Below are positions 1 to 64,000 of a stretch of DNA of 64,000 bases, piece after piece. The stretch covers positions 16,010-80,009 of the forward strand of contig CAXXSM010000091.1 of the NCBI GenBank assembly GCA_963663405.2, given 5' to 3'. The DNA comes from a bacterium. GTDB lineage: Bacteria; Hinthialibacterota; Hinthialibacteria; Hinthialibacterales; Hinthialibacteraceae. Numbering within the stretch: position 1 is the stretch's first letter; each line of letters opens with the position of its first letter. Both the position numbers and the translations under genes were made by a program. The notes below the pieces were generated by a model. That model did no database searches and was not told the DNA's origin. It saw only the letters and a list, made by a program, of their open reading frames with translations.

Positions 1-213
1 TAAATTAACAAGCGAATAAAATATCCCGCGCCCGCTGATCGTTTCGAAGTTGATGAGATTTAAATAAAAACCCTTTACAATAGAATAATAATTCGGACAG
101 ATAACAAACAACGCGGCGCCCAACACAACAAATAAAATAACAAACGTACGGGGCTGCCGTATTTTTCGTATCAATTCCCGCATGATAATAGGATTGTAGA
201 TAACACTGTTCAT
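1..213 (-). CDS. N-terminal part of an ABC-2 type transporter permease (runs off the window)
   Basis: ATG at 213-211 reads MNSVIYNPIIMRELIRKIRQPRTFVILFVVLGAALFV..., the NP-x-x-x-REL-x4-R start followed by a TM helix that is typical of ABC-2 permeases; frame open to the window edge; absent from the ORF track. Confidence 0.65.
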   Translation of the reverse strand, partial: MNSVIYNPIIMRELIRKIRQPRTFVILFVVLGAALFVICPNYYSIVKGFYLNLINFETISGRGIFYSLVNL

Positions 214-442
214 CTTTTACTATTCAACCTTCCTAGAAACAAACAACAACTCATCTCTTTTCTTAAAAACCTTCCCTAAACCGAGAATTATCAAATAGTA
301 AGTAACATTTCATATAGATTTATCCACCGATAGTCTACACATGATTCCCCCCAATCGATACGTTCCTATACGCCCGATCACTTATAGCAAAGTGAGAGAG
401 CGCCATTTAATAATGGAATAAACGAGTGATGGATTCAATTGG

Positions 443-535
443 TTTATATGAAAATAAGTCTCTAGGACTATCTCATTCGCAAACTCTTCCGCGACTCATT
501 TTCATCTGCGGTTGGGATCTCAATCACAATGATTC
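443..535 (+). repeat. Dispersed intergenic repeat family A, copy 1
   Basis: tttatatgaaaataagtc...gactcattttcatctgcggttgggatctcaatcacaatg aligns by eye with 26353-26450 (+) and 32224-32318 (-). Confidence 0.85.
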
Positions 536-594
536 AAGTGAAATGAAGATCAGAAAATGAATGGAGGATCTCTATCGATATCTTACGTTAATTC

Positions 595-3500
595 TTATTC
601 CACACGCTGAATGCGGGGCGCAAGTTCAACATCACGGGTTGAATCCGTTCCGTAGTAGGGTATGTTGACCGGGAACGGCACAGCGGGAAATCCGTCAATG
701 ATACGAATATCGTCACTCGTAGTGTCCCCATACGCGGGCGCGTACCGGGTGGATTGTCCGCCAGTGTGAATCCCTCCAAAGCCATCAAACAAGAAGATCC
801 CCACACGCCGTCCACTTGTAGGAACGGTCCTGCCGGATTCATCTAAACCATAAATTGGAGTTTCACTGATTTCCAATTCGAAATCGCGCGCGATATCCAT
901 CGAGAAACCCGTCTGCGCTTTTCCAAACGGAAATAGAGAACTGATATACTCTTCCACTTCATCTGTGTATTCAACATCCGCGAATGGGACGAAAGAAATG
1001 ATCCCATCGCCTCTCATAATCCCCAATCCAATGAATTGACTGCCTTGGGCATCCGGGATTAATTCCATGTCCCGGTAACTCATCCCATCTTGCATGATAA
1101 TAGGTGGAAGAAAATCAGAATTGAGAGCTGGCGCGTTTCCGACGACATATATAAACCCAAGATTATCGAGAACATACGCGCCCCACCCTACCAAGCTGCG
1201 GCTGTAGAGGCTGTTGGTTAACGTGATGTGCCGTCCACGATAAATCTCGAGATCGACGGCGATAGAATTTTCAGTGAAATCAGCGGAAGGAGAGTTTTCT
1301 TCCAAGAGAGCGGACGCGCTTCCTTCCGCATATATATTCCCATACCGGTCGAGTACGTAAAAACCATCGTTGCCAGCCGGTTCTAGATCAATAAGAGTAG
1401 GGAGATAAGAGACAACAAAGCCATTTTCAAAAATGGGGAGAAGCGGAATTGAATCCCCCTTATAGAATCGATAATTCACATTATCATTTGGATTGTTATT
1501 GATATCGATCCCTCCATTGTTTGGCCCTCCTGTCGCTCCTAACCGCGTGACAACCGGTGGGAGAAACATGCCAAGACTTCCGCCCATTAAATAGTAAACT
1601 CCCTCCGAGCCATTCCCATCCGGATCAATTTCACCAGAAAATTCCATGTCCTGCGCAATGGGGTACGCTTCCCCACCGATCATCAATAATGGCGCTAAAA
1701 CATCTGAATCGGGGATTCCATCCAGCGTTTCCTCATCTACCAATATTCCTTCCGCGTTGGTAATCCCTATATCAAAGTTATGCACCGCGGCGCCGCGTGG
1801 GAACGTTCCACCAATCTCGTCAAACGACACCAATCCCAATTCCGGATTGACCTGAATCGCCGTCGGTGTTGGTGAAGGAGAATCCACTGGTGTCGGATTA
1901 ATAGGTATAGTTGGCGCTTGCGTCGGCGTCTCAGTGATAGGTCGCGCCGTAGGTGTTTTCGTAGGCGCTTTTGTGGGAACTACAGTAAATGTAGGCGCCT
2001 TAGTGGGGACTTGTGTCGGTCTTACAGTAGGCGTTTTCGTCGGTGTCTTTGTAGGTCTCCGCGTTGGTGTTTTCGTCGGACGAGGAGTCATTGTTGGCGT
2101 TTTTGTTGACGTTGGTATGATACGAGTTGGAGTCGGAGTTGGAGTTGAATCAACGTTGTCTTGAGACACCGTTTCAATTGTGAATGTAAGATCCTCGCTT
2201 CCCAAATTCCGCACAACTATAAAATACGACACGGATTCCAACGCAAGATCACCTCTTGGTCCAAGGATAACTTCCGCGTGTCCTTCCTTACCGGAAGCTG
2301 TTGCAGGATCATAGGAATAAACGGGTTTCCCTTTTTTTACTACGAGTTCAAATGGAACAGTAGTTTGCCGGGTGTCGACAATTATCAAAATCGATTTTTC
2401 ATTACCAGTTGGGACAAACAAATATTGAAACAACGCGTCGTTTTTTGAGGAAATCCCTCCAATCTCTATTGTATTTAAACCTAGGATTTGAACTTCGCGT
2501 TCGTCATCGGAAACACTTTCTTCTCCCACATGAATATCAATATCCGATGTGGTTTCCCCTGCGCGAACCACGACCGGATCCCAAACACTACGACCAATAT
2601 TAGACAAAGAATCCTTGTGATAAAACTGCGGTGGAGGTGGATTTCTAAATGAAAAATCACTCGACCAACGAGTATAGGGACCGACACCGGAGGCGCCAAA
2701 AAAATATAAATCCACTGGCTCAATAAATAGTTCATATTCCCCCGCCGGGAGTCCATAAAACTCGAATGATCCCATATTCGCTTCGTAGACACCTGTTACA
2801 GTGGAATAGATTTTCTTCGAGACCGCGCCAATTTCCCGGATGACAACATTAATACCGGGAAGTTCCTCTCCATTTCGATACACAATCCCATAGATATTGC
2901 CTCTCCCCTTTTCCATTGAAGGCGCGGGATAGAGGTTTGAGACAGCCAATCGGTCATCATCCGTTAATTCAGTTCGCACGGAATCATCATCCGCGGCTGT
3001 GGGGAACATGATGGGCACATAAAGATCGTTGGCGGCGACTCCATCATACGCGAGATGACGGAAAAACTGCGCGTGATCCAATCCGATGAAATGCCCGAAT
3101 TCATGAATCAGCGTTGATAGTAATTCCGATGGACCTATTTCGTATTTTTTTAAAATATATCCATTAAAAACCGCTTCCGCAGAGGTATACTCTCCCCCTC
3201 CCCATGAGGTAGGCCCTGCGAATCCTAAATATTCTTCTTTGGCTCCATCTCCATATAAATCATCAATGATTGAACCATCATCATCAAAAATGATGGCATT
3301 AAATTTTGGATCATTATTTCCAAATAGTTCATAATAATTCTTATTCGTTACATCAACGGGCAAATTTTCCCCACGCTCAATAACAATGGATGCGGTATCC
3401 ACAGATGTCCAGATTGAAAAGGCTTTTTCAACTAATTCAACCGCCTCTTCATGAGAGAATGGACCCAAAGAGCCTAAATCCACATTATATGTGATCGGAA

Positions 3501-3630
3501 ATGAACGGTCCGGCCAAACAACAGGTACGCCGGAAAGCACATCGGTCGGTCCGCCAGCCCTTGCGATAGGATGGGGAAAAAATAATAAAACAAATAAAAT
3601 CAGAGAAATACAACGCAAGTTTTTATTCAT
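595..3630 (-). CDS. Secreted matrixin-like (M10, metzincin) metalloprotease with carboxypeptidase-regulatory-like domain, Pro/Thr linker and C-terminal repeat domain
   Basis: Signal peptide ending ARA-G; zinc motif [11 protein letters not shown]; Met-turn PIMFP; [13 protein letters not shown] domain; long TPTKTPT linker; C-terminal G-x-Y-V-L-D-x-x-G repeats. Confidence 0.85.
1858..2150 (-). repeat. Pro/Thr-rich low-complexity linker inside the metalloprotease gene
   Basis: Encodes [41 protein letters not shown]...; degenerate at DNA level. Confidence 0.85.
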
Positions 3631-4101
3631 CCAAACCTTTTAAAAACTAGCCAAATATATTTGATTTTGTTTCTGCAATTTCTTTCAAGGCGTGTTTTCA
3701 GATTGGCCATGTAAGAATCTAACGAATTCATTTTAAGAATTTCGCAAAAACAATATATAACAAAGATTAAAAAACGGCTATTTATTCATTCAAAATGACT
3801 CGGAGACAAACAGTAACCAACAATAATACAAGCAAATTCCGTTTAACCGAGCTTTGTCCTGTAGAAACATCATCAAATAATGCTATCCTCTTTTGTCTTA
3901 TCGGCTTGAAAGATTGTCAACTCAAATTTCATCATGTAAAATTTAACGAAAAGGTATTTCACTCTAGAATAGAATCATGAAACTCGACGTTGGGTTCACG
4001 TACCAACCGTTATATGTTCTTTATTGAAATCGTATTCACTATATCTTAAAAATCGCAAATGACCACTAAATTCATTTTACAATAAATATCAGAATATTGC
4101 A

Positions 4102-4653
4102 ATGAGAAAAAAAATATTCATAGGATTATCAATCTTCTGTTTTTTCTTCAATCTATTCGCAGTGAATTACGTTACGAAAAGCATCCAAAATTATATAAAA
4201 AATTATGATTGGCCTTCTTTTAACGCTTGGTTGTATCCCTTTTTATTCTTTTTCGCTGGCGTTTTATGCGGAATGATTTTAATCCGCTGTCTGATACAAA
4301 GACCGAATTTAATAGAGATAATCATTGCATCTTATGGATTATTACTATTATTTTTTGTTCTAAACAATTCGTTACTCCTCACAACAGAATTAATACATTT
4401 ACCTCAATTTGCTATACTTACGATACTTTTATTAAACGCATTTCCAGAGGATGCGATTCTAGCTGTGATGTGGAGCGCGATAGCCTGTATCTTAGATGAA
4501 TGGTTTCAATCTTTTACACCTAATCGAGTATTGGATATCAACGATGTATTTCTCAACTTTTCCGGTCTGTTCCTTGGCGTAGTCTTTGTATGGACTCTCT
4601 CTCTTTCCAAGCCGCCGGAAAAAAACGATTCATCATTTGATCGCTCCATCTAA
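4102..4653 (+). CDS. VanZ family membrane protein
   Basis: Several TM helices; ELIHLPQFAIL and ILDEWFQSFTPNRVLDINDVFLNFSG match the VanZ H...DE-x-x-Q-x-x-x-P-x-R...D-x-x-x-N pattern. Confidence 0.85.
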   Translation: MRKKIFIGLSIFCFFFNLFAVNYVTKSIQNYIKNYDWPSFNAWLYPFLFFFAGVLCGMILIRCLIQRPNLIEIIIASYGLLLLFFVLNNSLLLTTELIHLPQFAILTILLLNAFPEDAILAVMWSAIACILDEWFQSFTPNRVLDINDVFLNFSGLFLGVVFVWTLSLSKPPEKNDSSFDRSI

Positions 4654-5052
4654 ATATTCGAGGTCTGGAAAGGGAGATGGATCATAGCGTTTTGGTGGTT
4701 TTTCCGATAATCTAAAAAAATAGGAACACCACCACTGTTCCTCCATCAATCCCGGTTCTGTTTCACGAACGATTAAAAAACGGGGTTGAAAACCTCGAAT
4801 ATCCTCCTCCTGTTCTGGAAGGCTATTCCAGCGAAAATCCTTTACTACACCAATATATTGCCCCAATTTTCCGATATTCCGGCAGGCGAATCCAGAGGAA
4901 TACGCATACTGACCAATGCTCTCTTTCATACTCCGAAAAGCGATCCATTGCTGAATAAGAACAATCAATAAAATTAGAGGGATTCCCCACAAAGCGGATT
5001 TATATAGAATAAGTTTACATTTTTGCTTTAAGGGCATTCGGTCTGATTCCAT
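4633..5052 (-). CDS. Hypothetical protein with one N-terminal TM helix
   Basis: 139-aa ORF with hydrophobic segment ALWGIPLILLIVLIQQW; fills the gap between two real genes. Confidence 0.6.
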   Translation of the reverse strand: MESDRMPLKQKCKLILYKSALWGIPLILLIVLIQQWIAFRSMKESIGQYAYSSGFACRNIGKLGQYIGVVKDFRWNSLPEQEEDIRGFQPRFLIVRETEPGLMEEQWWCSYFFRLSEKPPKRYDPSPFPDLEYLDGAIK

Positions 5053-5081
5053 TTCATTTTAACAAAGAATTGATTTGATTA

Positions 5082-7076
5082 TTGAGACAAGAAGATTGTA
5101 TTATGAGTTTAATAAACCTTCGATTACTCTTCCGATTACTCTTCCTAACTTTATTGATAAGCCGGATAGTGTATGCCGATCCGATTTCCCCACCTATTAT
5201 AACCAAAGAACTGCGTGAACTGATCGGCGCTGCAATAGAGTATAAGCTAGATTGTATCTGTATCGAAGATTCATATATTCAACTCTCCTCTGATATTGAG
5301 TTACCGCCCCTACAAAAAATTCTGCTCAAAAAACCGTTCGATTCGATCGATATCGTGTACAGGCTTTGTGACCTGCTCCGTAAAAATCCAGATAATCTCA
5401 CTTACCTTTTGATGAACAGTTCAATTCTCATCCAACAACCGGTTGGACGATTTAAAAATGATTTCAAAATCAATCGAACCGCGTCATTAGAACAATTGAA
5501 AGAGTCTTTGTCTCAATCCGGAGTAAACACTGGGATGCAAGACATTGAGACTCTCTTCGGGGAATCTGACGAATTGATTCTTTTCCTCGATGGATTCCTG
5601 CGCGTCCTCCTAGAGTCCTTCCCAAAACTGCTTGATGCCCGGAGGCGGATTGGGGAAACGGCGGCTCTCGATATCTTGGAATCTCTGGCGCTTCAAGAGG
5701 AAGAGTGGGAAGTGGAACAAACAGAGATCATGAAGAATCTTGTGGATTCATCTCATCTCCGTTCGCTCTCAAGAGCAAGTCTTTCGATCATTCATTTTAT
5801 CACTCTATACATTGAAAAACCAGATTTATTGGAAAACCTTTCCATAATGAAAAATTATTTAATCCATACGAATTTCGGAGATATCGCAATCACCGGAAGT
5901 GAGGATAACGAACATCATTTCAATAAGCCTCCACTTCTAATTCTCGATTTAGGCGGTGATGACAACTATAAAGGCGCATACGCGCAAGCGGATTGTTCAA
6001 TTCCCCTCTCAATAGTGATCGATTGCAACGGCGCCGACCGATACGAGAGTCATTCAGAAACAATGGGAACGGGATCCGCATTCTGTGGATGTTCCGCGTT
6101 GATCGACCTTGGCGCCGGCTCGGATTGCTACATTGGAGGAAAACGCTGCTTCGGATTTGCCTTCGCAGGAATAAGCGTTATCTACAACGCTTCTGGAGAT
6201 ACTCAATACAAAGCCGATTCCCTCTGTTTCGGCGCCGCAAATTATGGAATCAGCCTTTCGATCGATCGCGAAGGAAACGATCAGTACGAAACCTTTCATT
6301 CCTCAATGGGCTTTGGCGGACTGGGCGGAATTGGAGTCATTCTAAACAGCGCAGGCAATGATACATACATCGCTTCCGCCACCCCTCTCGTCAATCCTTC
6401 AGCGCAGCTCCCTGACCAGAATTTTTCAGGAAGTCAGGGATTCGGGATCGGTCTTTGGGGCTCAATGGGGGATGGAATTTCAATTACAGGCGGATTAGGG
6501 ATAGCAATCGACAATTCTGGAGACGATACCTATCAAGCCAGTGTGTTTTCACAAGGCGCCGGTTACGCATTCGGAATAGGGATTCTGGCCGATTTCGCTG
6601 GCTCGGACCAGTACGAAACGTCGTGGTATGGGATGGGATCGGCGGCGCATCAAGCGTGCGGATTTTTAATCGACGCGACAGGCAATGACACATATATCGC
6701 CACACATTTCATGACAGGAGGAGCTGGAATCGATCTCTCCCTTGGCTATTTCGCTGATTTAAACGGAAATGATACCTACAAAGCAAAAAACTCCTCTTTT
6801 GGATTCAGCCTAGACAATGCGTTCGCGCTCTTCTTTGATGAACGGGGCAATGATCACTATCAATTACTCGATCAATTTGGATTTGGTTTTTCAAAAAACG
6901 AACGAGCTTCCACACTGCGGGGATTATGGCCGACGTATTCGTTTTTCATTGACCATTATGGGAACGATCAATATGAAACGACGCGTTGCAAGAACAATCT
7001 CTCCTGGATCTTCAACGATGAAATAAACGTTGAATCTACTCTCTTGAACATTTCTTTTGGGATCGATTTAGAATGA
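5082..7076 (+). CDS. Secreted protein with ~12 Gly-rich D-x-x-G-[ND]-D-x-Y repeats (probable Ca-binding beta-solenoid); likely start 5103
   Basis: Signal peptide ending VYA-D; repeats DLGGDDNY, DCNGADRY, DREGNDQY, NSAGNDTY, DNSGDDTY, DFAGSDQY, DATGNDTY, DLNGNDTY, DERGNDHY, DHYGNDQY. Confidence 0.8.
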   Translation: MRQEDCIMSLINLRLLFRLLFLTLLISRIVYADPISPPIITKELRELIGAAIEYKLDCICIEDSYIQLSSDIELPPLQKILLKKPFDSIDIVYRLCDLLRKNPDNLTYLLMNSSILIQQPVGRFKNDFKINRTASLEQLKESLSQSGVNTGMQDIETLFGESDELILFLDGFLRVLLESFPKLLDARRRIGETAALDILESLALQEEEWEVEQTEIMKNLVDSSHLRSLSRASLSIIHFITLYIEKPDLLENLSIMKNYLIHTNFGDIAITGSEDNEHHFNKPPLLILDLGGDDNYKGAYAQADCSIPLSIVIDCNGADRYESHSETMGTGSAFCGCSALIDLGAGSDCYIGGKRCFGFAFAGISVIYNASGDTQYKADSLCFGAANYGISLSIDREGNDQYETFHSSMGFGGLGGIGVILNSAGNDTYIASATPLVNPSAQLPDQNFSGSQGFGIGLWGSMGDGISITGGLGIAIDNSGDDTYQASVFSQGAGYAFGIGILADFAGSDQYETSWYGMGSAAHQACGFLIDATGNDTYIATHFMTGGAGIDLSLGYFADLNGNDTYKAKNSSFGFSLDNAFALFFDERGNDHYQLLDQFGFGFSKNERASTLRGLWPTYSFFIDHYGNDQYETTRCKNNLSWIFNDEINVESTLLNISFGIDLE

Positions 7077-7661
7077 AAACATATAAGAAATTCGATACAA
7101 AGAAACACAAAGAAAAAGAACCAGCAAGAAAACCTGTTTCGGCTTATCCTCATTTGAAATCCACCACATGAGCCCGGCTATTCCCAGCATGATGGATTCG
7201 ATGATAAGAAACCAGGGAATAAATACTTGCTTCACCAAGCCGGAAAATTCCTTCCCTTCAACGATATTTTGTACTACTTCAACACTTGCTTGCGTCACAT
7301 TTGGGGCGTCTGGCCATTCATAGGATAAAAATGGATAGAACCAAGGGATAAATCCAATATCACCGAACAAGTGTAAGAGATGTCCAACCGCCCACCCGAT
7401 CCCCCATTGTTCCCCTTTCCAAAAATAACAAAGGGACGAAAAAACAACCACGGAAAGAAGAGTGTGAAACCAGCAGCGGCCATAGGGAGCCAAAGCAATA
7501 ACGTCGGTCATGACCTTATCGACTATATCGGGAAGAAAAGTGGCCGCGAGAACGGGAAATAATGGAGTGGAAGTAATCCTAGCCCCGGTAAGACCTAATG
7601 CGAGATGTCCTGGAATTGGATACATAATTATTTTCTGTCGATAGCCCTCTCGAAATGGCAT
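7068..7661 (-). CDS. Membrane-bound metal-dependent hydrolase (YdjM-like); likely start at MYPIPGH (7625)
   Basis: GH...LPDIVDK...GRCWFHTLL...GHLLHLFGD motif series. Confidence 0.8.
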   Translation of the reverse strand: MPFREGYRQKIIMYPIPGHLALGLTGARITSTPLFPVLAATFLPDIVDKVMTDVIALAPYGRCWFHTLLSVVVFSSLCYFWKGEQWGIGWAVGHLLHLFGDIGFIPWFYPFLSYEWPDAPNVTQASVEVVQNIVEGKEFSGLVKQVFIPWFLIIESIMLGIAGLMWWISNEDKPKQVFLLVLFLCVSLYRISYMFSF

Positions 7662-8467
7662 GATTTCGAGTCATCGAATTTTTTATTTTGAATGTTTCCT
7701 TCTTGAATTACCTACATTTTTAATAAATGTACTTGACTTTTATTAAAAAACATTGTAAGTTGCTCTATATATAATACTTTTCACTGTAAACTCAAATAAA
7801 ATCAGTTAGTTATATCACAGTTTATTTTCATAAAACCAAGAAAAAAATTTTCGAAATACAACAAAAAGAAAGAAATATCTTAACTATTAATAAAATACAA
7901 ATTGAACGGTGTAATAATAACAAGATAATCCCTAAACAAGATAAATATCAAGGAATAAGCAATCGAAAAGAATTTTAGTCATAAACATGAGCGGCGCATA
8001 TTTTAAGCATAGACAAACTAAAATTCTGAAATGTCTTATTAATGAGGTGATATGAAAATTCTGCAGAGCGAATCACACCTCCATGGTGTATACAGTAATC
8101 CAATACACACCTATATATGGGTGTGTATAATTTAGTAATGATCTTGTTATCGTTTCGTCTTTTCTGGATCGGCTTTGTTATTGTTTTTCTGAATTATAGA
8201 AAATCACTGATTTTTTTTAATAATAAGTGGATATACTACATAGGAACTTGAGTAAAAAGGGAAGAAGAATTTCGACAAAGAACTGTCGCGATGGGGGCGA
8301 AGCCTATTTTAAAACGGTTCATGCTCCCAAGTCATGAATTATGAGAAGTATATTCATATCCCACTTTTCCAAATTTCATGGTATTATGATATAAAGAAAT
8401 AAAAAACGCCGGTTTTATATAACAAGTTCTTTTCGGCGGTCAATCTTTCTAAAAAAGTAAAAAAACT

Positions 8468-9415
8468 ATGTCAGTATTAGTAACTGGATCTGCTGGATTT
8501 ATCGCGAGTCAGCTCTCTGAACGGTTAATTGCGCAAGGAGAAACCGTAATCGGTGTGGATTCATTCAATCCGTATTACGATCCGGAGATCAAAAAAAACA
8601 ACCTAAGAGGGTTGATAGGACATGATCGATTCCAATTTTTCGAAGATGACTTAGTAACAATCGATCTCCATCCTTTATTAGATGGAGTGGACTGCATCTT
8701 CCATACAGCGGGACAACCTGGAGTACGTGGCAGTTGGGGTCCGCAATTCGATCTGTATACGCATAATAATATCTTGGCCACCCAGCGTCTTTTAGAAACG
8801 GTGAAAGAGTATGGAAAAGAAATTAAAATTATCTATTCCTCTTCTTCTTCCGTTTATGGGAATACAAAAGAACTGCCAACATCGGAAACCGCGCTCCCTC
8901 GGCCCTATTCTCCTTATGGAACCACAAAGCTCGCCGCGGAGCATTTATGTTTTCTGTATCATGCGAATTACGGAATTCCTATCGTTTCGTTGCGTTATTT
9001 CACCGTATACGGGCCGCGCCAACGTCCTGAAATGGCCTTCCATCTCTTCATCAAAGCGATGCTGCAAGGAACACCGATCACCGTATTAGGAGACGGATCC
9101 CAGACACGCGATTTCACTTATGTGGATGATATTGTCCACGCGAATCTGCTGGCGGCGGAGAAATCCGTAGAAGGAGAGATTTTCAACATTGGCGGGGGAA
9201 GCCGCCGGTCTTTACGCGACGTTCTGCAAACACTGGAGAATGTTACTCAATTGACTCCAATTATAGAATATAAACCGTCCATTAAAGGGGACGTCCGGGA
9301 CACCTCCGCCAATACAGAAAAAGCGCATAGTCTTTTAGAATACGAACCGGCGATTGCTCTCGAAGAAGGTCTCCGACGGCAATTTCTCTGGGAAAAACCA
9401 CTCTACGCCGACTAA
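8468..9415 (+). CDS. NAD-dependent nucleotide-sugar epimerase/dehydratase (extended SDR, UDP-glucuronate/UDP-glucose 4-epimerase-like)
   Basis: TGSAGFIAS Rossmann motif, SSSSVYG, catalytic YGTTK, LRYFTVYGPRQRP. Confidence 0.92.
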   Translation: MSVLVTGSAGFIASQLSERLIAQGETVIGVDSFNPYYDPEIKKNNLRGLIGHDRFQFFEDDLVTIDLHPLLDGVDCIFHTAGQPGVRGSWGPQFDLYTHNNILATQRLLETVKEYGKEIKIIYSSSSSVYGNTKELPTSETALPRPYSPYGTTKLAAEHLCFLYHANYGIPIVSLRYFTVYGPRQRPEMAFHLFIKAMLQGTPITVLGDGSQTRDFTYVDDIVHANLLAAEKSVEGEIFNIGGGSRRSLRDVLQTLENVTQLTPIIEYKPSIKGDVRDTSANTEKAHSLLEYEPAIALEEGLRRQFLWEKPLYAD

Positions 9416-9511
9416 TTTTTTTTCTGACATGATTGAGAATTCAACAAACTAAACCACTCATTTTTTGAATGAATCGATTTTGTATTCCTCACTTGAAAAG
9501 GAGAAAAAACG

Positions 9512-10954
9512 ATAAAATCGCTTCGTAAAAAAACCGCGTCCGGTTTGAGATGGATTGGCGTGTCTTCACTGCTATCATCCGGTTTACAAATACTCCAAGT
9601 TATCATTCTATCTCATTTTCTACTTCCAGAAGATTTCGGTTTATGGGCAATGATATCAGTTGTGATCCGGTTATCTTCGAATTACTCAAGCATGGGTTTC
9701 AACAGCGCGATTATCCATTATCAAGACATCTCAGATGACCACCTTTCTTCTTTATATTGGTTCAGCATCCTGATCGGATTCTTTTTTTTCGGACTGCTTA
9801 ATTTGATGACCCCCTTCGTTGTTTGGTTCTTTCAAGAACCAAGGCTTTCCAGTTTAATGCTAATAATCTCTTTCATTTATGTTATCAATCCTTTAGGCAT
9901 CCAATTTAAAACATTGATTCGTAAAAATCTTCTTTTTAAAAAGGCGGCGATTGTAGAAAACACATCAGAATTATTTGGATTTGTAATCTCGATTATTTTA
10001 GCCTGCTATCGTTATGGCGCATATTCTATTGCCTTTGGATTACTGTCAACTACCATTATAAAAACAGCCATTTTAGTATGGATTGGTTGGAGAGATTGGT
10101 GTCCAAGTTTCCATTTTCGCTTCACCGATCTCCGCCGCTATCTCAGGTTTGGACTTTGTCAAGCGGGCACAGTCAGTGTCACGACATTATTTGACAATGT
10201 CGATTATATCATCATTGGCCGCTACCTCGGCCCAGGCATTCTCGGTTCCTATATGTACGCGTATCGGCTCATTGTATTTCCACTGCTAAAGGTCGGCCCT
10301 ATTATTAAAAGTGTTGTGTTTCCAGTCTTCGCCAAAAAGCAAAATGACGATGCGTCACTATGCCGTGGTTATTCGGAGATGATTAAACTGATGGCGTTTG
10401 TTTTTTTCCCTTTACTGACGGGTCTTGCTGTTACTGCGGATATCCTCATCCCGTTTGTTTCCGGCCCACAATGGAAACCGGCGATCATTATAGCCCAAAT
10501 ACTCGTTCCACTGGGGATTCTGAAGGTCCTAACAATCCCATTCAACCCATTAATGCAGGCGAAAGGAAAAGTGGAGATCGCCTTCAAGTTAAGTGTGGGA
10601 ATCGCGATTGCGAACACTCTTGTTTTTTTGGCGCTCGTACGCTTTGGAGCCCATGCGATCGCATTCGCATACGTGGGTCTCACTTTGGGACAGATCATTT
10701 TAATGAGCTGGATTCTTACAAAGACAATCGGCTTTCAATCGAAATCCTATTACCATACGCTGGCGCATCCAGCGCTGTCTACTTGCGTAATGGGGCTGAT
10801 TGTTTATGGATGCGGTTTATGTATTCACTCCCTTACAATCAGCCATGGAGCACTGCTGTTTCTGCTTGTTAGTCTAGGGATCATGATATACACTGCGCTC
10901 GAGTTCTATTTCGATCGAAAATTTCTTATCGATCTCAAACAGATTATTTTATGA
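9512..10954 (+). CDS. wzx: Wzx polysaccharide flippase (WzxC-like, MOP superfamily)
   Basis: LLPEDFGLWAM, DYIIIGRYLGPGILGSY, VFPVFAKKQND; many TM helices; the frame extends upstream of the 9545 TTG to an ATA at 9512 that follows AAGGAG. Confidence 0.9.
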   Translation: MKSLRKKTASGLRWIGVSSLLSSGLQILQVIILSHFLLPEDFGLWAMISVVIRLSSNYSSMGFNSAIIHYQDISDDHLSSLYWFSILIGFFFFGLLNLMTPFVVWFFQEPRLSSLMLIISFIYVINPLGIQFKTLIRKNLLFKKAAIVENTSELFGFVISIILACYRYGAYSIAFGLLSTTIIKTAILVWIGWRDWCPSFHFRFTDLRRYLRFGLCQAGTVSVTTLFDNVDYIIIGRYLGPGILGSYMYAYRLIVFPLLKVGPIIKSVVFPVFAKKQNDDASLCRGYSEMIKLMAFVFFPLLTGLAVTADILIPFVSGPQWKPAIIIAQILVPLGILKVLTIPFNPLMQAKGKVEIAFKLSVGIAIANTLVFLALVRFGAHAIAFAYVGLTLGQIILMSWILTKTIGFQSKSYYHTLAHPALSTCVMGLIVYGCGLCIHSLTISHGALLFLLVSLGIMIYTALEFYFDRKFLIDLKQIIL

Positions 10955-11195
10955 AACCGATCCATCCCTACTAAAAATTGAAGGTTACTGGCAATTCTTC
11001 GAAGTTAATCAGCCATACGGCTACCCGGTCATGCAATACAGTACTCAAGAGATCAATTTGCAGATTGGCCTTATTTACTACACGCAAATAGAACAATAGA
11101 AAGCGATTTACATCCACAATAAGAGAAGAACAAGGCGGAATGAACCAAGTTGGAATCCGTTCCCCCTTTTGCACGACAACGTAGGAGATGATTTG

Positions 11196-12083
11196 ATGAT
11201 CGATCGTAAAACATTGAAATGGATTAATAAGAAACCATTTTTTTCTCAAGTCGGGAAAATTGGGAAAGCGATCCTTTTCTTCGAGCGGCGATTCACATAC
11301 CGATATCGTTGCCTTCCACATTTTGTTATAATCGGATCAGCGAAATGTGGGACGGGATCATTATATTTTTATATCGCGGAACATCCCAATGTGATTTACG
11401 CACACACAAAGGAAGTTCATTACTTTGACCGAAATTATTCAAAAGGAATCGATTGGTACCGTTCCAATTTTCCTTATTTATCTAAAGTGGCTCCCGATTC
11501 CCCGAAACCGGAGAAACGGATTATCACTGGAGAAGCGACTCCGGCCTATATGTTTGTACCCGATATTCCTCAAAAAATGGCGGAAATCAATCCCGGCGCG
11601 AAACTTATCATGATTCTTCGAAATCCAGTGACACGCTCGTATTCTCACTACCAAATGAGTGTTCGAAAAAAGCGCCGGGCCATTTCTTTTGAAGAAACAA
11701 TCAAACAAGAACTGGAAATATTCCAGAAGACGGCTCCGGATCGTTCGGGCCTTTCTATACCTCCATTTGATCTGAACTCCATCCTTCAACGCAGCATTTA
11801 TTATAATCAAATCGAGCGTTGGCTTGAATATTATCCTAAAGAACAAATGCTATTTCTTAAAAGTGAAGATTTCTTCAACAACACTGCCGAAGTGATGCAA
11901 ACCGTTTTTGACTATCTGGAACTAACCCCTTTTACGAATAAACAATTTTACGTGGATAATCCCGGAGGTTATAAACCATTAAAAGGGGATATATACGAAC
12001 AATTAACCGATTTTTTCAGGCCCTATAATCAAAAGTTATATGATTTAATAGGCCAGGATTTTGGGTGGGAGACGGAAATATAA
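11196..12083 (+). CDS. Sulfotransferase (heparan-sulfate 3-O/N-sulfotransferase-like domain)
   Basis: LPHFVIIGSAKCGTGSLY (5'-PSB loop), KEVHYFD, EATPAYM, LRNPVTRSYSHY (3'-PB); RBS AGGAG before ATG 11196. Confidence 0.92.
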   Translation: MIDRKTLKWINKKPFFSQVGKIGKAILFFERRFTYRYRCLPHFVIIGSAKCGTGSLYFYIAEHPNVIYAHTKEVHYFDRNYSKGIDWYRSNFPYLSKVAPDSPKPEKRIITGEATPAYMFVPDIPQKMAEINPGAKLIMILRNPVTRSYSHYQMSVRKKRRAISFEETIKQELEIFQKTAPDRSGLSIPPFDLNSILQRSIYYNQIERWLEYYPKEQMLFLKSEDFFNNTAEVMQTVFDYLELTPFTNKQFYVDNPGGYKPLKGDIYEQLTDFFRPYNQKLYDLIGQDFGWETEI

Positions 12084-12157
12084 AATCTACTTTCCGCTTA
12101 CGTCTATACCTAACCTAAACGAGTGTCTTGATTGCCCATTGAAGGATAATTCACACA

Positions 12158-13186
12158 ATGAACCAAAACCATTTCGATAAATCTAAAAATCAATTCTATT
12201 ACCTCGTTGGTGGGAAAAAGAAAAAAACATTAACAAACATGGAAGAATGGCATCTTTTTGAAAAAGGGATTATTCTAAAAATCGATATCCAGACAGGGAA
12301 ATGCGATACTTGCAAGGAGTATATCACCCCACCCGACGTTTGCGCATATGAGGATAATCCTTCTTATATCTTCAAAACGGCTACCCTCAAAGACGATCGC
12401 CTTTACGTGTGTACTCAAACGGAAATTCTCGTATATCATTTGCCGGACTTCGAACAGGAGAATTATATTACTCTTCCCTGTTTTAACGATCTCCATCATG
12501 TATATCCGACGGTTTCGGGAACACTGCTCGTGGCGGTGACTGGATTGGATATGGCCATCGAAATAGATAAGGAAGGAAACATTCTGCAAGAATGGGATGT
12601 TTTGGGGAATCCCCCTTGGACGCGGTTTTCGCGTGATACGGATTACCGGAAGATCGTTACGACAAAACCACATCAGTCCCATCCGAACTATGTCTTTGAA
12701 ATTGGTGAGGACTATTGGGTAAGCCGCTTCAAGCAAAAGGACGCGATTTGTTTGACCAACCCATCGAAGAAGACCATTCCCATTGGGATCGAAAAAATTC
12801 ATGACGGCATCCTATACAATGACCATGTCTATTTCACAACCGTCAATGGACATGTGGCAGTATACAACTACCCACAAGAGACGATGGAATACATATATAA
12901 CCTGAATGATATTTACAGCCTTTCATGCCCGTTGGGATGGTGCCGGGGCTTACATGTCGTTGACGATCATCTCGTGATTGTTGGCTTCACCCAGCTCCGT
13001 ACGACGAAGTTCAGAGAAAATATAAAATGGGTTGCTTACCTAGCGGGATTTGACGCCGAACGTTATCACTTAAAAGCCCTACCCTCTAGAATTGCTCTGT
13101 TCGATTTGAAGGTCAATCGTATGCTCTGGGAACACACCGTGCAAGACTATGGCATCGACGCGCTATTTTCCATCCATCCCGCGTGA
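12158..13186 (+). CDS. Hypothetical beta-propeller-like protein in the polysaccharide locus
   Basis: 342 aa, no signal peptide; His-containing blade-like motifs FNDLHHV, QSHPNYV, KIHDGI, GWCRGL. Confidence 0.7.
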   Translation: MNQNHFDKSKNQFYYLVGGKKKKTLTNMEEWHLFEKGIILKIDIQTGKCDTCKEYITPPDVCAYEDNPSYIFKTATLKDDRLYVCTQTEILVYHLPDFEQENYITLPCFNDLHHVYPTVSGTLLVAVTGLDMAIEIDKEGNILQEWDVLGNPPWTRFSRDTDYRKIVTTKPHQSHPNYVFEIGEDYWVSRFKQKDAICLTNPSKKTIPIGIEKIHDGILYNDHVYFTTVNGHVAVYNYPQETMEYIYNLNDIYSLSCPLGWCRGLHVVDDHLVIVGFTQLRTTKFRENIKWVAYLAGFDAERYHLKALPSRIALFDLKVNRMLWEHTVQDYGIDALFSIHPA

Positions 13187-13289
13187 TACTGTTCCTACAA
13201 GACATCACCCCTTTCCCAATAAAAACGAAAGTCGCTTAAGATCTGACAACAAATTTATACATCACTGTTTTGAACTAAGGTAATTGAAA

Positions 13290-14189
13290 ATGACACCATT
13301 TTTTGTGATAGGTAAAAATCGGTCCGGAACCAAATGGCTTTCCAATATCATTGCGAACCATCCCGACATCGCCTGTATTCAACGCCAAGGAGAATACGGA
13401 ATTTTGGACGCGGACATTTTTATCCATATGCCTCGAGCGTTCGGTGACTTGGAAATCGATGAAAACTATCTCGGATTTCTCGCCTGTTTTGCGCAGACTG
13501 ATTTTTTCTTGTTAACAGGACTCGATCCCAGTGTTTTGTATGAAAAACGATGTGACAATTATTACGATTTCTTCCGGTATATAATGAATCTGTACGCGCA
13601 AAGAAATGGAAAAGCACACTGGTTACAGAAGGCCAATCCCCGATCGATCGACAGCTTGTACGCCCACTTTACAGACGCGAAATTCATCATCACTCAACGG
13701 GACATGGAAGCGACAATCCGTTCCACAAAAGGCCTGTGTTTAACACCCGAAGGACGACGCGTAAACAAAGATGATGTCAATATCTGGCGCTTGATCTCCA
13801 GTTATGTTTTTGATGATAAAATAGAAAAGCAATACAAAATGAAAGAACGGATTTTAATGGTGCGTTACGAACATCTTCGAGAGCAGAGAGAATTGGTAAC
13901 ACGGAAAATCACCGCGTTTCTAGGTCTTGATTTCCATGAGGATATGATGAAAGATAAATTCACCGTCAATACGAGTTTTAAAGACGCAGAAACACGAAAA
14001 AAAACTCTAACCGGATGGGAGACATTGCTGATCCATACCTTAGGACCCATGTTGCGCCTCATCCCTCTGCGTTTGTACACCCTTATCAAAACAATCGATG
14101 AACGCCTTTTCGCTCGATTGGAAAAACAGAGGATTAAATTCATGCCCAAGTCCTTTGACTTGGTTAAAGCGGCTCGTGGATGGAAATAA
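13290..14189 (+). CDS. Sulfotransferase family protein (Sulfotransfer_3-like)
   Basis: PFFVIGKNRSGTKWLSNII 5'-PSB loop; WLQKANP; AKFIITQRD; VRYEHL. Confidence 0.88.
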   Translation: MTPFFVIGKNRSGTKWLSNIIANHPDIACIQRQGEYGILDADIFIHMPRAFGDLEIDENYLGFLACFAQTDFFLLTGLDPSVLYEKRCDNYYDFFRYIMNLYAQRNGKAHWLQKANPRSIDSLYAHFTDAKFIITQRDMEATIRSTKGLCLTPEGRRVNKDDVNIWRLISSYVFDDKIEKQYKMKERILMVRYEHLREQRELVTRKITAFLGLDFHEDMMKDKFTVNTSFKDAETRKKTLTGWETLLIHTLGPMLRLIPLRLYTLIKTIDERLFARLEKQRIKFMPKSFDLVKAARGWK

Positions 14190-14316
14190 GAATAGACGTT
14201 GTTTGATACCGCATATGAACTGTGATTATCCACGGATCGCGTTCTCGTAATCCGAAGCAAAACGGAATTACGAAAGAGATTTCGGATAATCATTATCAAA
14301 ATGTTGGGATTCCACC

Positions 14317-15834
14317 ATGATTACTACGCCACACGTCCATTGTCAAATCACGGATATGAAAAACAACGATACTGTTCCGGAATATTACTGGAACATCAAA
14401 GCAACCTGCGTTGTGGTCTCTATTATTCTGCTATCATTCTTCACTCCCTTAGCAGTTGGACGGTTGGGACTTTCCTTATCCGTCTTGTGCGCTCCAATCG
14501 GCATCATCTACATTATTGGTTCAGTTTTGCGGCTGAATCTATCCTGGACTCACAAAATCGGATTGTATCTACTGGCCATTATTTTTTTAAACATTGATTT
14601 CATCTCATTAGTCAAACACACCAAAGGTGATATCACTCAAATGGAAGTGGAATCAACTCGGGGTCTATCATGGATTCTCGCGGCTTTGTTCATTTTATAT
14701 TGTTCGTTCAATCTCCGAGCGATTCTCCACTGCATTCAAACCAATCGATTTGTCAGGTTAATCCTCTTTTTTTTCGCATTGATGTTAGTCTCCTTCCTTC
14801 TCAATAATCCATTTTCGGTTTTTTTTAATTTTTTCACTGAATATGTTTTTTACTTGATGATTATCCTTGTGACAGCGGAGATCATAATCTCCTCCCCTCA
14901 CGCCGGTCTTGCATTGCTTTACACAATCACATTATGCGGAATTGTCCCAGCCATCTCGTCCATTTTGGAATATCTCTATCCATTCTCACTCGGAATGAGC
15001 CATACACTCCGGAATACCCTCGGAGAAAGAATCCGCACGTCCAGTCTTTATTCGAATCCTAATGCAATGGCATATGCCATATCTTTTTCGGCGATTGTGA
15101 TGACATGGCTATCCAGCATGAAACGGATATCCCTGAAATTATGCTTTGTTCTGCTTGGAATCTTCGCTGTATCGATTTTTTTTACCTTTTCCCGCAGAGG
15201 AGCGTTAACTCTAGCATTGGCTTTTCTAGGATTCGCGGTGGCCTTTATACGCCGTTACAAAAATGATCCCCACACCTTGATCCTGACCGCCATATTGATT
15301 GTAATCACAATTATCGGCGCCTTACAGATTTTAAGCCCGCAGGTCGAAAATCTAATAGCCAAGAGCAATCAGCAAATACGCTTTCAATCCATAATCGGTA
15401 TGTTGAGTTTAGATTTTACGAGTATGTCTGATACGTTCCAATCCTCTCGCTTAGAAAGGTTTGAAGACGCGTGGCCGATAATTCAAAAATCTCCTTGGTT
15501 GGGCAATAAAGAACCTACAAAAGAAGATACCTATACATTCACTCCGCATAATATTTTTCTCCTCATTTGGGAACGCCATGGTTTTTTCATATTACTTTTC
15601 TTTGTTTATATAAACGCGCTTCTATTATACGGCGCCCTGTACAAACGTATATCGAACCGATTATACATACTCTTAATATTGAGTTGTGTTTATCTTCAAA
15701 TGCTGTTCAATCATGGGCTGTTTGATAAACGATTTAACGCCATTATCTTTACAATAACATTACTCTCCTATTGTTTTTCGTCGACCTCTCTTTCAGGAGA
15801 TCATTATTTTCAATCCCAACGTTCGACTCGATAG
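14317..15834 (+). CDS. O-antigen ligase/Wzy polymerase family membrane protein
   Basis: 10+ TM helices; R-T-S-S-L-Y-S-N-P-N, TFSRRG, PHNIFLLIWERHG motifs. Confidence 0.85.
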   Translation: MITTPHVHCQITDMKNNDTVPEYYWNIKATCVVVSIILLSFFTPLAVGRLGLSLSVLCAPIGIIYIIGSVLRLNLSWTHKIGLYLLAIIFLNIDFISLVKHTKGDITQMEVESTRGLSWILAALFILYCSFNLRAILHCIQTNRFVRLILFFFALMLVSFLLNNPFSVFFNFFTEYVFYLMIILVTAEIIISSPHAGLALLYTITLCGIVPAISSILEYLYPFSLGMSHTLRNTLGERIRTSSLYSNPNAMAYAISFSAIVMTWLSSMKRISLKLCFVLLGIFAVSIFFTFSRRGALTLALAFLGFAVAFIRRYKNDPHTLILTAILIVITIIGALQILSPQVENLIAKSNQQIRFQSIIGMLSLDFTSMSDTFQSSRLERFEDAWPIIQKSPWLGNKEPTKEDTYTFTPHNIFLLIWERHGFFILLFFVYINALLLYGALYKRISNRLYILLILSCVYLQMLFNHGLFDKRFNAIIFTITLLSYCFSSTSLSGDHYFQSQRSTR

Positions 15835-16102
15835 TTTGTTTTCAGTCAAAACAACAATGGCTTACACAATTTTATTAGGACTCCGATCCACATCAATCAC
15901 ATATAATTGATCTTCTACAAATATTTTCCATTTCTAATGATCTCGTTATTTCATCTTACAAAATAGTATAAAATAATAGATGGTGTTACGCAAAAAATAG
16001 TATTGCCCCCATACTTTGCGTCACTTGATTTTACAAGATAATCACATAATCTGCGCTCTCGGCGTAAAGTTGATTGTCATCTTTTTATTGAAAGAAAATC
16101 CT

Positions 16103-17221
16103 ATGCGTATTATCGTCCTTGTAGATTCTTTAATTGCTGGTGGTGTGCAACGTGAAATGACCACTTTAGCCGTCCTGCTCAAGCAGCGTCAATACGATGT
16201 ACAAGTGATTTCATACTTCTCTCATGATTTTTTCAAACCGGTTCTTGACCGGGCGCAAATCCCGCAGACCATCGTACCTCATAAAAACAAATTACATCGT
16301 CTTTTTGCCGTGAGGAAAGCCATCCGAGAAAGTCAACCAGATGTAGTGATAGCCTACATGAATACACCTAGTTTGCTAGCGGAATTTTCCGGTCTTCCAT
16401 TCCGCCGGTTTTCAGTGATCGTAGGGGAAGCCAACACGGATTTAGCGATTACACGATCAATTAAGGGGCGTTTTTACCTGCACCGGCTGGCCGATGCGAT
16501 TTGGACAAACTCACACTCTCAGCTGAAATTTATCCAAACACACGCCCCCTGGCTGACCTCTCGTCTGTCCTTGATTATTAATTGCGTGGATCTCAATTTG
16601 TTCCACCCCCCCAAGACAGAGCCCACTTCCGATGCCATTCGCCTCCTCGTTGTTTCCCGGTTCGATCCCCATAAAAATTTCATGACACTTCTTACTGCAT
16701 TAGAACGAGTCAAGCAAACAGCTCCAGCCATCAACATTACAGTGGACTGGTACGGCAATAATTTTTTCACTGATGGAAAACCGACAAAGTTATCAGCGTC
16801 TTACATGGAATTACAAAAGGCGATTGAAACACGGAAGATGAGGGAATATTTCCGTTTGCATGATCCAGTCGAAGATGTCGTCTCTTTATATCAGCAGGCG
16901 TCCGCATTCTGTCTGCCTTCTTTTTATGAGGGCACCCCAAATGTCATTTGTGAAGCGATGGCTTGTGGACGGCCGATTTTAATAAGCCGCGTATGTGACA
17001 ACGAACGATTTTCAATTGATGGAGAGAATGGATTCCTCTTCGATCCTCATTCCGCCGATGATATCGCGAACACAATCATCCGTTTCGCCTCGCTTCCCCC
17101 TGACGGCCGGCGGCAGATGGGCATCCGAAGCAGAGAGAGGGCGGAAACCCTGTTTTCTCGAGAACGATTTATTACACAATTTATTGATTTAATTGAAGGG
17201 CTTAGGCAGAAGAAACGCTAG
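16103..17221 (+). CDS. Glycosyltransferase family 4
   Basis: MRIIVLVDSLIAGGVQR start; PSFYEGTPNVICEAMACGRP (EX7E). Confidence 0.9.
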   Translation: MRIIVLVDSLIAGGVQREMTTLAVLLKQRQYDVQVISYFSHDFFKPVLDRAQIPQTIVPHKNKLHRLFAVRKAIRESQPDVVIAYMNTPSLLAEFSGLPFRRFSVIVGEANTDLAITRSIKGRFYLHRLADAIWTNSHSQLKFIQTHAPWLTSRLSLIINCVDLNLFHPPKTEPTSDAIRLLVVSRFDPHKNFMTLLTALERVKQTAPAINITVDWYGNNFFTDGKPTKLSASYMELQKAIETRKMREYFRLHDPVEDVVSLYQQASAFCLPSFYEGTPNVICEAMACGRPILISRVCDNERFSIDGENGFLFDPHSADDIANTIIRFASLPPDGRRQMGIRSRERAETLFSRERFITQFIDLIEGLRQKKR

Positions 17222-17491
17222 CGATCAGCAATCCGAAGACAGTACATCGTCTTTCTTGATACGGTAAAAAAAAACAGTAAGACGAAACGAACCACTACAC
17301 GATGTATTACAGGTTAAGTGATATCAATACTCAATTATTGTATATATTGAATTTTCACCGCTTCAACTGAATCAAACATCATTCATCGGTTTATCATCAA
17401 CACACAACTGTCATTCGCGAGTACACACATCCAATGATCAGTGAGTTTTTAAATCGCCCCTATTCTGCAACAAGAGGAATGGAGATCCTTT

Positions 17492-18640
17492 ATGAGAAGT
17501 AAAACCCAACCAGAAGACGATCGGTTACTACGATTGCTCCTGATCGGATCACTTCCCCCCCCACTGGGTGGGACCGCGGTTTCTTTCACACACTTGATCC
17601 ACTATCTAGAAACCCGGCCAGATGTCACACTTAAGGTGATCAATACACAAGGAATCCGGAGTGGAGGAATCAAAGGGAAATTTATGTTTTTTTTGAAGGT
17701 GTTTCAAATTTTCATCTCCTCACTCCAATCTGATGTAATTAGTGTCCATATACACCCCGATGCGATTTTTTACATTGGTCCATTCATCGTATTGTTTTCA
17801 TTTTTGCTTCGTAAACCATTCTTACTTCGTATTTTTGCGGGAGTTGATTACAACGATCGCAAACGATACGGACGATTTCGAAGGACGATTAACCACTTTG
17901 TAGCGCGTCGCGCTCAGCTAGTCCTAATTCAAACCAAAATGCTGCTCGATTCCGCACGGGCGGATGGTCTGACACGCGTTCAATGGTTCCCCACAAACCG
18001 TCCTATGCCCGCCACTCCATTGGACCTGAGCGGCCGTTCTTGTTCGTGCCGTCGATTCGTCTTCCTAGGTCAACTCAGGTGGGTGAAAGGAGTGGCGGAA
18101 ATTATTCAAGCGGGAGAGCGTTTCGGGGAAGACATCACGATCGATGTATACGGCCCATTGCTTTGGGATGTTAAAAAAGAAGATTTAGAGGGATTAAAAC
18201 GAATTCGCTATCATGGAGAGGTGAAACCCGAATGCGTGCACGAAACATTATGTCGTTACGACGCACTGCTTCTTCCTACATTTCTCCCAGATGAAGGCTA
18301 TTCGGGTGTCATCATGGAAGCGTATGGCGCAGGTTTGCCCATCATTTGCACACGGTGGCGGGCGTTGCCTGAAATAGTCGATGAAACATCAGGCATATTA
18401 ATTAACATCCGTGATCCAGAAGCGCTCTATAACGCCATGAAAACACTGATCGATGACGATGCGCTATTCGCCCGTCTTCGTGAGGGCGCCATTCAAAAAC
18501 AAGCGGTATTTTCATCGGAAGTCTGGAACGCGCGGTTTGTTGAAATGGCTAACGAATTGCTTACTAAAAAAAACGGATTAACAAAATACTTTACCGAACT
18601 CCGTATCACAGATACGTTTGCATTTTCAACTGATTCTTAA
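17492..18640 (+). CDS. Glycosyltransferase family 4
   Basis: PPPLGG N-terminal loop; EGYSGVIMEAYGAGLP (EX7E). Confidence 0.9.
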   Translation: MRSKTQPEDDRLLRLLLIGSLPPPLGGTAVSFTHLIHYLETRPDVTLKVINTQGIRSGGIKGKFMFFLKVFQIFISSLQSDVISVHIHPDAIFYIGPFIVLFSFLLRKPFLLRIFAGVDYNDRKRYGRFRRTINHFVARRAQLVLIQTKMLLDSARADGLTRVQWFPTNRPMPATPLDLSGRSCSCRRFVFLGQLRWVKGVAEIIQAGERFGEDITIDVYGPLLWDVKKEDLEGLKRIRYHGEVKPECVHETLCRYDALLLPTFLPDEGYSGVIMEAYGAGLPIICTRWRALPEIVDETSGILINIRDPEALYNAMKTLIDDDALFARLREGAIQKQAVFSSEVWNARFVEMANELLTKKNGLTKYFTELRITDTFAFSTDS

Positions 18641-18742
18641 TTTGCAATTTCGTTTCTTTACCATTTTACCTGTTCGAAGGGTATAACCGATCCGATATAC
18701 AGTTCACATCCTAAGAGACAAAAAAAATATGCTTAAATAAAC

Positions 18743-19876
18743 ATGCACAAAATCTTAGTGGTTATCGGTACTCGGCCGGAAGCGATCAAGATGGCGCCTG
18801 TCATCTGGGCAATGAAAGAACATCTTGATGCGATTCAACCACTTGTCTGCGTAACCGGTCAACACCGCCATATGTTAGACCAAATGCTAACGTTGTTCCA
18901 AATCACGCCCGATTACGATTTGGACATTATGGCAGAGCGTCAATCACTTGCTATGCTCTCGGCGCGGATAATGACGAAAATGGAGACACTCCTGGTGGAT
19001 CTGCGTCCGGATTGGATTTTCGTGCAGGGAGACACGACCACCGCAGCGATCGCGAGTCTGGTTGGGTTTTACAATCACGTGAACGTGGGACACGTGGAAG
19101 CCGGCCTCCGCACGAAGAACAAACGGGCCCCGTTTCCAGAAGAAATCAACCGGCGAGTGATCTCGGTTATTGGAGATCTGCATTTCGCGCCGACAGAAAA
19201 CGCCCGTCAAGCGCTGCTGGAGGAAGGGATCCCTGATTCGACTATTGCAGTGACAGGCAACACCGTTATCGATTCCTTGTTCTGGGTGCGGGATCGTGTA
19301 CGTAAACAGCCACCGATTCTTCCAGATGGGCTGTTTGAATCGATCCAAAATCAACGCTTAATTCTCGTGACAGGCCATCGTCGCGAGAGTTTTGGAGAGG
19401 GCTTCAGCCAAATCTGTCAGGCTTTGCGCATGATCGCTCAGCGGTTTCCCGATGTCAGTATCATTTATCCTGTACATCTCAATCCCAATGTGCAAGAACC
19501 GGTTCATCGCTTGTTAGGCGGGCAAGACCGAATCCATTTGATTGATCCGCAGCCCTACGACGCTTTTGTCTGGCTAATGGATCAATCCTACCTTGTTCTC
19601 ACCGATTCAGGCGGAGTACAGGAAGAAGCGCCTTCGCTGGGAAAACCTACTTTGGTGATGCGGGAAACCACGGAACGCCAGGAAGGATTAACATCCGGTA
19701 ACACGATACTCGTTTGCGCAAATCAAGCGTCTATTCTACGCCATACCGCTGATTTATTAAACAGCATTGACAAATACCAGGAAATGACCATAATTAAAAA
19801 CATCTACGGTGATGGACGGGCGTCCACCCGCATTGTCCAAAAGACTTTGGAATTCATCGCTCATTCAAAAACATAG
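18743..19876 (+). CDS. wecB: UDP-N-acetylglucosamine 2-epimerase (non-hydrolysing)
   Basis: GTRPEAIKMAP, TGQHR, VQGDTTT, HVEAGLR, PFPEEINR, TDSGGVQEEAPSLGKP. Confidence 0.95.
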   Translation: MHKILVVIGTRPEAIKMAPVIWAMKEHLDAIQPLVCVTGQHRHMLDQMLTLFQITPDYDLDIMAERQSLAMLSARIMTKMETLLVDLRPDWIFVQGDTTTAAIASLVGFYNHVNVGHVEAGLRTKNKRAPFPEEINRRVISVIGDLHFAPTENARQALLEEGIPDSTIAVTGNTVIDSLFWVRDRVRKQPPILPDGLFESIQNQRLILVTGHRRESFGEGFSQICQALRMIAQRFPDVSIIYPVHLNPNVQEPVHRLLGGQDRIHLIDPQPYDAFVWLMDQSYLVLTDSGGVQEEAPSLGKPTLVMRETTERQEGLTSGNTILVCANQASILRHTADLLNSIDKYQEMTIIKNIYGDGRASTRIVQKTLEFIAHSKT

Positions 19877-20381
19877 GAATCCCTCAGATCAATCGGTGGT
19901 GGAACGTAGATTTTTTTAAGGCGATATAGCTGTTCCCAATGGCCGAATCATTACGATTGTAGAGGAGAGTGTAGAAATCAGAGAAGAGATGTCCGCTCAA
20001 GTTTCGTGTAATACAGAGGGGATGGGAATCCCTTTACGAAAAGTTCACTCGTAAATCTTACGGCACTATAAGATATCAATAATTGGATGAGAATCATGCA
20101 TCACTCATCTTTCGCGCTACCTTATGACAAGTGAATAAATAGGTTGCTGACTATCGCGCGCAATGTTATTAACATACCTAGAAAAGGACGCTTCGATCCT
20201 TAAACATCGAAACGTATTAAATGAAATTAAAATAAATATCCATAGACATAGATAGATATTTATTTGCTTGTCTATCTGCAGCCTATAGATAAGTTTCGTC
20301 TTACCAGTTTTTTTGCGGCTCCATCTTGAATGAATCATTCACGGGTTTTGTTATCGAGAAAACAATCAGAAGAGGGCGTAA

Positions 20382-21395
20382 ATGTATAAGAACAAAACAT
20401 TACTAATCACCGGTGGAACCGGCACGTTTGGAAATGCAGTCTTGAACCGTTTCTTGAATTCTGATATTCATGAAATTCGCATATTCAGCCGTGATGAGAA
20501 AAAACAGAGTGACATGCGAGATTACTATAAAGATGAAAGACTCAAATTCTATCTTGGGGATGTCCGAAATTATGACAGTCTCTTAGACGCTATGAGTGGA
20601 GTCGATTTCATTTTTCACGCCGCGGCGCTTAAGCAAGTTCCTTCCTGTGAATTCTATCCCATCGAAGCGTTAAGAACCAATTCTCTAGGCGCGGAGAATG
20701 TGTTGAGCGCGGCGCTGTCCAATTCGGTCGAGCGAGTCATCGTTTTAAGCACCGATAAGGCAGTCTATCCCATAAACGCTATGGGGATATCCAAAGCGAT
20801 GATGGAAAAACTGATGGTCGCGAAATCAAGGATCGCCGCCACAAAAAATCAAGTGTTTTGCGGTTCGCGATATGGAAATGTTATGGGATCTCGAGGTTCC
20901 GTTATCCCACTGTTTATCCAACAGATAAAAGACAGAAAACCTATCACGATTACAGATCCGACGATGACTCGTTTCATGATGTCGATTGATGACGCGGTAG
21001 ATTTAGTTCTTTATGTTTACGATCATGGCAATCCCGGTGATATATTCGTACAAAAAGCGCCCGCCGCGACAATCGAAGTGTTAGTGCAGTCCTTACTGGA
21101 AATATTTAACGCGGATAATGAGATTAAAATCATCGGCACACGTCATGGTGAAAAGAAATATGAAACTCTGTTAACTCGAGAAGAAATGCAAGCCGCAGAA
21201 GATTGCGGTAATTACTATCGCATCCCATCGGATCAGCGTGATTTAAATTATGATAGATACTTTTCCTCCGGCGAACCATCGGTTTCCACACAAACGGATT
21301 ACAATTCTCAAAACACGCAATTATTAAATGTCGAAGAATTGAAACAACTTTTATTGAAACTCGATTTCGTGAAAGACGCATTGAAGGAACAATAA
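20382..21395 (+). CDS. fnlA: UDP-GlcNAc 4,6-dehydratase/5-epimerase (FnlA/CapE/WbjB)
   Basis: TGGTGTFG, FSRDEKKQ, AALKQVPSCEF, STDKAVYPINAMGISKAMMEK, GTRHGEK, RDLNY. Confidence 0.93.
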   Translation: MYKNKTLLITGGTGTFGNAVLNRFLNSDIHEIRIFSRDEKKQSDMRDYYKDERLKFYLGDVRNYDSLLDAMSGVDFIFHAAALKQVPSCEFYPIEALRTNSLGAENVLSAALSNSVERVIVLSTDKAVYPINAMGISKAMMEKLMVAKSRIAATKNQVFCGSRYGNVMGSRGSVIPLFIQQIKDRKPITITDPTMTRFMMSIDDAVDLVLYVYDHGNPGDIFVQKAPAATIEVLVQSLLEIFNADNEIKIIGTRHGEKKYETLLTREEMQAAEDCGNYYRIPSDQRDLNYDRYFSSGEPSVSTQTDYNSQNTQLLNVEELKQLLLKLDFVKDALKEQ

Positions 21396-21397
21396 GA

Positions 21398-22519
21398 ATG
21401 AAATCTGTTTTAGTGACAGGGGCGAATGGATTCATCGGGAAAAATTTAATCGAGGCGTTAAAACCGATCGATAATATCAATGTCCTTTCGTACGACATCG
21501 GTCAATCCCGGGAGACGTTAACTCGTTATTTAAACCAAGCGGAGGTGATCTATCATCTTGCCGGTGTCAACCGGCCGAAAGAGGATACGGAGTTTAAGAC
21601 AGGGAATGCGGATTTTACAGAGGATATCTGTCAAGAACTGAACGCATTAAACCGGAAGGTAAAAATTATCTTTACTTCGTCCATACAAGTGGAAAGAAAA
21701 GAAAACGCCTACGGACATAGTAAGATGGCGGCCGAGAACGCTTTAAAAGATTTTGGAAAAGAGACGCATTCGCAGATATCCATTTATCGTCTAAAAAATG
21801 TATTTTGGCAAATGGTGTAGACCTAATTATAACTCCGTTGTCGCCACATTTTGTAATAATATTGCCAACGAGATCCCCATTCACATATCCGACCCAGATC
21901 ATTCCATCGAATTGATTTATATTGATGATGTTATCTCGTCATTTATTGATCAATTAACGAATTCAAACGAATCTCCCGTTGTAGAATATTGTGACGTCAC
22001 TCCTTCTTATACAATTTCATTAAACGACTTAGCGGAAGCGATCAATCAATTTAAAAAAAGTAGAAAGACGCTGCTCATTCCGAATTTTGGAGATCCATTT
22101 CTACGGAAGCTATATGCAACCTACATTTCCTATCTTTCCGCGAACGATTTTTCATACCCTCTCGATATCAAATCGGACAATCGAGGCTGTCTAGCCGAAT
22201 TTATTAAATCTCCCAGCAGTGGACAAGCTTTTTATCTCCCGCACTCTGCCCGGTATAACAAGGGGAAATCACTTTCATCACACGAAAGTTGAAAAATTCC
22301 TAATTGTACAGGGAACGGGGATGATTCGATTCAGACATATCCACTCGGACGATATTCATGAATACACAGTTTCCGGAGAGGAGATGAAAGTATTGGATAT
22401 TCCACCGGGTTATACCCATTCCATTGAAAACATTGGACAAGAAGAAATGGTCGTTCTTTTTTGGGCGAATGAGATCTTTGATCCAAAGAATCCTGATACT
22501 TATTTTCGAAGTGTAATCA

Positions 22520-22527
<8 letters not shown>
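21398..22527 (+). CDS. fnlB: FnlB/CapF/WbjC reductase with C-terminal cupin, split into three frames by indels
   Basis: Pieces 21398-21820, 21798-22292 and 22219-22527 join: TGANGFIG, HLAGVNRP, FGKWCRPNYNSVVATFC, PGITRGNHFHHTKVEKF, PPGYTHSI. Confidence 0.88.
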
Positions 22528-23655
<1,128 letters not shown>

Positions 23656-23669
23656 ATCAAAGGAGAAAC

Positions 23670-24228
23670 AAAGATCACTGTTATTTCACCTGGGATGAAA
23701 ACAAGACTCATCGAAAAAGGCGTTTCAGAAGAAAAAATCAAAGTCATCTTTAATTGGTGTGACGATTCATAGATTTTAAAAGTTCAGAATGCGGATCCCG
23801 CTTTGGTGGACGCGCTTTCCATCAGGCTAATTTAACATTGTTTTTGCCGGCAACATGGGTTACGTCCAGCACTCTCGGCGCTGTTATTGACACCCCGCCA
23901 TTGTTCAATCGAAATGCCCTGATGTCCAATTTGTATTTATTGGCGGCGGCGTCATGTCGACGATCTTAAAAATTAAACCAAATCATTGAACCTCAATAAT
24001 GTAATTTTCCCATCCTAAAAATCCTCTCTCAGAGATCGGCGCTATCTTCAATCTGGTGGATGTGTTGTTCGTACATCTACATGATGATCCGCTTTTTAAA
24101 ATCACGTTGCCTTCCAAAATCCAGGCATTAATGACAGCCGGAAAACCTATCCTCATTGGTGTACAAGACGATGCGGCGGGCTTTGTAGAAAGAGCGAATG
24201 CAGGCTTTCGTTGTCTACTGGAATGAAT
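23670..24228 (+). pseudogene. wbuB: Remnant of a WbuB-type GT4 (L-FucNAc transferase); C-terminal half only
   Basis: Translates to ITVISPGMKTRLIEKGVSEEKIKVIFNWCD*, FNIVFAGNMG, FVFIGGGV, DDPLFKITLPSKIQALMTAGKPIL; no start codon, in-frame TAG near 23770, several frameshifts. Confidence 0.8.
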
Positions 24229-24368
24229 TATCTATCAGAATGGGAACCAATAAATATGAAACGTGTTACTCTCATTCGAAATGAAACAAGAAATCATAAA
24301 TTGTAGGTAAATTTGAGAATTACATTTCTAAACCACGAACTCCATTTCAACGAGGAAGGATATACACC

Positions 24369-25092
24369 ATGAGAGCAGTTATTCTAGCGGGGGGGAAAGG
24401 GAAACGGCTACAACCCTATACATTCATCGTGCCCAAACCTCTCGTGCCGATCGGAGATATCTCCATCATCGAAATTGTCGTACGGCAAATTGGCGTATTA
24501 TGGTTTCACTCATATTACTCTAGCGGTGGGATATCATGCGGAACTCATCATGGCGATTCTAAAAAACGGGGAAAAGTGGGGCATCCAGATCGATTACTCT
24601 TTTGAAGATAAGCCGTTAAATACAATCGGCCCTCTTCGTCTGATCGATAATTTGAGATACCCCGTTCCTGGTGATGAACGCCGATTTGCTTACCGACATT
24701 GATTACCGTAAACTCATTGAATTTCATCTTCATAACAAGGCCATCGCTACAGTCGCTACTCATAAACGCCATGTTCGTTTAGAACTCGGTGTAATCGAAA
24801 CCATTCAGAAAAATGGCATTGATCAGGTGGTCTCTTTCGTCGAAAAACCGGAGTATGATTTCAACGTCAGCATGGGAATTTACATCCTTGATCCCCGGAT
24901 CATGGACTACATTCCCCCCGATCAACCATTTGGATTCGATCAATTAATCTTTCATTTATTGGAGGCAACACGAACCGGTCTCCGTATATCCATTCGATGG
25001 GCTTTGGTTGGATATGGGGAACACCGGGCGATCTTGAAAATACCGCCGAAGAATTTGAAAAACATAGGAAAAGGTATTTACCCGATGAGTAA
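24369..25092 (+). CDS. Sugar-phosphate nucleotidyltransferase (NTP_transferase), frameshifted
   Basis: MRAVILAGGKGKRLQPYTFIVPKPLVPIG, EDKPLNTIGPL, MNADLLTD, FVEKP, WLDMG spread across frames. Confidence 0.85.
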
Positions 25093-26237
25093 TTGGAAAA
25101 TTCCACTATTCACTCCCGATTTCTCCAGCGCCGACTGGGAGGCGGCCTGCGCTCCGATCCGTGACGCGTGGCTGACGATGGGCCAGCGGACAAGTCAATT
25201 CGAACAAGCGTTCATCAACCGCACAGGGCGCCCGGCACGCCTTTGCCGTTTGTAATGGAACCGCCGCATTGCATCTCGGTTTGGTAAGCGTAGGAATTCA
25301 ACCTGGGGATGAAGTCCTTGTTCCATCGCTCACGTTCGTCGCCTGCGCGAACACGATTGTCTCTCTTGGCGCCATACCCGTGTTTGTGGATTGCTGTGAG
25401 GAAGAAGACTGGACCTTCTCTCCCGATGACGCGCTCCAAAAAATCACAGGACCGGACCCGCGCGATGATGATCGTTCATTACGCGGGATTTCCCTGCCGG
25501 ATGGATCCAATTCTATCCATCGCCCGTTCGCGCGGTTTATCGATGATCGAAGACTGCGCCCACGCCATCTTCTCTTCACATGAAGGAAAATTCTGTGGGA
25601 CATTCGGTGATGTCAGCGCCTTCAGCCTCTTCAGCAATAAAAATATGACGACGGGTGAAGGGGGAATGGTGTTAACGAATTGATGACCAATTGGCCGAAC
25701 GTCTCCGCCGCCTGCGCTCTCATGGCATGACAACACTCACCCTTGACCGGCATGAAGGCCGGGCGGTTTCCTTACGATGTGACCGAATATGGTTTTAATT
25801 ACCTGGATCGATGAAATCCGTAGCGCTCTCGGGCTTGTCTCAACTCGAACGATTGGATGAAAATCTAAAGCGGAGGACGCGCCATCTATCAACTTTATAT
25901 GGAACGCCTTTCGGAGATCGATGAAATCCTTATTCCATTTCTCTCACACAACGTGGATACGACGGGTATTCATATCTTCCCGATCATGCTCCGCAAGCCT
26001 GACGCGCGGGAAGCGTTTATGCGCGGCATGAAAGATGACGGAATCCAGACATCCATCCACTATCCACCCATCCATTCCTTCTCCGCATACCGGCAGCGTG
26101 TCAATAATGTCCGCTGTCCCCTCACGGAACGTATCGCCGCTGGAGAAGTGACGCTTCCATTCTACCCCGGCATGACGGAAGATGATGTTACCCTCGTCTG
26201 CGATTCTGTGAAACGAAACGTACACGCCTGCCTTTAG
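25085..26237 (+). CDS. DegT/DnrJ/EryC1/StrS sugar aminotransferase, frameshifted
   Basis: MSNWKIPLFTP start, GDEVLVPSLTFVA, VHYAG, IEDCAHA, FSLFSNKNMTTGEGG (PLP lysine), HYPPIH, TLPFYP. Confidence 0.88.
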
Positions 26238-26352
26238 TCATTTCAAATCGCTTTTTCTAGATCTAGAATTCACGCGGTTTTCCATTCTTTCTCATTCCAA
26301 TCCATCTCTTTCACTTGAATTCGGTTGACGCCGGAGTCAATATCAACGATTA

Positions 26353-26450
26353 TTTATATGAAAATGAGTCCCTAAAACTTTCTCATTCGTAAACACTTCC
26401 ACGACTCATTTTTATTTGCACGTTGTGATCTCAAATCATGATGGATTATA
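26353..26450 (+). repeat. Dispersed intergenic repeat family A, copy 2
   Basis: tttatatgaaaatgagtc...gactcatttttatttgcacgttgtgatctcaaatcatgatgg; aligns with 443-535 and 32224-32318. Confidence 0.85.
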
Positions 26451-26612
26451 TTAGATTGATATCGTTGTGAACGGCGCAATTGAAGACTAAGCGGAAAAAG
26501 ATGATATTTTTAATATGCGCCCAATGACTTAAATGTTGACTGACTCTCTATAGCCATTCATAAGTAAGTTTTATAGGTCTTTATTCACCACCGAGTAAAT
26601 CAGAGGATGATT

Positions 26613-28238
26613 ATGTATCTCGACTTTTTACCATATGATTCAACATCCTTTCCAATTGACTCCCGATCCGGCGTTTCTCTTGCTGAGTCCGAGTCACAAA
26701 GAAGCGTTGACTTCTATTATTTATGGAATCGACGATCGAAAAGGATTTGTTGTAATTGTAGGAGAAACCGGAACGGGGAAGACTACAATCGTCCGCACAT
26801 ACTTGGAAAACCGCAGCAACTTCCACGTACAACACGATAAAGAAAAAGGGGAAAACTTCAATCGTCCGCGTCAAACAAAGGCAAGGGAAGACCGCAAACG
26901 GATCAAACCGATCTACCTTTTTTTTAACGCGGAAGTCACATTTAAAGATCTTTTAAAAGAAATTTCCCGGGAATTAGACGTCAAAGTGGAGAATGACAGC
27001 CTGTTGGTGATGGTCCGGAGATTATATCAAGCACTCAGCGATGAATACCAAAAGGGATACAATATCGCCCTTATCATCGATGAAGCCCAAAACATGACCG
27101 TCGAAACGTTAGAAGAACTGCGTATGCTCTCCAACCTGGAAACAAGTAAAGAGAAACTGCTTCAAATTGTACTGGTCGGGCAGCCGGAACTGGATCAGAA
27201 GTTGAACCTTAATAAACTCCGACAATTAAAGCAGCGTATTGAAATCCGCGCCAATATCAAACCACTCACCAAAAAGCAGAGTATGACTTATATCCTGCAC
27301 CGCTTATCCCAAGTTATCGTACCTGAAGATCGAATCCATACAATCTTCTCACCTGGCGCGTTGAAAGAGATCATTAAATATTCAAATGGGATTCCCCGCA
27401 TAATCAACAATGTCTGCGATAAGACTCTCCTCGCTGGTTTTTTCGATAAACAGAAACCGGTCTCAGCGCAATTGGCCAAAAAAGCGATCTCAGAACTGGA
27501 AGGTTATCAACAACCACACTGGCTTCGCCGCTTCGCGCCCGCTGGGAGCGCAGCAATCGCAACGGCAACGATTCTCACATTCCTGCTGTTTAATCCATTC
27601 TCCAACCGTGATTCTCAGCTGATCACAGAAAAGGGTAATGATACAAACACAACCATCCCCCCTAAACGCCAATCCGGACGAACCCACAATCGGCGCAATG
27701 ATACAGTCATCCCCTTCTCCAACGCTTATTTCAAATTCTTCAATCCCAGAGCCATCAGCGGTTCCAACCAATGGAAATTATACTCCAACGCAGAACGTGA
27801 TTTCTAATGATCCGACCGCTGCTCCTGATCATGCCAATAGACCGACACCTTCTACCACTATAGAAATAGCGCCATCAGTAACATCCACAATCGCCCTCTC
27901 CCGCGCCTTCCGCCACATCGACTCTCGTTCCAACCCTCCAACCGACATCCACTCCACCGCCGGTGATCCCTCCAACTTTAACGCCTGCGCACGAGACGAA
28001 CTCTGACAACAATACCGGTGGAAAAACAGAGACAAAAAAACCAATACAATTCCCAGTAATCAAGATCGTAAAACGGGGGGATAATCTTCTCACTCTCTGC
28101 AGTGAGATCTATGGCGCCACTCACAGCCAGATTATCAATCTAGTGAAAGAACATAATCCCGAAATCAACGATCCCGATATTATTATCACCGGTCACAAAA
28201 TCATATTCCCAGAATACCCACCCAAAAACAAAAACTAG
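26613..28238 (+). CDS. ExeA/GspA-like AAA ATPase with TM helix, Pro/Thr linker and C-terminal LysM domain (frameshifted)
   Basis: MYLDF..HPFQLTPDP start after GAGG; Walker A GETGTGKT; IIDEAQNM; LRMLSNLET; LVGQPEL; GIPRIINNVCD; LysM-like VKRGDNLLTLCSEIYG...NPEINDPDIIITGHKIIFP in the last fragment. Confidence 0.88.
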
Positions 28239-28355
28239 CGAAAAAATCCAAAAAAGGATCGATCTTCCACCTCATTCCCTGCAGACAAATCAATAAATGG
28301 ATGGTATGATTCAAAGATAATACTATCATTCCAGTACCAACAGGGGGACAGTGAA

Positions 28356-29657
28356 ATGTTGAGCCGAACCGTTTCTTTTACTATCGCTATTATGCGCGGT
28401 TACCAGCGTTCCATACGCTCAAGAATTGGGAGAGCCTTTTGCCAGTAACAACCGAGGAAAATGCGCAGCAATTTCCCGATGTTGTCTACAACTCTCATAA
28501 TAATCAATTTCTCGCCGTGTGGGAACATGTTGAACAGGATTACTCGCGGGATATATACGGAATCCTTTTAGATGGGGATTCCGGACAGCCAATAGGAGAA
28601 CCGATTCTTTTCATCGTCGATGATAATATCATCGAAGCCCCGGAACTCGCGTATAACAGCGTGGATAACGAATATCTCTTAGTCGCCCGCAGCCGGTATA
28701 ATAATATGGCGTTCGCGCAGCGCGTTTCGGCGCAGGGGACAGCCGATTGGTGATCCGATTGAGATCGAGAGCAGCGGGGGTCCTACGTTTTTCGATCCAG
28801 CGGCGCGCGCCCGCGTCGTATCCATCGCCTATAATGCGGTAGATAATCAATATTTAATCGGCCTGGGGGATCAGCCACGCGCCCAAATTGTCTTTGCCGA
28901 CCTTTCTCTTGACATCCCCTTCGATCCATTCGGAAACGGCACGAATCCAGCCGCCGCCTGGTCCAGTGTCAGCAATGTCTATCTAATGGCCTGGGAGGAT
29001 CGGGAAACACGCGCCACCGGAGAGGAAAACCTAAGCGCCCAGTTAATATCCAATACGGGTGATCTTATTGGGGGATATCATAAAGATCCGCGATCAGGAA
29101 TTCGCAGAAGAATCACCCCCGCATCGCGTATAATCCAGATGACGATCAATTCCTTGTGATCTGGGACGAACGCATCGGTTTTTCGAGCGGTCCTTGATCC
29201 ACAGACTCTGACGGATACGATCGGCCAATTGATCAGCGCCGATGGACAAATGGTAGGCGATCCTATTCCCATTGAAGCGGGCACGGCGTATACGTTGCGG
29301 CAAGATGTAGACTACAGCCAAATTGCGGGGCAATATTTGGCTGTATGGAAAGGGGATGAAAGTGGAGATTTCGCGTTCGCGGATATCTTCGGTCGATTTA
29401 TCAACCGGGACGGCCCTCTCGCCAGCGATATTTTTCTGATCTATGACGCCGGAGACGATAATACTAACGAAGGGAACGACCAACAATACTATGATGAATC
29501 CAAACTCCCCGTGACCGCCGTCAATACGAACACAGGCTCATTCCTTGTGGTCTGGGAAGAAGCGGGGATCAATCGCAATCCGGAAGACCGCGATATCTAC
29601 GCTCGTTTCGTTTCCGCGCCGGGCACATCGATTGATGCGTGGGAGATTTATCAATAA
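28356..29657 (+). CDS. Secreted seven-repeat beta-propeller-like protein (frameshifted), ending TSIDAWEIYQ
   Basis: Signal peptide from ATG 28356; repeats VVYNSHNNQFLAVWE, LAYNSVDNEYLLVA, IAYNAVDNQYLIG, AAWSSVSNVYLMAWE, IAYNPDDDQFLVIWDE, VDYSQIAGQYLAVWK, AVNTNTGSFLVVWEE. Confidence 0.8.
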
Positions 29658-29660
29658 TCT

Positions 29661-30497
29661 TCATCTTTCCAAATACACCTTAAGAGAGTGTTTCCAGATT
29701 TCCCCCCGCTCGTTTGTGATAACGAGATCGTCTCCATCAAAGCACAGCGCCTCACTCCCATAAAAAAGACCAACTGTATACAGCAAAGGAGGCGTCAGTA
29801 AGTTAGATTCTTCTTTCACATCATAAAACACAACACACGAATAAGTCAGAACGGCTAAGACATTATGGCGTGGTGAATACTCCGCGCCGGTCACTTTTCG
29901 TTTGATGTTCAAAGGTCCGATTGCTTTCGCAGTGAGAATCTTTCCTTTTTCGAGTGTATCGATGCAAAAAATTTTCGGTTTCGAATCAGTAACAATACTC
30001 ATTTTTTCGATTAGATAGAATTTTCCATTCAGAATAAAGAACGCCTCACAATCGTATGAGCGGCCATCCTCATATTGAAACGAGTAGCATGTACAATCCC
30101 AGTTTCCAGATTCGTTCTCCGGTGGTTCTACGAAGTGATAGATTTGATACGTTTTTCTCCAAAAAAGATTATCACCAGCATCCGCGATATAATAATTCCC
30201 TTCCCCATCGCCGGTCATATCCTCCCAATCGATATTTTGGGCGCCTTTAAGAGCGACCGACTGTAGAATCTGTCCAGAATGATTGAAACGATAGACTTGG
30301 ATGCTGTTACCAGAATCATCATGCCCCCAATACTCGCCTTTATGCGTGGCGGACGCCATGCCGGATAATTCGAGTCTTCTCTCGCTTACGATCTTTCCCG
30401 TTGGAGGATAATACAACATTAATATCCGATTTTTCGCATGCGCGCTTATCACACTCAGCAGAAAAGCGAATAGGATAATTAAGAAATAACGCATCAA
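29661..30497 (-). CDS. Secreted hypothetical beta-propeller-type protein
   Basis: Signal peptide ending AHA-K; ELSGMA, WGHDDSGN, DWEDM, IADAGDN, YDCEAF, SEALCF. Confidence 0.75.
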   Translation of the reverse strand: MMRYFLIILFAFLLSVISAHAKNRILMLYYPPTGKIVSERRLELSGMASATHKGEYWGHDDSGNSIQVYRFNHSGQILQSVALKGAQNIDWEDMTGDGEGNYYIADAGDNLFWRKTYQIYHFVEPPENESGNWDCTCYSFQYEDGRSYDCEAFFILNGKFYLIEKMSIVTDSKPKIFCIDTLEKGKILTAKAIGPLNIKRKVTGAEYSPRHNVLAVLTYSCVVFYDVKEESNLLTPPLLYTVGLFYGSEALCFDGDDLVITNERGEIWKHSLKVYLER

Positions 30498-30645
30498 AAC
30501 TCTCCGGCTTTTACGAGTTGCGCTGTATAGTAAACCAACGAGTGAAGAAACACATTGTCACGTAATCATAGACAAAATCGGGGATGATTGAATCGAATAA
30601 AACAAGTAATTACGTTGCTGTGAAAATACGCCGCAAGAAAAACAT

Positions 30646-30675
30646 AAAAGGGGTACATATAGTGTACCCCTTTTT
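30646..30675. terminator. Bidirectional intrinsic terminator downstream of the phosphofructokinase gene
   Basis: aaaaggggtaca-tatag-tgtacccctttt perfect stem with A/T tails, ~20 nt past the stop at 30697. Confidence 0.8.
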
Positions 30676-30696
30676 CATTGGCTTATTAAAGATCAA

Positions 30697-31920
30697 TTAC
30701 AGTTTCTTAACAGAGGGAGCGAAAAGGCGTGTCGCGGCCGGAGGGGGTCCCATTAACGGCGATAGATAATTCCGGAACGCTTCCGTTATATTATTGCCTT
30801 CCGCGTTGATAAATTCATCAGGCATGGTTTTCGTTTTGGCGGCGATCGATTCCAATTTTACGAGGTCGTATTCGACGGCGTAATCTCCGACTCGTTTAAT
30901 GGCGACTGAACCGTCAATATTATGCCATAAGGCGTATTGGACGGCTTTCTCTCCCACTTCCCGCGCTTCATTGGCGTCGACGTCCGAGACAACTCCCAAG
31001 AAACAACGCTGGGGATAACCAAACGTGTCCGCGCGAACTCGTTTGATCTTCAGTTCGTCTTTCACCAAACCGGATAACACATCCCCTAACGCTCCGATAC
31101 CGGACAGCTGCACGTTGCCATGCGCGTCTTTTTCCACTTTGTCAGATAGAGAGACCATCAATGGAACATGTTTCCCATCCGCGTCCGTTTCACTCCATGC
31201 GCCTTCGGAAATCGCGATAATGCAACGTCCATGTTTTTTGTAGATGGCGTCGACATCCGCAAGGAAACTCTCTTTTTTGAACTGACGTTCGGGAAGATAA
31301 ACAAGATGGGGTCCATCATCTGGAAAACGGCGATATCCGGAAGCGGCGGCGGTTAGAAAGCCCGCGTGCCGGCCCATGATAACGGCGATATAGACACCCG
31401 GCAGCGCCCGGTTATCAAGATTGACGCCCGCGATGGCGAGCGCAACGTACCGCGCCGCCGATCCATATCCAGGACAGTGATCGGTCACGACCAAGTCGTT
31501 GTCAATGGTTTTCGGAATGTGGACGCACCGGCATTCGTATCCTTCCGCATCAGCGAACTCGTTGACGATCCGGCATGTGTCGGATGAGTCGTTTCCACCG
31601 ATATAGAAGAAATAGCGAACGTCGTATTTTTTGAACACGCTGAATATCTTGCTGCAGTATTCCTTATCCGGTTTATCACGGGTGGATCCAAGAGCCGCTC
31701 CGGGAGTCAAGGCGATTTGTTCGAGGTTGTGGGAAGTGGCCTGGCTTAGATCAAGGAAATCTTCATTGATGATTCCACTGACGCCGTGACGGGCGCCATA
31801 CACATGGGTTACTTGGGTGAATTTCCGGCATTCCAGCGCGGCGCCGACGACACTCTGATTAATGACCGCCGTAGGGCCGCCCCCTTGGGCTATGATCGCT
31901 TTACCTTTTAGTTCCGGCAT
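30697..31920 (-). CDS. pfp: 6-phosphofructokinase, PPi-dependent type
   Basis: GGGPTAVIN, YIGGNDS (Asp at the position that marks PPi use), PKTIDND, MGRHAG, FGYPQR. Confidence 0.9.
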   Translation of the reverse strand: MPELKGKAIIAQGGGPTAVINQSVVGAALECRKFTQVTHVYGARHGVSGIINEDFLDLSQATSHNLEQIALTPGAALGSTRDKPDKEYCSKIFSVFKKYDVRYFFYIGGNDSSDTCRIVNEFADAEGYECRCVHIPKTIDNDLVVTDHCPGYGSAARYVALAIAGVNLDNRALPGVYIAVIMGRHAGFLTAAASGYRRFPDDGPHLVYLPERQFKKESFLADVDAIYKKHGRCIIAISEGAWSETDADGKHVPLMVSLSDKVEKDAHGNVQLSGIGALGDVLSGLVKDELKIKRVRADTFGYPQRCFLGVVSDVDANEAREVGEKAVQYALWHNIDGSVAIKRVGDYAVEYDLVKLESIAAKTKTMPDEFINAEGNNITEAFRNYLSPLMGPPPAATRLFAPSVKKL

Positions 31921-32223
31921 TCAAATTCTCCTGGTTAATGAAATGGATTTGTACGATATAGAGATACCGTCTTAGTTTATATCTATAAGTTTATTTTCTA
32001 CGTTTTCTCATTCAAGCGGCGTGGTGATCCTATGAGAAAGAAACAAAGCAAACATGAGGCTCCCGCGCCATCAAAATGGGCAGACAATGCACGATCGAAT
32101 AACTTAAATCATATATGATTATACATGCTGTCTGTTAGCCAATTATCAGTATGGATGAAACAGATACCAATCGAATGATTGTATGAAAAAATAGAATACC
32201 AAGTATTGAAATTATAAATTCAG

Positions 32224-32318
32224 ATAAACCATCATGATTGAGATCACAACTGCAAATGAAAATGAGTGGCAGAAGAAATCGCGGACGAGAAAGCCTTCGA
32301 AACTCATTTTCACATAAA
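32224..32318 (-). repeat. Dispersed intergenic repeat family A, copy 3 (abuts the creatininase stop codon)
   Basis: Reverse complement tttatgtgaaaatgagtttc...cactcattttcatttgcagttgtgatctcaatcatgatggtttat. Confidence 0.85.
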
Positions 32319-33083
32319 TCAGTACGGAAAGGTTTCATTCATTTCCGCGTCAGAGAGTTCCTTGATATAGGAGCCAATCCGGTCCACTAGAATATCGATC
32401 AATTGTTTCCCTTTTTCCACTGTGGCCTTTTTCGGATTACCCACGCCGCAGTTTTTCGTAACAAGATGAAAGGGGCGTGTGACCTGGGCCCATCCCCGGT
32501 TGACGGCTTCAAATGGGGACGGCTTTTCCGCTCCATCATCCGCTTTCGAGAGATCGATCAATTCCGGAAATAGATTAAGACAGACACTGGTTTCCATTTC
32601 TCCTCCATGATCGCCCACGTCATCAAAGATTTGTGGATAGACATCTTCGGCGACGCGATACCAATCAACTAAGCTGACGAAAACCTCGGTCTGATTATAG
32701 AATTCTCGCAGCGTATGTTTGAAACTATTCCCGCCGTGCCCATTCAAAATGATAAACTTTTTGATCTCGTGCGCTTCCAAGGAATGGAGAATGTCCTGAA
32801 TAATGATATCCAATGTGGAAGGCTGCAAGGACATGGTCATGGGAAATCCCATCAGATTACTGTCAACACCGTATGGAATACAAGGAAGCAGGACCACTTT
32901 GGCGCCGAGTGAGTGGGCGCGTTCACAGATCAAATCCCCCAACCGTTCCGTCGTGATCGCGTCCGTTCCATAAGGCAGATGAAGATTATGGGGTTCGGTC
33001 GCGCCGATGGGCAGGACGGCGACTTCATAGGGATGTTGGCGAACATAATTCTGATTGACTTCAAGCAATTTCCATGGCTTCAT
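32319..33083 (-). CDS. Creatininase/creatinine amidohydrolase family protein
   Basis: LPIGATEPHNLHLPYGTD, LNGHGGN, DHGGEMETS, GVGNPKKATVEKG. Confidence 0.92.
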   Translation of the reverse strand: MKPWKLLEVNQNYVRQHPYEVAVLPIGATEPHNLHLPYGTDAITTERLGDLICERAHSLGAKVVLLPCIPYGVDSNLMGFPMTMSLQPSTLDIIIQDILHSLEAHEIKKFIILNGHGGNSFKHTLREFYNQTEVFVSLVDWYRVAEDVYPQIFDDVGDHGGEMETSVCLNLFPELIDLSKADDGAEKPSPFEAVNRGWAQVTRPFHLVTKNCGVGNPKKATVEKGKQLIDILVDRIGSYIKELSDAEMNETFPY

Positions 33084-33356
33084 ACGATCTCCTCCAAAAA
33101 ATTTCTATACCGTTATGTGCGGATACTCAAGGCTAGTGATAGATCTCAAGAATCTCCACATCGAAGGTTTTTAAAGAATTCCGCAAACCTGTATGGAATT
33201 CCCCGGTTCAAACTATCGGAGTTGAAACAACAAGTTTCAAAAAAGAAATACTATACACCAAGTGGAGAGTGTCAATCGAGACGCTGCAGAGATACGAAGT
33301 CGAAGTGAACTGATGCGTCACTCTATCGAGGAGCCTCACAGTCGAATGGAAATCCA

Positions 33357-35162
33357 TCACTCTATAAAATCACGAAGTTTGCGGCTGCGATTGGGATGGC
33401 GGAGTTTTCGAAGGGCTTTTGTTTCAATCTGGCGGACGCGCTCGCGGGTCACTCCGAAACGATTGCCGACTTCTTCCAAAGTGCGTTGATAGCCGTCTCC
33501 GATACCAAACCGGAGACGCAGAACGGTTTCTTCGCGCTCCGTCAGAGTTTGCAGCACGACTTCCAGCTGGTCGCTCATGATATGATCGGAGGTGGAAGCG
33601 GACGGAGAAAGAATGGTTTTATCTTCGATGAAATCGCCAAAGTGCGTGTCACCATCATCACCGACGGGCGTCTCCAACGAAATGGGCTGCTGCGCGATTT
33701 TAAAGACGGCGCGGATTTTATCCACCGGCATATCGATCAATTTCGCGATTTCATCGGGGGAGGGTTCGCGGCCGTTTTCCTGGACAAGGCGGCGGGAGAC
33801 GCGGGTGATTTTGTTAATCGTTTCAATCATATGAACGGGAATCCGGATGGTGCGAGCCTGGTCGGCGATGGCGCGGGTGACGGCCTGACGAATCCACCAC
33901 GTCGCGTAGGTGCTGAACTTATAGCCCCGCCGGTACTCAAACTTATCCACCGCCCGCATCAAACCGATATTGCCTTCTTGGATCAAATCAAGGAACTGCA
34001 AACCCCGGTTGGTGTAATTTTTAGCGATTGACACCACGAGACGAAGGTTGGCTTTGACGACGTCCATCTTTGAAAGATAAGCCATATTATTCCCTTCATT
34101 AATCTTCTCGACGATGCTAGTGAAATTGGAGGGACTGTCTTTGATTTGTTTGTTCGCCTTCGCTTTTTCTTCTTTCGCGTGCGCCAAAGACTTGCATAAT
34201 TGCACCAATTCACCGCGGGATTTTCCCGTGCGCTTCTCCAATTCACTCCGGCCGAAGCTGGTATGTTTTAATTTCCTGTATAATTCCCAGATTTCATTGA
34301 CGGGCAGTTGGAGCGTTTCCTCGATCCGCTTCGTTTCTTTTTTCGCGTTGATGACTTTTCGATGCAGTTCAATGAGATGATTGGCGATCTTGCCGATTAA
34401 TTCATGATCGAATTTCATCTTAATCAGCATTTCACCAAGCCGGGCTTTCATGCCGTACAACTTAGGAAGGTTCTTTTTATTACTCCGCCGTTCCAAGGCG
34501 GTGATTTTTTCGTAAGCTTTTTCGATTTCCGTAAATTTTCGACGCAGATCCGCAATGATGGTTTGGCGATCGTTATCCGTGAACTGCTCTTTCAAATCAA
34601 AATTCTGAATCACTTCTTCCAGGCGGACATCTCCCCGTTCCAACCGGTCAAGGAGAGTTCTGATTTCTTGATAGGCGGTTTTACTGCGGGCCAACGCCTT
34701 ACAGACCAAAAACCGTCCTGTTTCAATTTTCTTCGATAATTCAATCTCTTGTTCCCGTGTTAAAAGCGGGACACGTCCCATTTCCCGCAAATACAACCGT
34801 ACAGGATCATCCACCCGGACTCGATCTTCTTCGACCGATTCTTCTTCCTCCGGTTCTTCTTCCTCTCCGCTGGCGCTATCCCGGCTGGATTGTTTTTTAG
34901 TTTCTTCCTCCTCGTTCTCTTCTTCCTCTTGTTCTTCGAACCGATTCACGACGGCAATTCCTCGATCGTTCAAGGCGATAAAGATATCATCAATGTCATC
35001 CACGCTGATAGTTTCATCGCTGATCATACGATTGACATCATCGTAGGTTAACCGCCCGTTTCGCTCTTCCAGTTCAATCAGTTTTCGGATCTTTGTGCCA
35101 TTGACACTCAAAGAACCATTATGCGTCTTCTTGACTTGAAAAGCTTTCGCCATGGATTGCAT
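33357..35162 (-). CDS. rpoD: RNA polymerase primary sigma factor
   Basis: Region 1.1; [12 protein letters not shown]; [11 protein letters not shown]; [36 protein letters not shown]; TLEEVG...[19 protein letters not shown]. Confidence 0.98.
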
Positions 35163-35723
35163 CTCCCTTTAGAGACAATGTGGACACGTGTCAGTCCACA
35201 GAATCCACTTAGACTATTCTGGTCTCAACACCCAACGCATGGCAATTTGTAGCAAATAATCCTCTTCGGAAGGTAACAACGAGGGATCGTCTAACTGACG
35301 TCAGTTCGAACGGGGCGATGAGAGCTCAGCGCCTTTTCCGTTTCTAGTCTCATCCTACGCCTCGGTCCGTTCCACTCTTCATCCCTAACCACGGATTCCT
35401 TATTACCGCATTTCAATAGATACGACCGAAATAAATACAAGAAAAGTATAGACACGTCCTGTCAAGCATACAAGAGTTTTCTTTCGAGGAAAACAAAAGA
35501 AAAAAAATCTCTCATTTTCAGTTTGCAACGCTTTACTTTCTTCCATCTCTCGCTCTCAGATCCGGTGAAAACGATTCTTCTGTTACGGATAAATCGATTT
35601 AAACAATCGCGCTCACAGCGTTCTTCCCTTTCGTCAGAAACGTATTACTATTGTATTTGATTGCTTGTTGGAGAATTAAAAATTGCTGGCTGGATTCATC
35701 CACGTCATAAAAAGGATACGAGA

Positions 35724-35876
35724 ATGAATGAATTGCTTAGCGAATTTATCGCGTTTTTGAAAGAACGAAAAAAATTCTGGCTCATGCCGATCGTCGTCAT
35801 TCTGTTATTGCTCGGAGCTTTAATCGTATTGACGGAGACCTCTGTTATCGCGCCGTTTATTTACACGATTTTTTAA
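35724..35876 (+). CDS. Small membrane protein, DUF5989/SxtK-like
   Basis: MNELLSEFIAFLKERKKFWLMPIVVILLLLGALIVLTETSVIAPFIYTIF matches the RKKxWLxP...APFIYTLF pattern. Confidence 0.88.
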   Translation: MNELLSEFIAFLKERKKFWLMPIVVILLLLGALIVLTETSVIAPFIYTIF

Positions 35877-36059
35877 TCCATCGCGGCGCCTGCGAATCTC
35901 CACGTTCGTCATATCCTCACGATTGAGCGAGCAAAGGGGGGGGGGTCGTTGCGTCTTCGCTTTTTTACGAGATCATCGTACAATGAATTTTTCCTGCCCC
36001 AATCAAGCCGTTATTGATTGATTTGGAAAGAATCTACCTATGTTCTATGGAGGACTGCT

Positions 36060-37325
36060 ATGAGTATGAGTGTTCGAATCCGATTGAGTGTGATGATGTT
36101 TTTGCAATTCATGGTCTGGGGGGCGTGGAATATCACACTGGGCGCATATCTTGGCCATCTCGGTTTCAGCGGCGTAGAGATCGGCGGGATTTTCGGCGCC
36201 TTTTTCCTGGCTTGTTTAATCTCTCCTTTTATTGGCGGACAGCTGGTTGACCGTCTTATGCCGACACAGATTTTTCTCGCGATCGTTCATCTGATCGGAG
36301 GCGTGTTGCTTATCGTATTAGCCGGCATTACTGAATACAGCAGTATGTGGTGGGTGATGTTGATTTATTCCTTGCTGTATGCGCCGACCTTAGGTTTAGT
36401 CAACTCCATTAGTTTTCATCATATTGAAAATACAGAACGGGATTTCGGAACGATTCGCGCGTGGGGCACTCTTGGTTGGATCGTGGCGGGTTTATTCCTG
36501 TCGTTCTGGTGGTCGAAGATCCAGCCCTTCCCAATGAAATGGGATGAAATCACTGACGCCGCAGTGAAGACACAATATCTCAACATTGAGAGCATGCTTT
36601 TCACAATCGCCGGGTACGTATCCCTTCTTTACGGGCTATTCTGTTTCGCGCTCCCGCATACGCCGCCGGCGAAGGAGAGCGCCAGCCCGTGGGCTTTTAT
36701 CGACGCGCTGAAATTATTAAAAGATCCAAACTTCGCCATTTTCATGTTGATCGCGTTCGTCGTTTCCACCGAATTGATGTTCTTTTATATCTTGACACCC
36801 GGTTTTCTTGCTGAGATTGGAATCTCATCAAGTTATGTGCCCGCATTTATCACGATCTTCGCGCAGGGCGCGGAAATGTTGACGCTTCTTCTTTTAATGC
36901 CTTATCTCCTCCCCCGCTTGGGAGTACGAAAAACGCTCGCCGTTGGCGTGCTAGCTTGGCCGATCCGATACGCGGTTTTCAGCCTAGGATATCCCTGGTG
37001 GTTGGTTGTCGCATCATTGACCCTGCATGGAATCTGTTACATCTTCTTCTTCATTGTCGCGCAAATCTATGTGGATAAAGTCGCGCCTAAACACATTCGC
37101 GCGTCCGCGCAAAGTCTTCTGACAATTATTACGTTTGGTTTAGGACTGACTTTGGGGAGCTGGTTCGTCGGTTGGATTCAGGATCTTTTCACGATTGATG
37201 GTGTAATAAACTATCGCAGTTTATTCCTCGTTCCCTGTTTTCTGACCGTCGCCTGCGCATTTGCTTTCCTATTCTTCTTTAAAGAGCCGGAGGCGAAAGC
37301 AGAAGAGGAAACAATTCAGTCATAA
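36060..37325 (+). CDS. MFS nucleoside:H+ symporter family transporter (NupG/XapB-like)
   Basis: RLSVMMFLQFMVWGAW, YAPTLGLVNSISF, IRAWGTLGWI, LHGICYIFFF, IRASAQSL. Confidence 0.9.
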   Translation: MSMSVRIRLSVMMFLQFMVWGAWNITLGAYLGHLGFSGVEIGGIFGAFFLACLISPFIGGQLVDRLMPTQIFLAIVHLIGGVLLIVLAGITEYSSMWWVMLIYSLLYAPTLGLVNSISFHHIENTERDFGTIRAWGTLGWIVAGLFLSFWWSKIQPFPMKWDEITDAAVKTQYLNIESMLFTIAGYVSLLYGLFCFALPHTPPAKESASPWAFIDALKLLKDPNFAIFMLIAFVVSTELMFFYILTPGFLAEIGISSSYVPAFITIFAQGAEMLTLLLLMPYLLPRLGVRKTLAVGVLAWPIRYAVFSLGYPWWLVVASLTLHGICYIFFFIVAQIYVDKVAPKHIRASAQSLLTIITFGLGLTLGSWFVGWIQDLFTIDGVINYRSLFLVPCFLTVACAFAFLFFFKEPEAKAEEETIQS

Positions 37326-37634
37326 ATCGGATTGCCCCTTTCAGCGCTCAACCGATTATCCATATAACCACTCCTTCACATACCTGATAAACTGGTTCTC
37401 CTACTCTATCTACAATACCGTATTCTTATGAATGATTTAACGGTCAAACCAATGTGACATTTGCTACAATCCATCGTATAGACACAAGGATAAAATGAAT
37501 GAAGAAAATCCGGCCTCCGTCAAATAAAATGTCTATCTTGCGATCAGCTAAATAAGGCTATAATACAAGTGAATTCAGGAAGCAGAATTGATCGTGTATA
37601 CGTTGCGCATTCGGGACGGGGAGTATAAACCAGT

Positions 37635-38273
37635 ATGCTGGATACTGAATATACAAACGGCAGGAGCGATAAATTCCGTACATCAATTGTCCCTCTTTGG
37701 ATTCTTTTTTCCTTACTTATGGTGGGATGCGCCCAAAGTATCCTCGAACCGGGAGATTTTTTAAAACCACCCAGTTTTATCGATCCCAGTGAGGAATTTG
37801 GACACGTGCGAACAGGCAACGTAACCGTGCCGGCCAATACGAATATTTTTCTAGCGGACGCGCCCCGCGACACAGTCATTGAATACGCGATGGGTGATCA
37901 ACGAGACACGGCGCTTGAAAACTCTCCAATAAAAGTATTGGAAGGGGTTATCTCCGGCGGGGAAACCTTGGATATCTATGCGAATGGAACTGCCCGTCAT
38001 ATCCCGGTTTCAACCATCCGATTAAATCCCGACGGAGGCGCTAACATCATCAAAGCTGGCCCCCTGTTTGAATACAAAGCGATTCAAGGTTCAATCGGCG
38101 CTTTAGTCGGCATGTTCAGCAATAAACGGCAGCCGTTTCTCATCGGCCGTCATCTTCGAATCCAGGCGCCGCGCGGCGCGCGTTTTCTCTATCTTGCCAT
38201 GTTGGATTATCCAGGCGCGTCATCTAACAATGAAGGAGAATATTTCGTAACGATTGACGTCATCCGGCGTTAG
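37635..38273 (+). CDS. Putative lipoprotein with beta-sandwich (LecA/PA-IL-like) domain
   Basis: Lipobox LMVGC; GALVG...PFLIG...APRGARFLYLAMLD...NNEGEYFVTI. Confidence 0.65.
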   Translation: MLDTEYTNGRSDKFRTSIVPLWILFSLLMVGCAQSILEPGDFLKPPSFIDPSEEFGHVRTGNVTVPANTNIFLADAPRDTVIEYAMGDQRDTALENSPIKVLEGVISGGETLDIYANGTARHIPVSTIRLNPDGGANIIKAGPLFEYKAIQGSIGALVGMFSNKRQPFLIGRHLRIQAPRGARFLYLAMLDYPGASSNNEGEYFVTIDVIRR

Positions 38274-38299
38274 GCGCCCGCGCGTTCTAGGAAGTAATT

Positions 38300-39232
38300 A
38301 TGAAGAAACATGTTATCGTTTGCTTCCTCACGGGCTGGTTCATTCTCCTGACCAACTTTTCTGCGATTTCCACACCAGATCCCCTTCTCCATCCCCTCCG
38401 GCGGATAAAATGTCCATACAAAACCATCGCTTACCGGGATTGGTGGTATTGGAAATATACCATCGATGTGGAAGCGGACAACATGGAATCCGCCATCTCA
38501 CGCTTGATCTCTTTCTTCGAATACTATTTATGGGGATGGGATGAGCGGGATCAGCGATTTTTTGGCATTCCATTGATCTACGAATACGCGCCATTTCCTG
38601 CCGATCAGCTTCCATTCACAGCTCATATCCGCAGCGATTCCCCAAAACTCTCCTTGGAATACCTCTGCAAGAATACAAAAGGCCTGTTCCGGAGTCATCT
38701 GCTCCAAGACCGGGTATTAGTGATCCGAAAAATGACTGATTCCATTCTTCTTGAAACGAAGATTAAACGAATCAAGAGAAGACAAATCTCCATCGCCGAT
38801 GCTGTCAGCCTAGTCGTGCAAAAGGCCAATCAGCAAAACCAACAAACGGTTATCCGTTTCGAGCACCCCGATCGTATCCGAATTCGAGGACGAAAAGGTT
38901 TTGAACAATTCGCGATCTTTCAAACACTTCCCGCGACCATTTTGGATTACAAAATCGATCTCGACACTTCGGGCAATAATCTCATGAACGCACTGACCGA
39001 TATTTTGATCGCGCAGCCCATCCCCTTTTATTTAACTTTGAAACCAGATTATGAGCAGGGAAGGAATACATACCGGCTCAGTTTTGATACGCTGCCCGAT
39101 GTTCCGAGTGATGTTTTTTCCGATATAAATAAGATCAAAAAAGGTCACATCTCGCCCGAAGCCTATCCATACAGTCCAGAATTCATCGTTCCCAGAAGCC
39201 CCCGTGACACTCTGGATATGCTGAAAAAGTGA
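38300..39232 (+). CDS. Secreted hypothetical protein
   Basis: 310-aa ORF with signal-peptide-like N-terminus, directly downstream of the lipoprotein gene. Confidence 0.65.
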   Translation: MKKHVIVCFLTGWFILLTNFSAISTPDPLLHPLRRIKCPYKTIAYRDWWYWKYTIDVEADNMESAISRLISFFEYYLWGWDERDQRFFGIPLIYEYAPFPADQLPFTAHIRSDSPKLSLEYLCKNTKGLFRSHLLQDRVLVIRKMTDSILLETKIKRIKRRQISIADAVSLVVQKANQQNQQTVIRFEHPDRIRIRGRKGFEQFAIFQTLPATILDYKIDLDTSGNNLMNALTDILIAQPIPFYLTLKPDYEQGRNTYRLSFDTLPDVPSDVFSDINKIKKGHISPEAYPYSPEFIVPRSPRDTLDMLKK

Positions 39233-39447
39233 ATTTTATCAGGGCCATTCTTTCACTCTTTCAATCGAATCATTATTGATCTATCCAGTATGTTTTATAA
39301 ATTTATAGGTTAATTTTAATTCTTTCACCTTTATATATGGCTATCTATCTATATTATAGATCTATCACTCTAGGATAAAGGAGGTGAACCGGGGGCTTTC
39401 TCTTGATTTTAAAAAACCAAAATTTAATAAACAAAGGAGAATGATCA

Positions 39448-41131
39448 ATGAGAGTAGTACAAATTACTATAGTATTAGGATTATGCGGAGTATTGGCGGC
39501 CTCGGGTTGGGCGCTTGATGTGGAAGTAAACAAATCCGGTCCCGTTACAACGATTCAAGATGCGGTTGATCAGATCGGCGATCAAGGCGGTGTCATCACA
39601 ATCACCGACAGCGGTATCTATGAAGAGACGGTGTTGATCGGAAGCGACATGGCGAGAACCGGTCAGCCAATCACACTCACATCGACCCAGACAGGTGACG
39701 ATCGTCCTGTGATTTCACCTCTCGCCACATTAGGGCCGTTTGTGGAAGCGCAACGAGCCGACCGATTGGCTGGGGTGGCTCTCTTCATCGATGGCAGCAT
39801 AATCTCAAATGTGATTTTAGAAGCCAACCCAGATGCGCAGGGAGTCGGCGCAAACGGAAGTTGCGCCCTTTTCGTGATGGCGGATAACGTCACGATGGAG
39901 AACGTCCTGGTCCGTCCTCGCGCAGGAACGGCTGGAGAAACCAATTATCCCAACTCCGCTGTTTTCTATGCGCAGGAAGGCGCTGGGGAAACCGCCGAAG
40001 CGGGAGGACGCAATTGCAACGGCTGTGTCGTCCGCAATTGTGATTTTATGGGCGTCGCTACGGATGGAGTGACTGAACCCACCGTTGATGGGATGACCTG
40101 CTTCTTAAATTCGAAAGAAAACGGCCAGTTTGCGACCTTCTTGCGAACCGACCATTTCACCAATAGCGACGATCAACAGGTGACGATTACAGTCGAGAAT
40201 AGTACGTTCCGTTATTCCTACGACGCGGGTCTCTTCTTCTCCAACCGCGCAGGGGGAGCGGGAAGATTGACACTGGATGTGAAAGATTGCTATTTTGACG
40301 CATTCGGTAAATTTCAGATCGGCGTCCGGGGCGTATGGCTGAATGTCGAACGCTCTATTTTCAGCCGAGCCTGCCAGGGCAATCATGGAGATGGTGAAAA
40401 TTCAGCGATCCGCATTCAAGAGCAAAACGGCCGTATCCCCGACGCGAATATCTCCAATTGTCTCTTCGTCAATTGTGGCGGCGCCTATGCGAAAAAAGCG
40501 TATTACGGCGGTGTAAACAATCACAACGCGGGCGTTGTCAACGTGAATCATTGCACATTCGATCTCTGCTGTTCCGGCGTGACGTTGAATAGTCCAAAAC
40601 CGGAAAGCGTTTTGAATGTCAGCAACTGTATCTTTAATCGTATCGGTTACAACGCCTCCCCCGCCATTGATGAAGTGGGCTTGCTTCCGGAAACAACCGA
40701 TCCTTATGTCCTTTGGTATTCCGCCAATTTTGAATCAGGCGGCAACATATCCGCCGTCTTCAACAATTACACAGATTCAGGGAACGGTGAATTGAATGTC
40801 ACCAACTGCATCGTAAACGACATCGCGGAAGAGGACAGCGGTGAATATCTTCCCGGCGATCCTCCTCTTGGTACACGACTTTCGGCGGGCACAGTGAATA
40901 TGACCGACGTGACACGCGCCGATCCCCAATTCGCCAATCTCGATATGAACGGAGATACGCCCTACGAATTGGCTGAAGGCTCCCCCGCCATCGACGCCGG
41001 TGTTGATGGAGAACCAGCCGCTGGCGACCTCGATCTCGATGGTTCCGCCCGCCCTTGCCGGTTCCGCCGTTGATATTGGCGCGCAGGAATACGGTTCAGA
41101 AACCGCTGTACTAGAATGGTCTATCTGGTAA
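39448..41131 (+). CDS. Secreted right-handed beta-helix protein with choice-of-anchor-Q-like end; corrected C-terminus DIGAQEYGSETAVLEWSIW
   Basis: RBS AAGGAG; signal peptide ending GWA-L; TIQDAVD; beta-helix coils (ISNCLF, VNHCTF, VSNCIF); GSPAIDAG...DLDGSAR; an indel near 41050 hides the true end. Confidence 0.82.
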
Positions 41132-41157
41132 GAACATAATCCCTTCTACTGAAATCC

Positions 41158-41190
41158 AACAGGACGTGTGTTACAGCGCGTCCTGTTTTT
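41158..41190 (+). terminator. Intrinsic terminator
   Basis: aacaggacgtg-tgttacag-cgcgtcctgtt followed by a T-run, ~26 nt after the corrected stop at 41131. Confidence 0.75.
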
Positions 41191-41354
41191 CTTTTCATGA
41201 AGAGATCCAATCCATCGACAGAAATCCCCAATAAATCAAATCAATCGAGGTATAATTGTAATTTAAAATATATACAATACCCTTTTATGTAAGCATTGTG
41301 ATTTTTAACTGGTCTTATAGCGTAGTAATCTTTATTAATAGGTTGCCTTCTACA

Positions 41355-42511
41355 ATGAAAACTCTCACGTCTCGATTGAAATATCGCTTCTGGTTTCCAG
41401 TGATTTTATGGACCGGACTGTTCCTTCCAGATTCTTTGTGGCCGTGCAGCGTCCCAGTGTTTCGATATGCGCTGGAACGCTGGCCATCCGATATCTTTGA
41501 ATTAGCGGTCTTCCATGAAAAGCCATTCACTCCGGAAGAAGAAACCATTTTGGATCAACTCAAGCAGTACGCCGTCAATGAGACTACGAAATCCAATTAC
41601 GCGTTGTCTACGATTGATGTGACAAATCCAGAGATCCAAATTCCGCAGACTCTATTGGATGAACGTGGACAAGATCCATACCCATGGGCGGTGGTTCTCA
41701 CTCCCCTCCACTATGGAAGAAACCGGACAATCGCCTGGAAAGGCCCCCTGTCCTCTACAATCGCAACAGAAGTGGTACATTCTCCAATACGGCAGCAAAT
41801 CGCCCGGCGGATTACAGATGGACAAACGGCGGTCTGGGTGTTTCTGGAATGTGGAGATAAAGAAAAGGATGATAAATTCGCTCAAACTTTGCAAATCCAA
41901 CTAGACGCGCTCAATGAGGCTCTCCAAATACCTGAATTGGAGGAAGAAGAGGCATACGATCCGATCAATCAGTTGTATAGCGGCATAGAACTCAAAATCG
42001 AGTTTTCCATGCTGCGCCTCTCCAAAGAGAATCCAGAAGAAACTGTATTCATCAAAATGCTTCTCGAAAGTGAAAGCCGATCTCAAAGAGTACCAATCGG
42101 AGCCAATGACATTCCCAGTGTTCGGACGCGGCCGCTTACTCTATGCGCTGGTTGGAGAAGGAATCAACGCGGATAATATTTCCGAAGCGTGCCAATTCAT
42201 GGCGGGGCCTTGTTCCTGTGTGGTGAAAGACTACAATCCTGGGACCGATCTGTTAATGACGGTTGATTGGGAAGCTTCGCTGGACAACTCCTTTGTCAGT
42301 GAAGAAGAGATCGCCCGCTTTTTCGGCGCCCCAGATGTTGAAGCGAAGACAATGAGTTCATCGGTTTCTTTCACGGGCAAAACGAACGCGGGCGCAAATC
42401 AATCCAATCCGATGTTTGGCAGTCTCATCATCGCAATCGCGATAATCGCAGGCGCCAATATCATCCCTCGCCGCTTTCCTGCTGCGGAAGAAGTTTCAAA
42501 AAAGAATATAA
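41355..42511 (+). CDS. Conserved hypothetical exported protein with C-terminal TM anchor (frameshifted)
   Basis: CSVPVFRYALERWPSD, SPIRQQI, PVFGRGR, GPCSCVVKDYNPGTDLLM; corrected end IILAAFLLRKKFQKRI*. Confidence 0.75.
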
Positions 42512-42606
42512 CATCCCTTCCCAATCTTCTAATCCCAATCGTTGATTTCCTTCCCAAGATAGAATAAAGTGAGTTAAAACTATTCTTATTAGGGAAGGAA
42601 TCGATC

Positions 42607-43788
42607 ATGAAACAGAATCGGCGGGATTTTATAAAAACGGCTCAACACACCGTGTTGGCTTCCGCACTGGTCAGTGTAGGCTCTCATCCAATCCTAGGCG
42701 CGAACGAACGGATTCGCATGGGAGGTATCGGCGTTGGCGACCGGGGAACCGACCGGCTTCGCGCCGCTCAGCGTCTGGGCGCAAAGGTAGTGGCGCTCTG
42801 CGATGTGAATGAATTGATGCTGGACCGGGCTCAGAACAGCTTGGGAGGTGAAGCGGACCGGTATAGCGATCATCGAAAGATCCTTGAACGGAAAGACATT
42901 GACGCCTTTGTGCTGGCCACTCCTGACCACTGGCATCACGACATCTTTCTCGACGCAATGGAAGCCGGGAAAGACGTATACCAGGAAAAACCACTCTCTC
43001 ATACCATCGAAGAAGGCAAGAGCATGGTCGAAGCGGCGCAAAAAACGGACCGGGTGGTTCAAATCGGAAACCACCGCCGCAGTGGGAAACATTGGCATGA
43101 CGCGTATCAACTCATCAAAGAAGGCGTGATCGGTGATGTGAAATGGGTGCGGACCTACGACTGCCGCCATTGGGCCGATGGGGATCCTTACCAAGCACGG
43201 GGACACGATAAAAATTTATATAATCCAGATAAATTGGATTGGGAGCGATTTCAAGGCAACGCGCCTAAACACCCCTATCATTCCGACCGCGCCTCCGCCT
43301 GGCGGTGGTATTGGGATTACGCCGGGGGCCTCTTAACGGATATCGGAGCGCATAATATCGATGTCGCGATGTGGATGACAGACTCAACAACGCCGAAATC
43401 GGTTGTTTCTAATGGCAACGTCTATCATCTCGATTTCTGGGAGACGCCCGATATCTGCCATACAACGATGGATTTCGGACATTGCAGCGTCGATTTTACC
43501 GCGCAATTCGTGAATGGATTTGAAGGATACGGACATACAATTTATGGAACGAAAGGAACCCTCGTTCAAGTTCATCCTACAATCACGGTTTATCTTCACG
43601 AAAAAGGTAAAACGCCGGTAGAAACCTGGGAGATGAATGATGAGGGGATCGATCACATGCGGAATTTCCTCGAATGCGTGAAATCCAGGGAAGAGACCAA
43701 TTCTCCCATCGAGACCGCGCACCAAGTCATTACCGCCTGTCATTGGAGCAATATCGCCTACCGGGAAAACCGCAAGATTCTACTTTGA
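42607..43788 (+). CDS. Tat-exported Gfo/Idh/MocA oxidoreductase
   Basis: NRRDFIK twin-arginine signal; GIGVGDRG; ATPDHWH; YQEKP; WRWYWDYAGGLLTDIGAHNID. Confidence 0.93.
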   Translation: MKQNRRDFIKTAQHTVLASALVSVGSHPILGANERIRMGGIGVGDRGTDRLRAAQRLGAKVVALCDVNELMLDRAQNSLGGEADRYSDHRKILERKDIDAFVLATPDHWHHDIFLDAMEAGKDVYQEKPLSHTIEEGKSMVEAAQKTDRVVQIGNHRRSGKHWHDAYQLIKEGVIGDVKWVRTYDCRHWADGDPYQARGHDKNLYNPDKLDWERFQGNAPKHPYHSDRASAWRWYWDYAGGLLTDIGAHNIDVAMWMTDSTTPKSVVSNGNVYHLDFWETPDICHTTMDFGHCSVDFTAQFVNGFEGYGHTIYGTKGTLVQVHPTITVYLHEKGKTPVETWEMNDEGIDHMRNFLECVKSREETNSPIETAHQVITACHWSNIAYRENRKILL

Positions 43789-43804
43789 TTTGACAAAGAA
43801 ACTT

Positions 43805-45835
43805 TTACTCTGTATCGATGAGTTCTCCCATCACGTTCACAGGTTCGATTACTGTGACGTTCTCCTTCGGCAAGACCGCCAAGAGATTCGGCAGGTCATA
43901 GACTTCCAAAGCGCCGTGGACAGCGTTGATCAATTGGTTTTTCGTCATCGTGGAATGCAATACATTCGACCAGGAGATAAGAGAACGGCGCAGTTCAAGC
44001 GATGTAATCAATTCCGGCTCTAAAGCGGCGGCATGAAGCGCGGGGGGGCCCAATTCACCGATTCCAACAAGATGAACCGGCCGGGGAGCGCCATCGTTCT
44101 CGTAATTCGCCATCAGCCGGGCGATGGAGAGAATGTCTTCGGCCCGAACTCCTACGTACGTTTTATCGAGTAAATAAGCGGAGAAAGAGTCCTGCCAATC
44201 GTTTCCAAAGTGTTGATCCCATCCTTTGCTCCCTTCCTGAAGATGGGTTTCACCTACGCCCCGCATATCCACGGCTACAACGATCTCCCCCGCTTTCACA
44301 CGTTTTTCGATCGGTCCTTCCGGCGCCGCGTCTACGTGTTTACCTTCATCGTGAAGATAGAGGCAGCTTTTTCCGTTATTGGTATCCGGGATAAACGCCA
44401 AGGCGGGAAGCCAGACTTTTCTATCTTTCTCCGGTAGTAAAACCACTTTGTCGATGTGATATCCATCTCGTTCAATCGAATCGAGAACTTTGAATTCAAT
44501 TTCAGGCAATTCATCCAACGGGCGGATCTTGGCGATTGTTCGAACGCGGTCAAGCGCTTTCTTTTTATCCGTGTCACGCCAGAATCGTTCGCGTTGTCCA
44601 GCCAGTTTTTTCTCTCGATCCAGATTAAGATCGTAAACGGAGCGCGCGCCTTCCATGAGCATCACCTGGCCGTCCGGCGTACATTGGATTTCCTCTTCGG
44701 TTAATACTGAAAAATCCGGTTCTGTAACAGCGTCATCCATCTGCAGCAGCCAGCGCCGCATCCAACGAGCCATCCCTGTGCGTAATTGAATGGAAAATCC
44801 ATGCTCTGCGTCCGTTTCGATTATATTCACCCGTTCGGCGAATCCCATGCGGGTATAGAAACGTTTCGCTTGGCGGAACGTGTACCACGATCCATTGATA
44901 TCAAAAAAGTCGCGCGTCGCAGTACACATTAACGTAGGTTTGGGAGCGCGCATCATGATGTAATCGGAATGATCCATACCAAAAGCGATCTGCCCGTGAA
45001 TGTTTTGTTCCGCGTCTTGCGGATCTTGGTTGCGCAATGTGGTTAGAAAACAGCTGGGAGCGGCGCAGACAATCCGTGGGTCCAGGGCCATTAAGTAGCT
45101 TGTCAACGTGCCGCCGCCGGAATTGCCTGTGCAGCCGATGCGTTTTGGATCGATCTCTTTCCGGCTGTTAAGATAATCGATGCTGCGCATTCCGTCCCAT
45201 ATCCGGTAGGATGCGGTGTTGCGGCCGACAAGAATACTGCCTACGCCGGTCATCGTATGCCCCAACGTGCCACCAATAATAGGAGAGCCGTTCGAATCCA
45301 GTAGCTGATAGCGCTCCCCCTGGTCGATCGGATCGTAACAGAGCGCCGCTATGCCATTCAACGCCAGCAGAATGCACGCTCGTTGGTACACATCTATAGC
45401 TTTCCCATTGCCACTGTGACCACATGGAACGAGGACACCAGGATACGGTGGTTCACTATCAGGAAGGAAGAGCGCGGCGGTCACGAAATGGTTTGGATGG
45501 CTTTCGTAAATCACCTTTTCGACGGAATAACCATCCCGCTGGAGACGTCCAGTTATCCGGGCATTCAGTGGTGTTCGTTTGGGCTGACCACCGATTTGCT
45601 CGAGAAAGAAATTCCGCATCCGCGTCTGATGCGCGAGCAATTGCTCCTTTGTTTTAAGCGCTTCATAGTTCTCTTCCCGGCGATCGAAGGCTTCATACGT
45701 AAGACCGCGCCAATACTGTGTCATCATCTGGTCAACGCTGACGCCGTCAATCTGATCCGGCAAGACATCCAGATCATCCGCAGACACGAACCCAACCATG
45801 AATAGGCCAATCGATAGAATTATAAACCGTATCAT
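43805..45835 (-). CDS. Secreted alpha/beta hydrolase (acetyl xylan esterase-like, two domains)
   Basis: Signal peptide; PCGHSGNGK, DPIDQGER, nucleophile motif TGNSGGG, DAEQN, HGF. Confidence 0.85.
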   Translation of the reverse strand: MIRFIILSIGLFMVGFVSADDLDVLPDQIDGVSVDQMMTQYWRGLTYEAFDRREENYEALKTKEQLLAHQTRMRNFFLEQIGGQPKRTPLNARITGRLQRDGYSVEKVIYESHPNHFVTAALFLPDSEPPYPGVLVPCGHSGNGKAIDVYQRACILLALNGIAALCYDPIDQGERYQLLDSNGSPIIGGTLGHTMTGVGSILVGRNTASYRIWDGMRSIDYLNSRKEIDPKRIGCTGNSGGGTLTSYLMALDPRIVCAAPSCFLTTLRNQDPQDAEQNIHGQIAFGMDHSDYIMMRAPKPTLMCTATRDFFDINGSWYTFRQAKRFYTRMGFAERVNIIETDAEHGFSIQLRTGMARWMRRWLLQMDDAVTEPDFSVLTEEEIQCTPDGQVMLMEGARSVYDLNLDREKKLAGQRERFWRDTDKKKALDRVRTIAKIRPLDELPEIEFKVLDSIERDGYHIDKVVLLPEKDRKVWLPALAFIPDTNNGKSCLYLHDEGKHVDAAPEGPIEKRVKAGEIVVAVDMRGVGETHLQEGSKGWDQHFGNDWQDSFSAYLLDKTYVGVRAEDILSIARLMANYENDGAPRPVHLVGIGELGPPALHAAALEPELITSLELRRSLISWSNVLHSTMTKNQLINAVHGALEVYDLPNLLAVLPKENVTVIEPVNVMGELIDTE

Positions 45836-46119
45836 TATGAATCCCCCTCAGATAGAATGTTCTCATCATACAGGCCTTCTCACTCAAAATCGAGTGCGGA
45901 TAAGACCAATTCATAAAGCGTTCTTTTCAGCAGAATAATGGTTTGGGATTCATTAAAAAAATCTAGCCAAATATATTTGAAATTAAGTTCCTGCAAATTC
46001 TTTCAATTAAAGCAGCCCTCTCGGCTGCTCGGTCTTACATGTAGGAATACTGAGAGACAAATTCGCAGATTGGCCTTGAAAGAATCTAAAAAAAATCTCA
46101 CAAAAATTGATTTCCTGTC

Positions 46120-46147
46120 TTGAATTCATTTCACGGGCTTATATAAT
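46120..46147 (+). promoter_or_regulatory. Sigma70-type promoter for tRNA-Asn
   Basis: TTGAAT-N16-TATAAT about 50 nt upstream of the tRNA. Confidence 0.55.
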
Positions 46148-46197
46148 TTTATTTCTGTTTGGCGTATACGCCGAACCGTTCTAATAAGAACCGATGT

Positions 46198-46273
46198 TCC
46201 CCTGTAGCTCAATCGGTAGAGCAATCGGCTGTTAACCGATGTGTTGCAGGTTCAAGTCCTGCCGGGGGAGCCA
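46198..46273 (+). tRNA. tRNA-Asn (GTT)
   Basis: 76-nt cloverleaf: TCCCCTG acceptor arm, D-arm GCTC..GAGC, anticodon arm ATCGG-CTGTTAA-CCGAT, T-arm GCAGG-TTCAAGT-CCTGC, encoded CCA. Confidence 0.97.
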
Positions 46274-46313
46274 GATTACAATCCGCTGAACAAAGCGGTT
46301 TATACTATACGTG

Positions 46314-46345
46314 AAATCCCGTGGAGAAATCTGCGGGATTTTTCT
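46314..46345 (+). terminator. Intrinsic terminator after tRNA-Asn
   Basis: aaatcccgtgga-gaaa-tctgcgggattttt hairpin with GAAA loop and T tail. Confidence 0.7.
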
Positions 46346-46465
46346 GTTATAACCTTCTCGTACCTTTCATCTGATGATAAATCATTTCATTGGACACTAC
46401 CACCACAAAATGCTACATTCCTTACCGGTCATCATTATCAAACAGGATCAAGGGAGGTGTTGCGA

Positions 46466-47362
46466 ATGACCGAAGAGATCATCAAGATCGAAAACCTCAT
46501 ACGCCGGTTTGGCAAGACCACCGCGTTGAACAACGTAAGCCTCCACATGCCGGAGGGAATCGTGCTAGGTCTGGTGGGAGAAAACGGCGCGGGGAAAACG
46601 ACTTTGATCAAACATATCCTCGGCCTGCTTCGGGCCAAGGAAGGAACGGTTCGCGTTTTTGGCAAAGATCCAGTGGCCCATCCGGAATATGTGCTGAGCC
46701 GTCTTGGTTACCTCTCGGAAAACCGGGAAGACCTGCCTGGCTGGATGCGGATTCAGGAACTGTTCCGCTATACACAAGCGTTCTATCCCAAATGGGATCA
46801 TCCGTACTCCCTTAAACTCTGCGAAACGTTCGGCCTCGATCCAGCGCAGAAAATCAAGACACTATCCAAAGGGCAACGAGCCCAAGTTGGATTGATCAAC
46901 GCCTTGGCTCACCGGCCTGAATTGCTCCTGCTTGATGAACCTTCTTCCGGATTGGATCCCGTGGTCCGTCACGATCTTCTTGCCACGGTCATTCAAAGTG
47001 TGGCTGAAGAGGGACGCAGTGTCTTCTTCTCCTCTCATCTTCTCGAGGAGATCGAACAAGTGTCCAGCCGTGTTGTCATGATGCACAAAGGGAAAGTTTA
47101 TGTTGACAGTCCACTTGCTGATATTCAAAACGCCTATTGCTACCTTGAATTGGGAATGGAATCTTTCCCGGTGAGTCCTCCCGCATTGCCAGGAATGATA
47201 TGGTCTAAGAGGAACGATTCACACTGGAATATCCTCTGTAAGGAAGATATGGAAAAGGTAAAACAACGAGTCACAGAATCAGGAACGAGTTTGCTACAGG
47301 CAAAGCGGCCGTCTCTTAACGAAATCTTTGTCTCCTTGGTCAAGGATGATTGGGGGAGGTGA
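46466..47362 (+). CDS. ABC transporter ATP-binding protein (CcmA/YhcG-like exporter)
   Basis: RBS GGAGGT before ATG 46466; GENGAGKTT, LSKGQ, LLLLDEP, SSH. Confidence 0.92.
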   Translation: MTEEIIKIENLIRRFGKTTALNNVSLHMPEGIVLGLVGENGAGKTTLIKHILGLLRAKEGTVRVFGKDPVAHPEYVLSRLGYLSENREDLPGWMRIQELFRYTQAFYPKWDHPYSLKLCETFGLDPAQKIKTLSKGQRAQVGLINALAHRPELLLLDEPSSGLDPVVRHDLLATVIQSVAEEGRSVFFSSHLLEEIEQVSSRVVMMHKGKVYVDSPLADIQNAYCYLELGMESFPVSPPALPGMIWSKRNDSHWNILCKEDMEKVKQRVTESGTSLLQAKRPSLNEIFVSLVKDDWGR

Positions 47363-49041
47363 GTATCGTGTTTTCCATGACGGCTCAAATTATATTGTGT
47401 TTCGCGCGCCGGATTTGGATCAAATTGTTTTGGGTGATTCTAGGTTGCAGCGCCGTATTTTGCGCGCTGCGGTTTCTAAAAGAGATGGAATATGGAATAT
47501 CGGATCCACTGAACTTACATTGCCTTATCGGCATTCAGATACTTTTCGGACTAACATTTCTTATTCTTGCAACTGGAATTGAACGGTCAAATACTGGATT
47601 CCCCAATCGGATGTTCGTTTTACCTGCCAACACAGCCTTCCTCGTTTTCGCTCAGATGCTATCCGGAATGCTTGCCGGGGATGTTCACATACGTGGCCAT
47701 AGCGGGAATGGCGTGGACAATCCTTGGAACGCAATGGCCGTTCCTTGGGCCTTCATTATTCATTGCGCTATTCCTGGCGGTGAATATGACGTTCTTTTGG
47801 TTCTCGGACCGGAACTGTCAATCGAAAAAGTACTACCTGCGATACTGATTTGGGCCGCGCTTCTTTGGTGGATCGGAAAGCGGTATGGGATTGATAGCAT
47901 GCCCATCCATCCTTCAACATACTGGACACATGTCACAATAAGTGAATGGCTGACGATCGTATTGTTAATGACGGGCGTTTATGGGAATCGCGGTGGTTGG
48001 AGTTTCAATGGACCGGCGGGGCGAATCCCTAGAATTCAAGAAGGGAAAAGAATGGTTGGGGAAGGATATCTTAATCGGATTTCAGGGAGGAAACCGACCG
48101 TTCTACAACTCAACCACCGCTCAGCTCTGGTTTGAGGGGCGAGAGAGAGGCCATTTGTTGCCAGCGGCCAACGCTTTGATTCAATTCCTCACATTAACAG
48201 CTTGTATCTGCGGTTTGTTGGATGGAGTGGGGATGGCATATCTTATCCTTGGAACCGTGTTTTTACCTCTTTTATGTCCTTTCTTTATCGGGCTCATGAC
48301 CGGCTCGTTTGGATCAGCCAACGATTCCTCACAAATTGATATCTTCCGGGCGATCCGTCCGATGAGCTCAACAGGCTCTCTTCGAATGTGATGCTGCTTA
48401 ACGGCGGATTGAGTGTTCTTTATACATGGTTGATCTGGTTGACTTCTTTGGCGCTGATGTCATGTTTCGCACTTATCACGGATTGTTCCGGCGCCTTCTT
48501 CACAACTCTCGGCGGCTTTTTAAAAAGGGGTTGGATTTGACTGGCTTCTAATAGGTTTCTGGATTGGGATTCTTTCCTGGACGAATATGGCTTTAGCCGC
48601 GTCCACTTCCATGACAGGGAGACAGTGGATCTTTTGGGTGCCAACCGCTGGGATTGGAATCATTGGACTGTCATTCCTTTACTGCCATACCCAAGGGATG
48701 ATCACGCCGAATCAATACGCTCCAATCATTGAAACGGCCGTCTGGACTTTCGGTTTATTGTGTATCTTTGGAACCATTCTTGCTTTTTATTTTGCGTATC
48801 GAAAGTATCTCATCAGTATACGAACCATCAGTCTAGCTTTACTGGGCTGGTTGACGCTTTGTGTATTGGCAGGTTATACCCTATGGCGATTATATGTAAT
48901 TCTGTTAGAGGAAAGGTAAGTTCCCATTAGGATTGGAAATTGAATACTCTTTCTTGATATGCGCAGCCGGATTTCTTACACTGCCTTTTGCTCCATTGGC
49001 GGTGGCGCCCTCTCGCCTTGGCTTGGAATCGTTCGCATTAA
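47359..49041 (+). CDS. ABC exporter membrane subunit, split by several indels
   Basis: Consecutive hydrophobic ORF pieces (47350, 47567, 47981, 48587); GFPNRMFVLP, AQLWFE, FRAIRPMS, terminal LALAWNRSH*; start overlaps the ATPase stop. Confidence 0.72.
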
Positions 49042-49102
49042 GGAGAGAATTTATAAAAATATAAATCTATCAACCACATGAAACGTCGAGAGGATAACAC
49101 AT

Positions 49103-49243
49103 GCAGTTAATCAGCTGGTTGAAGTGACAGAGCCCTACCCCAAGCCTAGGGAGAGGTAAAGGATTGTTTCATCGATGCTCACCCTCTCAAACTCCCCCAG
49201 GCTTGGGTAAGGAATCTTTTACTTCAGATGGCTGACCAATTAC
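49103..49243 (-). repeat. Dispersed repeat family B (MITE/REP-like), copy 1
   Basis: Imperfect ~25-bp terminal inverted repeats (gcagttaatcagctggttgaagtga / ttacttcagatggctgaccaattac) around two CCCAAGCCT-GGG hairpins; reverse complement aligns with 62008-62127. Confidence 0.8.
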
Positions 49244-49794
49244 CTTTTTTTTAATCGTTGGGCGCCCAACTCTTTAGGGTTTGTGTCATAGTTGAGTTGG
49301 CTGTTACTTTCGTTTTACCCAAAATCCAGCGCCGTCCGCTGCCTATCGGATCGGAGTAAGTATCCAGTGTCTGCTCCACCATCACACCGGATACTTTATT
49401 AAACTGGATTCATTCGGGCGATCCATGAATTGCGATGGATCGTGGGTTCTTTATCCCGGAATGCCGCCCATTCGCCAGGATTCCACGTTTCCGCCTCTAT
49501 TCGGAAACGAGGAATCAAAGGCTCCTTATACAGCGCTCTTTGATGATGATGACCGCAGCGCGCTTGCGGTCCCCTGTAAATACAAATTAGGCCGCAAAAT
49601 TGGGGAGTTATCGGTTGGGTGATGAGGATAAATTGAGTGAAAAGAGCGCTATTGAACGAGGCTCGATAAAAATAAACCAAGTCAATATAATGAAAGCGCT
49701 TCGCCTTAAAGGGCTATAAATTTCCGTGGCAACCTTGTGCAAAACAACCTTATTTTGAATGAACAAAGATTTGCTACTCGTCCTAGCAATGTCC

Positions 49795-51748
49795 TTATTC
49801 AAAACGTTCATGTTCCGAATCGGCCAAAGACGCCTGTACAGCGTTGGCATTCGGTTTCGGGAGGCCACGGTTGTTTGTTAATGGATGCGTTCCCAAAATT
49901 GGATACACGATTCGCGTCACTACTTATCTTGAATTGCGAGATCATATTCCTGCATGGAAATCGCTTGGCTGGATAATTCTTCACTGGCGGAAGCGGTTTC
50001 TTCCGAAGTAGCGGAATTCTGTTGTGTCACTTGGTCAAGAGTTGAAATCGCCTCGCGGATTTGATTCGCACCAGATGACTGTTCCTGGCAAGCGGAAGTA
50101 ATTTCACCGACGAGTTCCGATGTTTTTTGAATATCGGGCACGATTTGTTGGATGAGATTACCGGCTTCCTCGGCGCCATCCACACTATTGATTGCAAGTT
50201 CGCTGATTTCTTTCGCGGCTTCTTGTGAACGTTCCGCCAATTTCCTCACTTCAACAGCCACAACAGCGAAGCCTTTGCCCATTTCACCAGCGCGGGCGGC
50301 TTCAATGGCGGCGTTCAGGGCGAGCAAGTTTGTTTGATCTGCGATATCGCGATCAATGATAGCGATTTGATTAGCGATTTTACGCATTGCTTCGACAGTT
50401 TTCCACAACCGCGGCTCCACCTTGGTTAGCGTCGTTCGCGGCCTTGCGAGCGATCTCATCCGCCTGAATAGAATTTTGGGCGTTCATGTCAATCGATGTT
50501 GTTAATTCTTCGATAGAGGCGGAGGTTTCTTCCAAATTCGCCGCTTGTTCCGTCGAGGCGTTGGAAAGGCTTTGCGCCGAAGCCGAGAGTTGTTCGCTGC
50601 TGGACGAGACTTGCTCGGACGCGGAACTGATTTCCAGCATTATTTTATTTAAATTACTCGACATGAGATTAAGCGCATTGGCCATTCTCCCAATTTCATC
50701 TTTTTGATCGAGATCAATTTGCTGGGTCAAATCTCCATCCGCGACAATCTGCGCGAATTCCATCGCTTTTGTCACCGGACCGAACTATCGCGCGAGTGAT
50801 TGCGATGGTAATCATTACACCTATAATGATGGCGATTCCACCGACGATAAAAAGAAGGAGGATGGCGTTCGAGTTGGACGCGACGAGTTTGGGACCGAGC
50901 TGATCCTGCACACTCATAAAATCAAATTTCACATCTTCGGTTTCTTTGGCAATAACCGGTCCAATCCGGTCGAGTGTATTTTGAATGATTTTATCACGCT
51001 CGAAAATAGTTTGTTTCAGGATATTGAATGCTGCTATATATTCCGTTTTTTCTTGAAGGATGGAAGCGAGTTTTTGGCGCCGTTGTGGATTTTGGAGTTC
51101 CCGATCCAGTGTAGAGAGACTAGCATCCATTTTCGTAAATTCTTGTTGAACGCGATCCACTTCCGCTTGCGCGTTTGTATCCAAGAATTTCACCACATAA
51201 AGACGGGCTAACAGGAGATGTTTCATCGCCACTCCAGAATGGTACGCAGCGGCCATGTCGTTCTCTTGTTCCGCCGAATCCATGATCTGTGACAGCGTTT
51301 GTTCCATGAAAGGGCCTTTGACATTCAGCGTATCATAGAGGATGGAATCCCGTTGCTTTCTGTAGTTGACAACTTTTTGAAATGCGGTTTGATATGTCTT
51401 GATTTCCTCATCAATGGTATCAATCTTCTTCGCTTGTTCGGGATCTATAATATTGGTTTGCGCCTCGGTTAAGAATTCCGTCATTTTGTCAATGTATTGC
51501 TGGTATTCTTGTTGATCTTTCTCACTGCCCGTGATGATGAAGTCCTTCACATTCATCCGAACCATTAGCATGTTTGCCTGCAGCTGACCCACCAAATTAG
51601 AATCCCGAGCCATTTCACGATATTGAGTAAAACCAGATGAAGATCCATTTAACGCCTGGTATCCGAAAAAAATGGAAAGGACCATCAAAAACAGCACACA
51701 TCCAAATCCAAGGGAAATCTTTGTCCTGAGCTTCATATTTTTAAACAT
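49795..51748 (-). CDS. Methyl-accepting chemotaxis protein (periplasmic helical sensor, HAMP, signalling domain), frameshifted
   Basis: Two TM helices; [18 protein letters not shown]; [40 protein letters not shown]; corrected tail DSEHERFE*. Confidence 0.9.
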
Positions 51749-52153
51749 TTTATCTCCAATCTTGTTGTTTAATCTTTGTTGTGAAACACTAGCTGTTCAG
51801 TCAATGATGTAAAAAAATGTTTAATCTTTTTAATGCAAACGGATCAAATAAAGGTTTTAGCCATATCGTCATTTCATAATAAATGAATGATTAAGACAGA
51901 TTTTTACCTCCCTTCCGATTGTTTTTCAAACCGTTTATTCATTTCAAGAGTAACATTTTCATAGAGAATATTATACGAATTGAAAAGAAAGAATCCAAAT
52001 TTCTAACAGTATCGAGTGTTTTCTTCCCAATCGACTAAAAACACATGTTGATTTCTCACCGATTCAGTAATGCAGAATCTGCTATGATCATCAGTCAAGA
52101 TTGTATTAATAAGGAGGAAAACATAGTAATATCAAATCATTTATTCTTCCTAT

Positions 52154-52169
52154 ATCAAAAAATATGCCA
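52154..52169 (-). promoter_or_regulatory. Possible sigma54 -24/-12 promoter facing the MCP gene
   Basis: Minus strand TGGCATATTTTTTGAT (GG-N10-GA versus consensus GG-N10-GC); repeated TGAGACA boxes upstream at ~52195, ~52299 and ~52312. Confidence 0.35.
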
Positions 52170-52482
52170 AGAATTTCATACGATAATCAGAAAATGAGAC
52201 AATTGAATCTAAGTCTATATTTTTCAATAAGTTTATGAAATTAAAACCGAGTGCGATTGATTCTCTACCGTGCATTGGATTTAGGATTACATCCATTTAT
52301 GAGACACTACATGAGACAACTATACACTGTCTAATTAAGGATTTATCAGATTTATTAGATTTGTGAGAATCAATTTATAAAAGAACATGGATTTCAGGTT
52401 TCATTTTTATTTTTTATCCTTTATTATTCAGACTCGATATAATTCGTGGAATTTTGATAAATCCCAGTGAAAGGATAAGAGT

Positions 52483-54487
52483 ATGTATACACAATGGTGG
52501 TTTAAAAAAAACCGTTTTTACACATTCATGGCGTTCGTTTTTGTTTCGTGCTTGTGTACGGTTGATTCGCATTCGAAGGCGAATGATATTTCTCTCGCGC
52601 AATCGTTTCCAGAGGAGCGATTGCGGGAGATCTTGATTCCACAAAATGAGTGGCGGCCGTTTCCAAGAGCGTCAGAACGGGACGCATGGGAATCGATTCC
52701 GGATGTAGTGAAACAGGCCATTATCAATCAGGCGGAAGAATACGTAGGAGAGGAAATCACCGGTCTTCCCGCTTCGGTGTACTTACAATTCAAGCGGAAT
52801 GGAAACCGCCAAAACTATGAAAGGCTCTGGTATGACCGGCGGGAACGGCTCCATGCGCTGGTAACCGCTGAATGTATTGAGAATGAGGGGCGTTTCCTTG
52901 ACTCGATTGTTGATACAATCTGGGCGATCTGTGAAGAGACCTCGTGGACATGGCCCGCGCATATCGGCCCGCAGAAAGCGGGGACGGGGCTTCCTGATGT
53001 GGACGACCAAGTGGTCGCGCTGTTTTCCGCGCAGACATCGAATACGCTTGTTTTAACGAGTTATTTACTCGGCGAACAATTGGATACAATTTCCCCCCTT
53101 GATCCGGCGCCGCATCGAGCGGGAAGTTGACCGTAGGATCCTGACACCGGTGTTGACAAAGGAATTCGGCTGGATGGGATATGCGGCCCGCGCGAATAAG
53201 AGTTATCCCAACAATTGGAATCCCTGGATTTGTTCAAACGTGATTCTATCGGCTCTGCTGAATGAAAAAGACGAAGCGCGGCGGGCGCGATTGGTTCATA
53301 AAGCGCTGGATTGTTTGGATAACTTTTTAACATATTACCCCTCCGATGGGAGTTGTGATGAAGGCCCCAGTTATTGGGGACGGGCGGGAGCGAGCCTGTT
53401 TGATGGCTTGGAGCATTTATACAGCGCGACGAAGGGGAAATTCGATCTGTATTCACATCCCTTGATCCAAGAGATCGGCCGGTTTATTTACCGCGTGCAT
53501 ATCATTGATGAATGGTTTGTCTGTTTGGGAGATTGTGACGCCCGGATTACGAATCGATCAAACGAATTGATCTACCGGTTTGGAAAACGAATCGGGGACA
53601 ATCGTTTGATGGCGTTGGGGGCGTATGGAATTAAGGAAGAAACTTTAGCGGAGAAGGCCAAATGGAACTTTGATTTGAACCGGTATCTTCACCTTGTTTT
53701 AGATGGAATTGAACTCGTCCATTATAATCCTACTTCCCAACCGCTGGTCCGGGATGTGTGGCTGGGGAATCCGGATATGCAACTGATGGCCGCGCGGGAT
53801 AAAGAAGACAGCGCGGAAGGGTTTATATCTCGCCGCTTGGGGAGGACACAACGCCCAGAGCCACAATCATAACGATGTGGGTAATTTCGTTCTCTTCGCG
53901 GATGGAAAACCTATCCTGATTGATATCGGACGGCCTACGTATACGCGCCAGACATTCAGCAGCCGCCGGTATGAGATATGGGCGTTTCAATCCGAGTACC
54001 ACAATCTGCCGACGATCAATGGGATTGAGCAAAAAAACGGGAGGCGGTATGAAGCGAAGGATGTAAGGTATACGAAAAGTGATACGCTGGCGGAACTCGA
54101 AATGGATATCGCCGCCGCGTATCCAGAGCAGGCGGATGTGGAATCTTGGAAACGCTCCGTCCGCTTTCACTGGGGGGAGGAAGCGCGGATTGTTGACACA
54201 TTTATATTGAAAGAAGCGTCACGCGATATTATTGAGAATTTCATCGTGGCAGGTCCAGTGATAGAAAAAGGCCCTGGAACGCTAGTTTTGAAGGAACCGG
54301 GAGGAAAGTGTGTCTTTGCTGATGGAATACGATTCCAGAGAGACTCTCAGCGGCGATTGAACGAATCGAGTTGGAGGATTCCAAATTACAGAGCGTTTGG
54401 GGAACTCATCTTAACCGGATTCAAATGCAGGCGAAACAGGAGAGGAAAAACGATACCTACGAATTCCGCTTTTCAATGGAGAAATAA
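52483..54487 (+). CDS. Heparinase II/III-like polysaccharide lyase, frameshifted
   Basis: ICEETSWTWPAH, VALFSAQT, NNWNPWICSN, DGSCDEGPSYW, HNHNDVGNF, YTRQTFS, QSEYHNLPTING; corrected end YEFRFSMEK* at 54485-54487. Confidence 0.85.
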
Positions 54488-54504
54488 TTTGCCTCTTCGC
54501 TATT

Positions 54505-54680
54505 TCATGTGGGTAGAGGGTAGAACCTCGAGAAGATTACATTCCAATTTTCCTCTGCCAAACAGATGGTTACGATCAACTTGTAGACGTTTCGATATCT
54601 GTTAAGCGACAAGTATTTTGCAGTAGGATTGCCCTCCATCGATCCGTTTGCGGGTCTGGATTTTATCGAAGAAAAAAGAA
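54505..54680 (-). pseudogene. Decayed second copy of an ISL3 transposase 3' end
   Basis: NGSMEGNPTAKYLSLNRYRNVYKLIVTICLA aligns with NGLLEGMNSLIQAAKARARGYRNVNNLITTIYLI of the main transposase; DNA 54491-54600 aligns with 54974-55083. Confidence 0.75.
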
Positions 54681-54982
54681 CCATATCTTTATGTGCCGCA
54701 TGCTTGTGGAGTCTGTGGTCAGGCGCCTCAATAATCTTTCTCATTCCCCCTAATCTTTCGCAGGTGGCTGTCCAAATCTTGTGGGCAACACCGGCAGGAA
54801 CTTTCTCTTCTCACCCAGAGTATCGGCGGTTTGTCCATAAGATGGCAGAATCCACAAGCCCTCACTCGTTCGGATTACTGATCATGAATCGCAGACCGGA
54901 GAGACTCAGCCGGTTTCATCCGGTGTCTTTTGCTTAGTTTGGCGGCTTGCCTGCAGAAACGGGAACGATTCAAGCCGTATTA

Positions 54983-56245
54983 CTATTTCGTGTGGGGCGA
55001 GGGAAGAACCTTGGGAAGATTGAATTCCAACTTGCTTCCAATCAAATAGATGGTAGTGATTAAATTGTTGACGTTGCGATAGCCTCTCGCACGGGCCTTG
55101 GCGGCTTGGATCAGGCTATTCATCCCCTCCAACAGACCATTGTTTGATTCGCGAAGTAAACCAACGCACCACACCAGCCCAGTGCTCCTTGATCGTTTTC
55201 GCGGCCTTGATCATAGGCTCAATCCGGCTGTGAGTCGCCCAATAATACCACTTTTTAAGAAACGATTCCCCCTCCTCCGGATCGTCGAACGAAAACACGT
55301 CTTGGAACACGGATCGCAGATGGTAGGCTTTCACCGTCTTCAATTTGCTCCCTCGTACATCTTGAAAAATTTCGTTCCGTTTCTTCTCTTGCTTGTCCGT
55401 GAGATTCCATTCATTCTTCAGCCAAATATACTTCGTCCCCTTCAATAATTCGGGATAAATCGCTTGGTCTTGTTTGCGCACTTCGTCCACAGCTTGATTG
55501 ATAATCCTCATCAGGTGGTATTCATCAAATGTCATTTCGGCGGCCGGGAAATTGGCTTCAATCCCGGATTGAAACGCCTGGGACATATCCAAACAAAATT
55601 CCTCCACCTGCTCCGCCTTTCCGTTATGCGTCTCTAAAATCCTCTTTGAACGCCCCCACCGTTTGAGCGTCCTTTCCATCGGTGGCAAACATCACGCTGC
55701 GCTCGTCCAAATCCATGAATACGCTGACATAATTGTGCCCTTTGGCCTTTGAGGTCTCATCCACCCCCACCGCCTTCACTCCCGAAAAATCCTCCCTCTC
55801 TCGCGCGTCCATCACATAATGAGTCAGCACTCGCCAAATCAGCGTGTCATATTCTCCGACCACTCGGCTGATCGCATTGGCCGTCCATCCCCATTCTCCG
55901 CCAGTGCCATGACCAACGCTTCAAATAACAACGTTAAATCCCGCCCCCGGACGGGCCCAGGGAAGATTCACTGTCTTGACTTTATGATTGGGACATTTCA
56001 CACGAGGTTGCCGGGCGTGTAAATACGTCTCATACTGAAAGAAATTCAGATGCCTCCAAGTGCGTCGTTTCGTATCATGCACTCCACACAGGTTTCCCGC
56101 ATTCGGGACAGGGAAACAGACTCCCCTCGGGAAAGTCCAGCGTGAGGTGCAAGGTTTTTTTCTTCCTCAGGAAACTCGGCCTGGACGACCTGCCATGGCT
56201 CACTCAAACCTAACGCTAACCGGAATAATTCTTGGTATTCTTCAT
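54983..56245 (-). CDS. ISL3 DDE transposase, split by many indels
   Basis: ELFRLALGLSEPWQV, VGVDETSKAKGHNYVSVF, CLDMSQAF, FDEYHL, NGLLEGMNSLIQAAKARARGYRN. Confidence 0.9.
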
Positions 56246-56256
56246 TCCTCTTCCTT

Positions 56257-56276
56257 CTCTCTCTCTCTCTCTCTCT
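56257..56276. repeat. (CT)10 microsatellite just upstream of the transposase RBS
   Basis: ctctctctctctctctctct; reads (AG)10-AAGGAAGAGGA-ATG on the minus strand. Confidence 0.9.
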
Positions 56277-56599
56277 TGGGATTGGGATCTTTGCCTTTAG
56301 CCTGGGCGGAGGATCGGGACCTTGCGGGGACGCGAACTGAGTGCTGACCAAGAAGACTGTCGAAGGACGGTCTAGCACCGCCCTTCTTGTTAGTTTATCT
56401 CGTCGGGATTGGTACGTAAGCGATATATCTTCGGGAGGATGGAGGAAAGCCTTCCCCAAATCTACCCACTCGATTCAGCGAAGAGCCAATAATTTAGCTG
56501 AGTGTGAATTCACTGATATGCTTATATGGTATTTGGTGACTCATTAAAAGATGCGACCCACCTTTACATATCTCGAAAGTCCTGGAAATCCATTTACAT

Positions 56600-58001
56600 T
56601 TTAAATCAGGTCACCGTTTCATTTACTTTTCTTTCCATCAGAAGAATCCTATTTTATTTCCGCCAAACAATTCAATTCGGCCAAGACCTTACTTCGATAT
56701 TTAATGGAAGAAAAAGCCCCATTCCCTTCCGTGAACTGTTCACTTGCACAGGTATTCATGACCGGCGTTTATTGGCTTCTACAATTCGTGCCTGTTTACG
56801 CTATATCCTCGTATTCGTGTGGTTGTCAAAAGGATGACTGCGATCCGGTCGTGGGAATATGGCCGAATATCGCAAAACGTCTGCATCGTCCTAAACTGAA
56901 GCCACAGCAATCCGTCAAACCAAAGGAGACTTTTCATTCCGCGTTTCAAATGGATGACATGAGTTCTCTCCTGATTGCCTGCTCATCAATGCCGCTTAGA
57001 TTACGTGGCAATGATCAGTCTCTGTTTTCCAGTGCGCAAAAAGAGATCGCGTCTAATCTTCAACCGATTCCGGAATGGTTAAAAAAAGAAATTGAAATGT
57101 CAAATGAAGAACGCATCAATTTTGCTCATGCGATAGTGAACAGCATGGAATTCGTTCGAACGCAAGGGAAAGCAGGCAAAGATCTCCAACTCGAAATTAC
57201 TGCAAAAGGATCGGATTGGCTCGCCTTAAGCCCTAAAAAACGACTGAAGAGTGTTTTTAACATAATTATTAAATGGGGCAATCAACACGTTGAACGGTTC
57301 TGTGCTCAATGAGCGTGGCCGAGGGAAATCAATTTCATATACGATCAATTGGGATTGGTTTTATCCAAAATGATGATGAGTTAGAAAAATTATGGAAATT
57401 GATAGTAACAAATTTTTTAAAATGGAGGTTGATCCCATTTGGCGGAGCGAAAGCAGGCTGTCTAAAAAATAATAGGATTTGTTTTTCTCTAACCGACGCA
57501 GGACGTTATTTACTTGGAATCGATACGGATTTTGAGTATGGAGTCGATGAAGAAAAACAGATAATTGTTCAACCCAATTTCGATATAGTCTTTCTTTCGC
57601 CTTCTCCAATAGCAGAATCTATGTTAAGCCGGTTCTCGGTACGCACCGGAAAAAAAATCGGAGCGATTTTCAAAATCACACAACAATCGATTTTCAAGGC
57701 GGCTTATTCAGGGATGACATCATCGGATGTAATGAGCATTTTGAAGGAGTGTGTTACTAAGAAAATTCCGTCCAATGTCGAACGGGAAATAAAAGGTTGG
57801 ATAAACCGGTGTCGGCGGATTCATGTTCACTCCTCTATCCTTATCCGGCGCCCAGATTCTGAGACAGCTGGCCGAGTGATGTCTGTTGGAGGAAGAAAAG
57901 TCGAATTAATCACAGATACAATTGTTGAATTGAAAGATCCAAAGCAAAAAAATGCTCTACTTCGAAATCTGCGAGAACGAGGTTTTTTTTTGGATTCGTA
58001 A
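56600..58001 (+). pseudogene. Truncated and frameshifted XPB/Ssl2-like helicase-associated domain protein (Helicase_C_3)
   Basis: C-terminal piece IIVQPNFDIVFLSP...FKITQQSIFKAAYSG...IPSNVEREIKGW; upstream pieces in shifting frames with no clear start. Confidence 0.7.
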
Positions 58002-58271
58002 GTGGACAAAATATCGTGTAGAAAAAAACTTATTCCGCTATTCAAACTTAGACTAATTAATGTAGAGATTTACATTAATCGACGATTTCGGATTCCACTC
58101 CATAAATGACATCGCGCATCGGGATTATTGAAACTCTTTAAGGACCGGTGTGAAAAACGATCGACGGCGCCGCTTCTACCACAGCCTGCTACACTAAGTC
58201 AAAGCAATCAACGTTGAATCTAAACCGGTCAGTGTTACGGGAATTGCTTCTCTGAATCGAGAAAACCGAAA

Positions 58272-58862
58272 TTATTCATAATGCGTAAACGTATATGGAT
58301 ATCCTTCTGTTAAATGACCCTGTATGGGGGTAAGAATATCTCCGCTACTGGTGATTCCATTCGACGCGTCATATAAAGATGCATAGGGATGGGGTTGATC
58401 AAATAATTGGTTAGGACCATAGCTATACGTAAAGAAAGCCGCATTTCGATTCGATTCATAAAATTCAAGATTGTTCTTAACAGCAATAGACCATATTCCA
58501 TTATTCCAAAATGCGCTTGATTCACAATGATATTGACCTTGATGGTAAGGCCAGTTTGGTTCCTTTAATACTTTTTCTTTTGGAGAAAAAATATCGATCA
58601 TTGATGTTGTCAAATAAGCTATGGGTGTAGTGACATAGCGATGCTGAGCCGGATCCCTATCGACATGAGGAGGCCAATTGTTGTTGTCCATTTTATACAT
58701 CACATAAGCGCTGGCGAGTGATTTTTCTTCTGAGATGACTCGATTTACTTTTGCGCGAATCTGTGCGTTTAGAAAATTGGGCACAGCAATGGCCGCTAAG
58801 ATTCCAATAATGGCTACTACAATCAGTAATTCAATTAACGTGAATCCATCGAGTTGTTTCAT
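58272..58862 (-). CDS. Prepilin-type N-terminal cleavage/methylation protein (GspG-like pseudopilin)
   Basis: MKQLDG|FTLIELLIVVAIIGILAAIAVPNFLNAQIRAKV; LTTPIAY-like VTTPIAYL; SYGPN; YDASNGITSSGDI. Confidence 0.92.
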   Translation of the reverse strand: MKQLDGFTLIELLIVVAIIGILAAIAVPNFLNAQIRAKVNRVISEEKSLASAYVMYKMDNNNWPPHVDRDPAQHRYVTTPIAYLTTSMIDIFSPKEKVLKEPNWPYHQGQYHCESSAFWNNGIWSIAVKNNLEFYESNRNAAFFTYSYGPNQLFDQPHPYASLYDASNGITSSGDILTPIQGHLTEGYPYTFTHYE

Positions 58863-58915
58863 GATACTTTCCTCTAGATACAACGATTTTCAGAATTGAC
58901 TGTAGTGTCTTATGA

Positions 58916-61036
58916 CTAATACATCTGCCAGAGTTTTGCATCGATACTACTTTTGTTGAGAGAAAGCGCCCACATGTCTTCCACGTAGTACGCTTGATCA
59001 TCTTGCACTGTCCAACCACCGAATATTACAAACCGTTTCCGTTTGGAGTCATACACACCACCATGCATCATCCGTATTGTTGGTTTAGGAGAGAGTTCGA
59101 TATGTTCCCAGTGTTCCCCATCCCAGGTCCAGAAATCATCTTTGTTTACTTCATTTTGCCCATGTTCCCAGTATTGATTAGGTCTTCCACCTCCGTATAA
59201 TAAATTTTTACCTAAAAAAGGGATATAAAGAAAACTTGGAAAAAATTTAATTGGAGAGGGTCTGGGTTGGATGGAACCTTCGTCTGTTTCAATCCATTGA
59301 TTGTTTTCCAATTCCAGGATTCTCGTTGAATAGTCTGTATCAGGAACGAAAGCAGCGCCTTCTTCAACAAGAGGGCATTGCTGTTATCTTTTGCCGGTTC
59401 TCATCATATGTTATTCTATCTGTAACTAACATTGGGCCATCTTCGGCAACTAGCTGGTTCCATCGACTACCATCCCAGCTCCAGGTATCGCTCCTTGCAT
59501 TCCCTCCCATATTCCCTCCAAGCATAATGATACTCTGCGATACTGGATCATATTCCATTGAAGCGCTTGCCCGATAAAGAGGATCGGAAACATTCGTATA
59601 ATTGTCCCAAAACTCGCCATCCCAGATCCATGTTTCACCTTTAAATTGCCAACGAAAAGGTTGCTCAGGATCAGGATAGGGGATAGCGCCACCGAAGAGC
59701 ACCGTCACACCGCGAGCTGGATCATAGGCCATTGCATGAAAAGCAATGGGAGGACCATCTTCAGATACTAGTTGCCAATTTTCGCCATCGTATTCCCATG
59801 TATCTGACAAAATAATCCTTTCTTTATTTCCAACTTGATTAATAGGATCACCCTCTCCCTGTAACACATACCCGCCATGCAACACAATTCCGGTCCCGTT
59901 GGCTGTCATACACCATATTAAAAGCCATACGTGGAGATGGTTGAGTATCGGGGGTGAGTTCTGTCCATTGCAGCCCTTGTGCCGCCGCCACATGCAGTCC
60001 AAATAGTGAAACAATCGCGCACAGCATGAATAACATAGCCATTGAAGTAAACGATAACCGCTCTAATGATCTGTTTTTATCCAATATTCTCATGAGTCTC
60101 CTCCTAATGAACGTTTTGTAGTCAATCATTCCAAGTGCGGAGGGCGCAAAATCGGGCAGGTTATTCACCTGCATCACCAATCCGAAAAAACCCTCACCAC
60201 ACTCCTTTCGTGACGCCTTGCTCCATCGCAAGGCGGCATCGTCACAGGCGTACTCGCGTTGTTGATCGATCATGTTGTTTACCCACCAAACCAATGGATG
60301 GAAGAAAAACAATACCCGTGTGATGTTTTGTAAAAAGGAAACCAGACTATCCCAGCGATGGATATGCGCCAATTCATGCAACAGGATGAACCGCAGCTGT
60401 TGATGGGAGTATTGCTCATTCATCAATTTCGGGATGGCAATAACAGGATGAAAAATTCCGTACATTATGGGCGCCTTAACCCAATCTCCGGTTACCCACC
60501 GCACATGTCTTTTAATTCCGGTTTGTTTTTGCAAGGCTTGCAAATCAAATGACAAACATGTTCGATCCAATGGGATGGTGTTCTTGATCATGAAGAGAGA
60601 TTTCCATTCAATCCAAAACAGGCGCAATCCAAACAAAATGACACCGAATCCCCACACTCCGAACAACATGGTTGGAACTGAAACCGGAGTTGGGGAGACC
60701 TCCTTCAATGTGGATTCAGGCTTTGAAACCACTTTGTTATCACTGAGGGATTCATCCGCCACTCCGTCCATTAAGGTACCATTGAATTGGATAGGCGCTC
60801 CAAGTTTTGCTGGCATCTCTTTCATGGATATGAAATGATCTATGAAGGAGAATTGAGGGGGAACAATAAGTTTGATTATCAAAAGCAGAAACGAGAAGAT
60901 ATCCAAACTGGGAACTGACACGCTTGTGTATGAAAAACCATACCAATCCGATGAAACCAAACGCCAAGATGAAGTCTAACGAACGCAAGACCATGAATTT
61001 CATCCAGTGTTCAGAAAAATTAGATAGTGTCTCCAT
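58916..61036 (-). CDS. BlaR1/MecR1-type M56 peptidase fused to a Kelch-repeat domain (frameshifted), ending SSIDAKLWQMY
   Basis: Pieces 60752-61090, 59848-60960, 59364-60014, 58916-59311; ILLHELAHIHRWD, FFFHPLVWW, REYACD; Kelch blades MAYDPARGVTVLFGG, DTWSWDGSRW, YDSKRKRFVIFGG. Confidence 0.85.
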
Positions 61037-61427
61037 CATCCTCCTCCTCTTCAACATATTGATCCAACATATCCCGCAATTTGCGAGCATCCTTATGGTC
61101 TAAATTACCTTTCTTCACCATGTGAAACATCAAGGATGCCGACATCTTAGATGGTGTGTCTTCAAGCAGTTCTTCCGCTGCTTCGCAGATGGTGTCTTTC
61201 ATGGTTGAGATAGGTTCATACAAGTAACTATTACCAATCTGTTTCGTTTTAAGATGTCTTTTATCGACCAAGCGCCTTAAAACCGTCTTGGTAGTCACAG
61301 GCTGCCAGCCGTACTTTTCCTGGATGATGGTATACACATCACGAGCCGCACATGCTTGTAACTCCCATACAATTTTCATTACTTTCCATTCAGCAACACT
61401 CAGGTTTTCGGGACGTTGATTCAACAT
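61020..61427 (-). CDS. BlaI/MecI/CopY family transcriptional repressor
   Basis: LSVAEWKVMKIVW, WQPVTTKTVLRRLVDK, GNSYLYEP; directly upstream of the M56 gene. Confidence 0.93.
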   Translation of the reverse strand: MLNQRPENLSVAEWKVMKIVWELQACAARDVYTIIQEKYGWQPVTTKTVLRRLVDKRHLKTKQIGNSYLYEPISTMKDTICEAAEELLEDTPSKMSASLMFHMVKKGNLDHKDARKLRDMLDQYVEEEEDDGDTI

Positions 61428-61439
61428 AAATACACCTCT

Positions 61440-61499
61440 ATAACGATTATCTGTTAGCGCTAACGATTACGATCATAATCTAAAAATGATATATGTCAA
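61440..61499 (-). promoter_or_regulatory. blaI promoter with overlapping candidate operator repeats
   Basis: Minus strand TTGACA-N16-TATGAT (61499-61472); TAACGATTA twice (61441, 61461); imperfect palindrome GATTAC-GATC-ATAATC over the -10. Confidence 0.65.
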
Positions 61500-61811
61500 C
61501 AACTTTTTTTAAAATTATTACTTTTTTTATGATTGAAAAAGATATGAATAATTGAATGAATATGACTAAATATCTGATATTCTTATGTATAAGAACATAT
61601 TAATAATCTTGAACACCGATTTTCGCGGGGTGTGGAGCCGTCATAATTAGACCAAGATTTGGGCGGGTATTAGGCGGGATCATGGCGTATATAGTATCCG
61701 AATGCGCCTTCCTTCCAGCCATAGGATTTCAAACGGTTTCTGCAGTTTCTTGATTCCAAGCAAGAGAGGCGTATGAGCCTGCTTGCGGATGCGCACCTCA
61801 AAATTTTGCCC

Positions 61812-61934
61812 ATCGAAATGTCTACGAACATCCTCCACTGGAACAGGATGCCCGCCTTTTTGGATATGTTCCTTGATACGGGAAATTCAAACCTCTGAAG
61901 ATCCCACGAATAGATATACAATTTTGTATTATCC
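61812..61934 (-). pseudogene. Short remnant of a zeta-toxin-like/COG4185 P-loop ATPase
   Basis: Frame reads G*YKIVYLFVGSSEV*ISRIKEHIQKGGHPVPVEDVRRHF, matching the family motif R-V-x-x-G-G-H-x-V-P-x-x-x-I-x-R-R-F; two in-frame stops. Confidence 0.55.
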
Positions 61935-62007
61935 TTGATTAATCGTATCATGTCAGTCATATGAAGTGATATAGTAACAATAATCAATAGACAAGGCGTT
62001 ACTGAGC

Positions 62008-62127
62008 GAATTCTCCCCCAAGCCTGGCGGGAGTAAGAGGGGGATTGAGCATCGATAGAACAATCCCTTCCTAACCTTCCCCAAGCTTGGGGGAGGAATC
62101 TATCATTTCAACTGACTGATCAATTAC
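62008..62127 (+). repeat. Dispersed repeat family B (MITE/REP-like), copy 2, left end eroded
   Basis: ctcccccaagcctggcgggag...tgagcatcgatagaacaatcc...ccccaagcttgggggagg...tttcaactgactgatcaattac aligns with the reverse complement of 49103-49243. Confidence 0.8.
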
Positions 62128-62158
62128 AAAAAATCAATTTTCTAAAGGTATACTTCTT

Positions 62159-63730
62159 ATGTACCGGTTCAAGTATTTATTCATCACTTTTACTTTATCC
62201 TTGCTAACATCTTATTCCCCTGAATTTTATCAACCATTAATCCCACCAAGAGATTTGCAGGTGATTGTGCATCGAGGGATTACCAAATCCGCTCCGGAAA
62301 ATACGATCCCTGCGTTGCAAGCCGCGATAGACGCAAATATAGAATGGGTAGAGATTGATGTTCGTTTAACTCGTGATGGGCGTCATGCGCTGCTGCACGA
62401 TTCCACACTCGATCGAACAACCAATGGCGCCGGACAAGTCGCTGATATTGATTTGGCGGCCTTGAAGGATCTCGATGCGGGTTCTTGGTTCGCGCCTCGC
62501 TATGCAGGAACTCGGATTCCAACACTAAAAGAAGTGTTAGAATATTGTAAAAACAAAATCAACCTTTATATTGATGCTAAAGCGATTGATCCAAAGCAAA
62601 TCGTCAAAGAGATTATCGAAACCAGGATGGAACGGCAGGTTGTTGTTTTTGATTCACCCGAACGATTGAAAGAAATCAAACGGTTGTCCAATGGCAAGAT
62701 CGCTGTGATGCCAAGTATCAACAAGCGTTTAGACGCAGAGTACTGGGTAGAGACGCTCCATCCAGAAGCGGTGGAAATTCATGCCAATTTACTCACGGCT
62801 GACTTAGTCCAAGCGTTTCACAAAGCAGGAGTGATTGTCCAATCGCAAACGCTTGGAGAACGCGACAATCCTGACATTTGGCGCACTTGTTTTGCGATGG
62901 GCGTTGATTGGATTCAAACCGATTATGGTGAGAACGTTTTAGCGGAATACCTTGATTACCGGACTGGTGGAAAGCGTCCCATCAAGGTCTCCGCTCATCG
63001 AGGGGCCAACCAGTTTGCCCCGGAAAATACGCTAGCCGCGTATCGAAAAGCCATTCAACTTCGAGTGGATTATATTGAAATCGATGTTCGTACAACACAA
63101 GACGGTCATCTAATTTCTCTTCACGACCGCACACTGAATCGAACCACAAATGGAACCGGTCCCGTGAACAAAATATCTTTTAAAGATCTTCGTTCCCTTT
63201 CCGCCGGAGCCTGGTTTGGCCATGATTTTCAATGTGAGAAAGTACCAACCATTGAAGAAATTTGTATATTGTTGAATGAAATGAACAACCAATTCTCCAC
63301 TGAATTGAAATCACGTGAAGTAAACCTATATTTGGACTGCAAAGATATCGACACCGAAAAACTCGTCTCCGTTTTACACGCTTACAAAAAACTTGATAAC
63401 GCTGTATTTCATGGATCCCCAAACGTTCTATTGGAGATACGCCGATTGGCGCCGAATGCGAGACTAATGCCTTCTTTGGAACAACCAGCGGATCTAAATC
63501 CTAGCGCGGAGAGGCTTCGGCCTTTCGCATTGGATACTCGATGGTCTATCCTCACAAAATCGCTGATCAAACAGGCGCATCAAAGGCAAATCCAAATTTT
63601 TTCCGACGCGATGGGTGAGAATGAAATGGTTGAACACTACCGGCAAGCCATTCATCAGGGAATCGATACCATTCAGACGAATCAAATACTTCGAGTTTAT
63701 CGGGCATTAGAATTGGAAATGTATTATTAA
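62159..63730 (+). CDS. Glycerophosphodiester phosphodiesterase with two tandem GDPD domains
   Basis: HRG...PENT...EIDVRLTRDG...HDSTLDRTTNG, then HRG...PENT...EIDVRTTQDG...HDRTLNRTTNG; IQTD/IQTN ends. Confidence 0.93.
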   Translation: MYRFKYLFITFTLSLLTSYSPEFYQPLIPPRDLQVIVHRGITKSAPENTIPALQAAIDANIEWVEIDVRLTRDGRHALLHDSTLDRTTNGAGQVADIDLAALKDLDAGSWFAPRYAGTRIPTLKEVLEYCKNKINLYIDAKAIDPKQIVKEIIETRMERQVVVFDSPERLKEIKRLSNGKIAVMPSINKRLDAEYWVETLHPEAVEIHANLLTADLVQAFHKAGVIVQSQTLGERDNPDIWRTCFAMGVDWIQTDYGENVLAEYLDYRTGGKRPIKVSAHRGANQFAPENTLAAYRKAIQLRVDYIEIDVRTTQDGHLISLHDRTLNRTTNGTGPVNKISFKDLRSLSAGAWFGHDFQCEKVPTIEEICILLNEMNNQFSTELKSREVNLYLDCKDIDTEKLVSVLHAYKKLDNAVFHGSPNVLLEIRRLAPNARLMPSLEQPADLNPSAERLRPFALDTRWSILTKSLIKQAHQRQIQIFSDAMGENEMVEHYRQAIHQGIDTIQTNQILRVYRALELEMYY

Positions 63731-64000
63731 TAGGTTGTCGTTTTTTTTCTTAAATGATTAAGATTTAGTATACTCCGATCGTAAAATCCCACATAAAACC
63801 TTAATATTCATACCTAAATACCCTCCAACGTTACACTTAAAGATTCGATTTTCTGGTTATAGACTCTAGAGGATTCTATAGAGTTACCAAATTCATAATA
63901 CTTGCGTTCCACATGAAGAAATCCAATCGAAATTACGTCAAAAAAAAGGGAAAGAATATGGTGGTGAGCCCATCGTCTTCTCATTCCAGTTGGCGGCTTT

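Follow-up and report, generated by a model that had tools for sequence, protein, structure and literature searches.

Within the window, the 64,000-nucleotide stretch of bacterial DNA analyzed here, three proteins ascribed to different folds had been noted to end in one short Trp-containing motif immediately before the stop codon, which raised the question of whether this ending could serve as a C-terminal sorting signal of the lineage. We examined the three tails against the whole genome and its relatives, and then against the known sorting signals and the genes surrounding the carriers.

The tail motif in the genome, the window and the phylum

The genome-wide family of C-terminal tails displayed the consensus T-[SPA]-[VI]-x-[DNE]-W-x-[LVIM]-[YFH]-stop, so that the idea of a short terminal Trp motif advanced in the initial annotation stood, and its exact form had to be revised. 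As seen in a logo of 126 tails, the conserved positions were -1, -2, -4, -7, and -9, carrying an aromatic residue, Leu, Trp, Val, and Thr, respectively, with the turn-prone Asp or Asn at -5. The last residue was Tyr in 93/126 tails and Phe in 33/126, and His closed about 30 further tails. The proteins stopped three residues past the Trp with neither a membrane helix nor a basic tail, and the logo contained no invariant Cys or Gly. A short linker, in which Pro, Glu, or Gly was frequently abundant, joined the cargo to the tail.

The core W-x-[ILMV]-[YF] occupied the exact end of 123 of 17,438 ORFs (≥100 aa) and lay one residue before the end in a further 25, against an expectation of 5.8 per position. 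For the longer pattern [VI]-x-x-W-x-[ILMV]-[YF], 119 occurrences were found anywhere in these proteins, 101 of them at the exact end and 12 one residue before it. In addition, an ungapped profile of 10 positions built from 125 genome-wide seeds gave, at 8 bits or more, 158 matches at the end and 37 at end-minus-1 in 6758 gene calls, versus 0.2 per internal position. At a single, exact position, the enrichment was about 20-fold or more. The carriers numbered about 190, or about 3% of the 6758 gene calls, which were ORF-based and drawn from an 82% complete genome whose assembly is rich in frame breaks. A motif proposed from three examples was hence borne out as a far larger family. The ending W-G-x-[LIV]-K-x-x-Y had no match at ORF ends in the genome, and W-x-x-[LI]-K was not enriched, giving 17 mostly implausible matches at the ends of ORFs of at least 100 aa.

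In the window, all three tails were present, and the profile admitted two of them to the family. The first (29625..29657, + strand; the last 10 codons and the stop), which carries the motif plus one extra residue ("offset 1" form), scored 18.1 bits, a value reached by none of 133,775 internal control windows. It ends the ORF 29229..29657 and belongs to a repeat-rich carrier gene (28355..29657, + strand) broken into at least three frame pieces (28355..28753, 28683..29159, and 29160..29657). The second (41102..41131, + strand; the last 9 codons and the stop) ends in Trp instead of the usual Tyr, Phe, or His and scored 14.1 bits, again reached by none of the 133,775 control windows. Its carrier gene (39448..41131, + strand) has a signal-peptide-like N-terminus and contains a frame break at about 41035-41050 between a 541-aa ORF (39448..41073) and the tag-bearing frame, and the tail is readable only via a frameshift out of that ORF. 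The third tail (58916..58951, - strand), at the end of the ORF 58916..59311 (- strand), closes on W-x-x-Y with a spacing from the upstream S-S-I that is two residues longer. As it scored -3.8 bits, a value equaled or bettered by 1,782 of the 133,775 control windows, it was regarded as a look-alike and a non-member by the ungapped profile. It terminates a BlaR1/M56 membrane protein with a C-terminal Kelch domain (58916..60960, - strand; PF05569 and PF13415), itself in three frame pieces; the genes of all three examples are thus split in the assembly.

The fold labels and the export originally assigned to these three proteins were upheld in part. The Kelch label was supported by PF13415, and the beta-propeller and beta-helix labels lacked Pfam support, neither of the first two carrier genes matching any family at E ≤ 0.001. 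Export was supported for the second protein by its signal-peptide-like N-terminus and for the third as a BlaR1/M56 membrane protein, this check covering two of the three examples, with the N-terminus of the first obscured by frame breaks. None of the others among the 67 ORF-based gene calls in the window ended in such a tail.

Meanwhile, the lineage-wide character of the ending was confirmed in independent genomes, as it was enriched across most of a phylum of 35 genomes, which is probably Hinthialibacterota (OLB16). Within the same family, enrichment was observed in 19/19 other genomes searched (16-43 matches vs 1-8 in the control), and it was weaker in other families of the phylum, where a looser DNA pattern proved too noisy for scoring the tag-poor ones. 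Two unrelated MAGs gave 0 and 1 tail matches. RecA was matched at 74-79% identity by sequences that NCBI labels 'Candidatus Omnitrophota bacterium', and a scan of genome contigs yielded just two distant sulfatases. The variant ending V-x-x-W-[KQ]-x-L-stop, taken from foreign sulfatase homologues, was enriched in 0/35 genomes of the phylum. Ends of the form W-x-x-[LI]-K were also observed next to one orthologue.

Cargo, selection, and position relative to the folds

The 139 strict carriers fell into 63 clusters by BLAST. A Pfam search of 60 cluster representatives identified LTD/CotH/LamG/fn3, LRR, sulfatase, GH5, S8 (subtilase), and cohesin/dockerin domains, together with PPC, PKD, FG-GAP, NHL, CBM9, and beta-helix domains; 38 representatives had no family, and one was a probable false positive. 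Signal-peptide-like N-termini were found in 121/162 carriers (about 75%) compared with 1258/4682 other genes (27%), as judged by a crude heuristic for which many of the 41 negative carriers have a leader by eye or are truncated. The carriers were mostly Sec-exported, and some had Tat-type leaders. The objection that such an ending might be no more frequent on exported than on cytoplasmic proteins was thereby answered in favor of the exported ones. The tag was distributed unevenly within families, being present on 2/34 sulfatase paralogues vs 11/14 CotH/LTD paralogues. The tail is a portable C-terminal element common to unrelated, mostly signal-peptide-bearing proteins.

At the conserved tail positions, all four Val codons and all six Leu codons were in use, and no DNA was shared downstream of the carriers' tails; the tail is therefore not a DNA repeat. 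In one carrier, [VI]..W.[LI][YFH] was retained in 9/9 orthologues with the remaining positions drifting, and in another the Trp was retained in 25/25 homologues from 13 genera. The sole orthologue of the sulfatase carrier, from a genome of the same family, had a diverged end, indicating that the tag can decay. At the protein level, the tail is under selection as a short, portable linear motif.

It was also considered whether the motif might be merely the last structural strand of each domain. In the sulfatase carrier, homology to PDB structures stops at residue 528 of 541. The tail followed the final helix in one of two AlphaFold models and the final strand in the other, and in both it had pLDDT values below 50 and showed no confident structure or packing; the alignments behind these models contained the invariant tail Trp, and low confidence is no proof of disorder. 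In the beta-rich carriers, the tail lay 3-6 residues past the last strand. Furthermore, among the 120 best homologues of the sulfatase, 19 had T9SS-type C-terminal domains (CTDs; PF18962 and/or PF13860) at the slot of the tail, 10 had V-x-x-W tails at the same slot, and the rest had other ends. Homologues from other lineages thus lacked the tail or carried other tails in its place, T9SS CTDs included, and the last-strand explanation was set aside. The tail is not part of the cargo folds.

Comparison with known sorting signals

The proposed comparison with Pfam and NCBIfam yielded no model for the tail: the last 30 residues of 15 carriers matched no sorting-signal model in either collection (E ≤ 10), and the lone match was to NF008628, an unrelated NCBIfam entry (E 0.052). 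Literature searches aimed at the tail likewise did not turn up the motif, nor did a look-up of terms in a 2023 myxosortase preprint. As far as can be judged from sequence, the tail fits no known sorting signal. Lacking a TM helix, a basic tail, and a folded domain, it differs from LPXTG, PEP-CTERM, GlyGly-CTERM, and T9SS CTDs.

With the systems LPXTG/sortase, PEP-CTERM/exosortase, and GlyGly-CTERM/rhombosortase, as well as MYXO-CTERM/myxosortase and PGF-CTERM/archaeosortase, the tail shares a short C-terminal signature that recurs, within a lineage, on unrelated exported proteins numbering from dozens to hundreds. In these tripartite signals, the signature motif precedes a hydrophobic membrane helix, the helix precedes a basic tail, and cleavage is carried out by a membrane enzyme. 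No LPXTG-type motif (sortase system; TIGR01167, PF00746) appeared in the logo of 126 tails. The PEP-CTERM signature (PF07589, TIGR02595), in which a PEP motif and a membrane helix lead to an Arg-rich end, was absent from the logo and gave no match on the 15 tails; PF07589 had no match in the genome either, in a search in which the control genomes were silent too. Compared with GlyGly-CTERM, MYXO-CTERM, and the further tripartite signals whose signature is Gly/Ser-rich or has an invariant Cys, the tails showed neither the helix nor the basic end, and there was no NCBIfam match.

The T9SS CTD (type A, PF18962/TIGR04183; FlgD_ig-like, PF13860) resembles the tail in that it closes the C-terminus of many Sec-exported enzymes and adhesins that are otherwise unrelated, in its many-cargo-to-one-signal arrangement, and in a similar repertoire of cargo domains. 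Unlike the tail, which spans 9-10 residues and is unstructured in the models, the CTD is folded, being described as an Ig-like 3+4 beta-sandwich (PMC11285876). The conserved element of our carriers comprised 9-10 residues placed straight after the cargo fold, and the CTD-bearing sulfatase homologues were about 90-100 residues longer. PF18962 had no match in the genome, the control being silent too, and PF14349 and NF033710 (SprA/Sov and PorV) had no match in this 82%-complete genome, the SprA control being silent and the PorV control matching once, below the cut-off. In some of the sulfatase homologues, the first strand of the CTD resembled the V-x-x-W-[KQ]-x-[YL] tails with which other homologues end, a likeness that we record as a lead only.

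The beta-signal of outer membrane proteins (OMPs) is the last strand of the barrel, with hydrophobic residues at the alternate positions 1, 3, 5, 7, and 9 from the end, and OMP-type Y-x-F ends are sensed by DegS. The tail is similar to these ends as a short terminal motif of exported proteins with a final aromatic residue. It differs in being conserved at positions 1, 2, 4, 7, and 9 from the end, which is no alternating strand, and in its cargo of soluble enzymes and adhesins; no barrel family was found among the 60 representatives (Pfam).

As for the WxL domain, which we take to be PF13731, the tail held a single W-x-L with no conserved upstream domain, and no WxL family was found in the 60 carriers (Pfam). 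The WxL element of Bacillota surface proteins is an entire but incomplete Ig-like domain into which a donor strand is accepted; it has two W-x-L motifs and is much longer than the tail, which comprises 9 residues and occurs in a genome of diderm type that encodes secretins. WxL domains mediate attachment via beta-strand complementation (bioRxiv 10.64898/2026.10.17.759780; PMC10599100), and the system is reported to be confined to Bacillota (bioRxiv 10.64898/2026.10.17.759780). Such strand complementation provides a precedent for the docking mechanism suggested below.

Possible roles of the tail and candidates for its reader

Taken together, the tail has the appearance of an address or docking label not described before. 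We lean toward the reading that it acts outside the cytoplasm and would be read by a component of the envelope. After export and folding of the cargo, such a component would bind the exposed flexible tail, and the bound cargo would then be passed across the outer membrane or held at the cell surface. From the way in which the conserved residues are spaced, the tail might form a mini beta-hairpin or be added as a strand onto a sheet of the partner. Recognition would seem to involve the free end, given the strict terminal position, and a strict free-carboxylate model is weakened by the one extra residue tolerated in 37 cases. The role so envisaged would be like that of T9SS- or sortase-type cargo tags, without a folded domain, membrane helix, or cleavage signature. 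The C-terminal sorting signals known from bacteria are of two kinds, tripartite signals and entire folded domains, and a strictly terminal tail of 9 residues, shared by about 190 unrelated exported proteins and retained throughout a phylum, implies a way of reading cargo that neither kind explains. With the tail, a simple sequence rule is at hand by which the secreted or surface-exposed proteins of an uncultured lineage that degrades polymers could be predicted. It is also a compact portable tag that is testable on reporters, and it frames a concrete search for the missing reader.

The original proposal of a targeting or surface-attachment signal thus held as regards a portable, lineage-wide ending lying outside the folds and distinct from known signals, and its further element, a dedicated machinery, did not emerge from the search. 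Clustering of the 839 genes within three genes of carriers revealed no convincing reader. The signals around the carriers comprised pilin-like genes, a large secreted repeat family, a B12-radical-SAM family, and three sigma/anti-sigma-carrier operons. The boldest version, in which a previously unknown sorting route of a diderm phylum, with a 9-residue linear address, an envelope receptor, and possibly a tie to pseudopilins and secretins, would export or display about 3% of the proteome, seems doubtful at present.

The pilin-like genes bring forward the possibility that the tail is the targeting signal of a secretin/pseudopilin (T2SS-like) apparatus, or a docking peptide for pilin-like proteins that display the cargo on a fiber. 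The genome contains 133-143 prepilin-type pilin-like genes and gave 10 secretin-family matches (E ≤ 0.01), of which 8 exceeded the Pfam cut-off; as some of the matches share one gene, the secretin genes number at least 7. A co-directional pilin-like gene was directly adjacent to 16/190 carriers compared with 29/1159 signal-peptide-like non-carriers (odds ratio 3.6, Fisher p = 2e-4, paralogues not being independent), several of the gaps being 1-37 nt or overlapping. In the window, the third tail is followed directly by a prepilin-type (N_methyl) pilin-like gene (58272..58883, - strand; PF07963). These associations are consistent with the T2SS-like possibility, which if true would make the tail the first linear targeting signal for such a machine. 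However, such a neighbor occurred in only 8% of the carriers and in one pair was retained in just 2-3/9 orthologous loci, no GspC-like PDZ protein stood out, and to our knowledge no T2SS reads a linear signal. We thus consider this role unlikely.

PDZ domains bind C-terminal hydrophobic or aromatic ends, and the tail could alternatively be gripped by an envelope protease or a quality-control factor (PDZ-bearing S41/Ctp or HtrA-type), in which case it would be a removable pro-peptide or a degron for maturation or turnover and no address. The strictly terminal, hydrophobic/aromatic end, with 37 tails bearing one extra residue, and the flexible, exposed state of the tail in the models are compatible with such a ligand, and the genome encodes about 10 PDZ proteins, presumably HtrA-like, S41-like, RseP-like, and M61-like from their sequence motifs and sizes. 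This set is ordinary in number, however, and also in type as far as the motifs and sizes tell, and it has no link to the carriers; the sequences gave no sign of tail cleavage, and a phylum-conserved degron on about 190 stable-looking enzymes and adhesins would be hard to explain. A protease handle therefore appears rather improbable.

An intrinsic structural or self-association element, such as a fold-back cap or a sticky co-assembly end with no separate reader, would suit the closeness of the tail to the last strand in the beta-rich carriers and a residue pattern that fits a hairpin with one hydrophobic face. This is difficult to reconcile with the spread of the tail over 63 unrelated clusters, including directly after an alpha-helix, with the low confidence and lack of packing in both models despite their Trp-invariant alignments, and with paralogues and foreign homologues that fold without the tail. 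We accordingly regard such an element as quite improbable.

Radical SAM enzymes that modify peptides are known to act on Trp-centered C-terminal cores, and the tail might be a recognition or substrate site for post-translational modification, for instance by the B12-binding radical SAM enzymes. Of the 17 members of this family, 7 lay within three genes of a carrier (p = 0.0018 uncorrected, with 28 families tested, and marginal after correction), and at three loci the two genes were directly adjacent and co-directional. Yet no more than a handful among the 190 carriers have such a neighbor, one apparent case is interrupted by uvrB, and radical SAM enzymes reside in the cytoplasm whereas Sec exports the carriers, so that modification seems highly improbable. 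Plant-type glutaminyl cyclase (PF05096) had no match in the genome.

Finally, chance, composition bias, repeated DNA at gene ends, or an assembly artefact, to which the many frame breaks and the third tail might point, was refuted for the tail family by the positional enrichment over only 0.2 false profile matches per position, by the full synonymous codon usage without shared flanks, and by the independent genomes of the phylum, and holds for the third tail only. The BlaR1/M56-Kelch gene bearing that look-alike has an orthologue in G010 with an unbroken open frame of 712 aa, in which a similar tail end is kept.

Tails of the window and their genome-wide family

Translation of the open reading frames (ORFs) of the window located all three of the tails for which the initial annotation had claimed one common motif. 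The first (29625-29657, plus strand) was found as the final ten residues of ORF 29229..29657 and the third (58916-58951, minus strand) as the final eleven residues of ORF 58916..59311, while the second (final nine residues, 41102-41131, plus strand) lies in a frame entered by a one-base shift out of a 541-aa ORF (39448..41073). The corresponding genes (28355-29657, 39448-41131 and 58916-60960) are each split by single-base frame breaks in the 8.44-Mb assembly (170 contigs, 46.9% G+C, 82% complete). Judging from sequence, these breaks are probably assembly errors, because the orthologue of the third protein in G010, a genome of the same phylum, is an unbroken open frame of 712 aa.

In the genome bearing the window (G000, in which the window is C91:16010-80009), the survey covered 17,438 stop-to-stop ORFs with a minimum length of 100 aa. 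The core W-x-[ILMV]-[YF] was present at the exact stop in 123 and one residue earlier in 25, against 5.8 expected by chance per given position; when [VI] was also required at the third position ahead of the Trp, 101 of 119 occurrences were at the exact end and 12 one residue from it. A logo built from 126 tails showed an invariant Trp at -4, preceded by T (55), V (31) or S (19) at -9, S, P or A at -8, V (81) or I (21) at -7 and D, N or E at -5, and followed by L (81), V (27), I (11) or M (7) at -2 and Y (93) or F (33) at -1. Positions -12 to -10 were enriched in E, P and G, and beyond the logo set H is the last residue of about 30 further tails and R of a few. A 10-position profile with a threshold of 8 bits, applied to the 6758 ORF-based gene calls that reach 100 aa, matched 158 tails exactly at the end and 37 more at a distance of one residue, an excess far beyond chance over the control value of 0.2 per internal position. 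By this profile, about 190 proteins of G000 carry the tag, the 125 seeds included.

The claim of a motif common to the three window proteins held in part. The first and second tails scored 18.1 and 14.1 bits, values reached by none of 133,775 control windows, whereas the third scored -3.8 bits, falls outside the family profile and is a look-alike. The latter terminates an inner-membrane-anchored BlaR1/M56 protein with a Kelch domain, whose G010 orthologue keeps a similar W-x-x-Y end; should this end be a diverged tag, it would speak for docking rather than export. Just 5' of the first carrier gene, a small ORF (27963-28238, plus strand) was judged by eye to be LysM-type peptidoglycan-binding-like.

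A DNA artefact as the source of the tag was ruled out. All four codons are used for the conserved Val (32, 26, 24 and 24), all six Leu codons occur at the Leu position, carriers use all three stop codons, and any 10-mer of the downstream flanks is common to at most 3 of 138. Since all synonymous codons are used and no flanking DNA is shared, selection acts on the peptide.

A terminal peptide outside the folds of exported proteins

The 139 strict carriers fell into 63 BLAST clusters (sizes 25, 15, 12, 6, 5, 4, 3 and 3, then eleven pairs and 44 singletons). Across 60 clusters, each sampled by a single representative, the Pfam families were LTD/CotH/LamG/fn3, LRR, sulfatase, GH5 cellulase, S8 subtilase, cohesin, dockerin, CarboxypepD_reg, PPC, PKD, FG-GAP, NHL/SGL, CBM9, beta-helix and WD40; 38 representatives had no Pfam family at E ≤ 1e-5, and one (Fer4/CCG) is a probable chance match. 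As the initial annotation had anticipated, the ending is enriched on exported proteins: a home-made rule assigned a signal peptide to 121 of the 162 carriers with 200 aa or more, compared with 1258 of the 4682 remaining gene calls. Among the 41 carriers that it missed, many are shortened by frame breaks or, on visual inspection, have a Sec or Tat leader. By pattern, only three carriers were lipoprotein-like and four Tat-like. Within families the tag is optional, being borne by 2 of 34 sulfatase paralogues versus 11 of 14 CotH/LTD paralogues.

A small-x-small-Gln sequence directly after the hydrophobic core was seen in 82 of 139 signal-peptide-like carriers (e.g., L004, L006 and L011-L013) versus 254 of 1240 other signal-peptide-like genes, which would place this Gln at the mature N-terminus. 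The feature resembles the 'Q-rule', which a passage of PMC5837995 describes as Bacteroidetes-specific. A search for a plant-type glutaminyl cyclase (PF05096) found none.

The 541-aa sulfatase carrier L033 aligns with solved sulfatase structures (7ebp) only as far as residue 528. Its AlphaFold model (40 sequences, mean pLDDT 83) closes the fold with a helix at 505-525, and residues 533-541 have pLDDT below 50. Similarly, the model of a beta-rich family of carriers (mean pLDDT 88.9, from 24 sequences) places its final strand at 338-343 and gives the tail no regular structure (residues 350-354, pLDDT below 50), despite the Trp being invariant in the alignment. The initial annotation had also raised the alternative that homologues from unrelated phyla have the motif as the closing strand of their domain. 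This did not hold for the 120 best database homologues of L033: none has the strict core of the tag, 10 have a different kind of V-x-x-W tail, in 19, which are longer by about 90-100 residues, a T9SS-type CTD (PF18962 and/or PF13860) occupies the same slot, and the remainder have other tails or none. The tag was shown to be a portable, selected and strictly terminal peptide on exported proteins, outside their folds.

Many sulfatase homologues (P0011-P0047 and others) have a conserved Y/H-L-P-[LS]-[VI]-x-x end after the same R-L-x-P point, which may be another lineage-specific terminal motif; the few with source names are labelled Caldilineae, Roseiflexaceae or Litorilinea.

Conservation and distribution in the phylum

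In all nine orthologues of the carrier L020, which are 60-70% identical across the alignment and 63-75% identical within the matched stretch, four tail positions are conserved ([VI] at -7, W at -4, [LI] at -2, [YFH] at -1) and all others vary. The Trp is kept in all 25 homologues of L015, drawn from 13 genera, 22 of which end in W-M-x-[YFHQN]. The tag can also decay: in the sole L033 orthologue (G009, same family), T-S-x-V-x-x-W persists but the end is different. At L064 (G009:C53), two neighbouring long ORFs end in V-x-x-W-x-x-L-K(-x), and a G000 paralogue of the 'W-E-V-Y' family ends in W-E-R-I-K; such W-x-x-[LI]-K-type ends may represent a second tag variant. Of two other Trp-centred end forms checked against G000, W-G-x-[LIV]-K-x-x-Y was absent and W-x-x-[LI]-K showed no enrichment.

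For the lineage search, a DNA pattern for V-x-x-W-x-L-Y-stop, with the same pattern reversed as control, was applied across the six families of the phylum, which comprises 35 genomes in the set used. G000 gave 46 matches (control 6), the other 19 genomes of its family (f1) 16-43 (1-8), families f2 and f3 4-19 (0-4), and genus g24 of f5 16-36; families f4 and f6, with 3-5 (2-3), were at noise level. A looser pattern was too noisy for scoring; convincing tails were nonetheless visible in G028 and G025. Two unrelated MAGs gave 0 and 1 matches (2 and 1), and the enrichment in all 19 other f1 genomes shows the tag to be lineage-wide. The closest named RecA proteins, at 74-79% identity, bear the label 'Candidatus Omnitrophota bacterium'. 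According to a passage of PMC9324843, OLB16, now Hinthialibacterota, was once placed in Omnitrophota, so the phylum is probably Hinthialibacterota.

Mode of action and relation to known signals

On balance, we lean toward an envelope component reading the tag as an address or docking label. The spacing of the residues is compatible with a mini-hairpin of two strands, in which T and V would form one strand, D/N the turn, and W, L and the terminal aromatic residue the other strand; one hydrophobic face could then add onto a partner's sheet or groove. A strict need for a free carboxylate at the last motif residue is disfavoured, because 37 tails carry one extra residue.

As to what might read this putative label, the PDZ proteins of the genome were only an ordinary-looking set, which by sequence motif and size we take to be HtrA-, S41-, RseP- and M61-like. 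The boldest reading, a link to a pseudopilin or secretin apparatus, appears improbable: G000 has at least seven secretin genes and 133-143 pilin-like (prepilin-type, N_methyl) genes, one of them in the window (58272-58883, minus strand), and a co-directional pilin-like gene directly adjoins 16 of 190 carriers versus 29 of 1159 non-carriers with a signal-peptide-like N-terminus (odds ratio 3.6, with paralogues not independent), but only 2-3 of 9 orthologous loci retain this neighbour. Among the carrier neighbours, 7 of 17 members of a B12-binding radical SAM family (domains confirmed by Pfam) lie within three genes of a carrier, three directly beside one and co-directional (C88:3874-7855, C88:46953-51586 and C22:2453-7380), and three operons share a layout of sigma-factor-like, anti-sigma-like and tag-bearing genes (C118:174033-177578, C170:604-4192 and C21:73407-77548); both are too few to explain 190 carriers. 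No reader was established among the PDZ proteins, secretins, pilin-like genes and carrier neighbours of G000.

The proposed distinctness from LPXTG, PEP-CTERM, GlyGly-CTERM and T9SS CTD was borne out. The tail has no membrane helix, basic end or folded domain, and so fails the features by which these signals and MYXO-CTERM are defined. No NCBIfam or Pfam sorting-signal model matched the last 30 residues of 15 carriers at E ≤ 10, the single match being an unrelated NCBIfam entry (E 0.052), and a literature search, largely at abstract and section level, found no published description of the motif. The tag is real, large and phylum-wide (f4 and f6 at noise level), with no curated model or description found; it would work like a cargo tag yet fits no known signal family. 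It shares the terminal aromatic residue with the outer-membrane protein beta-signal, but lacks the alternating pattern and barrel context. The WxL domain of Bacillota, in passages of bioRxiv 10.64898/2026.10.17.759780 and PMC10599100 a whole incomplete Ig-like domain with donor-strand complementation, is a mechanistic precedent, not a relative.

In eight sulfatase homologues with T9SS CTDs (P0062, P0072, P0073, P0084, P0086, P0090, P0104 and P0119), the first CTD strand reads [FL]-E-L-W-[QR]-N-[YF], followed by P-N-P-F. Other sulfatase homologues have similar V-x-x-W-[KQ]-x-[YL]-stop tails, a likeness that might point to a relationship between the CTD first strand and short Trp tails.
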